Source: an uncultured delta proteobacterium
Lineage (GTDB): Bacteria; Desulfobacterota; Binatia; UBA9968
Direction: 5' to 3'
DNA: 64,000 nt
NCBI GenBank assembly: GCA_963755715.1
Contig: CAVWLW010000052.1
Span: 64,001-128,000 of the forward strand
Under the pieces are notes generated by a model, which did not search any database, was not told the origin of the DNA, and saw only the letters and a program-made list of their open reading frames with translations. The translations under genes and the position numbers were made by a program. Each line of letters opens with the position of its first letter. Positions within the stretch are counted from its first letter, which is position 1. Positions 1-64,000 of the stretch are shown in pieces.

Positions 1-168
1 GAGCCCGAGATGGCGCCGTAGCTGGCGTTGACTTTTTCCAGCGACGCGGCGGCGAGCGGCGAAATCTGTGCGAGGCTCACAAGCAAAAGAAAAGCACCGA
101 TCAGGCTTCGCGTGATTTGTCTTGTCATAGAATTTGGCCTTTCCTGTCTGGCGCCGCAGCAAGGTTCA

Positions 169-1401
169 TTAACTAAAAAAATGCGGATTCTTAAACCGGT
201 GCACTCTTGGAAAAGTCGCGGCGACGACGGCCAATACAAGCAACGTCGCCAAGCCGCCGGTCAAGGCGGACATTTGCGCGCCGAGCCAAGCGGCGACGAC
301 GCCGGATTCAAACTGACCGAGCTGAGGACCGCTGCTGGTGAAAATGCTGTTGATCGACGACATGCGGCCGCGCAACTCGTCGGGCGTGCTCAGCTGGTTG
401 ATCGTCGATCGAAGAATCGAGCTGATCGTGTCGCCGGCGCCGGTAAGCGCCAGCATGAGAAACGAAAACCAGAAGACCTGGGAGCCGGCGAACAGCATCG
501 TGGCGACTCCGTAAATGGCGATACCGAGAAAAATCCAGCGGCCGCTGTGTCTTACGGGGCCGAACAGCGCCATGGCGCCGGCAGCCAGCAATGAACCGAC
601 GGCGCGCGAGGCGTATAAAAGTCCGAGTCCTTTGGGCCCGACGAACAAAATGTCGCGCGCGTAGATCGGGAATAAGCCGCGCACGTTGCCAAAAAACGTC
701 GCGCTGAAGTCCAAGATCATGAGTGGAAAAATCACGCCATGGGACCAGACGAATTGCAATCCTTCGCGGAGCGAATCGACGGAAATCGTCTTCCATCCTC
801 CGCCTTCCGGTATCTTGGTCCGCAACAACCTGAGCGCGGCAAGCATCGCCAACCACGAGCAGGCGTCGACGGCGTAGCACGCGGCGGGTCCCCACAGAGC
901 CAAGACCACGCCAGCCAAGGACGGACCGGCGATGATCGGAACGTAACGTTGCGTGCCTTGCAGCGCCAGGGCTTGGGCCAATTGCGCGCGCGGCACCAAG
1001 CTCGGGATCATCGATTGGCGCGACGGCTGCTCGAGCGAAGTGAAAAACGCCAAGAACACCGTTGCGACGTAGAGCATATGCGGCGAGGCCTTACCGGCAA
1101 AAGTCAACAGAGCCAGAAGAGTCGAAACGCAGAACAAGCCCAACTGGGTGCACATCATCAGCTTGCGCCGATTCATCGCGTCGGCGAGCAGACCGCCGAC
1201 GAGCAACAGCGCGATTTGCGGCAGCGCGCGCGCGACGCCGAGCAGACCGATCTGCAGCGCCGAGTTGGTCAATTCATAGATTTGCCAGGCCATCGCCACC
1301 GTAGTGAACTGCGTGCCGATGCTGGACAGAAACGAGCCGGTCCAGAACACACAAAAGTCGCGATGACGCAGCAGCGAAAGCCGGCTCTTGTCGTCATTCA
1401 T
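169..1401 (-). CDS. MFS transporter (EntS/H+ antiporter-like)
   Basis: Many hydrophobic segments; motif GGLLADAMNRRKLM (MFS motif A); C-terminal PDELRGR. ATG at 1401 preferred over TTG-type start at 1443. Confidence 0.9.
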   Translation of the reverse strand: MNDDKSRLSLLRHRDFCVFWTGSFLSSIGTQFTTVAMAWQIYELTNSALQIGLLGVARALPQIALLLVGGLLADAMNRRKLMMCTQLGLFCVSTLLALLTFAGKASPHMLYVATVFLAFFTSLEQPSRQSMIPSLVPRAQLAQALALQGTQRYVPIIAGPSLAGVVLALWGPAACYAVDACSWLAMLAALRLLRTKIPEGGGWKTISVDSLREGLQFVWSHGVIFPLMILDFSATFFGNVRGLFPIYARDILFVGPKGLGLLYASRAVGSLLAAGAMALFGPVRHSGRWIFLGIAIYGVATMLFAGSQVFWFSFLMLALTGAGDTISSILRSTINQLSTPDELRGRMSSINSIFTSSGPQLGQFESGVVAAWLGAQMSALTGGLATLLVLAVVAATFPRVHRFKNPHFFS

Positions 1402-1594
1402 AGTTCGATAAATTGACGCGGTGACAGGCGATGGATCGAGCATATCTCAGAACCAGTCGCGGCTTTGCGATTCGGCCCTTCAATCCTACGCTGAACACGC
1501 GTTGCCGTGTTCTTATATCAAAGGTGGCTCAACGACAAACCGAGACACAGCCGGGCAGAACGATCATCGAAAAAATTTACCGCGCGAGTTTCTC

Positions 1595-1624
1595 TTGACG
1601 ATTTATGTTGATTGGACCTATGCT
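1595..1624 (+). promoter_or_regulatory. Possible sigma70 promoter
   Basis: TTGACG-N18-TATGCT upstream of the amidohydrolase/SBP operon. Confidence 0.35.
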
Positions 1625-1699
1625 CCGGCCAACTAATCCGCGTCTGCTTGCGATTCTCTCATGGGTGATTTGAGCTCAATCCAGAAAGGAAGAATGCAA

Positions 1700-2839
1700 A
1701 TGGCAAACAAAATTGTGTCGGCTGATGGGCATATGGACTTATTCTATCTTCCTGCCGATACGTTTACCTCGCGTGTATCTGCTCGGATGCGAGATCGAGT
1801 GCCTCGGGTGATCGATAACGAGGGCAAGCCGACCTGGGTAGGAGATGGCGCGAAGATGGGCGCGCACGCCGCCTGGATGGGACGGGGACAAATGACGACT
1901 CACCGCGGTCGGCGCATGGCCGAAGCAGGCTGGCAACCGAGTCATCCGCCCGATCCCAAACTGAGACTCGCGGATCTCGATATGGACGGCGTCGAAGCCG
2001 AAGTGATCTACGGCATTCGCTTCATCGAAGACAGCATCAAAGACCCCGAGGTGATTGCCGCCACCTACCAGGCCTATAACGATTTCATTGCGGAGTTTTG
2101 TTCTTACAATCCAAAACGCTTCATCGGTATCGCCAATATCCCGGCGTCCTCGGCTGAGTCGGCGAGCGCAGAGCTGCGCCGGGTCGGCAAGCAAGGCTTG
2201 GGCTTGCGCGGCGCGATGATCGATTGGTTCAACGGCCCTGAGCCGATTTGGCACACCATGTGGGAGCCCATGTGGACAGCGGCGGAGGAAAACGACGTGG
2301 CCTTGTCGTTCCATATCGGTGTCGGCCACGGCACGACGACCTGCGGGCCGATCAGCGTCGAACAGAAACTCAAGGGAGATTTGCCGCGAGTTTCTCAAGC
2401 GACGCATCAGGCGGTTGTCGCCATGCAGGCCGACGAGTGCCTCGTGGCGATACTTTTGTGCGGCGCCTTGGAGCGGCATCCTGGGCTCAAAGTGGTAATG
2501 GCGGAGAGCCACATCGGCTGGATTCCCTACGTCCTCGAACGCCTCGAGATGAAATACAAAGAAGGCATGTATGACGATTTGATCAGCACGAAACCGAGCG
2601 AGCTATTCAAGCGCCAAATGTGGGCGACGTTTCAAGACGACAGAGTCGGCGCGCTCTTGGCAAAAGACTACGGCGCCGAGAGCTTCTGTTGGGCGTCCGA
2701 TTATCCCCATGCCGACGGTATTTTCCCCGACTCGCAGAGTTTCATCCGCGATACCATGGGTCATCTGGATGACGATCTGCGCCGGAAGCTTACGTTCGCC
2801 AACGCGGTCAGGCTCTACGGCATGGATTGGCTGCTCTAA
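1700..2839 (+). CDS. Amidohydrolase family protein (Amidohydro_2)
   Basis: N-terminal SADGH, FHIG, AESHIGW, WASDYPH, ANAVRLY motifs; RBS-like AAAGGA upstream. Start may be 1694 or 1700. Confidence 0.88.
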   Translation: MANKIVSADGHMDLFYLPADTFTSRVSARMRDRVPRVIDNEGKPTWVGDGAKMGAHAAWMGRGQMTTHRGRRMAEAGWQPSHPPDPKLRLADLDMDGVEAEVIYGIRFIEDSIKDPEVIAATYQAYNDFIAEFCSYNPKRFIGIANIPASSAESASAELRRVGKQGLGLRGAMIDWFNGPEPIWHTMWEPMWTAAEENDVALSFHIGVGHGTTTCGPISVEQKLKGDLPRVSQATHQAVVAMQADECLVAILLCGALERHPGLKVVMAESHIGWIPYVLERLEMKYKEGMYDDLISTKPSELFKRQMWATFQDDRVGALLAKDYGAESFCWASDYPHADGIFPDSQSFIRDTMGHLDDDLRRKLTFANAVRLYGMDWLL

Positions 2840-2869
2840 GAGGGCATTGACACGAAGCGAGCAGGCGCG

Positions 2870-3904
2870 GTGTCGCTTTCATTTAAGAAGATATCGCTCT
2901 GGGTATTCGTGGCATTGGTCGCGCTGCTTTGCGAGACGCGCGCACGCGGCGCCTCGGACGAATTGGTGAAAACGGCGACCAAAGAAGCCAGCCTGATGAT
3001 CTATGGGACGACTCAAATCGACCATATGCACGCGTTGATGAAACACTTCAACGAAAAATACCCCGCGATCACAGCCAACTATCACCGTCAGGGCACCACC
3101 GCCGTGTACGAAAGAATTCTTCGAGAGCAGCGCGCCGGATTGTTCAGCGCGGACGTTTACGGCGGAATCGGCGGGCTCCAAGCCTGGCTTCTCGCTCAAA
3201 AAGGCGCGCTGACGCCGTACTCGTCGCCGGAACGAGCTACGATCAGCAACAACCTCAAGGACAAAGACGGCTACTGGACCGCCGCCTACACGGTGAGTTT
3301 CGTGAGCGCGTTTCACGCCCGGCAGGTGGCGCGGGCGGAAGCGCCGCGCGCCTACGAGGACTTTCTCTTGCCCAAATGGAAAGGGAAGATGTGGTTGAAC
3401 GAAGATGATATCGAGTGGTACGCGACCATGTTCGAGATCATGGGCAAGGAAAAAGGATCTCAGTTCATGCGCCGGCTGGCGCAGCAGGATCTGCGCTACG
3501 GCAGAGACCCGAGCTTGGCCATCGAACTCTTGTGCGCCGGCGAATTTCCGCTGATGATCGGCATTCACTTCCATCACACCGAAAGGCTCAAGCAAAAGGG
3601 TTGTCCGCTCGACTGGGTGGTCACCGAGCCGGGATATAATCGTCCTCCGATCGCGATCGCGCTAGCGAAGAATGCGCCCCATCCCGGCGCCGGCAAGTTG
3701 TTCATCGATTTCATTCTGTCACGGGACGGCCAGAAGGCTGTTCAAAACGTGGCGCTGCGTTATCCGGTCCGCTCGGATGTCGAGCTGAGCGGTGAGCTTC
3801 TCAAGCTCAAAGGAATTCGCTTTTGGGATGCCAACTGGGATGCGGTCTTTCGCAACATCGACAGCTATCAGAAATCATTTCGTCAAACATTCGGTATCAG
3901 CTGA
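2870..3904 (+). CDS. ABC-type Fe3+/polyamine-class substrate-binding protein
   Basis: Signal peptide; DKDGYW, PKWKGK, KNAPHPGAGKLFIDF motifs typical of AfuA/FbpA-like SBPs. Confidence 0.85.
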   Translation: MSLSFKKISLWVFVALVALLCETRARGASDELVKTATKEASLMIYGTTQIDHMHALMKHFNEKYPAITANYHRQGTTAVYERILREQRAGLFSADVYGGIGGLQAWLLAQKGALTPYSSPERATISNNLKDKDGYWTAAYTVSFVSAFHARQVARAEAPRAYEDFLLPKWKGKMWLNEDDIEWYATMFEIMGKEKGSQFMRRLAQQDLRYGRDPSLAIELLCAGEFPLMIGIHFHHTERLKQKGCPLDWVVTEPGYNRPPIAIALAKNAPHPGAGKLFIDFILSRDGQKAVQNVALRYPVRSDVELSGELLKLKGIRFWDANWDAVFRNIDSYQKSFRQTFGIS

Positions 3905-3915
3905 GGGGAATAAGA

Positions 3916-4953
3916 ATGTATATCGACTGCGACTCACATTATTTTCCAGTTAAATTTTTAGAAGGAGTCAGCGCGAAATATCCGCACTCGCCGCGCGTGG
4001 TCAAAAACGGCGACGATGTAAGATCGGTTTTGCCGGACGGCACGCTGATCAAAAACCAGGCGCCCAAAGGGCGCTGGCATTTGGATACACGCGATCAGCA
4101 TGTCGACTGGGAAGGATTCGACGTCCACGTGCTGATCCCGGAGAACCGCGAGCTGCTTTACACCTGGGACCGCGAACTGGGTTGCGAGCTTGCCCGCGCG
4201 TACAACGACGCCGTCGCCCAGGACTTAAAAGAATGCGCCCATCCGGAGAAGTACATCGGCGTCGCCTGGGTTTATCTTCCAGACGTCGAGGAGTCGTGCC
4301 GCGAGATCGATAGAGCGGTTAAAACCCTTGGTCTCAGGGCCGTGAAGTTCATGGGTGGGTTCGAGAACGCCAATCTCGGCGCGGAGAAACTCTGGCCGCT
4401 CTACGATAAGATCTGCCAGCTCGATATTCCGGTATTGGTGCACGACACCGCTTCGGACCGCGACGGCCATCCCAATCCGGCGTTGGTCGGCATCGAACAG
4501 TTATTTTTAGAAGCCGATAACAACGCGCTGGCCTTCCTGTTGGCTTTTCCGTTTCGCTACATGGTGGATATCGGCAGTCTGATCTTGCGCGGCGCCTTGA
4601 AAGAATTTCCCAAACTGCGGATCTGCTTCGTCGAGGGATCGGGGGCGTTCGTGCCCTGGCTGATGGAGCGGCTCGATATGGACGTCAAAGCCAAGGCCAG
4701 ACTGGGCAAACTTCCGAGTGAGTTCTTCAATCAGATCTGGGTGTCAGCTTTCGCGGCGGAAACTTCGCTTAAATACGTTTGCGATTTCTGGCCCGATCAC
4801 AACCTCACCGTCGGCAGCGACTATCCGCATGGCGATCCATCCGCGACTTGGAACGTCGGCACCGTGAAGATGATAAAAGAGCTAAAGGGGATGTCGGACG
4901 CCGACAAGGAGAAGATTCTCGGCGGCAACGCCATGCGGCTATTCGGCATGTAG
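3916..4953 (+). CDS. Amidohydrolase family protein
   Basis: IDCDSH, VLVH, GSDYPH, ILGGNAMRL; RBS GAGGGG before ATG 3916. Confidence 0.88.
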   Translation: MYIDCDSHYFPVKFLEGVSAKYPHSPRVVKNGDDVRSVLPDGTLIKNQAPKGRWHLDTRDQHVDWEGFDVHVLIPENRELLYTWDRELGCELARAYNDAVAQDLKECAHPEKYIGVAWVYLPDVEESCREIDRAVKTLGLRAVKFMGGFENANLGAEKLWPLYDKICQLDIPVLVHDTASDRDGHPNPALVGIEQLFLEADNNALAFLLAFPFRYMVDIGSLILRGALKEFPKLRICFVEGSGAFVPWLMERLDMDVKAKARLGKLPSEFFNQIWVSAFAAETSLKYVCDFWPDHNLTVGSDYPHGDPSATWNVGTVKMIKELKGMSDADKEKILGGNAMRLFGM

Positions 4954-5017
4954 CTCCATTCGGTGATGAAGTCTCAATGAGGAGGATCTTGGGCGGAAGC
5001 AACTTGACGGAGGAATA

Positions 5018-6049
5018 ATGGCGCCTTCGATAGGTAATTTATTTGCGATCTTTTTGACGCTCGCTTTACTCCCATTCGAGGTCGGGTTTGAAATAGCCGC
5101 CGCTCTCGCCGGGCCGAAAATTGCCATCTCCTTCGCCGGCATCAACCCGCGGCAGACGCCGCTTTGGATCGCGCAGGAACAGGGATTCTTCTCAAAGCAT
5201 GGTGTGGATGCCGATGTCGTATTCATTCGCACGGGTCCCATTCAAGTCGCCGCGGTCAGCTCGGGCGCGACTCAACTTGCTTATGCAGGGCCGGCATCGA
5301 TTCTCGGCGCGGCGAGCAGCGGCACTGATTTGAGGATGATCGCGTCGTTCACGAATCGTTTAACCTATACCATGATCGCCAGGCCCGAACTCAAAAAAGC
5401 GGAAGACCTCCGCGGTAAGCGTTTCGGCGTCCAAGCGATCGGTGGGTCGGTGTGGATGGGCGCGGTCTTGGGACTGGAATATCTCGGACTCGATCAACGG
5501 CGCGACAACATCAATATTCTAAATATCGGCGATCAAACTGTGTTGGCCCAGGCGATGGAGTCCGGCACGATCGATGTAACCGTGCTTGACGGTGTCTTCA
5601 GCCGCCGGCTCAAACAAAAAGGCTTTTCGGTCATCGCCGAGCTTTCGGAAACCAAGATCCCCTACGTCAGCAACGTGATCGTCGGCACGCGCGCGTTATT
5701 CCAGCAACAACCGGAGCTGGCCGAAAATATCCTAAAGGCATTGCTAGAGAGTTTGGCGTTTATCCTCGCGCCGCCGAACAAGGCCGCCGTCGTGAACACG
5801 ATCATGAAGCGGCTAAAAATTACCGACAGTTCGGTAGCGGAGCAGGGATATCGAGACCTGGTGCAAATCAGCGATCCAAAGCCTTATGTGTCTCTCGACG
5901 GGCTACGCAACATCCAACGTCTGATCAAAATACAAAACCCGATCGTCGGCAACGTCAAAGTCGAAGATTTGATCGATAACCGGCCATTGAAAAAATTGGA
6001 GGATAGTGGCTTCATCCAAAAGACTTTTAGCGCCTACGGAATGAAGTAG
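5018..6049 (+). CDS. ABC substrate-binding protein, NMT1/SsuA/TauA-like
   Basis: Signal peptide; PLWIAQEQGFFSKHG and DLRGKRFGV motifs; RBS GGAGG. Confidence 0.87.
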   Translation: MAPSIGNLFAIFLTLALLPFEVGFEIAAALAGPKIAISFAGINPRQTPLWIAQEQGFFSKHGVDADVVFIRTGPIQVAAVSSGATQLAYAGPASILGAASSGTDLRMIASFTNRLTYTMIARPELKKAEDLRGKRFGVQAIGGSVWMGAVLGLEYLGLDQRRDNINILNIGDQTVLAQAMESGTIDVTVLDGVFSRRLKQKGFSVIAELSETKIPYVSNVIVGTRALFQQQPELAENILKALLESLAFILAPPNKAAVVNTIMKRLKITDSSVAEQGYRDLVQISDPKPYVSLDGLRNIQRLIKIQNPIVGNVKVEDLIDNRPLKKLEDSGFIQKTFSAYGMK

Positions 6050-6142
6050 CTGCTGTTGATAGTGAAGGATTCGAGTCTAAATATTGTGCATGGTCGCGCT
6101 TAGTTAGTATTTCTCGATACCGGAGAAAAGGATCCCAATCAT

Positions 6143-6412
6143 TTGCCTAAATACAATCCTCGACTGCAGAAGACAATTTTTGACGTGATCGATAACCAAA
6201 TTAAAGGGAACGATCCTCCGGAAACGCGCGAGACGTTTAATCGGCTTGTGCGCGAAGGGCACTCGAAGACCGAGACGAGAAAGTTAATCGGGTGTGCTAT
6301 CGCCGTGGAGCTCTATGATATCATGAAACACCAGAAGCCTTTTGACCGAGAACGGTTCGTCGGCAATCTCACAAGACTACCCGAACTTCCGTTCGATGAT
6401 GAGGAGGAGTGA
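6143..6412 (+). CDS. Small conserved helical hypothetical protein (DUF1841-like)
   Basis: 89 aa, protein-like (NQIKGNDPPETRETFNRL...EG), acidic tail; RBS AAAGGA. Confidence 0.6.
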   Translation: MPKYNPRLQKTIFDVIDNQIKGNDPPETRETFNRLVREGHSKTETRKLIGCAIAVELYDIMKHQKPFDRERFVGNLTRLPELPFDDEEE

Positions 6413-6427
6413 GAAGCGACGAGTTAG

Positions 6428-6565
6428 CTACTTGCCCATGAGCTTATTCATGCGGGCGACGAGATCCTTCGATTGCGCCACGAATTCTTTTGCCAAGTCT
6501 TCGGGTTCTTGGCGCGTCGTTGGATTGATCTCAAAGGCGGTCTTAAATACGCCGAACGGTTTCAA
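6428..6565 (-). pseudogene. C-terminal remnant of a TctC/Bug-like binding protein
   Basis: 45-aa frame KPFGVFKTAFEINPTTRQEPEDLAKEFVAQSKDLVARMNKLMGK resembles Bug-family C-termini (recognition only). Confidence 0.35.
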
Positions 6566-6571
6566 CCGCGA

Positions 6572-7708
6572 TCACACTTCGCTTTCGAGAATCTCCAATC
6601 CGTCCAGACGATCGATCAAATAAAGCAAACCATTGTCGGCGCGGAAGATATCGTTGCTCTTGACGGTCTTTTGTCCGCGGCCGGGAGCCGGCACATAGCT
6701 ACCGATCTCGGTCGGGATATAGGGATTGCTGATGTCTATGACGCGCAGGCCGCCGCTGAACCAGGTGACGAACATTTTGTTGTCGTAGACTTGTTCGGCG
6801 GGTTGGTGCGCGCCGTATTGATGGCCCGGTTCGATGCTGTGAGCTTCCGCTGTGTTGAATGTCGAGATCGGCACCGGACGGGTTTCTTCCGTGATATCGA
6901 CCATCCACATAAATGCATACGGCATCGGCGCGCGCTTGCCCGCTTCTTCGTCGGTTACGACCATGACATCGCGGTTCATGAGCTTCCACGGGATCGGCAA
7001 GGTCGTGTGGATAGGCGAGGGGTAGGGGGGCGACCAGTTGAGGCCGCTGATGAATTTCGGACGGCTCATGTCGACGATATCCAGGATCACGAAACCGCCG
7101 TGCCAGTAGCTCGTGTAGAGCCGGTCGCCGCGCCGGATTGGGTGGTGGCACTGATGCGCGGTGCCTTCCCACGACGGTGTCTCGCCGCCGCCGATCCACT
7201 GACCGGGCATCCACCATCTTCCGACTTCTTCCGGATGCGTGGGATCCTTGAGATCCAGGATCATCGGGATGCGCCCGACGTATCCTTCCATGTGCACCGA
7301 GATATAGGCGTAGCGGCCATCGAAGGTAAAACGGTGAACGCCCCCGTTGGTTTCGAAGAACGCGATCTCTTTGGGCCTTTCCCGGTTGGAAATGTCGTAG
7401 ACTTTGAGTCCGGTAGGCTGCTTCTCTTTGCTCCGGTATCTTTCCAGATTCACGAGCATAATGTCGCCGCTGACGCGCACCTTGTGTGAATGCACGCCCT
7501 GGGGAATTTCAATCTCCGCGATAACTTTCGGGTGCTTCGGGTCTTTCACGTCAAGAATCGACGTGCCATGCGGCGGATCCATGTGACCGACGAATGCATA
7601 GCCGTTCTCGACGACGACTTGCCCGCCCCCCGCTACGTCGGTTCGGCCGATCAGTTTTACATTTTTCCGAATACCGAACTGAGGAGCGTTTCCGTTCCCT
7701 TCACTCAT
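6572..7708 (-). CDS. LVIVD-repeat beta-propeller protein
   Basis: Repeated ILDVKDP, VYDISN, ILDLKDP, VILDIVD, LRVIDISNP motifs; conserved His residues (HSHK, GVHR, QCHH, PIHT, GAHQ). Confidence 0.85.
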   Translation of the reverse strand: MSEGNGNAPQFGIRKNVKLIGRTDVAGGGQVVVENGYAFVGHMDPPHGTSILDVKDPKHPKVIAEIEIPQGVHSHKVRVSGDIMLVNLERYRSKEKQPTGLKVYDISNRERPKEIAFFETNGGVHRFTFDGRYAYISVHMEGYVGRIPMILDLKDPTHPEEVGRWWMPGQWIGGGETPSWEGTAHQCHHPIRRGDRLYTSYWHGGFVILDIVDMSRPKFISGLNWSPPYPSPIHTTLPIPWKLMNRDVMVVTDEEAGKRAPMPYAFMWMVDITEETRPVPISTFNTAEAHSIEPGHQYGAHQPAEQVYDNKMFVTWFSGGLRVIDISNPYIPTEIGSYVPAPGRGQKTVKSNDIFRADNGLLYLIDRLDGLEILESEV

Positions 7709-7825
7709 GATTTTGTCTCCTGTTCTGCTGGATAGGCCCTTCTATCAATCTGAAGGCAAAGCGGTCAACCTAGGTAGCAAGTCAGCAAGAGCTCGTTATT
7801 TGCCATTAGGTTGTGGTTTGTTTGG

Positions 7826-7854
7826 AAAGATCTCTCACTTTGTTCGAGATGACA
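7826..7854. repeat. REP-like element family A (AAAGATCTCTCACT..GTTCGAGATGACA)
   Basis: Same motif recurs at 26556-26638, 32758-32831 and degenerate at ~47409 and ~57959, always intergenic. Confidence 0.7.
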
Positions 7855-8002
7855 AATCTCTTAATTTGGGAGCAAGGAATCTTTTTCGATGGGTGAGCCT
7901 CATGGCGGGTTCAAAACCACTACCGAAAACCGCCGTGGCTTTACCGAAAAAAATAATTGTTATAGGCTGCGAGCGATTGAAAACTATTGAGAGCAAAGTG
8001 CC

Positions 8003-9682
8003 ATGGCAAAAAAGAAATTAGCGGTCGCCCAGGACGAATCGGCAATCCCAGCGCGCGGCTATCCCGATCTGCACGATCACTTGAGGCAGCTTGAACGCGA
8101 AGGTTTGTTGATCCGCGTCAAGGAGCCGGTGGATAAAGACCAGGAAATGCATCCGTTAGTGCGCTGGCAGTTCCGCGGCGGCATCAAAGAGAAAGACCGC
8201 AAGGCGTTTTTGTTCGAGCAGCCGGTGGACGCGAAAGGCAAGCAGTACGACATTCCCGTCGCGATCGGTATTCTGGCGGCGAACCGGCGCATCTACGGCA
8301 TCGGTCTCGGCACCGATCCGACAAAAGTAAATCAGCTCTGGGCCCAGGCGAAAACGAATCCGGTTCAGCCGGTGGAGATTCCATCCGAGGCCGCGCCCGT
8401 GCACGAAATCGTCACCCTCGGTGAAGAATTAAAAAAAGCCGGCCAAGGCTTGGATAGTATTCCGGTGCCGATTTCCACGCCGGGTTGGGACAACGCGCCC
8501 TATATCAGCGCAGCGCACTATATTACCAAAGATCCCGATAGCGGCATTCACAATATTGGGACTTACCGCGCCATGATCAAGGCGCGCGATCGGGTCGGCT
8601 GCAATCCATCGCTCGAATTGGGGCAAGGCATCTACGTCCATTGGGAAAAGTACCGCGCGCGCAAGGAGAAGATGCCCGCTGCGCTCTGCATCGGGGGGGT
8701 GCCCGCGATTTCTTATGTCGCAGCCCAGAAGCTTGCCTACGATGTCGACGAGTTCGCCGTCGCCGGCGGGCTGGTGAAAGCGCCGATTCGAATTGTCCAG
8801 GCGAAGACAGTGCCGTTAATGGTTCCCGCCGACGCGGAGATCATCATCGAAGGTTTTGTTTCGACGGAATACCTCGAACCCGAAGCGCCCTTCGGCGAAT
8901 CCCACGGCCACGTCAATCCGAAGGAATACAACCCCTACATGGAAGTCACCGCGATCACGCGGCGCAAAAAAGCGATTCTCTGCTCGATCATCAGCCAGGT
9001 GACGCCGTCGGAGTCGAGCGTGATCAAGAAAATGGCCTACGAGCCGCTTTATCTCGACCATTTGAAAAATACTCTCGGTATCAACTGCGTTACCCGCGTG
9101 ATGTTGCACGAGCCGCTGACGGCGACGCAAAAGCTGACCGTGATTCAAATGCGCCAGCCCAGCCAAGCCGAAGTTTGGCGTGCCTTGATGGCGGCGGTTA
9201 CCTTCCGTCCGGCGATGTCGAAGATCGTCATCGCCGTCGATGAAGATATCGATCCGGAAAATCTCGACGCGGTGTTCTGGGCGCTCGGCTATCGCTCGCA
9301 ACCGCACCGCGACGTGCAAATCATCCGCGGCACCGATATCGGCCACGCGCCGCGCCATGACGCGCGCGGTGGCGCGGACGATTCCTGCCTGCTCTGGGAT
9401 GCGACATTGAAAGAGACCTTTCCGCCGATTTCTTTACCCAAGCAAGAATACATGGAGCGCGCGCGCAAGCTTTGGGAAAGGCTCGAGCTGCCGAAGCTCG
9501 AGCCCGAGTCGCCCTGGTTCGGCTACTCGCTCGGCGATTGGAATTCGGAGCTCGACGAAGAAGCCAAGCTCGCCGTCGCCGGCGATTTCTGGCAGACCGG
9601 CGAAAAGATCGCTCGCGAGCGGAAATCGACCGACGAAGTCGCCGTGAATACGTCGTACTACGGTCAGCAAAAAAAGAAATAA
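8003..9682 (+). CDS. UbiD-family (prFMN-dependent) decarboxylase
   Basis: DLHDHLRQLEREGLL, HNIGTYR, VPADAEIIIEG, EAPFGESHG, VIAVDEDID motifs. Confidence 0.92.
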   Translation: MAKKKLAVAQDESAIPARGYPDLHDHLRQLEREGLLIRVKEPVDKDQEMHPLVRWQFRGGIKEKDRKAFLFEQPVDAKGKQYDIPVAIGILAANRRIYGIGLGTDPTKVNQLWAQAKTNPVQPVEIPSEAAPVHEIVTLGEELKKAGQGLDSIPVPISTPGWDNAPYISAAHYITKDPDSGIHNIGTYRAMIKARDRVGCNPSLELGQGIYVHWEKYRARKEKMPAALCIGGVPAISYVAAQKLAYDVDEFAVAGGLVKAPIRIVQAKTVPLMVPADAEIIIEGFVSTEYLEPEAPFGESHGHVNPKEYNPYMEVTAITRRKKAILCSIISQVTPSESSVIKKMAYEPLYLDHLKNTLGINCVTRVMLHEPLTATQKLTVIQMRQPSQAEVWRALMAAVTFRPAMSKIVIAVDEDIDPENLDAVFWALGYRSQPHRDVQIIRGTDIGHAPRHDARGGADDSCLLWDATLKETFPPISLPKQEYMERARKLWERLELPKLEPESPWFGYSLGDWNSELDEEAKLAVAGDFWQTGEKIARERKSTDEVAVNTSYYGQQKKK

Positions 9683-9789
9683 AGTTTTGACCGCGCGCTT
9701 CGCGTCTGCATCAATCCCTCTTAGAAAGAAAGGAAAGAGGCGCTCTTGTCGAAGAGAATCTCTGCAAATCACCACGAGTTGTTTTACTT

Positions 9790-9887
9790 CCCCCTTTTGA
9801 AAAAGGGGGATCGAGGGGGATTTGCTGACGTACAAAGTAGCGAGCGACTCGGAAAATCTCCCCTAGCCCCTCTTTGCTAAAGAGGGG
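9790..9887. repeat. Paired palindromic REP-like element (CCCCCTTTTGAAAAAGGGGGATCGAGGGGGATTT ... AAATCTCCCCTAGCCCCTCTTTGCTAAAGAGGGG)
   Basis: Two hairpin units in inverted orientation between ubiD-like and crotonase genes. Confidence 0.75.
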
Positions 9888-9946
9888 TGTTCGGACATCA
9901 TGCGCTTGAAACATTGACAAACTTTATGATTCTCGAGGAGCGTTAG

Positions 9947-10870
9947 ATGGATTACAAAGCACTCAAATGGTCGGTGCACGATAACCCGAACAACCCTGGC
10001 GAGCCTTGCATCGGCGTCATCACGCTGAGTCGCCCCGAGAAACTCAACGCCGTCGATCCGCTCATGCGCCTTGAGCTCGATGCTTTGTGTAACGAGATCG
10101 CGCGCAACTCCATCATCAAGGTCGTGATCTTGACCGGAGAAGGGCGCGGCTTCTGCGCTGGCGGCGATCTTAAGTCCGAAGGCGACGTGCTCGGCGCCTT
10201 CGAAGGCTCCATGGGTATCACCGGCCCGTACAAGGAGATGGCGGAGTATTTTTTTAACGATCTGCGTCACCGAGTTTTGCAAAGCGCCATGCGCAAGCTC
10301 GAAGATTTGCCGCAAGTGACCATCGCCGCCATCAACGGCGCCGCGGTCGGCGTCGGCCTGGAGATGGCGACGCTCTGCGATATGCGCATCGCTTCGGACC
10401 GCGCGCGCTTCGGTGAAGTGGCCGTGCCAGCCGGCTTCGTGCCCGAAAGCGGCGGCGCGCGCAATTTGCCCAAGCTGATCGGCGTCGGCCGGGCGATGCG
10501 TCTGATTCTGACCGGCGAGATCATCGACGCCAAAGAAGCGCTGCGTATCGGTCTTGTCGAAGAAGTGGTGCCGGCTGCCAAACTTCTCGCTACGGCGTTC
10601 GCTCTTGCCGGGCGCATCGCGGCAAATCCGTATTTATCCGTGCGCCAAGCCAAGCGGTTGGTCAAAATGTATTGGAACTGGAACCGCACCGATGAAGGTT
10701 ATCAGCAGGAGCTCGACGCCGTGCTCGAAATTACCCGAACTAAAGACTGCCAAGAGGGCATGCGCGCCTTCGTGGAGAAGCGTCCGCCACGCTATACTGA
10801 TCCTTACGCTGCCGACTGGCCGTTTCCGAAAAAGAGCCCGGCAAAAAAACGAAAAAATAGCCAACGATGA
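9947..10870 (+). CDS. Enoyl-CoA hydratase/isomerase family protein
   Basis: SRPEKLNA, GFCAGGDL, IAAINGAAVGVGLEM, EGMRAFVEKR; RBS GAGGAG. Confidence 0.92.
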   Translation: MDYKALKWSVHDNPNNPGEPCIGVITLSRPEKLNAVDPLMRLELDALCNEIARNSIIKVVILTGEGRGFCAGGDLKSEGDVLGAFEGSMGITGPYKEMAEYFFNDLRHRVLQSAMRKLEDLPQVTIAAINGAAVGVGLEMATLCDMRIASDRARFGEVAVPAGFVPESGGARNLPKLIGVGRAMRLILTGEIIDAKEALRIGLVEEVVPAAKLLATAFALAGRIAANPYLSVRQAKRLVKMYWNWNRTDEGYQQELDAVLEITRTKDCQEGMRAFVEKRPPRYTDPYAADWPFPKKSPAKKRKNSQR

Positions 10871-12445
10871 CGGTTTCGCCAAGTCCCTGGCACGACTATC
10901 GAGTCGTGCCGGAGAAACTAAACCTAGCGCACGATGTGCTCGAGGCGTCGATGACGCGCGGTTGCGGTTCGCTGCCGGCGCTCATCGGCGACTTCGGAAT
11001 CGTCACGTACGAAGCATTGCAGCAAGCGCGTCAACACCGTGGCCGCCGGTTTACTCGATCTGAATTTAAAACGCGGCGATCTCGTTCTCCTCAAGATGAG
11101 TAACTCGCCGGAGTTCGCTGCCGCGTTTCTCGCTGCGGTGAAGCTCGGCATCATTCCCGTTCTGGTCAACTCTCTGCTCACCGCAGTCGAGTTGACCGCG
11201 GTACTCGAACAAACCAGACCGGAGGTGATCTTCACCGAAACATCGCGCAGCGGCGCCGTGCGCGAACTTAGCGGCAGCGGTTTGTTCAAGCACGTCGTTT
11301 GTGCAGGCGAAGCGGCGGGCAGCGAAATACCATTCGATTCGTTGGCTGCGAATTCGGCCACAGCCGTCGCCACGGCCGATACGCGGAGCGATGAGCCTGC
11401 TTTCATCGTCTACACCTCGGGCACCACCGGCAAACCGAAAGGCATCGTCCATGCCCATCGATGGATCGTCGCGCTCGGAGACTTGAACCGTTTCCGCTTG
11501 CCGCCGCAAGAGGACGACGTGGTCATGGCGACAGGCGAATGGAGTTTCATCAGCGCGCTCGGGCACAATTTGCTTTTCCCGCTGCGCAACGGCGTCGCCG
11601 GCGCCATCCTTCCCGGCCGCGCCACAGCGGAAAATGTTTTGGCTGCAATCGAGAAATACAAAGTCAGCGTCCTGCATTGCGTCGCCACCGTTTACCGTCG
11701 GTTGCTTGCCATGCCCGAATTCGAAAAGCAGCACAATTTGAAGAGCCTGCGCTGCTCTCACTCCACGGGCGAAGCTCTGCGCGAAGCAACTTATCAGGAA
11801 TGGAAACGACGCGTCGGTTCCGAGTTGTACGAACACTACGGAGTATCAGAGTATCAGCTCGTCATCGGTAACGGTGTGAGAGATCCGGTGAAACCGGGCT
11901 CCGTCGGCAAACTGCTCCCGGGAGTCGGCGTTGCGATTCTAGATGACGACTTAAAACCCGTCGCTACCGGTGAGCTCGGCCAGTTCGCGATCTCGACTTC
12001 GGATCCGGGACTGTTTCTCGGTTACTACAAAGATCGTGAACGAACCGAAGCGGTGATTCGAGAGGGCTGGTATCTTACCGGCGACCTCGCCTATCAGGAT
12101 AACGAAGGCTATTTTTTCATTGCCGGCCGGCGCGACGACTGCTTCAAAAGCCGCGGCATATTCATCTCGCCGACGGAAATCGAAAATGCCCTGCAAAAAC
12201 ATCCCGCGATCATCGAAGCCGCCGTCGTTCCCGTCGCCGACGCTGACATCGGCAATAAGATTCACGCCATCGTCGTCTTAGCCGACGGCTCCGCACCGTC
12301 AGCTGAGTTCGGCCAATCCATTCGCGAAAGCCTGCGTTTTCAAATCGCGCCTTACAAAATTCCTCACCAGATCGAGTTCAGCGAAAGTCTGCCGAAAAGC
12401 GCGATCGGAAAGATCCTTCGCGCCAGTCTAGGCAAGCCGACATAG
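10867..12445 (+). CDS. Acyl/aryl-CoA ligase (benzoate-CoA ligase-like), frameshift near 11025
   Basis: YTSGTTGKPKG AMP-binding motif, YLTGDL, LPKSAIGKI. N-terminus in ORF 10867-11103 (ATGA overlap with upstream stop), remainder in ORF 11039-12445. Confidence 0.88.
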
Positions 12446-12545
12446 CGAACCGGTTTTGTTTTTTATTCATCGATTTTTAACATACGCGGGTATAGAATAA
12501 CGCCTACCTCACGAGCTTAATTTTGCTGAACACGGAGGTACCGAA

Positions 12546-13561
12546 ATGAGCGACAGGAAAATCCGAGTCGGCATTATGGGCCTAGGGCAGATTGGCCGGC
12601 AGCTTTACCACCTCGCACTGGAAAAAGACGACATCGAAATCGTCGCCGTTGCCGACATCGGCAAACCGGAAATCATCGAGTATCTGCTCCAAAGTGACGG
12701 CATGGAGGAGCCGTCGTGCAAGCTTCAAGACAATTACCTGACTAGTAAAAAATTCCGCACGCGAATGTTCCAGCTGGCGCGGCCTGAGGAGGTTCCGTGG
12801 GATATTATGAACGTCGACTGTGTTGTCGATGCAACCGGGCGATATCGTCGTCGGCGCGATATGGAAGCGCATCTGCGCGCCGGCGCGAAGCGGGTCATTT
12901 TGGCGTCGCTTCCGTCAGAACCGATCGACCGGATCGTCATACCGGGCATCAATGAAGGCCACGCCACCGGCGCCGACAAAATGATTTCCGCCGGTTCGGC
13001 GACGACCAATGCGTTTGCGCTCTTGTTGCAATTTCTGGATCAGAGTTTGGGCGTCGACTATGCGTCGCTGACGACTGTGCATGCCTATTCGAGCGATCAG
13101 TCGCTGCAGGACTACGCCCACGAGGATTTTCGCCGCAGCCGCTCCGCGGCGGAAAATATCATTCCCAACAACAATGAGTCGGCGCGGTGGGTAGAAATGG
13201 TTCTACCGAAGTTTTCGGGAAAGTTGAGCGGTTACGCGCTCAACGTGCCAGTCCAGCGCGGATCGTTGCTGGACGTGAATTGCGTAATGCACGACGGCAC
13301 CGTGACGGTCGATCAAGTCAACGACGTCATGCGCGCCGCTGCTGCTCAGCAGCCGGACTTGATCGGTAGTCACCGATGATCCGATTGTTTCATCCGATGT
13401 CATCGGTTGCCGGCAATCCTTGCTCTTCGATTCGGCGCGCGACCATCAAAGCAGGAAAGAAAATCGTCAAAGTGCTGGCCTGGTACGAGAGCCTGGGGCA
13501 TGCATGCCGCGTGCTCGACGTGGTCCGGCAATACAGCAAGCTTGACGGAGGTGTAGCATGA
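12546..13561 (+). CDS. GAPDH-like paralog lacking catalytic Cys (frameshifts near 13368 and 13435)
   Basis: GIMGLGQIGR, DATG, TTVHAY, RSRSAAENIIP, VPV and IVSSDVIG, VLAWYE motifs; SAGSATTNA in place of SNASCTTNC. Confidence 0.85.
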
Positions 13562-14559
13562 GAGTTGCCATTAACGGATTTGGCCGAATCGGTCGCTCCG
13601 TGTTTCGTATTCTGGACAAGCGGACCGACGCCGAGCTGGTGGCGATCAACGACGTCTTCGACCACGATGCGCTGCGGTACTTGCTCAATTATGACACCGT
13701 CATGGGACGATTCTCGGGCACCTTGCGGCTCGAAGGCGATGAGTTGGTCACGTCGCACGGTCGAACCCGCATGCTGCGCGAAAAGGATCCGCTTAAATTG
13801 CCGTGGCGCGAGCTCGGCATCGACGCCGTCATAGAATCGACGGGGATATTCACCAGCAGGGAACAGCTTAGCAAACATTTGGAGGCCGGCGCCAAGCGCG
13901 TCGTGCTGACCGTGCCGGCGAAGGATGCGATCGATTATACCGTCGTGATCGGCGTTAACGATGACGGGCTCAAGCCGGAGCACCGGATGATTTCCAACGC
14001 GAGCTGCACCACCAATTGTTTGGCGCCTATGGCAAAGGTGCTCCATGATTCATTCGGTATCGTCGAAGGGGTCATCAATACGGTGCACGCTTATACGAAC
14101 GACCAGCGTCTGGCCGACGTGCCGCACTCGGACTGGCGGCGCAGCCGCGCCGCGGCAGAGAATATCATTCCAACCTCCACGGGCGCCGCGAAAGCGGTCG
14201 GCGAGGTGTTGCCGCAGCTGAAAGGCCGGCTGGACGGTATCGCCGCACGTGTGCCGGTGCCCGACGGTTCGGTGGTCGATTTGTTTGTCGAGCTGGAGAA
14301 AAGCGTCAATCCGGATGACGTTCATACCGCGATAAAATCTGCGGCGGCGTCGGAACGGATGAAAGGTATTTTGCAACTCATGGAAACGCCCGTGGTGTCG
14401 TCGGACGTGATCGGCAATTCCCACTCTTCTATTTTCGATCCGGCATTTACCAGCGTTACCGGCGGCAAATATCTAAAGTGCCTCAGTTGGTACGACAACG
14501 AGTGGGGATATTCGAATCGCGTCTGCGATTTGCTCGGTTTGCTCGCGCGGTGGGGATAG
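13558..14559 (+). CDS. gap: Type I glyceraldehyde-3-phosphate dehydrogenase
   Basis: INGFGRIGR, SNASCTTNCLAP, IIPTSTGAAKA, WYDNEWGYSNR; RBS GGAGG. Confidence 0.96.
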   Translation: MRVAINGFGRIGRSVFRILDKRTDAELVAINDVFDHDALRYLLNYDTVMGRFSGTLRLEGDELVTSHGRTRMLREKDPLKLPWRELGIDAVIESTGIFTSREQLSKHLEAGAKRVVLTVPAKDAIDYTVVIGVNDDGLKPEHRMISNASCTTNCLAPMAKVLHDSFGIVEGVINTVHAYTNDQRLADVPHSDWRRSRAAAENIIPTSTGAAKAVGEVLPQLKGRLDGIAARVPVPDGSVVDLFVELEKSVNPDDVHTAIKSAAASERMKGILQLMETPVVSSDVIGNSHSSIFDPAFTSVTGGKYLKCLSWYDNEWGYSNRVCDLLGLLARWG

Positions 14560-14687
14560 GCCGTCTCAGCGACGGCTACACACCGGCTGCATCGAGTCGG
14601 CTTCGGCTTCGTGCTCAGTTTCGATCGCGCCAACGAAGCGATCCAAGCGCGTCGAAGGCTTGATGCAGGAGCGAGACACGCATACTC

Positions 14688-15290
14688 ATGGCTTCCTGGG
14701 TCATCGCATTCATCTCCTCGACTGGCTACTTTGGTATTTTGCTACTTATGTTGGTTGAGAACGTCTTTCCACCCATTCCATCTGAATTGATCATGCCACT
14801 CGCCGGCTTCATGGTCGCTCAAAATAAACTCACATTCCTCGGTACCACCCTGGCAGGCATGGCCGGTTCTGTCATAGGCGCGTTACCGTTTTACTATGGC
14901 GGCAAAAAACTCGGTGAGGAGCGCGTGAAGCGCTTTGCTGACCAGTATGGCCGTTGGCTGACTGTATCCAGACAAGACGTTGACCGTGCGTCGCGGTGGT
15001 TCCACAAGCATGGGGGCGCCGCTGTGTTGCTGTGCCGCCTTATCCCCGGCGTGCGTTCCCTCATTTCGGTTCCCGCCGGAATCGCCGGAATGAACTTCGT
15101 GAAGTTTCTCTTCTATACGTCCTTAGGAACTGCTCTTTGGGCTGGGTTGCTGACCTATCTCGGGTATATGCTTGGAAGTAACTTCTCGAAGGTCGGCAAA
15201 TACCTCGATCCTGTGTCGTGGATCGTATTCGGCGTAATCGGCGCCTTATATCTCGTGCGAGTTCTGATGCATAAGCGAGCGCAGGCTTGA
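14688..15290 (+). CDS. DedA family membrane protein
   Basis: ENVFPPIPSELIMPLAG and CRLIPGVRSLISVPAG motifs. Confidence 0.93.
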   Translation: MASWVIAFISSTGYFGILLLMLVENVFPPIPSELIMPLAGFMVAQNKLTFLGTTLAGMAGSVIGALPFYYGGKKLGEERVKRFADQYGRWLTVSRQDVDRASRWFHKHGGAAVLLCRLIPGVRSLISVPAGIAGMNFVKFLFYTSLGTALWAGLLTYLGYMLGSNFSKVGKYLDPVSWIVFGVIGALYLVRVLMHKRAQA

Positions 15291-15310
15291 TCTCGAGGAG
15301 GGATGTGAAA

Positions 15311-16193
15311 ATGGCAGATGTACCAGGCGCTCAGATCCCAGTCACGCTGCGACCGGGACGTCCAACCGATATCAGCGCGTGCGGCAGAATTTGCTACGAG
15401 GCGTTTGAAGCCATTGCCCGCCAACATAACTTTGCTCCCGACTTTCCGTCCGTGGACGTCGCGACCGGTCTGATCACGATGCTGTTGTCACATCCGCGGT
15501 TCTTCAGCGTTGTTGCTGAAGCGAGCGGCGAGGTTGTGGGCAGCAACTTTCTCGACGAGCGCTCTGCGATCGCTGGCGTTGGCCCGATCACCGTGAATCC
15601 CAGGGTGCAGAATTTGAGGATCGGTCGCCGCCTGATGCAGGCCGTTCTCGACCGAGCCACAGAGCGAAAATTTCCAGGTGTCCGACTTTTGCAGTCCGCA
15701 TACCACAGCCGATCTCTCGCGCTCTATGCGACGATGGGTTTTTTACCTCGAGAATCCATCGCCTGCATGCAAGGCCCCGCGATCGGGGTTTTGCCGTCCG
15801 GCTATCAAGTGCGGCGGGCCGATTGAGGCGGACCTTGAAGTCTGCAATCGTGTCTGCACGTTCGTTCACGGTCATGACCGCGCTGGGGAGACGCTCGACG
15901 CGATCAAGCTGGGGACGGCGACCGTCGTGGAGCACGAGGAACGCGTGACCGGCTACGCGACGGATTTGGGCTTCCTTGCGCACGCCGTCGGCGAGACCAA
16001 CCGGGACCTGATGGCGCTGATCGGCGCTGCGTCCGCTTTCGCCGGCCCAGGCATTCTTGTGCCTCTCCGCAATGGGGCGCTATTTCAATGGTGCCTGGGC
16101 CACGGCTTACGCGTGGTACAAGTCATGACCTTGATGACGACCGGACTTTACAACGAACCGGCGGGAGCCTACTTGCCGTCCGTGCTGTATTGA
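15311..16193 (+). CDS. GNAT N-acetyltransferase (two-domain), frameshift near 15820
   Basis: VNPRVQNLRIGRRLM acetyl-CoA motif, SLALYATMGF; continuation in ORF 15678-16193 ending GAYLPSVLY. Confidence 0.82.
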
Positions 16194-16262
16194 CTGGCCT
16201 TCGACCACATTACAGGGCGGTCGACGGAATAGCTCTCAAGCACACGGTGAATGCTTGGGCTG

Positions 16263-16640
16263 CGGCGCGAATCCAAATTGACGCTGTACTGAAACGTATG
16301 CCGGGGAAATGTCCACAGTGTGGATCGAGGACTTATTTGGCCAGAACGACAATACAGACCGACCTGCTTGAAATCCAAAATATCCCATGCACGGTATGCC
16401 AGGAGTGCGGAGACGAGCAGATCGGACAACTGGTTCAGAAGAAAATCGATAAGATTCTCGACCGCGCAGCCAAAGGAAAGCTCAAAACGTACGTGGTGGT
16501 GATGTAATTGTGGAACTCGCATCTAGGTGTGGCGACACACTGGCAATTGACGTTGCCGAATCCATCCGCGCAAGCCTTGAAGTTGCCCCTAATAAAATTG
16601 CTCCAACATCGAGTTCACGAAAGTCTGCCGAAAAGCGCGA
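16263..16640 (+). repeat. Direct repeat unit A (Zn-finger gene + degenerate CoA-ligase 3' end)
   Basis: Aligns by eye with 19461-19845; final ~85 bp match 12315-12404. Confidence 0.85.
16298..16507 (+). CDS. YgiT-type zinc-finger protein, copy 1
   Basis: MPGKCPQCG...IQNIPCTVCQECGDE; near-identical to copy at 19497. Confidence 0.8.
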   Translation: MPGKCPQCGSRTYLARTTIQTDLLEIQNIPCTVCQECGDEQIGQLVQKKIDKILDRAAKGKLKTYVVVM

Positions 16641-17026
16641 CTGCTATTATCAGTTCGCAGCTCGACTTTTTCAAGCTCCCTGATTAATCTACGCAAGCTG
16701 CCCGATGCTACTGTTGGCCATCACTGAAACTCTCTAAAGAGATATTTAAAACAGCGGAGACGCAGGAACCGTACAAGGGCGTTGTAGAGTGTTTCTGTTT
16801 CTCTTCAGTCATCCTATTTTCGCCTGATCGCACTGGAATCTCATCCACGTCATTTGTTGACGCTAAAGCGCCATTATGGCCTTGAACTATTTGACTACCC
16901 GTGTGCCGGTTTTATCGTTTTGATTTCGTCTTTATCCTCAAAGTAATCGCCGCCTTCTTTTGTCAGATACTAAGAGACCAATTTTGTATCGTCCTCCGAG
17001 TCCTTCAAACATAATCGGACGGTCCA

Positions 17027-17674
17027 TTGGCAGCAGTGTCAACTCGAACGCTGGTTTCGTCATTACTTTGTCACGGCCCAGAACTCGCAACACAGGTTGC
17101 CACTATGCAGGATACGTCAAATGTCAGCAGTCAGACGGCAAAGGGTTGCAAAGTAGAAGGAGTTCGACAGATGTCTTTGGATTCATCCTCATCCCTTCTC
17201 AGTCTGAACGCTCTAATTAGTTTAACTCGTTCTTCGGGCCAGGCTCTTGTCGAATTCACGTTCACATTCTTAATTTTGCTGATTGTTGCCTGGATACCGG
17301 CAGATTTTGGGCTTGCGTTCTATAGCGGACAGCTTGCTCAGAACGCCGCGCGCGAAGGAGCCAGAATTGCGGCTGCGGATTTTACACTCGTCAGCGGAAC
17401 AACTAGCTGTGTCATGCCTTCTTGTACGGCAAACATATTTAAGGAAACCGCAGGTAGGCTTTCGTCGGCGCTCCTTCCAGCCGCTACGATCACGCTGCAA
17501 TTGGATCCCGATACCATTACAAACTGCAACCGGATGGTCACGGTCACGGTATCTGGAACTTACAACTTCTTTTTCTACCAGCTCCTACGTTGGACGGGGG
17601 TCACAACAAACCTAAACAATACGCCAATAACTCGTCAAACACGCATGAGGTGGGAGGCCCAAGCGGGATGCTAA
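17027..17674 (+). CDS. TadE-like pseudopilin (true start uncertain, probably downstream of 17027)
   Basis: GQALVEFTFTFLILLIV prepilin cleavage motif and QNAAREGARIA TadE motif. Confidence 0.8.
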   Translation: MAAVSTRTLVSSLLCHGPELATQVATMQDTSNVSSQTAKGCKVEGVRQMSLDSSSSLLSLNALISLTRSSGQALVEFTFTFLILLIVAWIPADFGLAFYSGQLAQNAAREGARIAAADFTLVSGTTSCVMPSCTANIFKETAGRLSSALLPAATITLQLDPDTITNCNRMVTVTVSGTYNFFFYQLLRWTGVTTNLNNTPITRQTRMRWEAQAGC

Positions 17675-17717
17675 CGCGTGAATTCGAAGTGGATCGCGAA
17701 AATAGGAGGACAAGCCC

Positions 17718-18236
17718 ATGAACGCTATAAGCAAAAATAGAACGATGCAAAATAATCAAAGAGGTCAGAGTATCGTAGAGATTTCACTCATTACTCCGCT
17801 TCTGCTTATCGCGTTGTATATACCCGCCGATTTCGGTGTTTCGTTTTTTATGGGTAACCTCCTTCAGACTGCGGCTCGGGAGGGAGCTCGAATCGGCAGC
17901 GGACTGCAAAAGAGCGGAAGTGTGCCCAACCTATTCTTCAGCTCGGCTGAAGCGGATACGGTGAAAACAGAAGTCATCAACCGATTGCCAGCCTATCTGA
18001 CAAACAAGACTGTCACAGTAACCTTCTACACAGGAACTGCTTGCATGGAATTCGTCGAGGTGACGGCCCAGGGTCAATACAATTTTTTCATGTATAAGTT
18101 AATACGATTGTTTGGCGGTAACGCTCCAAACTCTATCAGTATCTCTCGGACAACACAGATGCACTTCAAATATCAGCCCTACATGAACAATGACTACTGT
18201 ACGACTGCGACCACTTACGGACCCTATTCTGCTTAG
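17718..18236 (+). CDS. TadE/TadF-like pseudopilin
   Basis: RGQSIVEISLITPLLLI and AAREGARIG; RBS AGGAGG. Confidence 0.87.
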   Translation: MNAISKNRTMQNNQRGQSIVEISLITPLLLIALYIPADFGVSFFMGNLLQTAAREGARIGSGLQKSGSVPNLFFSSAEADTVKTEVINRLPAYLTNKTVTVTFYTGTACMEFVEVTAQGQYNFFMYKLIRLFGGNAPNSISISRTTQMHFKYQPYMNNDYCTTATTYGPYSA

Positions 18237-18252
18237 GTCAATGGAGGCTTAT

Positions 18253-19280
18253 ATGCAGCCGCTAAAAAATGAACAAGGTTATGCGCTCGTCTTCATGACT
18301 CTGATGATCGTTTTGCTCTTGATCATGGTCGGCATGGGGTTAGACACCGGGCATCTGGCATATGTTCGATCTCAGGGACAGCCGGCCGTGGATGCGGCCG
18401 CTCTGGCTGCCGCTTCTGCAATCCCAAGTGGAAACTGGTCGACGGTTACAGACCGAGCGGCAAAGTTTAATCCCGGCGGGACCAATCCCGGCACCGGAAA
18501 CAATTATCTAGACAGTCCGCAAGAATCAAATTAGTCAAAAGAACGTGACCCTCGTGAAATATGACAACGCGACCGGCGGATTTACCACGTCAGGAGTCAA
18601 TATCAACAATGCGAACGGAGCGCGTGTCGCATTAGAAAATACCAATCCCTACGGCGGCAGCGCTGCGCAAGCTATGAAATCGCCGCTGTTTTTAACGCCT
18701 TTACTCAATTTGTTTGGGCAATCCGCAAAAACCACGGCCGACGTAAATGTCAGCGCTGTTGCAGTGAACCAAGCTCTTCCCGGACTGCCGATCGTAGTCG
18801 TGCAAGGTCTCTGCGGCCAACCCGGGGATGTGGAGCTAGATTTTCAGTCGGGGGGCAAAAGCACCGGCGGCTGGGAAACTTACCAAATAGACAACGCCAG
18901 CAGCAGTGAGGTTCGCGACCTGTTCGACAAGCTGCCTTACTGCGCGGGCCAACCGGCAATCGATGTTGGCTATTGTGGAAATGTCGCAAACGGCGTCAAT
19001 GCAACGGTATTTAATGGCAACCTCAAACCTATGTTCAAGGCCGACCCGTCGCGTTGCTATCTGATTCCGGTGATACCGAATGGGGGCAATTTAAACCAGT
19101 GCCAAAACATCGTAGATTGGGCCAAATTTTGCCCCGCTAAAGGGAATCAACACCGCCGACGCCTTCCCGAGCCAAGGTGTGCTCAAGGGAACCGTCACTT
19201 GCGGCCAGAATGTTTTCGACTCAAGAGACAGTCTATGTTACGTTCAGCGCCTGGTTCGCGATAAAATATCCGGGATGTAG
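18253..19280 (+). CDS. TadG-like pilus-associated protein (frameshifts near 18525 and 19140)
   Basis: EQGYALVFMTLMIVLLLIMVGMGLDTG...QPAVDAAALAAA Tad N-terminus; Cys-rich C-terminal part ending CYVQRLVRDKISGM. Confidence 0.78.
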
Positions 19281-19460
19281 TGATACATTAGGCCGAGAGG
19301 ACATGATGGACGCTCCGGTCGTATTTCTGTCTCACCGGGAGATAATTTGCGCTCCAGACCGATCGTTAAGAGTCCGCTTGCGTTAGCTTTGCGATTGAAT
19401 TGAATTCTCCATCAGTAATGTCCTGCGTAAATGCAGAAGCGAGCACTTTTGCGCGATCGA

Positions 19461-19858
19461 CGGCGACGAATTTAAATTGAGGTTGCACTGAAGCCTATGC
19501 CAGGAAAATGCCCGCAGTGCGGATCAAGGACTTATTTGGCCCGAACGACAATAAAGAGCGAACTCATCGAAATCCAAAATATTCCCTGCACAGCATGCCA
19601 GGAATGCGGAGAAGAACAGATCGGACAACTGGTTCAGAAGAAAATCGATAAGATTCTCGACCGCGCAGCTAAAGGAAAACTCAAAACATGTATGGTGGTG
19701 CTGTAATCGTGAAACTTGCATCTAGGTGTGGCTACACACTGGCAGTTGAAGTTACTCAATCCATCCGCGAAAGCCTTGCTCCCAAATCGCCTTAATAAAA
19801 TTGCTCAGAACACCGAGTTCACTAAAAGTCTGCCGAAAAGCGCGATTGAAAAGATTCT
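19461..19858 (+). repeat. Direct repeat unit B (Zn-finger gene + degenerate CoA-ligase 3' end)
   Basis: Aligns with unit A; translates TEFTKSLPKSAIEKIL versus ligase IEFSESLPKSAIGKIL. Confidence 0.85.
19497..19706 (+). CDS. YgiT-type zinc-finger protein, copy 2
   Basis: MPGKCPQCG...NIPCTACQECGEE. Confidence 0.8.
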   Translation: MPGKCPQCGSRTYLARTTIKSELIEIQNIPCTACQECGEEQIGQLVQKKIDKILDRAAKGKLKTCMVVL

Positions 19859-20249
19859 GCCCGGAGAGCTAGCGAGACTAGAGTTAGCATCAAAGCGTTC
19901 TGCTGCACTAATATCGTCAGGATGAACTCATTTCATTTCTGATCTACGCTTTCAACTGAAGCGTCTTTCAGTTCACTCATCGGATCGTATTTTCCTTGAC
20001 TCGCCTCTTTCTTTTGCCCTATTTTACAGGCATATGATTTTCACGACATGACTGCCATCCGGTTTCATCTTCGGCTCGCGTTCCAAAAACGTGAGCCGGA
20101 TTCTTCAATTGTGACAAGTTTTTAGATGAGACGATTTTGATGATGAGGAGCCAAGAGCGGTCGACCGCTGATGGCTGACAGGGTATTACGTGTTGTTCAG
20201 AAATTGAACGTGCGAATACAAACGAGATCAAGACAAGAGGATATTTCCT

Positions 20250-21389
20250 ATGAGCGAATTTGACGTCTTAATGGAATCAATGGAGCGGACCGCTTACAAC
20301 AAGTGGATGCGAACCGAAGGGATCCCAGTTGTAAATGGTTATGGAATAGAGGACGTCCGAGATTTGGAACTTGCGAGCTGGGAGCGTATCGGTGGAAAGG
20401 GAGCCTTTATCAACCTTTACGGAATGGGAGGGGCAACGGGAATGTATGTAGCCCAAATTCCCCCGGGCGGTGCCCTGAAGTTAGAAAAGCATCTCTATGA
20501 AGAAGTCATCTGCATTTTGGATGGGAGAGGGACAACGGAAGTGTGGCAGGAGAATGGAGAAAAACAGGTCTTTGAATGGGGTCCGTGGAGTGTTTTTGCT
20601 CCGCCGATGAACAGCTGGCATCGTTTAGTGAATGGACGCAGAGAACCCGTTACCTTTTTAGCAGTCACAAATGCTCCTGTGGTTATCGATACATTTCGGG
20701 ATGCGAATTTCATCTTCAATTGTAATCACCTATTTCGAGACCGATTTGCAGGGGAAGAAGGGTACTTCAAGGAAAGTAACAAGCGCTACAAGAATAAGCG
20801 AGGTACTCAAACGCTCTGGGAGACCAACCTCATAGCCGATATCGTTGGCGCAGAGCTTGATATAAAGAAGGTGAAAGGACCCGGCTGGAAAGTCACCCAA
20901 TTCGAGATGAGCGGGAATTCTCTGATCGGGCATATGGCTGAGTGGCCTTCCGGAGTCTACAACAAGGCTCACTATCATGGGCCGGGCGCCACGATTCTAA
21001 TCTTACGGTCGCAAGGCTATACCTTAATATGGCCAAAAGAAGCTGGTGAGCGGCCTTTCGAGAGCGGACGAGGCCACGAAGTGATTCAACTCAACTGGCG
21101 AGTGGGCTCGCTGGTTTGTCCTCCGGGCGGTTGGTTCCATCAGCACTTTTGTACGGGTCCGGACCCGGCGCGTCTAATTGCGATTCGCTACGGGAGCAGG
21201 CTTCATCCCATCGGCACCGAGGTTACGGCGCAGCGGCAGGAGGACGGAGCCCACATATCAACAAAGGAAGGAGGGACAGTGATTGAGTTCGAGGACGAAG
21301 ACCCGCAGATCGGTCGTCGCTTCGAGGCAGAATTGAAGAAAACGGGAGCCCACTGTCAAATGCCACACCTCGGCGCCGTGGTAAACTAA
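20250..21389 (+). CDS. Bicupin protein (gentisate-dioxygenase-like fold)
   Basis: KHLYEE...PMNSWHRL and KAHYHGPG...WFHQHF cupin motifs; paralog of 49455. Confidence 0.85.
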   Translation: MSEFDVLMESMERTAYNKWMRTEGIPVVNGYGIEDVRDLELASWERIGGKGAFINLYGMGGATGMYVAQIPPGGALKLEKHLYEEVICILDGRGTTEVWQENGEKQVFEWGPWSVFAPPMNSWHRLVNGRREPVTFLAVTNAPVVIDTFRDANFIFNCNHLFRDRFAGEEGYFKESNKRYKNKRGTQTLWETNLIADIVGAELDIKKVKGPGWKVTQFEMSGNSLIGHMAEWPSGVYNKAHYHGPGATILILRSQGYTLIWPKEAGERPFESGRGHEVIQLNWRVGSLVCPPGGWFHQHFCTGPDPARLIAIRYGSRLHPIGTEVTAQRQEDGAHISTKEGGTVIEFEDEDPQIGRRFEAELKKTGAHCQMPHLGAVVN

Positions 21390-21480
21390 GCAGCTCGCCT
21401 TTGCTTCGAAAATTCTAAAATCGACAAAACGACAGACGTCGGGTGCACGTGGTGGAAAAGAATTAAAATCGGAGCCCCCA

Positions 21481-22545
21481 ATGAATGCGAAGATTCGAAC
21501 ATTTTTCCTACTCATCGGATCTTACTGTGTGACTTTCGCCGGAGTCGCGCACGGTGATGTGGCGGAAATTCTCGCCAAGATCAACTCCAGACCATCGCCA
21601 GAACGGGAAAGATTGCTTACAGAAAATGCGCGGAAAGAAGGGGCACTGACGTTCTACGGAGCCACGAACACCCGAGACCTGCAGGAGATTGTCGGAGCAT
21701 TTAACAAGCACTATCCATTTATCAAGGTTTCCTTTTCGAGTCTTGGCGGGCCTGGAGTTCTAAATAAGGTTCTCACGGAGCAGCGCGCCGGCATCAATCG
21801 CGCTGATGTAATCGCCACGACCGGAACGTATTTGGTGGATCTCATCGACAAAGGAACTTTGGCCAAGTACAAAAGTCCAATGGTTCCGTTCTTGCGGAAA
21901 GGCTTCGTCGACGCGGAGGGGTTCTGGCCGGGTGTCGACACCCGCGGTTACGCTGTGATCTACAACACGAAGAGGGTCAATGCCAACGAGGCGCCTAAAC
22001 GCTACGAAGATCTACTGCTGCCTCGCTGGAAACGGAACATGATCATGGATGTAGAGGCGCACAACCTATTTGCGGGTTTAGTTGATCTGTGGGGTCAGGG
22101 CAAGGCGGTAGATTTTTTTAAAAAATTGTCCGTAGAGCAGGAGGTTTTGTTTTCCCGCCAGTCCCACGCCTTTATGACTCAGCTAGTCGCAACTGGGGAA
22201 CACGATCTCATTGTGGACGGGTATATCCATAACGCGGTCGCCATGAAGGAAAAGGGCGCGCCCATTGAATTCGTCGCCTTTAATCCCACGATCCTTATGC
22301 CCGCCAACATTATCGGGATCATGTCGAGCGCCACAAATCCTCATGCGGCCGCCTTGTTCGTGGATTACAATTTGTCGAAAGAAGCGAGCGAGATTATGGT
22401 CAAGAATCAGGGTAGGTGGACGCCTCGCAAAGATGTGCCATGGACCGTCGAACCGCGAGTGGAGTTGCACGTGGTTTCGGCTTTGGAATGGGGAAGAAAA
22501 TTGAAGCCACTCGTTGACCTGTTTAGGAAAACGGTTGGGCAGTAG
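21481..22545 (+). CDS. ABC Fe3+-class substrate-binding protein
   Basis: Signal peptide; ARKEGAL, YNTK, APKRYEDLL, NPHAAALFVDY. Confidence 0.85.
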   Translation: MNAKIRTFFLLIGSYCVTFAGVAHGDVAEILAKINSRPSPERERLLTENARKEGALTFYGATNTRDLQEIVGAFNKHYPFIKVSFSSLGGPGVLNKVLTEQRAGINRADVIATTGTYLVDLIDKGTLAKYKSPMVPFLRKGFVDAEGFWPGVDTRGYAVIYNTKRVNANEAPKRYEDLLLPRWKRNMIMDVEAHNLFAGLVDLWGQGKAVDFFKKLSVEQEVLFSRQSHAFMTQLVATGEHDLIVDGYIHNAVAMKEKGAPIEFVAFNPTILMPANIIGIMSSATNPHAAALFVDYNLSKEASEIMVKNQGRWTPRKDVPWTVEPRVELHVVSALEWGRKLKPLVDLFRKTVGQ

Positions 22546-22829
22546 AGCATGCTCTCGGCCACGAATTGAAAGTGTCGTGGGATCAACCCTTGCAAAATTA
22601 TAGCTTCAAGACCTTTGTCAATCTTCCAGAATTGCATCACGTATCGGCGATACCAAACCGCCACACAATTCCGCCACATCTCCCAGCCATTTAGAGAAAC
22701 GAGTTACGCTAAGGTCGGCAATTATCACTTAAGAGGCCTGCTTTCTTCGATCCCGCATCACAAGTATGCTTGGTCAGCAAATTGCTCATGCAATAGGATT
22801 GCGTGTGCATGTCATTGGACGTCGATCAA

Positions 22830-22855
22830 GTAAACCCTTTTCAAGGGGCGTCGTC
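22830..22855 (+). promoter_or_regulatory. Putative ECF sigma promoter
   Basis: GTAAAC-N16-CGTC upstream of a Spy/CpxP-like gene, matching the AAC/CGT ECF pattern. Confidence 0.5.
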
Positions 22856-22918
22856 CAACAAGCGACTAGGCACGACTTGATTGATTTGACTGTAAACTAA
22901 ATCATACTAGGAGGTTTT

Positions 22919-23398
22919 ATGGTGTTAAAGACGAAGCATTTCGGGATCATAGCCCTCATTATAATATTCGGCGTCGGTTTGTCGGCCCTGTCGAGCTTTG
23001 CGCAGATGCGCCATGGTCGTGGAGGCGCCGGCGGTCCAAATCTGTTTTTCTTGATGCGTGCAGCCAATCTCACGCCGGATCAAAAGACCCAGGTACATAC
23101 GTTGATGCAAAACAGTCGGCAAAATTCTCAGCAGATTGTCAGCCAGCTCATGCCGCTCCGGCAGCAGCTCAACAGTGCGCTTTATTCCACCGGCACGGCC
23201 AACCCTAGCTTGATCAGCCAGGTCAACGGATTAGAAAGCCAGCTGCAACAGGAGAGGTATAGTGTTTTTCAGCAGGTGTGGTCATTGTTGAATTCGACAC
23301 AACAGAATCAAGTCACAACCCTATATTCGCAGATGGCGGCTAACAGGGCGCAACGTCTAAACGCTTGGAAATCATTACATCAGCAGCAAAGTCAATAA
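22919..23398 (+). CDS. Spy/CpxP-like periplasmic chaperone (LTXXQ family)
   Basis: Signal peptide, LTPDQ and LNSTQQ motifs, Gln-rich helices; RBS AGGAGG. Confidence 0.8.
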   Translation: MVLKTKHFGIIALIIIFGVGLSALSSFAQMRHGRGGAGGPNLFFLMRAANLTPDQKTQVHTLMQNSRQNSQQIVSQLMPLRQQLNSALYSTGTANPSLISQVNGLESQLQQERYSVFQQVWSLLNSTQQNQVTTLYSQMAANRAQRLNAWKSLHQQQSQ

Positions 23399-23423
23399 CG
23401 CCTGGGTAAGTCTTGGCAAATTG

Positions 23424-23457
23424 GCCCGGTGGGCTGCGCCACCGGGCTCCAGTTTTT
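23424..23457 (+). terminator. Probable intrinsic terminator
   Basis: GCCCGGTGG-gctgcg-CCACCGGGC hairpin followed by a T run, between convergent genes. Confidence 0.6.
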
Positions 23458-23497
23458 GCGAACTGTCGCTGCGGCCGGTCAGTTGAACACTATTTCG

Positions 23498-25038
23498 TTA
23501 GCGTTGCGTCGTTCGGTTCATGCGTTCCAGCTTTCCTCGATCGATCTTGCCAAGCCCCGTGCACGGCAGAGCTGAGAGAAATTCCACACCCTTAGGCGCT
23601 TTGTAGGCTGCCAATGATTCTTTGCAGAATTGAATCAACGCAGCGGCATTGCACTCGGCGCCATGATGCAGAACCACGAAAGCTTGCATTGCTTCACCCC
23701 ACTCCTGACTTTTGAAACCGACAACCGCCGCATCCGCCACAGCCGGATGTCTGCGCAATGTGTCTTCAATCTCTTCGGGGAAAACGCTGATGCCGCCGCT
23801 TTTGATCATGTTCTTTTTGCGGCCGGAAATATGCAGGTAGCCTTCACTATCTAGAAAGCCGATGTCGCCGGTGTGGCACCAGCCGCCGTGGAGGAATTCC
23901 TCGGTCGCTTGCGGGTTTTGGTAGTAGCCTTGGATCGCGAGCGGAGTGCGGACGCAGACTTCGCCTTCGCTTCCGATCGGAACGTCGCGGCCGTCGTCAT
24001 CGGCGATACGCACGAGCACGCACCAGATGGGTTTGCCGACGGTGTCGCCGTGAGTGTCCCAATCGTCTCCGCCGATTGTTGTGATCTGGCCGCAGTCGGT
24101 GGAGGCGTAGGCTTCGGAAGAGTGGGCGACAGAGCTGTTTACGCGTTTCGCGCGCGAGCTTCTTTCGAAAGATGGCCGCCGGTAATGCCGAGATAGCGGA
24201 GGGAAGATTTTTGATAGTCATCCAAACGCTCGTGGCGCAGTAGGCGCTCGCATAGGGTTGGCACCAGCATCGTGTAGGTGATCTTTTCGCGCTCGATTGT
24301 TTCTAAAAACAGTGTCGCGTCGAATTTTTCTTGAATGAAGATCGTCCCGCCGAGATATAGGATGCTCATGACCGAGCCGCGCCCGGCGTTGAAGTGTACC
24401 GGCAGCGCCATCAGCGCGCGTTCGTCCGGATTCATGCCTTTGGTCAGCCCGTAATTCATGCAGCGCAGCGAATAGGTTTCGTGGTCGATGCTGCAGGCCT
24501 TGGGAAATCCGGTGGTGCCGGAGGTGATCATGAGGAGGAAGGGATCGCGGCCTTGGACTTCGACTCCAGGATCACCTGGGTCGCTTTGAATAATTACGGA
24601 TTCAAAAAGAGACGCTTCGACAGGCTCAGCGTGAGCGGACGAAGATGAATTGATAACGAGGAGGTTGTTTCGCTGCACATGCTCGCGCGCAAGCTTGGTC
24701 AAAGCATCGGTCTCTTTGCGCGTTTCCAGAAAGAAGGCTTTTGGCGCGAAGAAGCCGAGCATCGCTTCGCACTCTTGCGCGCTCCAGTTGAAATCGAAGG
24801 GAACAGCGACGGCGCCGATTTTGGCGAGCGCGAAGAGGGCTTCGAAATGCTCGGCGCGGCTGCCGCAGGAGAGGCCGACCAAGTCGCCTTTGCGGATATC
24901 TTGAGCGAGCAGGTAATTCGCCAGCCGATTCGTGCGTTCGTGGAATTCGCGATAGGTCAACGTTCTGTGCGCGTCGACGATGGCGTGTTTGTCGGGAAAG
25001 TGCTGCGCGTTGCGCGGGAGTGATTCGCCGATGTTCAT
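23498..25038 (-). CDS. Long-chain acyl-CoA synthetase / AMP-binding protein (frameshifts ~24020-24150)
   Basis: ITSGTTGFPK, HTGDIG, GRKKNMIKSGG, LPCTGLGKI spread over ORFs 24139-25038 and 23498-24019. Confidence 0.87.
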
Positions 25039-25076
25039 GGTTCGACCTTGCTAATTATTATTTCGTTAATGTTTGG

Positions 25077-25134
25077 GTAGGGGCAGGCCCCCGTGCCTGC
25101 CCTCCGGAGGGCAACCACAGGGGGTTGCCCCTAC
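25077..25134. repeat. GTAG-type REP doublet
   Basis: GTAGGGGCAGGCCCCCGTGCCTGCCC ... GGGCAACCACAGGGGGTTGCCCCTAC: inverted pair with GTAG/CTAC ends. Confidence 0.8.
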
Positions 25135-25166
25135 ATAATTGTTCGTACGATGAAGACGGCGACGAT

Positions 25167-26171
25167 TTATTTTTTCCAGACCGCATCGATAAAGCCGGTT
25201 TTTTCCAACTCCTGAATGAAGCTCGAGTCGACTACCGCGTTTGGGTCGAAGGTTTTGGCGCGCGGGTCGCGCGCCTCCAAGGTTTTGAGCATGAACTCGA
25301 TGCCCTTCATATTGACGTAGGGAACCCGATCCTGGAAGCGCGTGACGACGTCGTAAGTCGGGTTGAGCACGTTGGGGTCGCGATTCTGGGCGAAGTCGGC
25401 GGTGACTTTCAAAACAAATTCGCGATTGTCTTTATAGTAGCGCAGCCCTTCGACAAAGGTCTTCATTACCCGCATCACGGTGTCGCGATGGGATTTTATG
25501 TATGTCTTGGTGCTGGCGAAGCAGCTGCCCGGGTTGTAGAGACCGAGCTTGCTCATGTCGATGAGCTCGTGGAGGCCAAGCCTTTCGGCGGCGATATCTT
25601 GTGGCGGGATAAACGTGGAGGCGGATATTACGCCTTTGCTCAAGGCGGCCAGACGTGTCGGAGCCCCGCCTACCGCTACCATCGCGAAGTCGCGGTCGGG
25701 AATCAGCCCGCGGTCTCGGAGTATGAAACGGACGACGCTGTCTTCCTGGGAGCCGATCGTGGTAACGCCGATTTTCTTGCCTTTGAGATCGGCGACGGTC
25801 TTCACATCGGGTGTCGAGAAGACGCGCCAATAAAGCGTGTTGATGCCGCAAGCAAGATAAACCGTGTCAGCGCCGCCGACGGCGGAGGCAACCAGCGCTG
25901 CGCCGCCGAGGAAGCTCAGCGGCACCTGGCCGGAGACCATCGCGGTAGTCAAGATCGGGCTGCCTTGTATGTACACGAGATCGACGTCCAGACCATTCTT
26001 TTTGAACAATCCGCCTTTGCGCATGACTTCGATAATGCCGAGCGATGCGACTGGGGCGGGGTAGCCGATGACGAGTTTTTCGAGTTTCTGGGCGTCGGCG
26101 GACCAGACAGAGTGTGGTTCTAAGAAAGAAAGACACAAAACACTTATGACGAGCAATACTCGATGGTTCAA
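25167..26171 (-). CDS. ABC substrate-binding protein, NMT1/SsuA-like
   Basis: Signal peptide; GLFKKNGLDV, DLKGKKIGVT motifs. Confidence 0.87.
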   Translation of the reverse strand: MNHRVLLVISVLCLSFLEPHSVWSADAQKLEKLVIGYPAPVASLGIIEVMRKGGLFKKNGLDVDLVYIQGSPILTTAMVSGQVPLSFLGGAALVASAVGGADTVYLACGINTLYWRVFSTPDVKTVADLKGKKIGVTTIGSQEDSVVRFILRDRGLIPDRDFAMVAVGGAPTRLAALSKGVISASTFIPPQDIAAERLGLHELIDMSKLGLYNPGSCFASTKTYIKSHRDTVMRVMKTFVEGLRYYKDNREFVLKVTADFAQNRDPNVLNPTYDVVTRFQDRVPYVNMKGIEFMLKTLEARDPRAKTFDPNAVVDSSFIQELEKTGFIDAVWKK

Positions 26172-26422
26172 TTGACCGTTCCTTTCTTTAACTTTTGGGC
26201 CCTTTTGGTGTGGTCGAAGTGCTCGTGAGTATCTATGAGATCTTCGACTTTAGAGCAGCGGGTGAACTTCAGCGCTTCTTCGACTTGGTCGATGCGGCGG
26301 ATGTCGGCATCGACAAGATCCGCTGCGCCGCTGGTATCTTTGACGATGGTAAAATTTGTCGCACCCTTGGGTCCGACGATCACGTAAGCGGACTTGCCGG
26401 CTTGGTGGATCGTGTATTCCAT
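26168..26422 (-). pseudogene. Truncated MBL-fold metallohydrolase
   Basis: THEHFDH (HxHxDH) motif, then stop about 13 codons later; only the N-terminal ~85 aa are present. Confidence 0.55.
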
Positions 26423-26555
26423 GGCTTGGGGGATATCGGATAGAACGCTTGGTTGCAAGTTAGTTGCGGTAATGTTCCTGTTCATCGTCGAGATGAAACT
26501 TGTCGTAACGTGTCACTCTTATGCTGACCATCGGACGTGAATAATACCTCACGTC

Positions 26556-26638
26556 TCATTTCAAACGGAGTGAGAAATCTTTCTTGTCTGACGGGCGGCG
26601 GAATCGGAAAGATCTCTCGCTGCGCGCTCGAGATGACA
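26556..26638. repeat. REP-like family A, inverted pair
   Basis: TCATTTCAAACGGAGTGAGAAATCTTT ... AAAGATCTCTCGCTGCGCGCTCGAGATGACA. Confidence 0.7.
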
Positions 26639-26797
26639 ACACTAGACTGAGTGTCACGGCGGAGTAACGACATAATCTCGACGCGGGACGGAGAGTTGGG
26701 GCGACGCACAGCAGCTACTCTATTAGCTCGTGTTGACCTCTCGTCACATCCGATGTTATTCGCCTAAGGAGCATTCGAGCAAAGAAAGGACAAGTTC

Positions 26798-27575
26798 ATG
26801 ATCAAGGAAGGCAAGTTTACACTCTTGGAGAAACGCGGCGCGGTGGCGAAAATTACCATCAACCGGCCGGAAAAAAGAAACGCGTTGAGCCGGGATGCGA
26901 TTCGCGAAATTCTTTCGCTTTTCGAAGAACTGCGGAACGACGATTCGATAGCGGTAGTTTTGACCACCGGTGCCGGCGACGTGGCCTATTGCGCCGGCCG
27001 CGATCTCTCTGAATTTCCCACGGAGGGCGGCAAGAACCGCGGCACAGACCGCCGCGCCGAGCCGCGCGCTTATCATGTTGCCGAGGTCATTCGGACTTTT
27101 CCTAAAGTCACGATCGCCGTAGTGAATGGTTTCTGTCTTGGGCGGCGGCATTACGCTGTTGCTGCCGCATGACCTGGCGATTGCATCGGATAAAGCGCAA
27201 TTCGGTTTGCCTGAAATCAAGCGGGGCTTCTTGCCTTATCCGATCATCGCGACCATGTTCAAAACTCTCATTCCGACGAAACTCGCATTCGAGTTGATTC
27301 TCACCGGCGAAAATTGGGACGCGCAGAAATCCATGGCCGCTGGTTTGATCAATCGCGTGGTGCCGCACGCCGAGCTGCAGGACGCAGCGTGGAAATGGGG
27401 CGAGGAGATCGGCAAGTTCGACAAAGTGACTTTGAAATTTTGCAAAATGGCGGCGCATTCGTCGATGGAAGCGGCGAGCGTGCCGATGGCGGCGGAGATC
27501 GCTTGGTTGATGCAGGAGGAGCATACGTTGGTGAACCCGCGCGCGTACGCCGGGACGAAGGAGTTTCATAAGTAG
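26798..27575 (+). CDS. Enoyl-CoA hydratase/lyase family protein, frameshift near 27140
   Basis: NRPEKRNAL, YCAGRDL, VNGFCLGGG, FGLPEIKRG across two ORFs. Confidence 0.85.
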
Positions 27576-27621
27576 GTGACAAACAGAGCGAAGCAAAATC
27601 GTCGGGCGCGAGGTCCTGCGT

Positions 27622-28629
27622 ATGAAAATATTTCGAATGTTCGGGAAATCGGTTTTGACAGTGTCGTGCCTGACTCTGGCGGCGGGCGTGTTGGCGACGT
27701 CGGCGTCGGCGAAAACGACCCTGCGCGTCGCTTACAGCTCGATTTCCGGCTCGGCTGTTGTGCCCTGGATTGCTGTCGATAAGGGGTTTTTTGCCAAATA
27801 CGATCTCGATGTCGAGCTAATTTACGTCGCCGGCTCGCAAGCGATGCAGTCGTTACTTAGCGGTACCACGCCGATCGGTCTTCAGGGCATCGAGCCGGTG
27901 TTTCGCGTCAACGCCCACGGCAGCGACACGGTCATGATCCTGGGTCTGGTGACCAAGCCGCCTTTCTCGATTATCGTGCGTCCGGAGATCAAGGACTATC
28001 GTGAGCTCAAAGGTAAAGCGATGGGTATCACCCGCTACGGCTCGTCGACCGACATGCTTTTAAGACTCACTCTGGAAAAATGGGGTTTCAAGCCGGAAAG
28101 CGACGTGCCCATCTTGCAAATGGGCGGCGTGCCGCCGATCTTGGCCGGCATGCAGTCGAAGCGGATCTTCGGCGGTCCGCTTTCGCTGCCGACCTTGGCA
28201 CGCGCCAAACAAGAAGGATACCGGGAGCTGGCGGACGTCGCCGACTTGGTTCCCGACTACCAAGTTGCCGGAATCGTGACGCGGCGCTCATTCATTAAAC
28301 AGAATGGCGACGCGGTGCGCGGCTTCCTCAAAGCAATAATAGAAGCGACGGCAACCTTTAAAAACGATCCGGCAACTGCGCGGAAGGTCATGAGAGAGCG
28401 GCTCAAGATCGACGATCCTTCGGTGATCGAAGAGACCCAAAAAAATTACCCGCGCTATATGCCGATGGTTCCGTATCCGAGCCGCGCCGGGATCGCCGTC
28501 ATCAAATCTTTCCTGGATAAAACCGATGCCGCGGTGCGGCCGCTGTCCATCGACGATCAAATCGACAATCAGATCGTCCGTGAGCTCGAACAGAGCGGGT
28601 TTATCAATGGCGCATATCGTTCCAAATGA
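27622..28629 (+). CDS. ABC substrate-binding protein, NMT1/SsuA-like
   Basis: Signal peptide; KGFFAKYDLDV, ELKGKAMGITRYGS. Confidence 0.87.
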   Translation: MKIFRMFGKSVLTVSCLTLAAGVLATSASAKTTLRVAYSSISGSAVVPWIAVDKGFFAKYDLDVELIYVAGSQAMQSLLSGTTPIGLQGIEPVFRVNAHGSDTVMILGLVTKPPFSIIVRPEIKDYRELKGKAMGITRYGSSTDMLLRLTLEKWGFKPESDVPILQMGGVPPILAGMQSKRIFGGPLSLPTLARAKQEGYRELADVADLVPDYQVAGIVTRRSFIKQNGDAVRGFLKAIIEATATFKNDPATARKVMRERLKIDDPSVIEETQKNYPRYMPMVPYPSRAGIAVIKSFLDKTDAAVRPLSIDDQIDNQIVRELEQSGFINGAYRSK

Positions 28630-28646
28630 GGGGAAGGCGAAGATTC

Positions 28647-29612
28647 ATGCGTTTATATTTTCTCGGTGCGCTGATTTTTCTGTTGTCACTGACGGCGATC
28701 GGCGGCGCTCAAGAACGCCGCAAGATTCGCATCTCGAATGCGACCTTGAGTTATTCGGCGTTACCTCTGGTGGCGGCGCGCGAGTGGAAACTATTTCAAG
28801 AGCAAGGCTTGGATGTGGAGATCATTCTTATGCGCTCGGCTGCCGCCGCGGCGGCGCTGGTTTCCGGCGATCTCGACTATCAATCCGGCATCGGACCGGC
28901 GAGCATCAGCGCGACGTTGAGCGGCGTGGAGTCGCGCGCACTCTGGTCATCCACCAGTCACATCACTTATTGGTTGATGGCGAAACCGCAGTACAAATCG
29001 GTTCAGGAATTGAAGCAGAAGAAAATTGGCGTCTCCGGTCTGGGCGGGACGAGTCATGTGGCGATGGTGGTGGCTCTGGAAAAAAGCGGTCTGTCCGCGA
29101 AGGACTATGTGGCGGTTTCGGTGCCCGGCGGGAATCTCGTGCAATCGCTCGACTCCGGGTTCGTCGACGCGGCAACGCTCAATCCGCCCACCATGTTCTT
29201 TGCCCAGCGGCGCGGCTTCGTTCGCTTGCTCGACATCGGCTCGATGGTCGAGATGGCGTCGGGCGGTCTGACGGCGATGAATCGCACGATCAAAACTCGG
29301 CCCGATGAAGTCAAGCGTATTATCCGGGCTCTGCAACTTGGCAAGCGCGCCATGCTCAAGTCGCGAGAAAGGACTCTCGATCTGATCACCAGCGTGCTCA
29401 AGATGGACAAGCAGACCGCGGCGGACACTTACAGCATCGTGCAAACTACTTTTAATGACACCGGCATTCCCACGCGGGAGGGCATCGGCAATATTATCCG
29501 AGCGATCAAAGCCGACGGTCGTTTCACTGATCGCAATATCGCTTTCGAAGAAGTCGCAGAACCGCGGTTCGCTATCGAAGTCGCCAAGGAACTGGGTTAC
29601 AAGGTGCCGTAA
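28647..29612 (+). CDS. ABC substrate-binding protein, NMT1/SsuA-like
   Basis: Signal peptide; LFQEQGLDVE, LVSGDLDY, ELKQKKIGVS. Start 28626 or 28647. Confidence 0.87.
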   Translation: MRLYFLGALIFLLSLTAIGGAQERRKIRISNATLSYSALPLVAAREWKLFQEQGLDVEIILMRSAAAAAALVSGDLDYQSGIGPASISATLSGVESRALWSSTSHITYWLMAKPQYKSVQELKQKKIGVSGLGGTSHVAMVVALEKSGLSAKDYVAVSVPGGNLVQSLDSGFVDAATLNPPTMFFAQRRGFVRLLDIGSMVEMASGGLTAMNRTIKTRPDEVKRIIRALQLGKRAMLKSRERTLDLITSVLKMDKQTAADTYSIVQTTFNDTGIPTREGIGNIIRAIKADGRFTDRNIAFEEVAEPRFAIEVAKELGYKVP

Positions 29613-29617
29613 CGAGA

Positions 29618-29700
29618 ATGGGGTGATGGAGTAATGGAGTAACGGAGTGATGGGTATTCGGATCGAGCAACACTCCAATACTCCATCACTCCATTACTCC
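29618..29700. repeat. Short tandem octamer repeats forming an inverted pair (TGGAGT(A/G)A ... (T/C)ACTCCA)
   Basis: About 4 units each way between convergent genes; related copy at 35647-35713. Confidence 0.7.
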
Positions 29701-29722
29701 AATTGGGAGTTGGGTGGATGGG

Positions 29723-30671
29723 CTAATTCCCCACCGGCGCAAACAGTTCGCTGAGCGGTGCGCGATAAGGAATGTAACCCTGCTCGTGCGCATACTCGAC
29801 GAATTTTTCCAGCACCACTTGATTCTCCGGCGTCAGACCGTGGCCCCACGGATTCTTGCCGAAAGACTTCTTCCTCTTCTTCTAAAATCAGCACGGCGCT
29901 GGGAAATGCGGAACGCTTGGCGTAGTCGTAGGATTTTCGACAGAGTTCCTCAGCCTGATTGAACGCTTCTAACAGACTCGAAACCAGCCAGGGATTTTCA
30001 TCGAAAAGCGATTGGCGCACGACCAAAGTGTGGGTGATCGGAAAGATTTTGGTCTTGCGAAAGTAGTCGTTGACCGTGCTGCGCGGGTCCTTGAACAGGC
30101 GCTCAATGCGCGGATCTTTGGCCCGGAACGACGGCACGATATTGGGCGGAATCAACGCGTCGATCTCGCCGCGGAGCAACAGCGCTTCGGTAGGCTCGTC
30201 GACAACGGTAATTTTGATGCCTTTGGGCGGCTGGTAGCCGGCGCGCTCAGGATCCGAGGTGTACCATTCGCATTCCTCGGGCCGCACGCCGTAATGCTCC
30301 TGGAGAATGCCCCTGGCCCAGAGGCCGACAGTCAGGCGGTACTCATCCATGCCGATTTTCTTCCCTTTGAGATCTTCGGGCTTTTCAATTCCCGATGCGG
30401 GCGAACAGAAAATGTACGGATGAATTTGCATGCGCAACGGAAAAATAGGCAAGGCGATGACCGGTTCTTTGCGGCAGCGCGCCATCATATACCAGGAGAG
30501 CGACATCTCGGCGATGTCGAATTCCTCATACACCGGCCGCATGCAGGCTTCGCCGGTCTCCGCGCGACGCGGTTGCAGCTTGATTCTTGCCGCAGTCACT
30601 TCGCCGTTCAGCAGCGGTCGCGTGCGGTGATAGTCGGCGAGCATGAGGGTCAGTTCGAGATCGGGTGCCAT
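29723..30671 (-). CDS. 4,5-dihydroxyphthalate decarboxylase-like protein (Pht5/OphC family), frameshift near 29866
   Basis: LADYHRTRPL, FDIAEMSLS, LKGKKIG..EY..T..LWARGIL, IFPITH; corrected C-terminus NPWGHGL...YAHEQG; no signal peptide. Confidence 0.8.
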
Positions 30672-30691
30672 GATGTCTCCTTCGTAACGTT

Positions 30692-31669
30692 TCAGCGATT
30701 CTGACCGAGAGCCTTTGACAACAAAGATCGCGCGAAGAATTTCTCAGCGCCGCCGAGTTTTTTCGCCTCCGCTTCGATGTGCGCGGCGACGAAAAGGGCT
30801 TCAATATCTTCCTTGGTGATGCCGATCGAATAAACCGTCGAAAATTGATTGACTACTTTGCGTATAGTCGCGGGGTCGCCGAACTTGTTGCTTTTAATGA
30901 TGTTGGCGGCGACCTTTTCTCTATCGGTTCGAAGAAAATCGAGCCCCCGCTTCATGCCTCTCAGCAGCGCGGTTACGCCGTCGGGGTCGGTTTCCGCTTT
31001 GCGCTTGCTCGACAATATCACAACGAAAGGAAACCCGGAAACCACGTTGCCGATATCGAAGAGCACAGGGAAGCCTTTTTGTTCTAGCTCGATGCGTTCC
31101 ATGAACGAAAATGGCGATGCATGGATCCTGCCGCCTTCTAGAGCTTGGGCACGCGCCGGGCTGTTGCCGACGCCGTACAGTATCTTGTAATCGCGATCGC
31201 GCACGAGTCCCTTTTTTGCGAGTCCTTCGACTGCGGCGTATTCGGCGATGCCGCCGGCGCCGGTGACGCCGACGATCTTGCCCTTTAAGTCGCTCACCTG
31301 CGTGATGCCCTTGGCGCCCATCAGCGTATAATCCATGTAGGGCTGCATGCCGCTGACGATCGTCAGCGGCGCGCCCTGTGCGATCGCTCGCACGGCCGGC
31401 ACGCCGGCGACGATCGTATAGTCGACGTCCCCGCCGACGAGGGCGGCGATGGCCGTCGGCCCGCCGCGAATAAAGATGGTTTTGACTTCGAGGCCCTCGG
31501 CCGCGAAGAAGCCGAAATCGACGCCGACGATCAACGGCAGCGTGCTGTTCAGAGTCGGCGTCTGATAGGCGAAGGTGACGGGCTTGGCCGATGCGAATGG
31601 TGCACCGATCAAGCTAATAAGGGACGCTACAAGTAATAGGATGCGCGAATTGTGTGTCAGAGATTTCAT
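30692..31669 (-). CDS. ABC substrate-binding protein, NMT1/SsuA-like
   Basis: Signal peptide; GFFAAEGLEV, DLKGKIVGV. Confidence 0.87.
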   Translation of the reverse strand: MKSLTHNSRILLLVASLISLIGAPFASAKPVTFAYQTPTLNSTLPLIVGVDFGFFAAEGLEVKTIFIRGGPTAIAALVGGDVDYTIVAGVPAVRAIAQGAPLTIVSGMQPYMDYTLMGAKGITQVSDLKGKIVGVTGAGGIAEYAAVEGLAKKGLVRDRDYKILYGVGNSPARAQALEGGRIHASPFSFMERIELEQKGFPVLFDIGNVVSGFPFVVILSSKRKAETDPDGVTALLRGMKRGLDFLRTDREKVAANIIKSNKFGDPATIRKVVNQFSTVYSIGITKEDIEALFVAAHIEAEAKKLGGAEKFFARSLLSKALGQNR

Positions 31670-31683
31670 TCAGCTCATTTCTT

Positions 31684-32698
31684 CTATAGATCGAGTGTGC
31701 TTTTTGCGAACAGCTCCTCGATTTTCGGTTTCTTGGTGATCAGGCCTTGCTCGTGGGAAAAATCGATCAAGGTTTCGAGCATCTTGCGATTACCTTTAAC
31801 GCCGTACGGATAGGGATCGTTGCCGAACATTTCTTGGGTCATCGTGAGATATTCTTTGCCGAAAAACAGTCCTGAAGGAATGCTGTCCGCCAGCTTGGCG
31901 TTGAAATACGCTTTGGCTTTGACAAAGCCGGTGTAAAGGTTGAACGCGACCCAAGGATATTTTTTGTAAATATCGCCGCGAACTGTGTAGGTGTGATTGA
32001 CCGGCAGAAAACCCCACTTCTGGAAAAAACGCTTTCCCTCAGCCATACGGTCGGTGAAGAGCAACTTCACTTTGCTCCAATCGCCGTCCGACCCGGGAAT
32101 GCGATGCGACCGGCCGATCACGTTGGGCATGTTTTTCCATGGGCTGTTGATGGCCGCCACATCCAATTCACCGTTCACCAGCATCGATGCCAAGCTTTTG
32201 TCCGTTGGTATACGCTGGAACGATATTCCCGCCGGCGGCGTGAAGCCGGTCTGGCCGCCATGGCTGAGCTCTTCGGTGCGCTCCATGTACCAATGCACTT
32301 TATATTGTGAAACGCCGAAGTCGTGTTCGAGAAAGCCGCGTTGCCAGAGCGCCGCGGTTTGCTGATACTCGCCGACGCCGATACGTTTGCCGAGGAGGTC
32401 TTCCGGTTTCTTAATGCCGGCAGTCGGTGTTGTAGGAAAGCTCGGTGTGGAAAAGCCGCCGGCTGGGAAACACCGGCAGCGCGATGATGTCGAAGCCGCG
32501 CTCGCGCGCGATCAAATACGAGGACATCGACATCTCGCCGACTTCGAACTCTTGGAATTTGAGCTGGCGCCAGAACGTTTCCGACGGATGGGAGTAAGTG
32601 GGGACGATTTCGATGCCCTCCGCTTCGACGGCACCTTTCATCAGCGGGTCGACTCTTTCGTTGAACGCGGAGATGAAGCTGAGTCTAAGTTTTGGCAT
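31684..32698 (-). CDS. Pht5-like decarboxylase paralog, frameshift near 32424
   Basis: HPSETFWRQLKFQEFEVGEMSMSS, GEYQQTAALW, PVNH, DPYPYG, SHEQGL. Confidence 0.8.
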
Positions 32699-32757
32699 AG
32701 ATTGTTTTCCTTCCGTCAACGATCAACGCATTCAAACCTGCGCCGGTTCATTTAGGG

Positions 32758-32831
32758 AAAGATCTCTCACTCCGTTCGAGATGACAGATTGCGTATTTTA
32801 TCTGTCATTTCGAGCAAAGCGAGAAATCTTT
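32758..32831. repeat. REP-like family A, inverted pair
   Basis: AAAGATCTCTCACTCCGTTCGAGATGACAGA ... TCTGTCATTTCGAGCAAAGCGAGAAATCTTT. Confidence 0.75.
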
Positions 32832-32856
32832 CTCCCTTTCTAGCGTGGCTTCAAGA

Positions 32857-33867
32857 CTACGTCTCCAGGGTTTCGGCGGCGAACAACTCTTCGATCTTCA
32901 TTTTGCGCGGGGTCAAACCTTGCTCGTGAGAGTAATTGATGATCGTGTCGAGCATCGCTTGGTTGGCTTTCAGTCCGTAAGGAAACGGATCGTCGCCTAG
33001 GATCGATCGGGTCATCGCGAGATACTCCGGAGCGAATTGGAGAGCCTCCGGGATACGCTCCAAAAGAGTTTTCGCCATTTGTTCTTTGGCCGCGCTGAAC
33101 GCCTCGAACAATTTCACGGCGATCCCCGCTTGCTCGCGGTAGACGTCGCCGCGGATGATGTAGGTGTGGTTGACGGGGACAAAGCCGTGGGCGGCGACGA
33201 AGCGCTTGGCTTCGCCGATCTCATCGGGAAACAACGGTTGGACTTTGGACCAATCACCTGAGCCGCGAATGTGCGTCGAGCGGTCAATGACGTTGACGGC
33301 TCGCGAGAGATGGCTGGCGATCGGCGCGACGTCGATTTCATGATTGACGAGCATGGTTGCCATACTCTTGTCCGGTGGTATGCGGTGAAATGAAATGCCG
33401 GGCGGTGGCGTGAAACCGGTGGCGCCGCCGTGGCTCAATTCGTCGGTGCGTTCCATATACCAATGGACTTTGTATTGCGATACGCCGAAGTCGTGCTCCA
33501 AAACGCCGCGCGCCCAGAGCGCCGCGGTTTGCTGATATTCGCCGACGCCGATGCGCTTGCCGTTCAGATCGCCGGGTTCCTTGATACCGGAGTCGACGTG
33601 ATAGGACTGCTCGGCGTGGAAGAAACGCCGGCTCGGAAAAACCGGCAAAGCGATCATGTCGGCGCCGCGCGAACGCGCGATCAAGAAGGACGACATGGAC
33701 ATTTCCGCGACTTGAAATTCCTGAAACTTGAGCTGGCGCCAAAAGGTTTCCGACGGGTGCGAATAGGTCGGGATGATTTCAATCCCGTCGGCTTTGACCG
33801 TTCCGTTCATGAGCGGCTCGACGCGCTCATTGAAATTGGAGACGAAGCTCAAAGTTAAATCGGCCAT
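32857..33867 (-). CDS. Pht5-like decarboxylase paralog (intact)
   Basis: Same motifs as neighbours; start MADLTLSF at 33867. Confidence 0.82.
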   Translation of the reverse strand: MADLTLSFVSNFNERVEPLMNGTVKADGIEIIPTYSHPSETFWRQLKFQEFQVAEMSMSSFLIARSRGADMIALPVFPSRRFFHAEQSYHVDSGIKEPGDLNGKRIGVGEYQQTAALWARGVLEHDFGVSQYKVHWYMERTDELSHGGATGFTPPPGISFHRIPPDKSMATMLVNHEIDVAPIASHLSRAVNVIDRSTHIRGSGDWSKVQPLFPDEIGEAKRFVAAHGFVPVNHTYIIRGDVYREQAGIAVKLFEAFSAAKEQMAKTLLERIPEALQFAPEYLAMTRSILGDDPFPYGLKANQAMLDTIINYSHEQGLTPRKMKIEELFAAETLET

Positions 33868-33901
33868 CCTGGTTTCCTGTATGTCGCGCGGACTGATTGG
33901 G

Positions 33902-34915
33902 TTACAAGCCGAGAGTTTGCTCGGCAAAAAGTTCCTCGGCTTTCATCTGGCGCGGCGTTAATCCTTGCTCATGCGAATAACCGGTGATCGTATCAAGCAT
34001 CGCCTGATTGGCCTTCACGCCATAGGGAAACGGATCGTCTCCGATCATTTCGCGCGTCATCGATAAATAATCGGCTCCGAAGAAAAGCGCGCTAGGAATC
34101 TGCTCCAGCAGTTTCTCTTTCGCGACGGCTTTGGCTTTGACGAACCCGGCGTAAAGGTTAAACGCCACCCAGGGATATTTTTTGTAGATATCGCCGCGAA
34201 TAATGTAAGCGTGATTGACCGGAAGAAAGCCGTGCTTGCTTGTAGAAACGCGTTCCTTCGGCGATGCGGTCGGGAAAGAGCGGCCTTATTTTGCTCCAAT
34301 CGTCTTTTCCCGACGATACGGCTTGAACGATCGAGCGTGTTCGCCTGAAGAACAAATGGGCTGGCGACATGGGCGACGTCCAGTTCGTTGTCGATCAGAG
34401 TCGAAACCAGGCTCTTGTTCGGCGCGATGCGGTTGAACGAGATGCCTGCCGGCGGCTTAAACCCGGTCGCGCTGCCGTGGCTCATCTCTTCGCTGCGTTC
34501 CATGTACCAATGAATCTTATATTGCGACACACCGAAGTCATGTTCCAAGATGCCGCGGATCCATAGCGCCGCGGTTTGCTGATACTCGGCAACGCCGAGT
34601 TTTTTGCCGGCAAGGTCTTCCGGCTTCGTGATGCCGGAGTCTGATGTTGTAGGACAGTTCGGTTTGAAATAGTCGGCGGCTCGGGAAGACCGGCAGCGCG
34701 ACCATGTCCGCGCCCTGGGATTTGGCGATCAGAAAAGACGACATCGACATCTCGGCAACTTCGAATTCGCCGAACTTGAGCTGGCGCCAGAAAGTTTCGG
34801 CCGGATGGGAGTACGTCGGAATTAATTCTATTCCTTCCGCCTTGATCGTTCCGTTCATCAGCGGCTCGACCCGCTCGTTGAAAGCTGAGATGAATCCTAA
34901 AGTGAGTTTCGGCAT
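33902..34915 (-). CDS. Pht5-like decarboxylase paralog (several frameshifts)
   Basis: Pieces in ORFs 34538-34915, 34057-34548, 34158-34370 and 33902-34168 align with the 32857 paralog. Confidence 0.78.
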
Positions 34916-34933
34916 CGCGCTTTCCGGTAATTA

Positions 34934-35620
34934 CTAGAATCCGTCGATCGACCAAATGTCATACAATAATTCCATGCGTCGAAAAGTCGCTTTGTACGTC
35001 TGCTCCTGCAGGGACGGCGAGTGGAGATAGCGGACCGCGATTTCTTCGGCAAGGCTGCTGTGATCTTCATCCGCTTCCGAGTGGACGGTGAAAAAACGAA
35101 CGTCATTGGGGTTCATCTTGTAGTTCTTTATCAAGCCGTTGCCGATCGCCGCAGCCGCCGGACCGAAGGTTCCTTCAGCGCCGATTTGAATCGACATGAC
35201 GACGAACCACGGCAGCGTGTGGATGATCAACTCGACGTAATAGAGATGCGCCGCAGTGGACGGGCGCAGCTCGGCGTTTTCCAATTGCTTCTGGGTTAGG
35301 CCGATGGAGTTTGCGAATCGGATCGCTAACTCGTTGTGCCCGGCGGTGCCAGTGTCCAACCCCCGGGTTTCTTCCTCGACGACACCCCAAAGTTTTTTCG
35401 CGATCTCCGGGTCGGTGCACGCCAAATAACGCAGCATACAGATGCGCGGCACCGCGGCGCGAAACTGGTAGTCTTGAATCGCCCAGGCGCGAATCTGATC
35501 CATGCTCGCCGTGCCGTTGCACACCGCCTTCAAAAACGGATGCTTGATGCGGATTTTGGGAAACGCCTGGATGTCTTTCTTCAATTGCTCGACGAATTCT
35601 GTAGATGCTGGCCATAGCAT
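34934..35620 (-). CDS. Heme-oxygenase-like diiron protein (TenA/PqqC/CADD superfamily)
   Basis: HPFL, EEETRG..GH, GAEG, FFTVHSEADEDH; RBS GAGGAGG. Confidence 0.8.
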   Translation of the reverse strand: MLWPASTEFVEQLKKDIQAFPKIRIKHPFLKAVCNGTASMDQIRAWAIQDYQFRAAVPRICMLRYLACTDPEIAKKLWGVVEEETRGLDTGTAGHNELAIRFANSIGLTQKQLENAELRPSTAAHLYYVELIIHTLPWFVVMSIQIGAEGTFGPAAAAIGNGLIKNYKMNPNDVRFFTVHSEADEDHSSLAEEIAVRYLHSPSLQEQTYKATFRRMELLYDIWSIDGF

Positions 35621-35706
35621 TGTTCCTCCTCAACAAATAGATCGCATGGGGTGATTGGAGTGATGGAGCGTTGTTCACCCCATTAATTAATCACTCCAGT
35701 ACTCCA

Positions 35707-36435
35707 TTACTCCAATTTGGTTTTGTCTCCATTCAACCGGCTGACGTAATACTCCCAGCCGCGCATCGGAAAGCGCTGGTCTTCGTTATAAACTTTCAGT
35801 TCTTCGGCGGTCAGATATTTGGGTTCACCGTGCAGCAGCGCTAGATGATTCCACTCGCCCAGCATCGCGAGCCGGGTTGTGCGCTCGATTACCTGTTCGA
35901 CACTCTCGCCGACCACGGCGTCGCCGTGGGCGCGCAGTAGCACGACCGGTCCCTTGCCGAGCGCGGCGGCGAGCTCATTGCCACGATCCACCGTGCGCAC
36001 TAGGCCCACGCCTTCATACACCGGCGGTCCGTCGGCGGAAAGAAATTTGCCGTAGTGGTGCATGGGCTTGAGCTTGATCGGCAGTACACTGAAAATGGTA
36101 CTCCATTTGGAATGCGTGTGCGCGACGCTGACGATTTCCGGACGCGCTTTCAAAATGCAGGAATGGATCGGCCACTCGTTGGGCGGCGTCTTGGCGCCGT
36201 CGAGGTAATTGCCGTCGAGATCTTGCATGATCAGCCGATCGCGAGTGACGCAGCCGGGGCTGACGTTGGCGATCGTGATGAACGCATCCGCGCCGGGCAC
36301 GCGCACGCTGATATGACCGTAGCCGTCAGTGACTCCTTCATGATCGAGGATGTGGCAGGCGGTCATCAACTTATCCGTCAGTTCTTTCAATTCCGCTGAG
36401 TTGATTTTAGGCACATCTTTTCCGCTGGCAGGCAT
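35707..36435 (-). CDS. Class II aldolase/adducin family protein
   Basis: GHISVR, EWPIH, HTHS, LLRAHG. Confidence 0.88.
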   Translation of the reverse strand: MPASGKDVPKINSAELKELTDKLMTACHILDHEGVTDGYGHISVRVPGADAFITIANVSPGCVTRDRLIMQDLDGNYLDGAKTPPNEWPIHSCILKARPEIVSVAHTHSKWSTIFSVLPIKLKPMHHYGKFLSADGPPVYEGVGLVRTVDRGNELAAALGKGPVVLLRAHGDAVVGESVEQVIERTTRLAMLGEWNHLALLHGEPKYLTAEELKVYNEDQRFPMRGWEYYVSRLNGDKTKLE

Positions 36436-36498
36436 GAAGGCTCCTTAAATAAATCGAATGATCTTTTTTCGCGAATCTATTCGTCAGTCCGCGAGCTG

Positions 36499-37217
36499 TC
36501 AAGAAGAGTAGCGATCGCGAATCCGGCTCAAGTAATATTCCCACGGGCGCGCGGGAAATGCCGGATCACCGGAAAAAGTCGCCAACTCCTCCGCGCTCAT
36601 ATAAAGCGGTTCGCCATGCGCGACGGCCATGTGTGCGAGCTCGCCGATAAAGGCAACCTGGATAGTGCGCTGGATCGCTTCTTCGAGACTTGCGCCAACG
36701 ACCGCATCGCCATGCGCGCGTAGCAAAACTGCCTCGTTGTCTTTTAACGGTCGCGGCCAGCGCTTCGCCCCGTTCGATCGTGCCGATCAAGCCGGCCGCC
36801 GGGTAGATCGGCGGACCCGCGACGGGAAGAAACTTCGCGTACATGTGTATTGGCCGGAGGCCGCCTTTTAATACGCTGAAGAGCGCGCTCCACTTCGAAT
36901 GCGTGTGGCAAACGCTCCTCACGTCGGGACGCGCGCGCATGAATGCGGGCGTGAATCGGCCACTCATAGGGCGAGGCTTTGTCACCGCCGAGATAGTGGC
37001 CGTCCAGATCGAGCATGATCAGTCGATTCACCGTGGCGCAACCCGGGCTCACGCCCGCGATAGTCAGAAACGCATCGGTTCCAGGAATCCGCATGCTCAC
37101 ATGGCCGAAGCTATCGGTGATGCCTTCGCGGTCGAGAATATGACAGCCGTCGACGAGTTTTTGCTTGAGCTCTTTGAGTTCGCTAGAATCAAAACCGGGA
37201 ATATTGGTATTAGCCAT
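36499..37217 (-). CDS. Class II aldolase/adducin paralog (frameshifts ~36945 and ~36742)
   Basis: GHVSMR, EWPIH, CHTHS, LRAHG across three ORFs. Confidence 0.82.
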
Positions 37218-37342
37218 GAAGACTCCTCAAATCAAGTTTCGCAGAGTCGGTTCTATGGGGCGACTATCGCGCTGTCAAGGCGCGTCAGCTTGACAATCGG
37301 CGCGCTGGAAGGTTAATGCCCATGCCATTGGGAGATACCGCC

Positions 37343-38323
37343 ATGATCTTTGCTCTACTGTGGTTGACGCTGTTGTTTTTGCCGGAGCGACTTGCCGCTC
37401 AAGAGAAGTACATCGCCAGCTATGCCGGGTTCGCCGGATTTCAAGCGCCTCTGTGGGCTGCGAAGGATTTCGGTTTCACGGCAAAATACGGCGTGAATAC
37501 TGACTTAGTCATGATCCCCGGTTCGGCGCGGGGCGCGCAAGCTTTGCTCGGTGGCAGCATTCACTTCGGCCAGATCGACGGCACCGCGTTGATCGCCGCG
37601 ATCAATCAGGGCGCGGATCTCGTCTTCGTCGCTTCATCGCTGAACAAATTCCCGTTCAGTTTGGTCGCTCAGAAAAATATTCGACAACCGAAGGATCTCA
37701 TCGGCAAGAAAGTCGGCATGGTAGGCTTCGGCGGAGCGCACGAAGTGTCATTGATCCTGGCGCTGAAGGAATGGAATATTCCGCGTCAATCGGTAACGTT
37801 GCTCGCTAGCGGACCGGCCGCCAACCGTTTGTTGGCACTTTCGAGCGGCGCTCTCGATGCCACGTTGCTCGCGCCGCCAGAGACGGGTGAGGCCGCGCGC
37901 ATGGGGCTGCCGACGCTGGCACACATGACCGAGCTCAAAGCGGCCTACTTTCCCATGAACGCGATCGCCACGCGCCGCTCTTTTCTCGAAAAGAATCGTG
38001 ATGTGATCAAACGATTTCTCCAAGCTTATGCGGAGGGCATCCACCAGTTCATGACCAGCAAGGAAAAAGGCGTCGCGATGCTGACCCAGCGGATGAAGCA
38101 GAAAAACCCGGCGATTGTAGAAGAGACGTATCAATACTTTGCTTCGACGTTTTCCTCTCCTCCGCGCATGTCGCACGAAGGCATGCGCGCCGCCATCGAC
38201 ATGCTCCAGCAACGCTCGCCGGAAACCAAGTTCGACACCAACGTGGGCAAATACGTCGATGAGCGTTTGATGGACGAGTTGGAGAGAGAAGGTTTTTTCA
38301 AGAAGATGGGCGGAAAGAGCTGA
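37343..38323 (+). CDS. ABC substrate-binding protein, NMT1/SsuA-like
   Basis: Signal peptide; PLWAAKDFG, DLIGKKVG. Confidence 0.86.
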   Translation: MIFALLWLTLLFLPERLAAQEKYIASYAGFAGFQAPLWAAKDFGFTAKYGVNTDLVMIPGSARGAQALLGGSIHFGQIDGTALIAAINQGADLVFVASSLNKFPFSLVAQKNIRQPKDLIGKKVGMVGFGGAHEVSLILALKEWNIPRQSVTLLASGPAANRLLALSSGALDATLLAPPETGEAARMGLPTLAHMTELKAAYFPMNAIATRRSFLEKNRDVIKRFLQAYAEGIHQFMTSKEKGVAMLTQRMKQKNPAIVEETYQYFASTFSSPPRMSHEGMRAAIDMLQQRSPETKFDTNVGKYVDERLMDELEREGFFKKMGGKS

Positions 38324-38349
38324 CGAAAGGTTGTTCGATATCTTTCCCA

Positions 38350-38925
38350 ATGTTAGCGAGTGCAACATCTGAATCTTTACTTCACTGTCATCCGGACACT
38401 CCGTGTCCAGCGGTCACGAGCATCAAAGCGACGATAGGCTGGAAACAAGGCCGAGCTCTGACGGTCGTCTATACGCTCAATGGAGCTGTCGATCTCTTGC
38501 GGGTTCCGCCGCGTCAATCGATTCGCAGGACCGATGGCTTGTGGCAACATACCTGCTTCGAGTTATTCATCGCCGCGCAGAACGACGCTGAATATTATGA
38601 GTTCAATTTCTCTCCCTCTGGTGAGTGGGCCGCGTACGGGTTTCGCAATTATCGCGACGGCGGCGCGATCGATAGCGACGACCTCGAGCCAAACATCGCT
38701 GTCCAACAAAGTGCTGAGACGTTAGAGGTGAGCGCCGTTCTTCGCGCGGATCGTTTGTCGGGGATAGCGCCCGAGATTTGTTTATCGCTGGGGCTTTGCG
38801 CCGTGATCGAAGATCTCGACGATTCGCTATCCTACTGGGCGCTCAAACATCCTTTCGGAAAGCCCGACTTTCATCATCCCGATTCTTTTGCTGTTGAACT
38901 TACTGTTCCTGGTTCGAAATCCTGA
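38350..38925 (+). CDS. DOMON-like domain protein
   Basis: DGLWQHTCFELF, YYEFNFSPSGEWAAY, SYWALKHP..PDFH. Confidence 0.82.
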   Translation: MLASATSESLLHCHPDTPCPAVTSIKATIGWKQGRALTVVYTLNGAVDLLRVPPRQSIRRTDGLWQHTCFELFIAAQNDAEYYEFNFSPSGEWAAYGFRNYRDGGAIDSDDLEPNIAVQQSAETLEVSAVLRADRLSGIAPEICLSLGLCAVIEDLDDSLSYWALKHPFGKPDFHHPDSFAVELTVPGSKS

Positions 38926-38946
38926 AAGCGCTTAAAATAGCAAACC

Positions 38947-40152
38947 ATGAAATTCGGAATCGACCGACTCAGAGACGAACCGGCATTACGGAAACCCTTG
39001 GCCGGAAAGCGTGTGGCGTTGCTTGCGCATCCTGCCTCGGTGACGCGGGATCTAGTGCATTCCCTCGATGCGCTGGCTTTGCTGAAAGATATAAAGCTCA
39101 CCGCCGCCTTCGGCCCGCAGCATGGGTTGCGCGGCGACAAGCAGGACAACATGGTCGAGTCGGCAGATTTCCACGACCCGGCGCACGGCATTCCGGTTTT
39201 TAGTCTTTACGGTGAAGTGCGCCGGCCGACGGCGACGATGATGGATAGTTTCGACGTTTTGCTGGTCGATCTCCAAGACGTGGGTTGCCGCGTCTACACG
39301 TTCATCACGACCCTGCGTTACGTTCTCGAAGCAGCGGCGCAGCATAAAAAGGCTGTCTGGGTTCTGGACCGGCCGAACCCCGTTGGGCGCCCGGTCGAAG
39401 GGCTTCGACTTTGCCCTGGCTGGGAAAGTTTCGTCGGCGCCGGGTCATTGCCGATGCGCCACGGCTTGACGCTCGGCGAGCTGGCGAAATGGTTCGTCAC
39501 TACCCTGAAGCTCGATGTGCAATGCGAAGTAGTCAAGATGGAAGGTTGGAATCCCACGAACCCGCCGGGATTTGGCTGGCCGCTCGGCGAGCGGAGTTGG
39601 ATCAATCCGAGTCCTAACGCGGCGAATCTTTGGATGGCGCGCTGCTACGCCGGGACTGTAATGCTGGAAGGCACGACACTCTCCGAAGGGCGCGGCACGA
39701 CGCGGCCGTTGGAATTGTTCGGCGCGCCGGATCTTGAGTCCGGTGCATTATTGAGCAAAATGGAAGCGCTCGCACCCGAGTGGCTGCGCGGCTGCCGCCT
39801 GCGCGAGTGTTGGTTCGAACCGACTTTTCACAAACACGCCGGCAAGCTTTGCGCGGGCATACAGATCCACGTCGACGATCCAGGCTACGATCACGAGAAC
39901 TTTCGGCCATGGCGATTGATCGCGCTGGCGTTAAAGTCGTTGCGAGCTTTGAGACCGGACTACGAGCTCTGGCGCAACTTTGCCTATGAATACGAACGCG
40001 ACCGTCTCGCCATCGACTTGATCAATGGCGGCGAGGTTCTGCGCCAATGGGTCGACGATCCGGCGGCCGTGCCGGTTGACCTCGACAAAATGACGACTTC
40101 AGACGAGAAATCGTGGATCGAAGAGCGAGAGTCGGTGTTGTTGTATCGTTGA
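38947..40152 (+). CDS. DUF1343 / NamZ-family exo-beta-N-acetylmuramidase-like protein
   Basis: FGPQHG, SLYG, DLQDVGCRVYTF, LDRPNP, PSPN, EGRGTTRP. Confidence 0.9.
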   Translation: MKFGIDRLRDEPALRKPLAGKRVALLAHPASVTRDLVHSLDALALLKDIKLTAAFGPQHGLRGDKQDNMVESADFHDPAHGIPVFSLYGEVRRPTATMMDSFDVLLVDLQDVGCRVYTFITTLRYVLEAAAQHKKAVWVLDRPNPVGRPVEGLRLCPGWESFVGAGSLPMRHGLTLGELAKWFVTTLKLDVQCEVVKMEGWNPTNPPGFGWPLGERSWINPSPNAANLWMARCYAGTVMLEGTTLSEGRGTTRPLELFGAPDLESGALLSKMEALAPEWLRGCRLRECWFEPTFHKHAGKLCAGIQIHVDDPGYDHENFRPWRLIALALKSLRALRPDYELWRNFAYEYERDRLAIDLINGGEVLRQWVDDPAAVPVDLDKMTTSDEKSWIEERESVLLYR

Positions 40153-40216
40153 ATTATCAGCGTTCCTATGACGGAAATAAGATCGAATATCGCAATTGCG
40201 ATGGAGGGACGGAAAG

Positions 40217-40768
40217 ATGGCTGATCACGATAGCAACGAAAAATGGTTTGAAGGAAAAAGTTCGCTATTCAAATCGCGCGCCGAACGGGTCAAAGCGGAT
40301 ATCGCCCGGCGCAAAGCCGGCCGGAAGGCGATCAAGGGTGAAGACGTCAAGGTCGAGTGGGAAGAGCAGAACGGCGTGTGGATGGGGCCGCTAGTTTCGC
40401 AGGAGCTTGGATTTCAGAATCGCATCATCGAAGTCGATTGCCACATCTACCCACCGCATTCCCATTCAGTCACACACAAGCACAACGAAGCGATCATCAT
40501 CGTCTTGCGCGGTCAGGGTTACAGCATTCTCGACGACGAGCGCATCGACTGGAAGCCCGGCGACACGCTTTACATCGGCCAAGGCGTGTGGCACCAGCAC
40601 CACATCACGAGCGACGAAGCGGCGATGGTGTTCGCGATCAAGCCGCTACCGATTCAGGAATACATGGGTGAGCTGAATATCGTTTACAAGGGTGACAAAC
40701 CGAAGATCAATCCGAACTACAAGGCGGGCACCTTCTTGGAAGAGTTCGCTAAGATCGGCAAAAAATAA
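40217..40768 (+). CDS. Cupin domain protein
   Basis: HKHNEA...GQGYS...WHQHH; RBS GGAGG. Confidence 0.85.
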   Translation: MADHDSNEKWFEGKSSLFKSRAERVKADIARRKAGRKAIKGEDVKVEWEEQNGVWMGPLVSQELGFQNRIIEVDCHIYPPHSHSVTHKHNEAIIIVLRGQGYSILDDERIDWKPGDTLYIGQGVWHQHHITSDEAAMVFAIKPLPIQEYMGELNIVYKGDKPKINPNYKAGTFLEEFAKIGKK

Positions 40769-40807
40769 GTGCAATTGACGGCCGACCTTATAAAAATACG
40801 AGCTCAC

Positions 40808-41765
40808 GTGAAAAAGACTTTAGTAGTGTTGTCGGTCGTCGCGCTCTTCGAGATCCCGCTCCTTCACGCTGCGGAGAAGGTTCGAATTAGCATGACTGGA
40901 TTTGCCGGACAGTTCATGACTTTTCCTCTGGCGCACCGGCGAGGTTTTCTCAAAGAAGAGGGAATCGAGGCCGAGATCATTCGAATCTCGGCGGCCGCAG
41001 GCAGAGCTGCGCTAGCCAGCGGCGAAGTAGATTATTCGACCGGAATCGGCGGTACGGCGATCGGTGGCGCGCTATCCGGAGTACCGATCAAAGTCGTGGC
41101 CTGCTATGTGCCGGCGCCGGTGCTCGCGCTGGTGGCGCGGCCTGAGTTTAAATCGGTCCAGCAGCTCAAGGGCAAAACCGTCGCGGTTCTCATCTTCGGC
41201 GGTGTCGCGCATTTCGCCGCGCGAGCTATCGCCAAGCACTTCGGTCTCGATCCCGAAAAGGATTTGAAATATCTCGCCGTGGGTCCGCCCGATGCTCGCT
41301 TCGCCGCGCTCAGTCAGGGGTTGGTCGACGCGGCCGTGCTCGGCCCGCCGTTGGATTTTGCGGCGAAGAAGCAAGGCCACAATATTCTCGCTAGAGCCGA
41401 TGAAGTTCTCATCTTCCCCGAAACCGGTTTGGTCGCCGGGGTGAAAAAAATCCAAGACAAGCCGGACGAAATCAAGCGCGTTATCAGAGCTGGGATCAAA
41501 GCCAACCGTTTCATCCGCGCCAATCGCGATGGAACTATCCAATTCTTAATGGAGTGGCTGAAGCTCAATCGAGAGACTCGCCACGGCCACCTATGACAGC
41601 GTGGTCAAGGTTTACGATGAGGATGTCAATATCTGTGAAAAGGGACTGCGCCTCGTGATCGATGAGACCAAGAAGACGATGAAGCTCAACCGTGAAGTTC
41701 CCTTCAGCGAAATTGCCGATCTGTCGATTCTGAGAGAGGCGCAGCGGGAGCTGGGAGGCAAATAG
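40808..41765 (+). CDS. ABC substrate-binding protein, NMT1/SsuA-like, frameshift near 41578
   Basis: GFLKEEGIE, SGEVDY, LKGKTVAV; continuation ends ILREAQRELGGK. Confidence 0.82.
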
Positions 41766-41895
41766 ACGCGCAGATGCCGACGGTAATTATCGGAAAATCG
41801 ATAACGGAGTGCCGCCGTCAAGGTCTGGCGCGGTGCCGCAAGAATCAGGCCCTCGCACATCTGAATCAGGCGGGCGGCGCCGTGACTTTGTGAAT

Positions 41896-42325
41896 TCAAC
41901 ATGCGGTACGCAAGCGTAGCTTTCGTCGGCGCGCGCCGGAACGATATTTTTTCAAACGGAGCGTGGGCGAAGTGCTACTCCGGCTTTGAGTACTCCAACG
42001 ATTGAGGCCGCGGCGTAGGTAGTCGGCGTCGAGGCCCAGCGTCTCGCAGACGTTGCTAAAGGAAAAAATCCAATCTTCGCTGTCCGCGGCGCTGACCCAC
42101 TGTTGCGCCTCTTCAAAGCTTTTACGTTGGCGGTGCGAAGAGCGCAGCGGATCTCTCGCCAAGCACGAGACGGCGTCCTCGAGTAAGGCGGCCATCAGCC
42201 TGCGCTCCGGGTCGACGAAGCGGCTTGCGCTTGAGCGTGGCATAAAACTGGTCCGGCGCCAGCATATCGGGCTCGAAAAGCTTGATCGCATCCTGCGTCG
42301 TTACTAAGTTTGTCGCCGTTTTCAT
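41896..42325 (-). CDS. Conserved hypothetical protein, frameshift near 42225
   Basis: LFEPDMLAPDQF + PERRLMAALLEDAV...FSFSNVCETLGLDADYLRRGL; RBS GGAGG. Confidence 0.6.
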
Positions 42326-42444
42326 GACATCAGCCTCCGTCGCCGTTAACAGGATTCATACGAGCAGGATAAGCGGAAAATGATATATTGACAAATTCAT
42401 AATTTCTTATTGTTTCATAGATAAAATCGAACTATTATTCTCCC

Positions 42445-43344
42445 GTGGAATGGCTGAATTACCATCATCTGTTGTATTTCTGGACGGTGGCGCGGCTCGG
42501 CAGTGTTTCGCGCGCCGGTGAGGAGTTGCGCTTGACGCAGGCGACCGTGAGCGCGCAACTGAAGTCGCTGGAAACAGCGCTTGGCGAAAAGCTATTTCGC
42601 AAGGCCGGACGACATCTGGCGCTAACCGAAACCGGCAAAATCGTCTTTCGTTATGCCGATGAGATTTTTTCACTCGGCCGGGAAATGGTGGGCGCTCTTC
42701 AGGGCCGGCCGGAAGGGCATTTGGCGCGGGTGACCGTGGGCGTCGCTGACGTTCTGCCTAAATTGGTCGCCTATGAATTGATCGAGCCCGCGCTCAAGCT
42801 CAGAGATACTTATCGGGTGATTTGTCGCGAGGGAACGAACAAAGAGTTGTTGCCAGCTTTAGCGGTTCATGACATTGACGTGGTGCTGACCGATACGCCG
42901 ATCGACCCCTCGATCAATGTCAAAGGCTTCAGTCATTTGCTCGGCGAATGCGGCATGACACTCTTCGGTACGACGAAGTTAGCGGCGTCGATCCGGGGTA
43001 AGTTTCCTCAATGTTTGGATAGCGCTCCGTTTGTGCTGCCGACCCCTAACACCGCGGCGCGGCGCTCGCTCGACCAATGGTTCGAGCTCGAGAAAATTCG
43101 TCCCGTGATCGTCGCCGAATGTGAGGACAGCGCTTTGCTGCAGGTGTTTGGGCAGCGGGGCTTGGGCCTTTTCTTTGCGCCTTCCGTGGTCGGCGCAGAA
43201 ATCCAACGACAGAGTCACGTGAAAGCGATCGGGCGCGTGGAAGGCGTTCGCGAAAGATTCTTCGCCATTTCCCTGGACCGCAAGCTAAAGCACCCCGCTG
43301 TGGTCGCGATCTCGGAAGCCGCCAGAGCTAGATTATCGGACTAA
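42445..43344 (+). CDS. nhaR: LysR-family transcriptional activator, NhaR-like
   Basis: MEWLNYHHLLYFW start, TQATVSAQLKSLE HTH, ERFFAIS..RKLKHPAV. Confidence 0.82.
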   Translation: MEWLNYHHLLYFWTVARLGSVSRAGEELRLTQATVSAQLKSLETALGEKLFRKAGRHLALTETGKIVFRYADEIFSLGREMVGALQGRPEGHLARVTVGVADVLPKLVAYELIEPALKLRDTYRVICREGTNKELLPALAVHDIDVVLTDTPIDPSINVKGFSHLLGECGMTLFGTTKLAASIRGKFPQCLDSAPFVLPTPNTAARRSLDQWFELEKIRPVIVAECEDSALLQVFGQRGLGLFFAPSVVGAEIQRQSHVKAIGRVEGVRERFFAISLDRKLKHPAVVAISEAARARLSD

Positions 43345-43476
43345 TAACTGGTGTGGCGACTCCATTCGCATCCAAACGGGGGGTCAGTGAAGGGGCCGTT
43401 TCTTGGAAATCTTTGCCTGCTGTTATAGAGTCGGCGCAGTTAAATACCGCGATCAAGCTCGCACGAGGAGGCGTTC

Positions 43477-44511
43477 ATGGAAGTAAAGTCGACCAAAGAG
43501 CTTCATTCAGAGCTCGCAATGCACAGCGTCCGCTTTGCCAAGGATGAGCAAGGGCGGCGCAAGGGGCAGGACGTATTGTTCAAGTGGCCGGAGATCGAAA
43601 AGAAACTCGGCGAGCACAAGCATATTTACGTCGTCGATGCTCGGCTTGGTTCGAACAATCACACCCATCGCTTGTGGTACGACGTGATTCCGCCGCACAC
43701 CGAGGAAGGACAGGAATGGCGCACCCTCGGCCACCGCCATACCGTCGAGGCGATTATCTACTTTTTGAAAGGCCACGGTCATAGCATCATCGACGGCGAA
43801 CGCTACGATTGGGGGCCGGGAGATTTGCTGAGCGTGCCGATGTTTTCCTGGCACCGGCACATCAACGATGGCGACGAACCGGTGCTGCGCATCGCGTCGA
43901 CGACCGGGCCGTTGTCTCTGGCGTTGGGGCAAGCGGTTTACGAAGACGAGCGCTATCCCGAGTTTTGGATCTATGCGCAGGAAGGTGAGGATGCGCGCAA
44001 GACGCTGATCCCCGGAGGAGGCGGCAAGATTGATAACGGAAAGATCGCCGGCAGTCGCACGGCGGAAATGTACGCCGAGCAGGTGGCCTTTGCGATGCAC
44101 GAAGAGCAGCTCAGAAGAAAAAGCAAAGTGCTGGTGAAGCAGAAGGATCTGGTTTTCGAACCGACGGCGATGGGAAATCTCGCTTATGTTGTCGATCCGC
44201 GCATCGGCTGCCACAGTAAAGCGCTCGGCGTCGTTATGGCGGAAATCCCTCCGGGCAAGCGTTCCGGGGCGCATCGCCATCTTTACGACGAGATCGATCT
44301 TATTGTCAGCGGCAAGGGCAAGGTGATCGTCGAAGACAAGGAGTTCGACTTCGACACGCTCGACGTGCTCTCGATCCCTGTTTTTCAGTGGCATCAATAC
44401 TTCAATACCGGTAGCGAGCCGCTGCGGATTCTCGGCATTAACACCAGGTTGGCGATGGATAATTTGGGTTTATCTTTGACGCATCAGGGGGAGCATGCCG
44501 ACTACGTTTGA
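43477..44511 (+). CDS. Bicupin protein
   Basis: GHRHTVEA...WHRH and AHRHLYDE...WHQY; RBS GAGGAGG. Confidence 0.85.
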   Translation: MEVKSTKELHSELAMHSVRFAKDEQGRRKGQDVLFKWPEIEKKLGEHKHIYVVDARLGSNNHTHRLWYDVIPPHTEEGQEWRTLGHRHTVEAIIYFLKGHGHSIIDGERYDWGPGDLLSVPMFSWHRHINDGDEPVLRIASTTGPLSLALGQAVYEDERYPEFWIYAQEGEDARKTLIPGGGGKIDNGKIAGSRTAEMYAEQVAFAMHEEQLRRKSKVLVKQKDLVFEPTAMGNLAYVVDPRIGCHSKALGVVMAEIPPGKRSGAHRHLYDEIDLIVSGKGKVIVEDKEFDFDTLDVLSIPVFQWHQYFNTGSEPLRILGINTRLAMDNLGLSLTHQGEHADYV

Positions 44512-44529
44512 TTGAAGGATCGTGTGTCA

Positions 44530-45521
44530 TGGCACGCATCATTTCACTGCTGCTATTTTGGCTACTCATCTCGTCGCCCTATGTTTACAGCGCTGACTTG
44601 GAATCGGCGCGCAAAGAGGGCGAGGTCGTGCTTTACACGACTATGGTTGTTTCTGACTTCCAAGTGTTTCAAAAAGCCCTGGCAAAGAAATATCCCTTTC
44701 TCAAGATCAATCACGTTCGCCTCGGCGCCTCGACGTTGGTGGCGCGCGCCGTGGCCGAATTTCGCGCGGGAAAGCGTCTCACCGATGTTTACGGCGTTAC
44801 GCCGGATTCGATGAATTACATGCGCGAGCAAGGTATTTTGGCTCAGTACTCCAGCCCCGAAGCCAAGTTCATTCACAAGGGATTCATGGATCCGAAGGGA
44901 TTTTGGTCTGGCATCAACACCGACGTGCTGGTGACCGGCGTCAACACGGGGCAACTGAACCTCAAGCGAGCGCCGCGCAGCTACGTCGATTACCTCAAGC
45001 CGGAATTCAAAGACAAGATGGCCTTTCACATCGGCACCAATAATCCATTGATCGGTATGGCCGAGTTGCAGGGCGAAGACAAAGCTCTGACTTATATGCG
45101 GAGCTTCGCCAAGCAGGGATTGATTCAGCACAATGGCTACACCAAAATTTCTCAGCTATTGGCCGCCGGTGAGTTTCCTCTCGTTGCTTTTATGCAAGTG
45201 ACTAAGCTGGAAAAGATTCGGGAGCGCGGTGGTCCGGTGGATTGGCTTCCGCTTGATCCGTCGTTCGCGACGGTTTCTTCGGTGGCTGTATCGAAGAATG
45301 CGCCGCACCCAACCGCGGCGCGGCTGCTGGTCGATTTCTATCTATCGGAAGATGGCCAAAGGGCGCTGCGCGAGATCGACAAAATTCCCTTGCGTCGAGG
45401 AGTAGAGCCTGATTCGAAGCGAGTGGGCGAATTGATCGATCAAGCGCCGCACGTGATTAAATATGAAGGCGATGCCGGAAAGTATATCAAGCAGTTTAAT
45501 GAGATTTTTCTTGGGAGATGA
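44530..45521 (+). CDS. ABC Fe3+-class substrate-binding protein
   Basis: Signal peptide; ARKEGEVVLYT, KNAPHPTAARLLVDF. Confidence 0.85.
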
Positions 45522-45541
45522 TTCCCATCGAGTAAACCGCT

Positions 45542-46237
45542 GTGAACGTGCTTTTCGACCTTGATGGAACTCTAACTGATCCGCGGGAAGGAATCCTGGC
45601 GTGCTTCAAGCATGCGCTGGAAAAACTTCAAGTGGCTGCGCCGACTGACCGAGAGCTCGAGGGATTTATTGGACCACCGCTGTGGGAAAGCTTCTCGACG
45701 CTATGCGGCTCAAGCGACAAAGGCGTCGTCGAACAGGCGGTCGCGCTTTACCGTGAACGCTTCGCCACCAAAGGCATGTTTGAGAACCGCATATATTCTG
45801 GCATAGCCGATGCTCTCGCCAGCTTTCAACAGGCGAGAGTGCAGCTTTTCGTTGTGACCTCAAAAGCGCGCCTGTTCGCCGAGCCTATCGTGGAACACTT
45901 CGGTCTTAGAAGATTTTTTCTATCCGTGCATGGCAGCGAGCTTGACGGCAGCTATGCCGACAAGTCGGAATTGATCGCAAAAGTGTTGCGCTCGGAGTCG
46001 CTGACGCCTGATGAGACCGTCATGATCGGTGATCGCGCTCACGATGTCATTGGCGCAAAGGCAAACGGGATCTTTTCAGTCGGTGCGCTATGGGGTTTCG
46101 GTTCGCGAGACGAGCTGGTGTCGGCCGGTGCGGACCTGTTGTGTAAGACACCGAATATGCTCGTCGAAACTGTGCGTGTTTTCGGTAGGGCAGGAGTTTG
46201 CGTAGAGATCGTTCTTCCTATAGCCGAGGATAACGTA
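45542..46237 (+). CDS. HAD-superfamily phosphatase (5'-nucleotidase/Gph-like); runs in frame into next gene
   Basis: FDLDGTLTD, VTSK, MIGDRAHD motifs; no in-frame stop before 46238. Confidence 0.8.
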
Positions 46238-47389
46238 ATGGAAATCAAATTTGGTTTATTCAGCTGCGACTCCCACGCGCAACTCGACCGCGACGCATGG
46301 ACGAAACGGCTGTCGAAACAGAAGTGGGGCGATCGGATTCCACAGATCGTCGAGGTCAATGAGAACGGCCAAACCGTCGACCGCTGGATGGTGAATGGCA
46401 AGGTGCGTAGCGAGTGGGTGTGTAACTGCCCCGCGGCAATGGAGGGCGGCGTCGAGCGCGGTTACTATCCGCGCCGCTGGGAAGAAGTGCCGAAGATCGT
46501 CTACGATCCGGCCGAGCGATTGAAAGCCCTGGATGACGATCGAGTCGACGGTGAAGTACTCTATCCGAATGGCCCCGTTGCCAATTTTGCCTTTCTGCAG
46601 GCTGACGCCGCTTTCGAGCTTGCGTGCGTGCAAGCCTACAATGACGCGCTGGCGGAATGGCGCGAAGTGAGCGATCGATATGTGCCGGTCGCAATTATCC
46701 CGTATATGAGTGAAATCGACGTCGTCGTCGCCGAGGTCGAGCGTTGCGTGAAGCGCGGCCATCGCGGCGTCGTCATGCTGGCCGAGCCGGCGTTTACGAA
46801 AAAAGGCCTCAAGCGGATGAATGATCCTTTCTGGGAACCGCTCTGGGCTTCCTGCCAGGAGTTGGGAGTTCCCATGCACTGGCACGGCTCGTCGGGTTTA
46901 GTCCAGCAGTTATCCCTACCAAAATGGGACGGATTCAGCCGGAAGGAATTTCATACTGTTTCAACCTCGCGGCTCTGCGCGACACCGGCACAACTGATCC
47001 CCAATCTGATCTTCTCCGGCATTCTCGACCGCTATCCGCGGCTCAAATGGGCGTGCGCCGAAACCGGCTTCGGCTGGGTGAGCTACGTGCTTGAATCCTG
47101 CGATCACGAGTGGCAGCAGCGGCGTCTATGGAATGAAGGCGTTCGCACCAGACCGAGCGAAGTTTTTCGGCGGCAGATTTACGTGGATTTCTGGTACGAG
47201 AAGGCAGGTATCGAGCTGCGCGAGCTGGTCGGCGTCGACAATATCATGTGGGAATCCGATTATCCGCACATCGCGTCGACCTATCCGAGATCCTGGAGTT
47301 TCGTCGAAGCGTCGCTCGGGGGTGTGCCGGAGGAAGAACGAAAGAAAATGTGTTATGGCAACGCGCTCAGGCTGTACGGCGTGGCATAG
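46238..47389 (+). CDS. Amidohydrolase family protein
   Basis: SCDSH, HWHG, AETG, WESDYPH; own RBS GAGGA before ATG 46238. Confidence 0.87.
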   Translation: MEIKFGLFSCDSHAQLDRDAWTKRLSKQKWGDRIPQIVEVNENGQTVDRWMVNGKVRSEWVCNCPAAMEGGVERGYYPRRWEEVPKIVYDPAERLKALDDDRVDGEVLYPNGPVANFAFLQADAAFELACVQAYNDALAEWREVSDRYVPVAIIPYMSEIDVVVAEVERCVKRGHRGVVMLAEPAFTKKGLKRMNDPFWEPLWASCQELGVPMHWHGSSGLVQQLSLPKWDGFSRKEFHTVSTSRLCATPAQLIPNLIFSGILDRYPRLKWACAETGFGWVSYVLESCDHEWQQRRLWNEGVRTRPSEVFRRQIYVDFWYEKAGIELRELVGVDNIMWESDYPHIASTYPRSWSFVEASLGGVPEEERKKMCYGNALRLYGVA

Positions 47390-47489
47390 TTTCCGAACCC
47401 AGTGAGGATCATCTCAAACGAAGTGAGAGAGCTTTTTATAAAGGTAGATTTTTCGACTTCGCCTCGAAATCGCGGGCGATGGTAACAAT

Positions 47490-48638
47490 ATGACGGTGAA
47501 CAATTTCTTTATTAGCGTCGACGATCATGTCCAGGAACATCCGGAGGTTTGGACCCAGCGGCTCTCTCGGTCGAAGTGGGGCGATCGCATTCCCCACCTC
47601 GCAAAGAATTCAGACGGCGTCGAGCGGTGGGTCGTCGACGGTCGTGAGATTCCTTTAGCTGGAGTTGCCGATTGTGGCGCGGCGATGCCGGACCGAACTG
47701 TCAATCCGCAGTGCTGGGCCGACGTTCCGACCTCTATTTATGATCCAAAGGAACGATTGAAAGTGATGGATGAGGCGGGAATTGATTACGCCGTGCTTTA
47801 TCCGACAGTGGCGGGCTCGGGCGGCCAGAATTTCGGTCGCATCGAGGATGCCGAGCTAGAGCTCGCCTGCGTGCAAGCCTACAATGACTGGCTGCTGGAA
47901 GAGTGGGCGAGCGTGAGCGATCGTTTCATTCCGCAGTGCATTACACCGTTGTTTCCCGTCGATACCGCGGTGAAGGAAATTCGTCGCGCCGTGAAGAACG
48001 GTCATAGAGGTGTGATTTATCCTTCGGTGCCGATGGAATTGCGCGACGTCCCGCATATCAACGATTCTATTTACGACCCGCTATGGGCGACTTGCCAGGA
48101 GCTGGCTGTGCCGATCTGTTTTCATGCCGGCGCATCTTCGGCGATCCAAATTCCCGCATATGAAGGATATTCGCCGACGATCGCTGCTGCGTTTCAGGCG
48201 ATCACGCGCCCCGCGAGTACGGTATCGGTCTTGGTGAATCTGCTGATTTCAAAAATTCTCATGCGTTTCCCGAATCTCAAAGTCGTGCTTGCGGAGAGCG
48301 GCCTGGGTTGGGGAGCGTATCTCTTGGAGTACACGGACTTTCAGGCGACGGGCGATCAGTTGCCGCAGAATGGTTATGATCTCATGCCGTCCGAAATGTT
48401 CAAGCGACAGTGCTATTTGGTTGGATGGTACGATCAAGCGAGTTTGCGCGTGCGGAATTATATCGGCACTGAAAACATTCTTTGGTCGACGCAATTTCCG
48501 TCGGCCACCTCGACTTGGCCGGACACCCAAGAGGCTCTGGCCAAGAGCTTCGACGGGGTCGACATCAACGATCGGCAAAAAATACTTTGGGAGAATGCGG
48601 CGAAGCTGTACAAGATTCCCGTGATTCGAAAGAATTGA
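47490..48638 (+). CDS. Amidohydrolase family protein (atypical WSTQFPS motif)
   Basis: SVDDH, FHAG, AESG, ENAAKLY; paralog of 46238. Confidence 0.85.
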   Translation: MTVNNFFISVDDHVQEHPEVWTQRLSRSKWGDRIPHLAKNSDGVERWVVDGREIPLAGVADCGAAMPDRTVNPQCWADVPTSIYDPKERLKVMDEAGIDYAVLYPTVAGSGGQNFGRIEDAELELACVQAYNDWLLEEWASVSDRFIPQCITPLFPVDTAVKEIRRAVKNGHRGVIYPSVPMELRDVPHINDSIYDPLWATCQELAVPICFHAGASSAIQIPAYEGYSPTIAAAFQAITRPASTVSVLVNLLISKILMRFPNLKVVLAESGLGWGAYLLEYTDFQATGDQLPQNGYDLMPSEMFKRQCYLVGWYDQASLRVRNYIGTENILWSTQFPSATSTWPDTQEALAKSFDGVDINDRQKILWENAAKLYKIPVIRKN

Positions 48639-48690
48639 CGAAGCGGTGTGACTGAAAGAAATGTCGCAGCGCGGAAGCGAGGAAAACATC

Positions 48691-49371
48691 ATGTCCCATT
48701 GGCCAAAAATTCGTCCGACTATCGATGAAATGGTCAACCGACAATTCGATACCGCGGAATTCAAAAAGCTCTTCGCCGTGCGGTTGACGCCGCGACGGAT
48801 CGAAGTTTATCAGAATCACATGACCTTTTACGCCAACAACCGGCGCGACTGCTGGTCTTTTGTCGCGGGCAAAGCCCCGCTCGACGTCAAGCGGGCGATT
48901 TGGCAGCATGAAAAGGACGAGTTAATCCATGACGATCGGATGGGGCGCGCGCACGTGACGGAACAGGACCTGCAGGCGGGCGATGAATCTTTGCTCGCGC
49001 CGGGTGCGAAGGCGGCCTTTTACGCCTGGCTTTACTGCGCGCGCGAGAAGCCGTGGCTCGAAGGTCTGGTTTACTCGCATATTCTCGAACGCCGCAACAA
49101 TAGCGCGATTGTCAAAGGCGGCGGTTTGGTCGAACGTTGGAAGCGTAAGCAAAGAGCCGAGCTTGGCACCAAGGAGGCCGAGAAGGATTTCCAGACCGAA
49201 GTGCATGCGGTCGCTGACGAAGATCACTCGGATATCTTCGAGCCGATCTTTACGCGCTACGTTGACAGCGAAACGGCTGCGCAAGCCATGCTCGCGGCGA
49301 CGCGCGATGGATTATTGATCGACCGCGCTCTGCGCGGGGCGTTGGCGGACGCAATGGCGGCTGTAGAGTGA
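48691..49371 (+). CDS. Heme-oxygenase-like (iron-containing redox) protein
   Basis: HEKDEL..RAH, LERRNN, VHAVADEDH motifs. Start 48661 or 48691. Confidence 0.65.
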   Translation: MSHWPKIRPTIDEMVNRQFDTAEFKKLFAVRLTPRRIEVYQNHMTFYANNRRDCWSFVAGKAPLDVKRAIWQHEKDELIHDDRMGRAHVTEQDLQAGDESLLAPGAKAAFYAWLYCAREKPWLEGLVYSHILERRNNSAIVKGGGLVERWKRKQRAELGTKEAEKDFQTEVHAVADEDHSDIFEPIFTRYVDSETAAQAMLAATRDGLLIDRALRGALADAMAAVE

Positions 49372-49454
49372 CGGTTTGATCGAGGAATGATTGGATTAAA
49401 CGATGCTATCTAACATAGTCAAATGTTCCAAAAAATAAAACGGAGGTAATAATC

Positions 49455-50546
49455 ATGGCTAATACACCAGTCACCGCTGAGGACGAAGTCAAAGAACGGG
49501 TCGGCTACAAGTCGCCGTACGAGCAGTGGAAAGAGTCGGAAGGCTTGCAAACTTATCGCGGCTTGTTCGTCAAGAATCTCTACGAGCTCGAGCTGAGTCC
49601 ATGGAAATCGAGCGGCGACGGCTTGGCGGCGTTTCTGAATCTGGAAGGCACCGGCGGATTCAACGACTCCTACGTCGCGGAAATCCCGCCGGGCAAGTCG
49701 CTCAAAGCGCATCGACATTTGTTCGAAGAGACCATTTATATTCTCAAAGGCCAGGGCGCCACTTCGGTTTGGATCGATCCTAATCGAAAGGAAACTTTCG
49801 AGTGGCAAGAGGGAAGTTACTTTTCGATTCCTATGAATGCCTGGCATGAGCATCATAATGCTTCGGGTTTGGACTCGGCGCGCTACATCGCCATGACCAG
49901 TGCGCCGCGGGTGATCGATACGTTCAACAATTATGAATTTGTCTTTGAAAACCCGTTCCTGTTTCGCGACCGTTACAACGCGGAGGAAGGTTACTTCAAA
50001 CAAAAAGCGCCGTCGCAGCAATGGTCAACCAACTTCGTCGCCGATGTGCGCGTGTGCCAAACTTATTCCGGCGGCTTCGACCGCGGCGGCGGCGCGAAGA
50101 GCACGGTCTTTCGCATGGTCAACCAGACCGTCAAGTCGCATGTGTCGCTGTGGGGCGTCGGCGCCTACAAGAAAGCGCACCGACACGGGCCCGGCATTCA
50201 CGTCTTGATCATTCGCGGCACCGGCTACTCGCTGATGTGGCAGGATGGCAAACGCGAGGAGCGGATCGAGTGGGGACCGGGCAGCGTGTTCGTGCCGCCA
50301 GAAATGTGGTTTCATCAACATTTCAACGGTAGCGCCGAGCCGGTGTTTTTTCTCGCCATCGGCTGGGGCAGCGACAAGCCGAAAGCGGGCGGCAAGGCGT
50401 ATGTCTACAAGAGCGTGAAAGAGGGCGGCGATCAGATCGAATATGAAGACGAAGATCCGAAAATTCACGCCGAGTTCGAAGTCGCGATGAAAAACGCCGG
50501 CGCACGCTGCAAGATGGATTATCATCCGCACTGCACGATGAAGTGA
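49455..50546 (+). CDS. Bicupin protein (paralog of 20250)
   Basis: HRHLFEE...WHEH and KAHRHGPG...WFHQHF; RBS GGAGG. Confidence 0.86.
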   Translation: MANTPVTAEDEVKERVGYKSPYEQWKESEGLQTYRGLFVKNLYELELSPWKSSGDGLAAFLNLEGTGGFNDSYVAEIPPGKSLKAHRHLFEETIYILKGQGATSVWIDPNRKETFEWQEGSYFSIPMNAWHEHHNASGLDSARYIAMTSAPRVIDTFNNYEFVFENPFLFRDRYNAEEGYFKQKAPSQQWSTNFVADVRVCQTYSGGFDRGGGAKSTVFRMVNQTVKSHVSLWGVGAYKKAHRHGPGIHVLIIRGTGYSLMWQDGKREERIEWGPGSVFVPPEMWFHQHFNGSAEPVFFLAIGWGSDKPKAGGKAYVYKSVKEGGDQIEYEDEDPKIHAEFEVAMKNAGARCKMDYHPHCTMK

Positions 50547-50579
50547 GTTCGGCCGACGATCGAAGATCGAGGATGAAAA

Positions 50580-51662
50580 ATGGCGGCTAGGAAACTCCTG
50601 GCGAGCTTGGTCACGGTGTTGATCGTTACGTGTGCGATGTTCTCAACCGCGCAATGCGCGTCGGTCGAAGCGCTTTACAACGAGATCAACAAGCTGCCGG
50701 CGCAGCAACGCCAGAAGCGGCTCGAAGACGGCGCGCGCAAAGAAGGCGCATTTAAGTTTTACGGCATCTCCGCCGCTTCGTTGCTGAGCGCCTACACCGT
50801 TGGATTCATGAAAAAGTATCCGTTCATCAAAGCCGAATTCTGGCGCGGCAGCGGCAACAAGCTGGTCTTTCGCACGCTGACCGAGCATCGCACAGGCCAG
50901 TTGGATACGGATGCGGTTTTGGTCGGCACCGAAAACGTCATGACGCTTAAACGCTCGGGCATCTGGGCGCGCTATTATTCGCCCGAATCGCCGAATTTCG
51001 GAAAAGAATATACCGACAAGGACGGCTACTGGCATGCGGACAGTTTGGGCATCTCGACGATCGCATACAATACCAAGCTGGTAAGAAAAGAAGACGCGCC
51101 CAAGGGTTACGACGATCTTTTCGATCCGAAGTGGAAAGGCAGTCTTTCCATCGATATGGAGCCCGAGCGGGCGTTGATGGGCTGGTTGACCGCCTGGGGG
51201 GAACAAAAGACCCGAGCTTTCGTCGACGGGTTGATGAAAAATGGGGCTATCGTGCGCCGCGGCCATACTTTACAAGCGCAACTTTTGTGTGCCGGCGAGT
51301 TCAAAGTTGGCGTGGAGATTTATCCCGACGGAATGTTGCGAATGAAACAGGACGGTTGCCCGGCGGCGATCGTTTTCCCCAATCCGACGCCGGCGCATAT
51401 CAGCGGCGCCATCGGCATCTACACCAATACGCCGCACCCCCACGCCGCTGCGTTGTTCATCGATTTCATGAAATCGGCGGAGGGCGCAAAAATTCTTGCG
51501 GCAACCGGCCGAGTCTCTGGACGAAAAGGTGTCAGATCGGTCTACGACGAACTGTCCAATCTTGAAGAACGAGGAATACCGCTCCTCATCGTCGGTCCAG
51601 ACCAGTCGGAGCAAGTGGCCAAACCGATGGAAAAAATCATGAAAGAGATGTTGGTTCCCTAG
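50580..51662 (+). CDS. ABC Fe3+-class substrate-binding protein
   Basis: Signal peptide; ARKEG, DKDGYW, PKWKG, PHPHAAALFIDF. Confidence 0.86.
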   Translation: MAARKLLASLVTVLIVTCAMFSTAQCASVEALYNEINKLPAQQRQKRLEDGARKEGAFKFYGISAASLLSAYTVGFMKKYPFIKAEFWRGSGNKLVFRTLTEHRTGQLDTDAVLVGTENVMTLKRSGIWARYYSPESPNFGKEYTDKDGYWHADSLGISTIAYNTKLVRKEDAPKGYDDLFDPKWKGSLSIDMEPERALMGWLTAWGEQKTRAFVDGLMKNGAIVRRGHTLQAQLLCAGEFKVGVEIYPDGMLRMKQDGCPAAIVFPNPTPAHISGAIGIYTNTPHPHAAALFIDFMKSAEGAKILAATGRVSGRKGVRSVYDELSNLEERGIPLLIVGPDQSEQVAKPMEKIMKEMLVP

Positions 51663-51782
51663 ACGGAGGTCGCCGATCGCGTCGAGATGCGGAGCGCGAC
51701 GATCTTGCTGACGCTTCCTGCCGTTAGAAAATCAATTGCAGATAGAGCATCCCTGCACGAGTCGTAAGGAGGATCGAGAGTA

Positions 51783-52947
51783 ATGTCTCGTCAATACCGG
51801 CATTTTTCAGCCGATAGCCACTTTGAATGCCTGCCGGAAACTTGGACCCATCGGGTGCCGGCGAAGTTTCGCGACCGGGCGCCGCGCCGCATCAAGCTTG
51901 CCGACGGCCGGGACGCGATTGTCGAGGAAGGCCAGCCGCTGGAATATCGCGGCACCAATTTGTTCGCGGGAAAATCTCTGGAAGAATTTAATCCGGTTCA
52001 TTTGAACTTCGAAGGATCGGTCGGTGCCGGCTCGCCGCAACAAAGGCTCAAAGAACAAGATGCCGACGGCATCGACGGCGAGCTTTTGTTCGCTACCGAG
52101 GCGCGCAACACCAAGATCAAGGACAAGGACGCATTGCTCGCGCTCATAAAGGCGTTCAACGATTACTTCATAGAGGAATATTGCGCCGTTGACCCCGATC
52201 GCCTGGTCGGCGTCGCGGTGATGCCGGATATCGGCGCCGATGAGAACATCGCCGAGATGCAACGGTGCAAGGAAAAAGGTTTCAAGGCGGTGCGGCTGCA
52301 GACGTTTCCGAGCGGCAAAAGCACGCCGACGCCGGAGGACGATAAGTTTTATGCGGCTGCTTTAGACCTGAACATGCCGATCACGATCCATACGTCGTTT
52401 CCCCGCCGCACGGACGAGCGCGATGTGTATCTGATGAAGTATCCCAAGGACCCGCAGGGCGAGGATCGGCCGTTCGATTTTCTCCAGCGCTTCGCGCGCC
52501 AGGGGATTTACCACTGTGGCGCAGTGGAAGCCACGCAATTGATTTTCACCGGCGTGTTCGACCGCTTCCCGAAGCTGCAAATTTTCTGGGCGGAAAATAA
52601 CATCGGCTGGATTCCTTATTTCTATCAGCAGATGGATCAGACTTATAAAGTTAATTGCTCATGGGCGGAGCGGCTTTTGGGTCTGCCGAAATTGAAAAAA
52701 CTCCCAAGCGAGTATCTGCGCGAGCACGCCGCACTGGGGCGTCTTCGACGACCCGATCGGGATCCAACTGCGCCATATGGTCGGAGTCGACAAAATCATG
52801 TGGTCGACCGATTTCCCGCACATCGTCACGCGCTGGCCGAAATCATTGGAATTGGTAGAAGAACAATTTGCCGGCGTGCCGGAGAATGAAAAGCAGGCGA
52901 TGCTCGCGGGCAACGCCGTGAAGTTTTTTCATCTGAACGCAGCGTAG
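51783..52947 (+). CDS. Amidohydrolase family protein, frameshift near 52730
   Basis: SADSH, TIH, AENNIGW; shifted frame gives WSTDFPH...GNAVKFF. Confidence 0.85.
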
Positions 52948-53048
52948 TCACCAGGACAGACCCGGATTAATAGCTGCAAGACCGCAAAGGTCGCAGAACG
53001 TAGGGCGTAATGCATTACGTCCGTCTTTCAGGTAGATACTCTTCACGA

Positions 53049-54176
53049 TTAACCAAGCGGCACCTGCAAATTGTAAAGCCGTGCAGCGTTCTCGCCTAAA
53101 ATTCGATTCTGCGTTTCGTTCGAAAATCCTGCCTTGCGGATGCGCGAGACGGTTTCCGGCCATTTGCTGTCGCCGTGCGGATAGTCGGAAGCGTACATGA
53201 TGCATTGGTCGCCGATAGCGTTAATCACGGCGGGTAGCATCAACTCGCCTGGCTCGCAGGAAACCACCATGCGGCCTTCGGCGAAAAGCTCGCTCGGTTT
53301 GATGCGGCTCTTCGGCCGCTTGCGGTTTAAGACTCCATCGTACATGCGCGGGTTCTTTTCACCGCGCTCGTGCATCTCGTCCATTCTTTCAATCCAATAG
53401 GGCAGCCAGCCGCAGCCGGTTTCGAGGAGGCCGAAACGAATCTTCGGAAAAAGATCGACGATCCCGCCACCGACGAGAGAAACCATCGCCGTGGTGAGTG
53501 TGAGCGGCATGGACACGGCTTTGGCGCCCCAGAAATGATCGAACAATTCCTGGCCGACGGTGGGATACATTCCCGTGACGGTGTGCACTCCGACACCGAC
53601 GTCGAGCTGCTCGACGGTTTCCCAGAACGGATAAAGCTCGGGATGATCGAGGGTGCGCGTGCCGATGGTCCCCGTGACCATGACACCGACCGCGCCTTGT
53701 GATTTAACGGCGTGTTTCAATTCTTCCGCCGCCGCTTTGGGATCTTGTAGAGCAACGATCGCAGCAAAGCGCAGCCGTCCGCCGCTTTGAGCGCAGCGTT
53801 CGGAGATCCAAGTGTTGTACGCGCGGGCGATTGCCGTGGCGAGTCCCGCGTGCTCGAGACTATTTATCGACATCAGGACATTCGGATAGATCACCTGGAG
53901 ATCGATACCCTCGAGATCGAGATCGGCCAGCCGGCCGGAGACGTTGCTGAGATCGAGATCTTTGACCGAGAGCGTCGGTGTCGAATTGGCGATACTGCCC
54001 GGCGTGCCGGGACCCCAACCGAACGGCTTGGTGATCAGGCGCCCTTCGATCAAGTAGAATCCGCGTCCGTCGTCGAACGTGACGAAGCGCGGCCGGTTCC
54101 GGTAGAATTCTTTGTCCATATAGTTGTCGAAAACTTCCTGCGGAATTTGAGTGTGTCCATCGGCATCGATGATCAT
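53049..54176 (-). CDS. Amidohydrolase family protein
   Basis: IIDADGH, GVH, ETGCGW, YASDYPH, ENAARLY; RBS GAGGAGG. Confidence 0.88.
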   Translation of the reverse strand: MIIDADGHTQIPQEVFDNYMDKEFYRNRPRFVTFDDGRGFYLIEGRLITKPFGWGPGTPGSIANSTPTLSVKDLDLSNVSGRLADLDLEGIDLQVIYPNVLMSINSLEHAGLATAIARAYNTWISERCAQSGGRLRFAAIVALQDPKAAAEELKHAVKSQGAVGVMVTGTIGTRTLDHPELYPFWETVEQLDVGVGVHTVTGMYPTVGQELFDHFWGAKAVSMPLTLTTAMVSLVGGGIVDLFPKIRFGLLETGCGWLPYWIERMDEMHERGEKNPRMYDGVLNRKRPKSRIKPSELFAEGRMVVSCEPGELMLPAVINAIGDQCIMYASDYPHGDSKWPETVSRIRKAGFSNETQNRILGENAARLYNLQVPLG

Positions 54177-54196
54177 AAAACCTCCTCGGTTTCGCT

Positions 54197-55225
54197 TTAA
54201 CGTTTCAGTTCTTGTTGCACCGCCCGAATCAGATTCCAATCGACGAAATCTCTCGGCGCAAAAGTTGATTGGGTAATTTTCGCGTCCTGCTGCGCCCGCT
54301 TGATGGCCGCGTTGATAATTTCGTCCGACCCTTCACCCTTGAAGTTATAAGTGGCGATCGCTGCATCGTAAGCCAATTGGGAAGTCTCTCGGTCGAGATT
54401 CCAATCTTTCTGGATCAGCGCTACCGCTTCGTTCGGGTGATCGGTCGCGTATTGAAGCCCGCGCACGAGAGCGCGCAGCATACGGCGAATCTGATTGGGA
54501 TTGTCGCGCAACTTCGCTCGGCGCGCCACAAGACCGTTTTCCGCGAAGCGCGGCAGTATCTCCGGTCCCGAAACCAAGCGGTTGAAGCCTTTGCGAACCG
54601 CCATCGCATCATAAGGCGGCGACAACGTGCTGGCCGCAACGGCACCGGAGAAAAGCGCCGTGAGTCCTTGGGTGACGTCGATGGTCGAAATCAACTTCAC
54701 GTCCTTCTCCGCGTCCAAACCGAGATACTTCACCATCGCCACGGTCGCGTGATAGTGGCTGCCGCGCGAGCCGCCGTGGCCGATAAGGCCGCCGCGCAGG
54801 CCTTTGGCATCTTTGATGTCAGGCCTGCTGATCAAATATAGAAGCGGCTTGTCCGTCGATACATAGGTTGCGACCAACGGCGCACCGCCAACGGCGGCGC
54901 CTAAACCGGAGTTGAAAGCCGTGATGTAGTCGAGATCGCCGGACACCAATGCCGCGATGGCGGTGCTGGTCTTTGTCGTGATCGGTTTTAAGTCGAAACC
55001 TTCGCTCTCAAAAATCCCGTAGCGCTGCGCGAGGTAGATCGGCAGATTGAGGACGTGTTTCGCGGAGAGACCGAGAGTCACGGGTTCAAGCTTGTGTGCG
55101 GCGCTCGGTTTTTCTTGAGCCGGAATGCACGCGGGTTGGAGCAGCGAAAACAAAAAGACGGAGAGGATGAAGACGAGGCGCGAGAAATAGTCGGGCGCGG
55201 ATCGAAGGGATTTCACAAGGCCCAA
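54197..55225 (-). CDS. ABC substrate-binding protein, NMT1/SsuA-like
   Basis: Hydrophobic N-terminus; GIFESEG, LVSGDLDY. Confidence 0.84.
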   Translation of the reverse strand: MGLVKSLRSAPDYFSRLVFILSVFLFSLLQPACIPAQEKPSAAHKLEPVTLGLSAKHVLNLPIYLAQRYGIFESEGFDLKPITTKTSTAIAALVSGDLDYITAFNSGLGAAVGGAPLVATYVSTDKPLLYLISRPDIKDAKGLRGGLIGHGGSRGSHYHATVAMVKYLGLDAEKDVKLISTIDVTQGLTALFSGAVAASTLSPPYDAMAVRKGFNRLVSGPEILPRFAENGLVARRAKLRDNPNQIRRMLRALVRGLQYATDHPNEAVALIQKDWNLDRETSQLAYDAAIATYNFKGEGSDEIINAAIKRAQQDAKITQSTFAPRDFVDWNLIRAVQQELKR

Positions 55226-55304
55226 TCATAGTTCCGACCCGGGCTGATGCGCAAGTATATATTGACTGCTTGAGTTACACAGGTATGATTCGTCAAATGT
55301 TCGA

Positions 55305-56278
55305 TTGGAGAAAATATTGAGAACCATTGTTTGTGCCTTGTTCGTTTGGGCGGTACTGGTCACGTCTGCGGAGGCGCGCAAGGTGACTGTCGCTGTTCCC
55401 GTGCTCGACGTGACACAGAGCGCTTTGTTTGTCGCGCGCGACCGGGGGTTCTTCCAGAAAGAAGGTTTGGAAGTCGATTTGATCCTCATGCGCGGTGGCG
55501 TCGCGAATCAAGCGCTGATTGCCGGCAACGTCGAATTTACCACCGTGCCGACGGCCGGACTGCAGGCGGCGCTTCAAGGCGCGCCGCTCAAGGTCGTGCT
55601 CAGCACCTTTCACAAGCCGATGTTCTGGCTTTACTCAAGGCCGGAAATCCGCAGCGTCAAGGAATTGCATAATAAAAAAATCGCAGTGTCGAGTCTCGGC
55701 GCGGCCGGCGATTCCGCGTTGCGCGAGTTGATCAAGAAAAACGGCATGGATGAAAATCGCGACGTGGCGATCCTCGCCGTCGGCACCACTGCGACGCGGT
55801 TGGCCGCGCTCTCTGCCGGCGTGGTCGACGCCGCGATGATGACGTTTCCGCACAATATCACCGCCGCCGAGTCCGGGTTTTCGCGAGCTGGTCTCGTTCA
55901 TCGCTTCGGATATCATTCAGCTTCAGGGTGCGATTGTGACGCGCGAAGCGCTGTTCAACACGGAACCCGACAGTCGTGGAAAAATTTTTGCGCGCGACGA
56001 TCAAGGGAATCATTTACTATTCGACCAACCGGAGCGGCGCGATCCAAATTCTCGCGCGCGATGTCAAGACGCAGGAGAGCCTTGCGGCGAAGATCTACGA
56101 TCTGGTCAAGCCGGCGCTCACGCCGGAAAGCATTCTGAATGATGATTTGCAGAAACGCGTAATGGCACCGCTGTTGGAGCGAGTCACTAAGCGCGATCCG
56201 TCTACGGCGAGGTTTTTCGATTTCGCTCTGGCGCGAAAAATTAACGGTGAGTTAAAGGCTGAGGGGTGGAAGCCGTAG
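55305..56278 (+). CDS. ABC substrate-binding protein, NMT1/SsuA-like (frameshifts ~55880 and ~55970)
   Basis: RGFFQKEGLEV, KKIAVSS; C-terminal part in ORF 55976-56278. Confidence 0.82.
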
Positions 56279-56435
56279 ATGTAGGTTAAAGTCGTTCAAA
56301 ACGTTCAAGCCGTTTCTGCTAAAGTACTCTCCGTCGTTCAAAGCTTCATTCCAGCATGGTCTCTTGACACAAATCCAGGCGGGATTTATTCGACCTCGAC
56401 AAAGTATTTGCGATACGGTTCCTCTAGTGCGCGCG

Positions 56436-57719
56436 CTATCGAAGCGCGGCGAGCTTGTTTCTCCAGTGCGTCTGCCAATCCGTGCCGTTCGTGATCACTT
56501 CGGATACTACTGTCAGATGCGGAAAGCGATTCTTTTCCGCGCGGCGAATCACGTGGGGCGCTTCGCGACCGGCTTCAACGTCGCGAATGGCGCGTAAGAC
56601 TTGACGGCGCGCGGCGATGATCGCCCTGTCGCTAGGGCCGAGGAACTCCAACGTGCGGTCGACGATCGGGCCGCTGCCTTCGACGATAGCGGTGTCTTGC
56701 ACGTTGAAGATCCGTCCCATTCCGGAAAAACTCCACGTCTTCATCGACTCGCGATCTTGCAGGTAGCGATTTCCCTTGTTGCGCAACGGCCGATAGCCGG
56801 GCGTCAGTTCGTCGAGGATTTCCTGGTTTCTTTGAATGTCTTTTTCTTCCATCGGCGCGCTGCGGCGAAAGACGATGTCGTAGCGCCAGTGGCTGCGTGT
56901 CGTCGATCGGCACATGCCAGTAAAGATTGTAACCGTCGCCGGACATGGGGCCGGGGATCGTCGCCTTGTTGGGCAGAATGAAGTTTGTCACGCGAAAAAA
57001 AGTGCGACCCTTGTCGGTATCTCTCGTTGAAAAGATCCGCACGCCATAGTCCGTCTCTTCAATATCGATCTCGGGCGCCACGTCGGCTTCATAGAGTGCG
57101 AGCGGCAGTTTGCCATCGCTGCCTTCGACGGGTCGTTTCAAATTCTCTGGCACATTGGCTTGGCGGTGCAGATAAGACACGTGACTGGGGTCGAGGTTGC
57201 CTTCGTTCGCCTGAAAGTAATTGCACTCGTGAAAAATCTTGGTTACGAGCACGTGGCCCGGACGGCGCGAGAAAGGGCTCATAGGCGGGAAAGAGCGGCA
57301 GCTTCGCCGGGGCCCATATAGGCAAAAATAATCCCGGCCTGCTCATGACACGGATACGCTGGATGATGGACTTTTTCGCAGAATCTCTTTGTGAGGGTTC
57401 GCACGGTTGCTCTAGGCAGTTGCCGTGCCGGTCGTAAAGCCAGCCGTGATAAAGACAACGCAGACCACCATTCTCAACGCGGCCATAACTCAAGTCGGCG
57501 CGCCGGTGCGAACAGTGCAGACCGAGTAATCCGAGCTGTCCTTGATCGTCGCGGAACAGCACGAGATCCTCACTCATGATGCGCACCGGCAAAGGCGCGC
57601 CATTCGCGGGCACTTCTTCCGCCAGAGGCTACCGGCTGCCAATAGCGACGCAACAAAGCGCCGCCTGGAGTGCCGGGGCCGGTGCGGGTTAGCAGGTCGT
57701 TTTCTTCTTGTGATAACAC
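56436..57719 (-). CDS. Rieske non-heme iron oxygenase alpha subunit (phthalate 4,5-dioxygenase/LigX-like), several frameshifts
   Basis: SQEENDLLTRTGPGTP..RRYW, CSHR...CLYHGW Rieske motif, EGNLDPSHVSYLH iron site, QD, E.LG.SD. Confidence 0.86.
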
Positions 57720-58113
57720 TGTAAGCACTTTCTGGATTAAGACTATCGAAATATATCCTTGACGCGTAGACAAGGTCAAATTCGAAATACTATTTTGCTA
57801 CGAGAAAAGACCAGCGCAGCAACGCTGCAACTAAAAAGGGAACGAGATTGAACCATAACGTTCGGCGGGAAGAACACGCCCGGCGTGAAATAAGCGATCG
57901 TCGAGAATCAGACAGAACGTCCAAGGAAGGTCATCCGTCCTTTACGTGCTTGAACCAAAAGATTTCGCGCTGCGCTCGAGCGACAGATAGCGAACCGACA
58001 GTAACGCGCTGCACGACGGAATGCGATAACGACCGCAGATTTGTTTGACCTCTGACGATGGGCTGTGATTATGTAGGTCGACGAAGGTTTGGATTTATTC
58101 GTGGAGGTTGATT

Positions 58114-58827
58114 ATGGTGAGTTCATGGCAGAGCATCAAAATCGATCAAAGCAATATGCCGCTTTATCTGAGCGTGCCGGAAAGCGGCGGATCCGTGCCG
58201 GGGGTCGTCGTTGTGCACGGACAGTCGGGGTTGGAAAACTTCATCAAAGACACGACACACATGCTAGCGCTCCAGGGCTACGTCGCCGTGGCTCCCAATC
58301 TTTATCATCGCGACAGTCCCGACTGTAAGGACGATAATCCGACGCGCAAGGCACGACTCCGCGATACGACGATCATCAAGGACATCGAAGGGGCAATCGG
58401 CTTTCTAAAGAGCCATTCTCGGGTCGATGGCGGAAAGCTCGGGATCGTCGGCTTTTGCATGGGTGGTCGTCTTGTCTATCTCATGTCGGCGGCGAGCCGG
58501 GATATCAAAGCCGGCGTGATGTTTTATGGCAGCGGCACGATGGTGCCGTTCGGCGAAGGTCCGACGCCTTTCGAGCGCACGAGCGAGATCAATTGTCCGA
58601 TCCAAGGTCATTTTGGCGCGGAAGATAAAAATCCGTCGCCTGAAGACATGCGCAAGCTCGACGCCGAGCTTACGAAGTTCGGCAAAGCTCATGAGTTTCA
58701 CACTTACGCCGGCGCCGCTCATGCTTTTGTCAACACCGGCTCGAGTAACTACCGGCCGCGCGCGGCGGCTCTGTCATGGCCAAAAGCGATGGAGTTTTTT
58801 AGCAGGCATCTGGTCGGCACGAAATAG
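58114..58827 (+). CDS. Dienelactone hydrolase family protein
   Basis: GFCMGG nucleophile motif, FYG, D, GAAHAF; RBS GGAGG. Confidence 0.92.
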   Translation: MVSSWQSIKIDQSNMPLYLSVPESGGSVPGVVVVHGQSGLENFIKDTTHMLALQGYVAVAPNLYHRDSPDCKDDNPTRKARLRDTTIIKDIEGAIGFLKSHSRVDGGKLGIVGFCMGGRLVYLMSAASRDIKAGVMFYGSGTMVPFGEGPTPFERTSEINCPIQGHFGAEDKNPSPEDMRKLDAELTKFGKAHEFHTYAGAAHAFVNTGSSNYRPRAAALSWPKAMEFFSRHLVGTK

Positions 58828-59021
58828 AGATCTCGGAAGGCGGGGTCGCGGCTGTATTTGCTGATAGAAAAAGCCGCTGTCTGAAGATTGGTTCGTGACG
58901 TTAAGCCTACACGGTACGAACCAAACCGGACTCCTGAATTTTTCCTCGCGGGTAATCCTGTGCCAAAGCGTAGGTTCCAATCTGCAAAACGAACGGGTTT
59001 GATAGAACTGCGGCGTGAAAC

Positions 59022-59066
59022 GGCTTGAACGATTTGAACGTTTGGAACGGCCAAATCGTTCAAGCG
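59022..59066. repeat. Short GTTCAA/TTGAAC tandem repeats (also 56293-56342)
   Basis: TTGAACG-ATTTGAACG-TTTGGAACG ... CGTTCAAG. Confidence 0.55.
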
Positions 59067-59783
59067 CTTCTTATTGGCATGAGAGGCCGGAAGCTACTTA
59101 ACCGGATCCGGCACTCCGGGCGGTTTGGTCTTAGCATCGTAGAATTCCTGCGAAAATTCAGGTCAGCCAGTGAATCGGCATGGCCTCCCGACTGTCCTCT
59201 TGAATGAATGAACTTCGCTGATTCAGCCTTCGCCGATTCCGTTCATGCATCATATCTATGTCGTGATACATCATGTCTATGTCGGCGAGAGTTCCGCGAA
59301 GCCCGTGTCACCGCAGATTCAGCACTTCTATGTGGCTGCGCCGGCGCGCGCAGGTTAATCTAAGGCATTCCCGCCCCCGAATCTTACCGCACGCATGACG
59401 AAGGCCGCGCCAGGTGTGCAATCTCACGTGCAAGGATCACCCGATAAACCAACATGCCGTGGTCAGCCCAGCGAAAGACTGTAACTCAGTCGCGCACCTA
59501 GCGAACCCGATAATTCCAGCCGGAAGATGTGCTTCAGCAAACTACCTAAGTTGTACTTGTTATCCCTGCCGACCGTTGCACGGAATGCTCTGCGGATCGC
59601 AATAATTTCTCACGTAACTTTGTAGTACCCTGAGGCATGCGAGACTTACCGTAGAGTTTTCACTACCCTGGGGTAGAGCCAAAACTACCCTTCAGGTGTA
59701 TCGCCGTCTCATTTAGGAACTTACCATTCGAAATTCTTCCGTTCACTCCACATTTTACTCTCGTCGAATCTCAGCACTGAGGG

Positions 59784-59798
59784 TGGCACGACGGTTGC
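59784..59798 (+). promoter_or_regulatory. Sigma54 (-24/-12) promoter
   Basis: TGGCACG-ACGG-TTGC matches the TGGCAC-N5-TTGC consensus, about 180 bp upstream of the Tat protein gene. Confidence 0.7.
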
Positions 59799-59980
59799 GC
59801 TACGAAAGTCCGCGTCGGAGGTGCCAGCGTTCATCGCTTTGATGCTGTTCTATGCGTTCGGCTCCCAAAAAGCAGATTGAGAGAAGGTGATGCCTATGTT
59901 TTGAAGAGATTCATCCTTTCACCCTATCGGATATGTGCAAAGTCTCTACGCAGGCTCGTAAGCCTGTTAAAGGAGGACAC

Positions 59981-60882
59981 ATGAGATTGGAGAGCTTGAC
60001 ACCAGATCGCATCAAGACGAGGCACACGTTGGTCGCGCGTCATCTCGCGTGGCATACACCGATCTCTCGCAGGACGTTTCTCAGGGCTGGAATCGGCACG
60101 TCCGCGATGGGCGCGGCACTCGGCGCGGGCTCTTACGGCCCGTAGCCGCCTCGGCCGCTCCCGGGATCGGCAATGTGCTGCCAATCCCCAGCACGCTGGA
60201 GCCTTTCCCTGGTGTAGAGATTCACGTGCAAGCACCGCCCTTCACTGGGCCCAATACCGATCCGTCGACCGTCTGGAACTTCCAGGGCGCTTCAGGCATC
60301 GCCTTCATGGACACTTCGGCAACGCGTAGGCATAGGAAGACCGGCGAGGAGGAGGTCCTGCCCTCGACAATGAACCACATGACGTTGATGCAGGGCATCT
60401 ACGTCGGGCGAGATGGTCACGTGCGGGAGGGTACCTTCTCCTTCGTTTGAATTGACATCTACGCCCCTGGAGGGGCGCAGCAGCTGCACGATTTCAACCC
60501 CGGGATTACCCAGAATGGCCTTTTTTGGACGGTCGTTCTCCCAGCCGACAATGTCCATGTAGACCTCAGCGCAGGGGCAGCCACGCTCGAAGTGGACTCC
60601 CTGGACATGAAGGACTATTACACCCTTGAGAACTCATTTCTGGCTAACATTGGGCAACCGACCCCTGCAGTGATGTCTTTCACCGTCGTGTGGAACGCAA
60701 CTGGTAGCGTCAACCACTACGATAACGAGGCCGAGAATTTCCGGGGCGATTGTAGGGACACCTTAGGGCGGATCGAGTACTCGGGACGCGCTGGCGATTT
60801 TGAGTTCCAGTCCGCTCCTCTTGCCAGCTCGACGACCGTCGCCGCAGAGATTGGTCGTGAGAGCAACGGCTCGTTCTACTAA
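59981..60882 (+). CDS. Tat-exported hypothetical protein with in-frame TGA (candidate selenoprotein); frameshift near 60130
   Basis: RBS AGGAGG; SRRTFL Tat motif and ASA cleavage site; ORF 60049-60450 ends in TGA and the same frame stays open to TAA at 60882. Confidence 0.7.
60451..60483 (+). promoter_or_regulatory. Candidate bacterial SECIS hairpin
   Basis: UGA + 11 nt + CGCCCC-UGGA-GGGGCG stem-loop with G in the apical loop. Confidence 0.55.
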
Positions 60883-61207
60883 GTGCTGGCCAGTCGAAGC
60901 TTCGCAGTGGGCGTTTATGCCCAAGGCAGGGCCGGATTGACGGCGTCTCGGTCCGCGAGGACGGAATCGAACGTGGAAGTAAGATCGCCGGCCGTGCCGT
61001 CAATCTGTTCCTCAAGCCGGAGAAAAAATAGCTTTTCCCACAGGGACGTAGCTCGAATTCTGTGTCGTTGGATCTGGGCTACGTTCCTACGAGAGGGTGC
61101 GGCCTGTCAGATTAGACATCCTTGCGCGTTTCATTCGTTTCACCTTCTTGTATAATGTTATTTGGGGAGAAATACACGGTTTCAAAAGCGGCCTGTCAAG
61201 CCACCTC

Positions 61208-62680
61208 AAAATCTAACCGGAGCTGGGATTCGTTGAGTCATGTGGAAATCTAACCGAAGGTTGTGTACGAATCTGTCCTTCTATTTCAAATTTCTGATGT
61301 TTGAGTTTGTTGCTGAAGGTCCAGCCTCTCCATGCTGAGCCCGACCGATGAGATACGGAGCGAGTCTTTTGGGGGTTGAGCTCAGGGTTTGGCCGCATTT
61401 CTTTTATTGGGGTTTTCTCCCGCATAGCACCATTTCGTTGAGCCGCTAAAGGGTAAGAGAGTCGAGTTGCTGATCGATACGATGTGACAGTTCAAAAGGG
61501 TCGGTATTTTGCCCCAGGGATTTTAGCCCCTGGATCTGTGGGAGAGTTTTGTTTTGGGATTTGAGTACCCGCTTTAGAGGAGTAGAGGGCGGATCGTAAT
61601 GGCGCATCACCCGTGAGCCTTGACGGACTTTGCTTCGAAGCTTCATGGAAGGCTGGAACAGATTCTGAAAGATCCGAAGCTGCTCATAGAGCTGGTTGAT
61701 CCTCTTGAGGGCTTCTAAAGTGTCGTAGCGCTCCCAGCCCAAGAGTTTACGCACGTGGGTCCAGTTTTTCTGCTCCACATGCGTATTGTCATCTTTTTTG
61801 TGGGGCGCGAGCGGGTGAACTAGATTTTAGAGGTTTTGGGTCTTTGCTGACAGAAATTAAACAGGTGGGTATTGATGAACTCGCTGCCGTTGTCGGAGTC
61901 AATGCCGCGCATTGCGAAAGGCAATCTCTGCTCAATTTCTCTAAGCGCCGCCACAATTCCGAGCTGGCCTTTGCCCATGACCGCCTGTCGTTCCACCCAG
62001 CCGGTGGTGATATCGACACAGTCCAGAGTGTAGATGAACTCCCCAGCTGCCGAGGCGCCCGAATGCGCGACCAGGTCGATTTCTAGATAGCCGGGCAAAG
62101 CCACCTCCCAATGATCAGTCTTGATAGTAATCATGTGTTTGAGAAGTGAGCCTGGGCGAGTGGTGCCATAGAGGCGTCGTTTGACGGTGCGCTTGTGGGG
62201 GAAAAGCCGCCGATCCATCACGAGCACTGATCGCCAAGAGCTCTTTTTCCAATTCTTCGTTCACCTTAAAGTGCTTCTTGATCCAGGGGAGCCACTGCGG
62301 CAGTGTCGCCTTTAGACGCTGAGAGCACAGATAGCCGGAGGCTTCCCAGACCTTGGCCAGCACCTTAATGCTTGCCTTACTGTAGGTCACCGAGCGCGGC
62401 GTCACACCTCGGCGCACAGCGCCTGGGCAAAGGACGGCTTAAAAGCCAGATGGCGTACTTGCGGTTATAACCGCACACCTTGCAGAACTCTTCCAACATC
62501 GCGCTCTTCTCTGTGCGCCGCCCCTGTCGGTAGCGCTTATGAATCGATCGCAAATACTCCCGCTTGGATTGTCGCGCCATACTGAATCCCTCCATCACTC
62601 CCCTTCTTCTCCTCCACAGCATGAGGCCAAGGAGGGTTAGATTTCCAAACGGCGCAACGAACCTTTACTCGGTTAGATTA
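61208..62680 (-). mobile_element. Insertion sequence with integrase-core (rve-type) transposase
   Basis: Imperfect ~45-bp inverted ends, each with two AATCTAACC / GGTTAGATT motifs; TGGAAATCTAACC (61243-61255) pairs with GGTTAGATTTCCA (62635-62647). Confidence 0.75.
61213..62580 (-). CDS. Transposase, integrase catalytic domain (multiple frameshifts)
   Basis: MARQSKREYL, GYNRKYAI, PGYLEIDLVAH, DSDNGSEFIN, NTHVEQKNWTHVR (DDE triad). Confidence 0.88.
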
Positions 62681-62818
62681 TACAGGCGCAATACGAGCGG
62701 TTGACAGCGAAGTTCACGGTCGGATACGCTCTCGAACCGATCCGACAGCCTCGCGTTTCCAGCCTCCTCGCGATTAGCCAAGCGACAGTTCTCTTAGAAT
62801 AGTTTTAGGGGAACTCTG

Positions 62819-63112
62819 ATGGGATGGCTTAGGGCAGTAAAGAAGAAAACGGATTCACAGGCTACCAAACTGAGCCAACTCAAAGAAGAGCTGCGCCGCG
62901 TCGCCGAGAAATTCGAACCTCACAAGGGCAAGTTTTCCGAAGCCCTAGAGCAGCACGTTCACGATCTAAAGCCAGAAGTCGAAATTGAGCTTTCAGAGTC
63001 CAAAACTCTGCAGGCAATCTCCGATGTTTGCGCCCTTGCTTTTGCCACTGCTGCAAGTGACGACACTGAGCTGGTGATCAGATTTGGTAAGCGGATGAAG
63101 GGGACTAAGTAG
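62819..63112 (+). CDS. Hypothetical protein
   Basis: 97-aa ORF with RBS AGGGG; no family recognised. Confidence 0.5.
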   Translation: MGWLRAVKKKTDSQATKLSQLKEELRRVAEKFEPHKGKFSEALEQHVHDLKPEVEIELSESKTLQAISDVCALAFATAASDDTELVIRFGKRMKGTK

Positions 63113-63142
63113 GCGCGAAGCGTAAGGCGTGAGGTGAGATCA

Positions 63143-64000
63143 ATGAATGAGAAAATTTTTGCTCTTGCGCTCGGCGTTCTGCTCTTTGCGCTTTGCTTGT
63201 CCGCTCAAGCGCAGCAGCCAACAAAGGTTGCTCGGATAGGTTATCTGAGCCCGGGAGACCCCGTCGGCAGGGGTTATCGCACCGAGGCATTCCGCCTAGG
63301 GCTGAAAGAACTCGGATACATTGAGGAAAAAAATATTATCATCGAGTATCGGTTCGCAGAGGCCAGGTCGGATCGGTTACCCGAGTTGGCGCGCGACCTT
63401 GTCCGTCTCAAGGTCGACATTATCTTTGCAGGAGGCCACGAAGCGACCGAGGCCGCTAAGAATGCGACGCAGATGATCCCGATTGTCACAAGCAGTCAGG
63501 ACCCTGTTCGCTCCGGGTTTGTCGCTGCCTTACCGCGACCAGGTGGAAACATTACCGGACTGACTAACCTTACCTCCGAGTTAGTCGGAAAACGGCTTGA
63601 GCTGCTAAAGGAGGTGATTCCGCAGCTATCCCGCGTCGCCGTCTTATGGACACCAAGTCATCCTGCCTCCACAATCTGGAGAAGGACCGAGGTTGCCGCT
63701 CAATCCCTGGGCGTGCAGCTCCTGGCGGCAGAGCTACGAGATCGAGACGACTGGGTAGAGATCCAAATCGGTAAGGCTGTGTTTAAAGATTTACAGCCGG
63801 CTTTCGCAGCTATAAAAGAAGAACGTGCTGAGGCCCTCTTGATACTACGGAACCCGATCGTTAATGACCAGACAAAAAGGATCGCCAATTTTGCGGCCAA
63901 GAGTAGGTTACCGGCCATCTATGACGAGAAAAGATTTCCGGAGCTTGGTGGCCTCATGAGTTATGGAACCGATCTGGCTGATGTGGACCGGCGTGCGGCA
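63143..64000 (+). CDS. ABC substrate-binding protein (ABC_sub_bind/DUF534 type), truncated by window end
   Basis: MNEKIFALALG..AQAQQPTKVARIGYL, GLKELGY, RLPELARDLVRLKVD, PGGNITG, KRLELLKE read directly from sequence. Confidence 0.87.
   Translation, partial: MNEKIFALALGVLLFALCLSAQAQQPTKVARIGYLSPGDPVGRGYRTEAFRLGLKELGYIEEKNIIIEYRFAEARSDRLPELARDLVRLKVDIIFAGGHEATEAAKNATQMIPIVTSSQDPVRSGFVAALPRPGGNITGLTNLTSELVGKRLELLKEVIPQLSRVAVLWTPSHPASTIWRRTEVAAQSLGVQLLAAELRDRDDWVEIQIGKAVFKDLQPAFAAIKEERAEALLILRNPIVNDQTKRIANFAAKSRLPAIYDEKRFPELGGLMSYGTDLADVDRRAA

Follow-up and report, generated by a model that had tools for sequence, protein, structure and literature searches.

At the locus described here, a reading frame of about 300 codons that opens with a twin-arginine (Tat) signal, is interrupted by an internal TGA and ends on a TAA at 60882 lies on the forward strand of the window (the whole stretch of 64,000 nucleotides that was analysed). 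We confirmed the features that an earlier, sequence-only reading had claimed for this locus, and their coordinates are collected in Table 1. Frame A (59981-60145) translates as ...ISRRTFLRAGIG...GAGSYGP and then meets a stop, and frame B (60049-60450) translates as ...LLRPVAASAAPGIG...FSFV up to the TGA, past which it stays open up to 60882. A base had been suspected to be missing near 60130; indeed, where the window has GGG, 4/4 aligned close relatives have GGGG or AGGG. With this base restored, the window sequence reads GAGLLRPVAASAAP. The first in-frame start codon past the TGA is GTG 60592, 48 codons on, and the 47 codons in between, which had been judged protein-like, encode some of the family's best-conserved residues.

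Table 1. Coordinates of the features at the locus and the basis of each assignment
Feature	Position	Strand	Basis or remark
Sigma-54-like -24/-12 element TGGCACGACGGTTGC	59784..59798	+	exact TGGCAC-N5-TTGC; weak lead only
Ribosome-binding site AAGGAGG	59970..59976	+	4 nt 5' of ATG 59981; kept in 4/4 aligned relatives
N-terminal region, predicted twin-arginine signal (ISRRTFLRAGIG...)	59981..60129	+	frame A translation, to the G-run
G-run, 1 base short relative to relatives	60127..60129	+	alignment with 4 relatives; frameshift in the window's copy
N-terminal half of mature protein, frame B	60130..60447	+	ends ...REGTFSFV; translation, alignment with 29 full-length relatives
In-frame TGA, predicted selenocysteine codon	60448..60450	+	column conservation in DNA copies
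C-terminal half, 143 codons, IDIYAPGG...ESNGSFY	60451..60879	+	family length and codon-position conservation
SECIS-like hairpin	60459..60480	+	core 60462-60477, bSECIS model fit
TAA terminator	60880..60882	+	read in sequence

The TGA was found at the identical column in 91/91 DNA copies, i.e. in the window, in 10 genome loci that come mostly from Acidimicrobiia MAGs and in 80 metagenome loci from soil or rhizosphere, with identities of 42-94%. In all of them the two halves are adjacent and in one frame, and the frame shift between the halves that would have spoken against a single protein was not seen. The sequence-only reading had looked to homologs with TGA or Cys at this column, and both exist: a distant homolog in the genome G349, roughly 35% identical, has TGA, and Cys stands there in two further distant homologs, P0131 and P0277. 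Among the 91 close copies a Cys form is lacking altogether, an unusual situation in selenoprotein families that counts against selenocysteine (Sec). In other distant full-length homologs the column is occupied by Ser (5), Gly (2), Leu or Phe, which means that there is no universal requirement for the residue. Tryptophan, named at the outset as an observation that would speak against Sec, does occur at the column in 8 distant and 5 closer database proteins, all of them available as protein sequences only, while TGA stands in every DNA copy that could be read. Short JGI contigs and Logan are the sources of the proteins with Trp. One of them, P0129, ends in ...NGRFF-W-RK, that is, with its terminal TGA translated as W, and another, P0006, is 95% identical to locus L094, whose DNA has TGA. 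Altogether, the Trp forms have the appearance of genes that were called with code 4.

Coding continues past the TGA, as had been anticipated. It is followed by 140-148 codons in 75/79 3'-complete loci, and divergence per codon position is alike on both sides (0.30/0.23/0.53 downstream, 0.27/0.24/0.51 upstream). In the alignment of 29 full-length relatives, residues I108, D109, D121, N123, G125, F132, W133 and T134 are invariant. Constraint is equal on the two halves, which makes the long form the selected product. The first in-frame ATG, GTG or TTG past the TGA lies anywhere from codon 3 to codon 76 across the family. The 79 complete copies terminate on TGA (46), TAA (19) or TAG (14), and in the 46 copies ending on TGA it stands directly behind the conserved ...NGSF[YF], which indicates that these organisms read TGA as a stop.

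The hairpin CGCCCC-UGGA-GGGGCG was indeed found 11 nt past the TGA. Its arms, CGCCCC (60462-60467) and GGGGCG (60472-60477), form 6 G-C pairs around the loop UGGA (60468-60471), at a UGA-to-loop distance of 17 nt, and the proposed extension by U-A and C-G pairs corresponds to U60460-A60479 and C60459-G60480, beyond an A.C mismatch. The bacterial SECIS (bSECIS) consensus model of Zhang and Gladyshev, given in the legend of Fig. 2 of PMC13188914, has a loop of 3-9 nt, an upper stem of 4-16 bp, a G in the first two loop positions, a UGA-to-loop distance of 16-37 nt and an MFE <= -7.5 kcal/mol. This model is satisfied by 71/80 distinct sequences of the family, against 2955/14926 (19.8%) control in-frame positions in the same genes, and a strict variant with a contiguous stem is satisfied by 44/80 sequences, against 6.6% of controls. 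In 9/80 distinct sequences, the model hairpin is absent from the minimum-energy fold. Like fdhF-type elements, the family hairpins start 11-14 nt past the UGA, with a UGA-to-loop distance of 17-22 nt; their upper stem of 4-9 bp, their loop of 3-6 nt with G then U/G among its first two positions, and their MFE (<= -7.5 kcal/mol in 71/80 sequences) also resemble bSECIS elements. They differ from the fdhF SECIS in that their sequence is unrelated, and many of their stems are very short, with 4-5 G-C pairs and two more beyond a mismatch.

Constraint on the nucleotides themselves is concentrated at the same place. Excess synonymous-codon identity reaches 0.327 at codons +1 to +12 after the TGA, against 0.088 elsewhere (Mann-Whitney p = 3e-5), and the top sliding windows of synonymous constraint over the whole gene begin at +1 to +5. 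At codon +8, Ser is encoded by AGT in 32/32 cases, compared with 63/1360 of the family's Ser codons, and at codon +10, Gly is encoded by GGG in 49/51 cases, compared with 467/2207 of its Gly codons. A covariance model of the hairpin (R1) matched the site alone, in 90/91 sources; the distant homolog L105 was missed. Of the covarying hairpin that had been expected, the fit to the bSECIS model stands, but formal covariation does not rise above shuffles in a fixed register: in the model-fitted alignment it scored 0.101, against a shuffled mean of 0.104, which is not significant. The 4-bp core of the hairpin is 89% paired and nearly invariant. Register-shifted sequences show compensatory stem variants (CCCTC/GAGGG, CCCGC/GCGGG and CCTCCC/GGGAGG), in which the peptide is altered and the pairing kept. 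Recoding each sequence synonymously gave a weak result (median z -1.0); Pro...Gly peptides tend to form CCN...GGN hairpins anyway. RNAalifold predicted no structure from the MAFFT alignment, as loop and stem lengths shift the hairpins out of register, and Rfam searched over 59700-61000 returned nothing meaningful, all matches being far under gathering scores (E 2.5-9.9). Judged by sequence comparison, the pattern of conserved TGA and hairpin in this family is beyond chance.

The genome of the window (G000) encodes the machinery for Sec. We detected a tRNA-Sec (76.7 bits, anticodon TCA), selA (617 bits) and selB (416 bits), and a selD that lies in two frames and itself contains an in-frame TGA, within a G-U-A-A-K motif. 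Among the other family-bearing genomes, selA was found in 9/10, 8 of them above cut-off, with no match in the MAG G063. All four genes that the sequence-only reading had expected to co-occur with the family are thus present in G000; as selA occurs in 142/201 sampled genomes of the class Acidimicrobiia, its co-occurrence with the family does not discriminate. The family itself was found in 2/301 sampled Acidimicrobiia genomes and in 0/60 relatives of G000.

Control by sigma-54, which had also been suggested, was not supported. TGGCAC-N5-TTGC occurs in exact form once in the window, upstream of the gene, the count with up to one mismatch (3, against 4.4 expected) is not above chance, and only 1/4 aligned relatives shares the element, which is present in L027 and absent from L025, L028 and L030. 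G000 has rpoN, and the scan of neighbouring genes revealed no sigma-54 activator. To our knowledge, Actinomycetota lack sigma-54, so that G000, with its rpoN, is probably not a member of that phylum. No neighbours are conserved family-wide; a dienelactone hydrolase gene and a Rieske/LigXa gene are shared as neighbours in the window's own clade only.

The N-terminus of the window's protein, ISRRTFLRAGIGTSAMGAALGAG...VAASA/AP, combines a Tat motif, a hydrophobic stretch and an AxA cleavage site, and the protein is accordingly predicted to carry a Tat export signal. The Pfam TAT_signal model matches it with an E-value of 0.0051 and 17.1 bits, under the 22.7-bit cut-off, and matches 5/24 diverse members at E <= 1. 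The motif [ST]RR.F[LMI] is present in 63/90 loci, and most loci without it are truncated at the 5' end. Apart from these signals, no known family was recognised, as the sequence-only reading had supposed. Pfam gave no family for the 24 diverse members, NCBIfam gave none for 4 members with the stop read as Sec (sub-threshold Tat-signal matches only), and in a sequence profile search of the PDB nothing but Tat signals came up, at E >= 0.19. The family is also devoid of CxxU and UxxC motifs.

We also modelled the joined protein. AlphaFold predicts a single long-stranded beta-barrel with confidence (pLDDT 91.7, pTM 0.88), to which both halves contribute strands. Foldseek against the PDB gave nothing at E <= 0.001, the best weak rows being PsbO, and judging from the model the family fold seems to have no close solved relative. 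In overall barrel architecture, it resembles the long-stranded, 8-stranded barrels OmpW/NspA/PagL, soluble PsbO, AttH NE1406 and the fungal pericyclases CghA/Fsa2. VIA-align gave a Z of 10.1 with OmpW (rmsd 3.6, 127 aligned), 10.0 with NspA, 8.9 with CghA and 7.1 with AttH; however, sequence identity of these proteins to the family is 4-8% and such Z values are common among barrels. The likeness is one of fold only and gives no sign of common descent or of a function in common. When the Cys homolog P0131 was used in a language-model feature search, DUF1838 (PF08894) clusters ranked first (score 0.94, 26/30 matches). This identity was not retained and is kept as a lead only, PF08894 not being among the Pfam matches at E <= 1 of the 24 diverse members; it had no match in G000, and the control genomes gave none either.

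A parallel in layout is offered by periplasmic formate dehydrogenases of the E. coli FdnG/FdoG type, which carry a twin-arginine signal and a UGA that is read as Sec via a SECIS right behind the codon. The present family likewise has a Tat signal, an in-frame UGA and a hairpin, and its sole weak matches in the PDB and NCBIfam are to the Tat signals of formate dehydrogenase alpha subunits. It differs from these subunits by having neither a molybdopterin or Fe-S domain nor the UHxP motif, and by its size and fold, with about 260 mature residues in a single barrel compared with the MopB fold of about 1000 residues.

In databases, the family is common and broken. It is common in soil metagenomes; the window's protein has 170 matching clusters at 90% identity, and the family profile has 1496 matching representatives (about 1500 clusters at 50% identity). 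Among the best 150 of these 1496, 40 are N-terminal parts, 94 are C-terminal parts and 16 span the column; 24 of the 40 N-terminal parts end exactly before the TGA. Most matches in protein searches are 152-164 aa long and end in ...F[SA][FL][VT]. The suspicion that annotation pipelines split the protein in two is thus borne out by 134 of the best 150 representatives, split at the TGA column. Given a conserved internal TGA with a Sec-insertion signature, databases would wrongly keep one protein as two halves. We found no description of the family in the literature; a listing in BSepDB or in paper supplements under another name is possible. The predicted hypothetical selenoprotein families GOS_B/C, DG/DW/DF and OS_HP3-5, given in Table 1 of PMC13188914, resemble it in being domain-less and recognised only through a conserved UGA plus a SECIS. 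According to PMC12013277, such hypothetical families were accepted on account of numerous Cys homologs, and discovery methods based on Cys pairs are blind to families without Cys orthologs. The present family differs from those families in this respect, with Cys confined to 2 distant homologs.

Taken together, this locus very probably belongs to an undescribed family of Tat-exported selenoproteins. Comparative support for Sec insertion at UGA 60448 in an undescribed Tat-signal protein, the central proposal of the sequence-only reading, was obtained by the comparative tests it had proposed, formal covariation aside. We suggest that the locus encodes a single protein of about 300 residues, a member of an unnamed family of Tat-signal beta-barrels, in which UGA 60448-60450 would not act as a terminator. 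The G+C-rich hairpin, whose apical loop opens with G(U/G) 17-22 nt downstream, would be a bacterial SECIS element that recruits SelB with Sec-tRNASec to the ribosome. Selenocysteine would then be inserted within a beta-strand, in the motif F-x-[FL]-[VIT]-U-I-D-[VI]-[YF], and the folded protein would be exported via the Tat pathway. We infer that the Sec is most likely redox-active or ligand-binding, sharing one face of the strand with F103, D109 and Y/F111.

Other readings of the TGA have to be weighed against this one. If the codon were a leaky or regulated stop, the main product would be an exported protein of 156 residues, and the hairpin would aid occasional near-cognate readthrough with Trp, Cys or Arg, from which the long form would result. 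The Trp found in some database homologs, the covariation that falls short of significance, the lack of a Cys form among the 91 close copies and the tolerance of distant homologs for Ser, Gly, Leu or Phe all fit such a leaky stop. We nevertheless hold it improbable: in 71/80 sequences the hairpin has the particular spacing (17-22 nt) and the G(U/G) at the head of the loop that the bSECIS model calls for, the Sec machinery is present in G000 with selA in 9/10 of the other family-bearing genomes searched, the C-terminal half is constrained like the N-terminal one, and the Trp forms stem from short contigs or Logan, with a terminal TGA read as W in P0129 and a TGA in the DNA of L094, the close match of P0006. 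Gene callers instead output exactly two products, a Tat-exported N-terminal protein and an independently initiated C-terminal one, and in some members (e.g. P0144, P0152 and P0155, starting VDV...) a GTG lies right behind the TGA. Two separate genes are nonetheless very improbable, as the position of the restart codon varies from 3 to 76 (codon 48 in the window) although the intervening residues are highly conserved, the halves adjoin in one frame in every copy, AlphaFold joins them in one confident barrel, and distant homologs in which a sense codon stands at the column consist of one polypeptide. That TGA is read as tryptophan under an alternative genetic code, to which the Trp in some predicted proteins could point, is hardly credible: this reading is already contradicted by the 46/79 family genes that end on TGA right behind their conserved C-terminus, and no internal stops interrupted the matches to selA, selB and further G000 genes.

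A further question concerns the window's copy alone. If the missing G is real, the gene is dead and the organism is losing it, perhaps together with Sec use. The frameshift stands in the assembly, selD of G000 has a 1-base indel too, integrase fragments adjoin the gene (61446-62622), its G+C is 0.593 against 0.551 for the window, and the searched relatives of G000 lack the family; if both shifts, in this gene and in selD, are real, the Sec trait could be decaying in this organism. On the other side, rpoN, the Rieske/LigXa-like oxygenase gene and an integrase of the same assembly are frame-broken as well, a pattern typical of indel-prone assemblies, the shift sits in a homopolymer, and, the missing base aside, the surroundings of the G-run and the aligned stretch are near to the 4 relatives, with the remaining frame intact. 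Among contigs of relatives, one in run X2 and two in X4 have the extra base behind 60125/60126, and those in X1 and X15 end or break at that position. None of the raw-read runs searched contained more than 0.41 of the words of the stretch, and the source sample was not found among them. Metatranscriptome contigs of a relative span the TGA (60418-60745), contigs from RNA libraries being no proof of transcription. We consider that the missing G is probably an assembly indel and not the mark of a real pseudogene, the dead gene being rather unlikely.

As far as we know, selenoproteins are rare, and nearly all bacterial ones known are cytoplasmic redox proteins that were found via Cys-containing homologs. 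Against this background, the combination seen here is unusual: a Tat signal, a barrel unlike thioredoxin, no CxxU or UxxC motif and apparently no Cys orthologs in the core clade, in a family that public databases list solely in the form of two truncated 'hypothetical proteins'. If Sec is indeed inserted, selenoproteins would gain a new family, and selenium probably a new role outside the cytoplasm; hundreds of mis-annotated genes would be corrected, and selenoprotein finders independent of Sec/Cys pairs would gain a concrete test case. One step further, soil bacteria may widely harbour Tat-exported, non-thioredoxin barrel selenoproteins, with a core clade in which Sec is obligatory and Cys orthologs do not exist, a proposal to which we give an even chance. 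Were it true, selenium would perform a chemistry that sulfur cannot replace, e.g. by ligating a metal or cofactor or by serving as the catalytic nucleophile within the barrel, and it would act outside the cytoplasm, in aerobic Actinomycetota and in at least one sigma-54-bearing phylum. A further implication would be that, since methods based on Cys pairs are blind to such families, the bacterial selenoproteome is systematically under-counted.

The sequence-only reading had proposed the in-frame TGA of this gene (59981-60882) as a candidate selenocysteine (Sec) codon, and we found that homologs keep it. A protein query made of the joined frame, with the stop as X, matched 170 clusters; among the 120 listed, nearly all have 152-164 residues and are limited to the part before the TGA, and an aligned sample ends exactly at ...F[SA][FL][VT]. 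In the DNA set, 10 loci belong to species-representative genomes (labels: Acidimicrobiia, Actinomycetes or related MAGs for nine, only 'bacterium' for one) and 80 are JGI metagenome loci, mostly from soil and rhizosphere, the best 80 of 91 confirmed. TGA stands at the aligned column in all 91 copies, the window counted (86 by motif scan, four by a looser scan and L019, a MAG locus, by hand), at identities to the window of 42% to 94%; no TGG, TGC or TGT was seen there among the DNA copies read. A distant homolog also carries it (FAFF-TGA-FDLF) and is included in the family matches, found in 2 of 301 sampled genomes from the class of the family-bearing MAGs (mostly Acidimicrobiia). The internal TGA is a real, strongly conserved recoding site. 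In the window itself, re-reading the sequence returned the same coordinates throughout; the hairpin starts 11 nt past the TGA and, beyond an A.C mismatch, adds U-A and C-G pairs.

Features of the candidate selenoprotein gene and of the split oxygenase upstream
Feature	Positions	Strand	Remark
Ribosome-binding site AAGGAGG	59970-59976	+	sequence
Start codon ATG	59981	+	sequence
First frame, MRLESLTPDRIKTRHTLVARHLAWHTPISRRTFLRAGIGTSAMGAALGAGSYGP	from ATG 59981, ends at TAG 60143-60145	+	translation
Second frame, ...LLRPVAASAAPGIGNVLPIP... to ...REGTFSFV		+	translation; one base off the first
In-frame TGA	60448-60450	+	sole interruption of second frame
Hairpin arms CGCCCC and GGGGCG, loop TGGA between	60462-60467 and 60472-60477	+	sequence
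Terminator TAA	60880-60882	+	second frame open up to here
Oxygenase, Rieske part	57089-57613	-	ORF
Oxygenase, LigXa_C parts	56632-57282, 56436-56915	-	ORFs

Past the TGA, the frame runs for 140-148 codons and ends in ...ESNGSF[YF] in 75 of the 79 3'-complete copies, the exceptions being two frameshifted MAG loci (L017, L019) and the loci L040 and L075. Mean pairwise divergence at the three codon positions is 0.30/0.23/0.53 over codons +22 to +60, counted from the TGA, vs 0.27/0.24/0.51 upstream, which indicates purifying selection on the protein in the TGA-spanning frame. A C-terminal half initiated separately, at an ATG, GTG or TTG past the TGA, is not a credible explanation, since the earliest such codon is scattered between codons 3 and 76 (in the window, codon 48), and yet residues just past the TGA do not vary among 30 aligned sequences (I108, D109, P113, Q118, D121, N123, G125, G130, F132, W133, T134). 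Moreover, 46 of the 79 genes end on TGA (TAA 19, TAG 14); TGA is therefore a normal stop here and the internal one requires a special signal.

The consensus bacterial SECIS, as described in PMC13188914, has an upper stem of 4-16 bp, an apical loop of 3-9 nt with a G among its first two positions, then usually G or U, a UGA-to-loop distance of 16-37 nt and an MFE <= -7.5 kcal/mol. We folded the 48 nt past the TGA and compared them with all the SECIS criteria of that description. The full model fits 71 of 80 distinct family sequences vs 2955 of 14926 (19.8%) in-frame control positions elsewhere in these genes, so that the SECIS-like hairpin first seen in the window extends to most of the family, with spacings of 17-22 nt and loops UGGA, (A)GUU(C), GUC and similar. 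A contiguous-stem-only version gave 44/80 vs 6.6% of controls, and in most of the nine sequences outside the full model the CCCC...GGGG hairpin is still present, as a sub-optimal fold. When every sequence was recoded at the codon usage of the family, the median z was -1.0, a weak value because the Pro...Gly-rich peptide itself favours CCN...GGN complementarity. A codon alignment of 65 sequences shows an excess identity of synonymous codons of 0.327 at +1 to +12 vs 0.088 elsewhere (Mann-Whitney p = 3e-5), and its top eight 10-column windows over the whole gene begin between -2 and +7. At +8, all 32 Ser codons are AGT, though AGT is the rarest Ser codon of the family (63/1360); at +10, 49 of 51 Gly codons are GGG (family usage 467/2207), and at +7, 60 of 62 Pro codons are CCC or CCT. 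Codon choice around the putative hairpin is thus far from neutral. The loop motif (A/G)GU(U/C) is constant despite differing peptides (SS, SL, QL, GS) and codon registers, and stems change in concert (CCCCC/GGGGG to CCCTC/GAGGG or CCCGC/GCGGG; CCTCCC/GGGAGG at a codon insertion), several of these changes also altering the encoded residue. RNAalifold found no structure on the MAFFT alignment; in an alignment fitted to a covariance model, pairing in the 4-bp core reaches 89% but the core is nearly invariant, and the covariation score equals the shuffled mean. The real evidence for the hairpin is synonymous-site constraint and fit to the SECIS model, not a formal covariation count.

The genome that the window comes from (7.4 Mb, 76 contigs, 93.6% complete) has a tRNA-Sec (76.7 bits; anticodon TCA by ARAGORN) and adjoining selA (617 bits), selB (416 bits) and selD genes (contig C3:71086-75411; loci L020-L024). 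Its selD has its own in-frame TGA (motif G-U-A-A-K), which means that the organism already reads UGA as Sec. Among ten other family-bearing genomes, selA is present in nine, eight above cut-off and one (G070) in three frame-shifted pieces, and G063 gave no match. As 142 of 201 sampled genomes of the class of the family-bearing MAGs (mostly Acidimicrobiia) have selA, its co-occurrence with the family, proposed as support, is consistent yet non-discriminating.

Could the codon instead stand for Trp? A HMMER search with the family profile against 1.84 billion representatives gave 1496 matches at E <= 0.001, of which 748 reach E <= 1e-10. The best 150 of the 1496 comprise 40 N-terminal parts (24 ending exactly before the column), 94 C-terminal parts and 16 spanning proteins; annotation pipelines do split the gene, as predicted. 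The 16 read W 7, S 4, G 2, C 1, L 1 and F 1; Cys forms are P0131 (SVCLDLF) and P0277 (CICLNLF), the second added by a follow-up search. All but one of the W forms, known as protein sequence only, lie on JGI contigs that are 1.0-2.0 kb long. P0129 overruns the family C-terminus (...NGRFF-W-RK), its terminal TGA being read as W, and P0006 is 95% identical to the locus L094, whose DNA carries TGA. W is ambiguous in principle, and these forms seem to point to gene calls under code 4. JGI calls on short contigs that are full-length with W at the TGA column include P0003-P0007, P0123, P0129 and others. The core clade has TGA only, and distant branches Cys or the non-redox Ser, Gly, Leu or Phe. This pattern fits a selenoprotein family in which Sec is important in one clade, though it is not as clear-cut as the classical Sec/Cys one.

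Another question is whether the window copy is intact. All four related loci aligned to 59760-60200 (L025, L027, L028, L030) have one extra base relative to GGG 60127-60129, and adding it joins both frames as ...GAALGAGLLRPVAASAAP.... Contigs of related organisms from the public soil runs X2 (one contig) and X4 (two contigs) also have it, and contigs from X1 and X15 break at this point; the highest share of the window's sampled words in a public run is 0.41, and the contigs compared are those of relatives. The same assembly is frame-broken in selD by a 1-base insertion (GACAAAGGTCAAAG vs the frame-keeping GACAAAGTCAAAG), in rpoN (C34:25713-27141; two adjoining pieces, covering profile positions 1-101 and 102-434, that differ in frame), in a Rieske/LigXa-type oxygenase 3 kb upstream (56436-57613, minus strand; three overlapping ORFs in three frames, two frame changes along the tblastn match) and in integrase fragments downstream. 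For this reason, we consider the missing G to be probably an assembly indel within a homopolymer. The split oxygenase points to either assembly indel errors or gene decay, and a real pseudogene in the window keeps some likelihood.

The gene has a G+C of 0.593 vs 0.551 for the window and was found in none of 60 relatives searched, which makes recent acquisition plausible. Directly 3' (61446-62622, minus strand), four short successive ORFs, one a weak integrase-core (rve) match (E 5.7e-4), look like a broken IS or integrase. On the 5' side, 58830-59980 (~1.1 kb) has no convincing ORF and contains a 20-nt inverted repeat (59023-59042/59046-59065, 90% complementary), another of 14 nt (58888-58924) and, at 59245-59335, three direct repeats of 19 nt (~450-540 nt 5' of a sigma-54-like element); these repeats could be terminators or regulator-binding sites. 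The proposed sigma-54 control remains a lead: 59784-59798 (TGGCACGACGGTTGC) matches the -24/-12 consensus exactly and the genome has rpoN, but with <= 1 mismatch allowed there is no enrichment (3 matches vs 4.4 expected), the element is kept in one of four relatives (L027) and no activator gene was seen near the gene.

As for the protein, Pfam gave no family for 24 diverse members, Tat-signal models apart; NCBIfam, whose library includes many curated selenoprotein families named in PMC13188914, gave no model for four members, and PDB sequences no match beyond Tat signals. Ahead of the twin-arginine motif, a His-rich stretch is frequent (HAGHRH, GHSH, HLAWH; loci L010-L104), which is unusual for a Tat n-region. 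The AlphaFold2 model (30-sequence alignment, Sec as Cys; pLDDT 91.7, pTM 0.88) has long antiparallel strands, both halves in a single domain, and Sec in strand 98-111, in agreement with the beta strand first predicted. Exhaustive structural comparison returned only generic 8-stranded barrels at 4-8% identity (Z: OmpW 10.1, NspA 10.0, pericyclase CghA 8.9, AttH 7.1), and Foldseek no match at E <= 0.001, its best weak rows being PsbO. With the Cys homolog as query, a language-model search suggested DUF1838, a lead that received no confirmation from sequence profiles. No neighbour gene is conserved across the family.

Table 1 of the 2026 catalogue (PMC13188914) holds no fitting entry among its 119 prokaryotic selenoprotein families, and full-text literature searches gave no description of the family, which may be listed under another name. 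In NCBI and ENA, members are stored as truncated hypotheticals (P0101: 169 aa, 'MAG: hypothetical protein ... Acidimicrobiaceae'). BSepDB is presented as compiled from families reported earlier (PMC13326102), and the deep-Sep article states that current methods need Cys-containing homologs and may miss families without them (PMC12013277). Altogether, the conserved TGA, the continued frame, the SECIS fit, the Sec genes and the lack of a matching family uphold the proposal of an undescribed selenoprotein: this is very probably a new selenoprotein family, and Sec is highly likely to be inserted at the internal UGA. As a mechanism, SelB with a bacterial SECIS follows a known pattern; new are the protein family, the export signal, the fold and the apparent lack of Cys orthologs. 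More widely, where short contigs are automatically assigned code 4, selenoprotein genes may be concealed as seeming Trp forms. In our working model, the family protein would be exported and serve either as an enzyme or in binding. From strand periodicity, F103, U107, D109 and Y/F111 would lie on one face, and the polar residues invariant in the 30-sequence alignment (H32, D44, R69, N82, R94-D95-G96-H97, R99, U107, D109, D121, N123, N168, E244, N246), Sec among them, would together make up a site.
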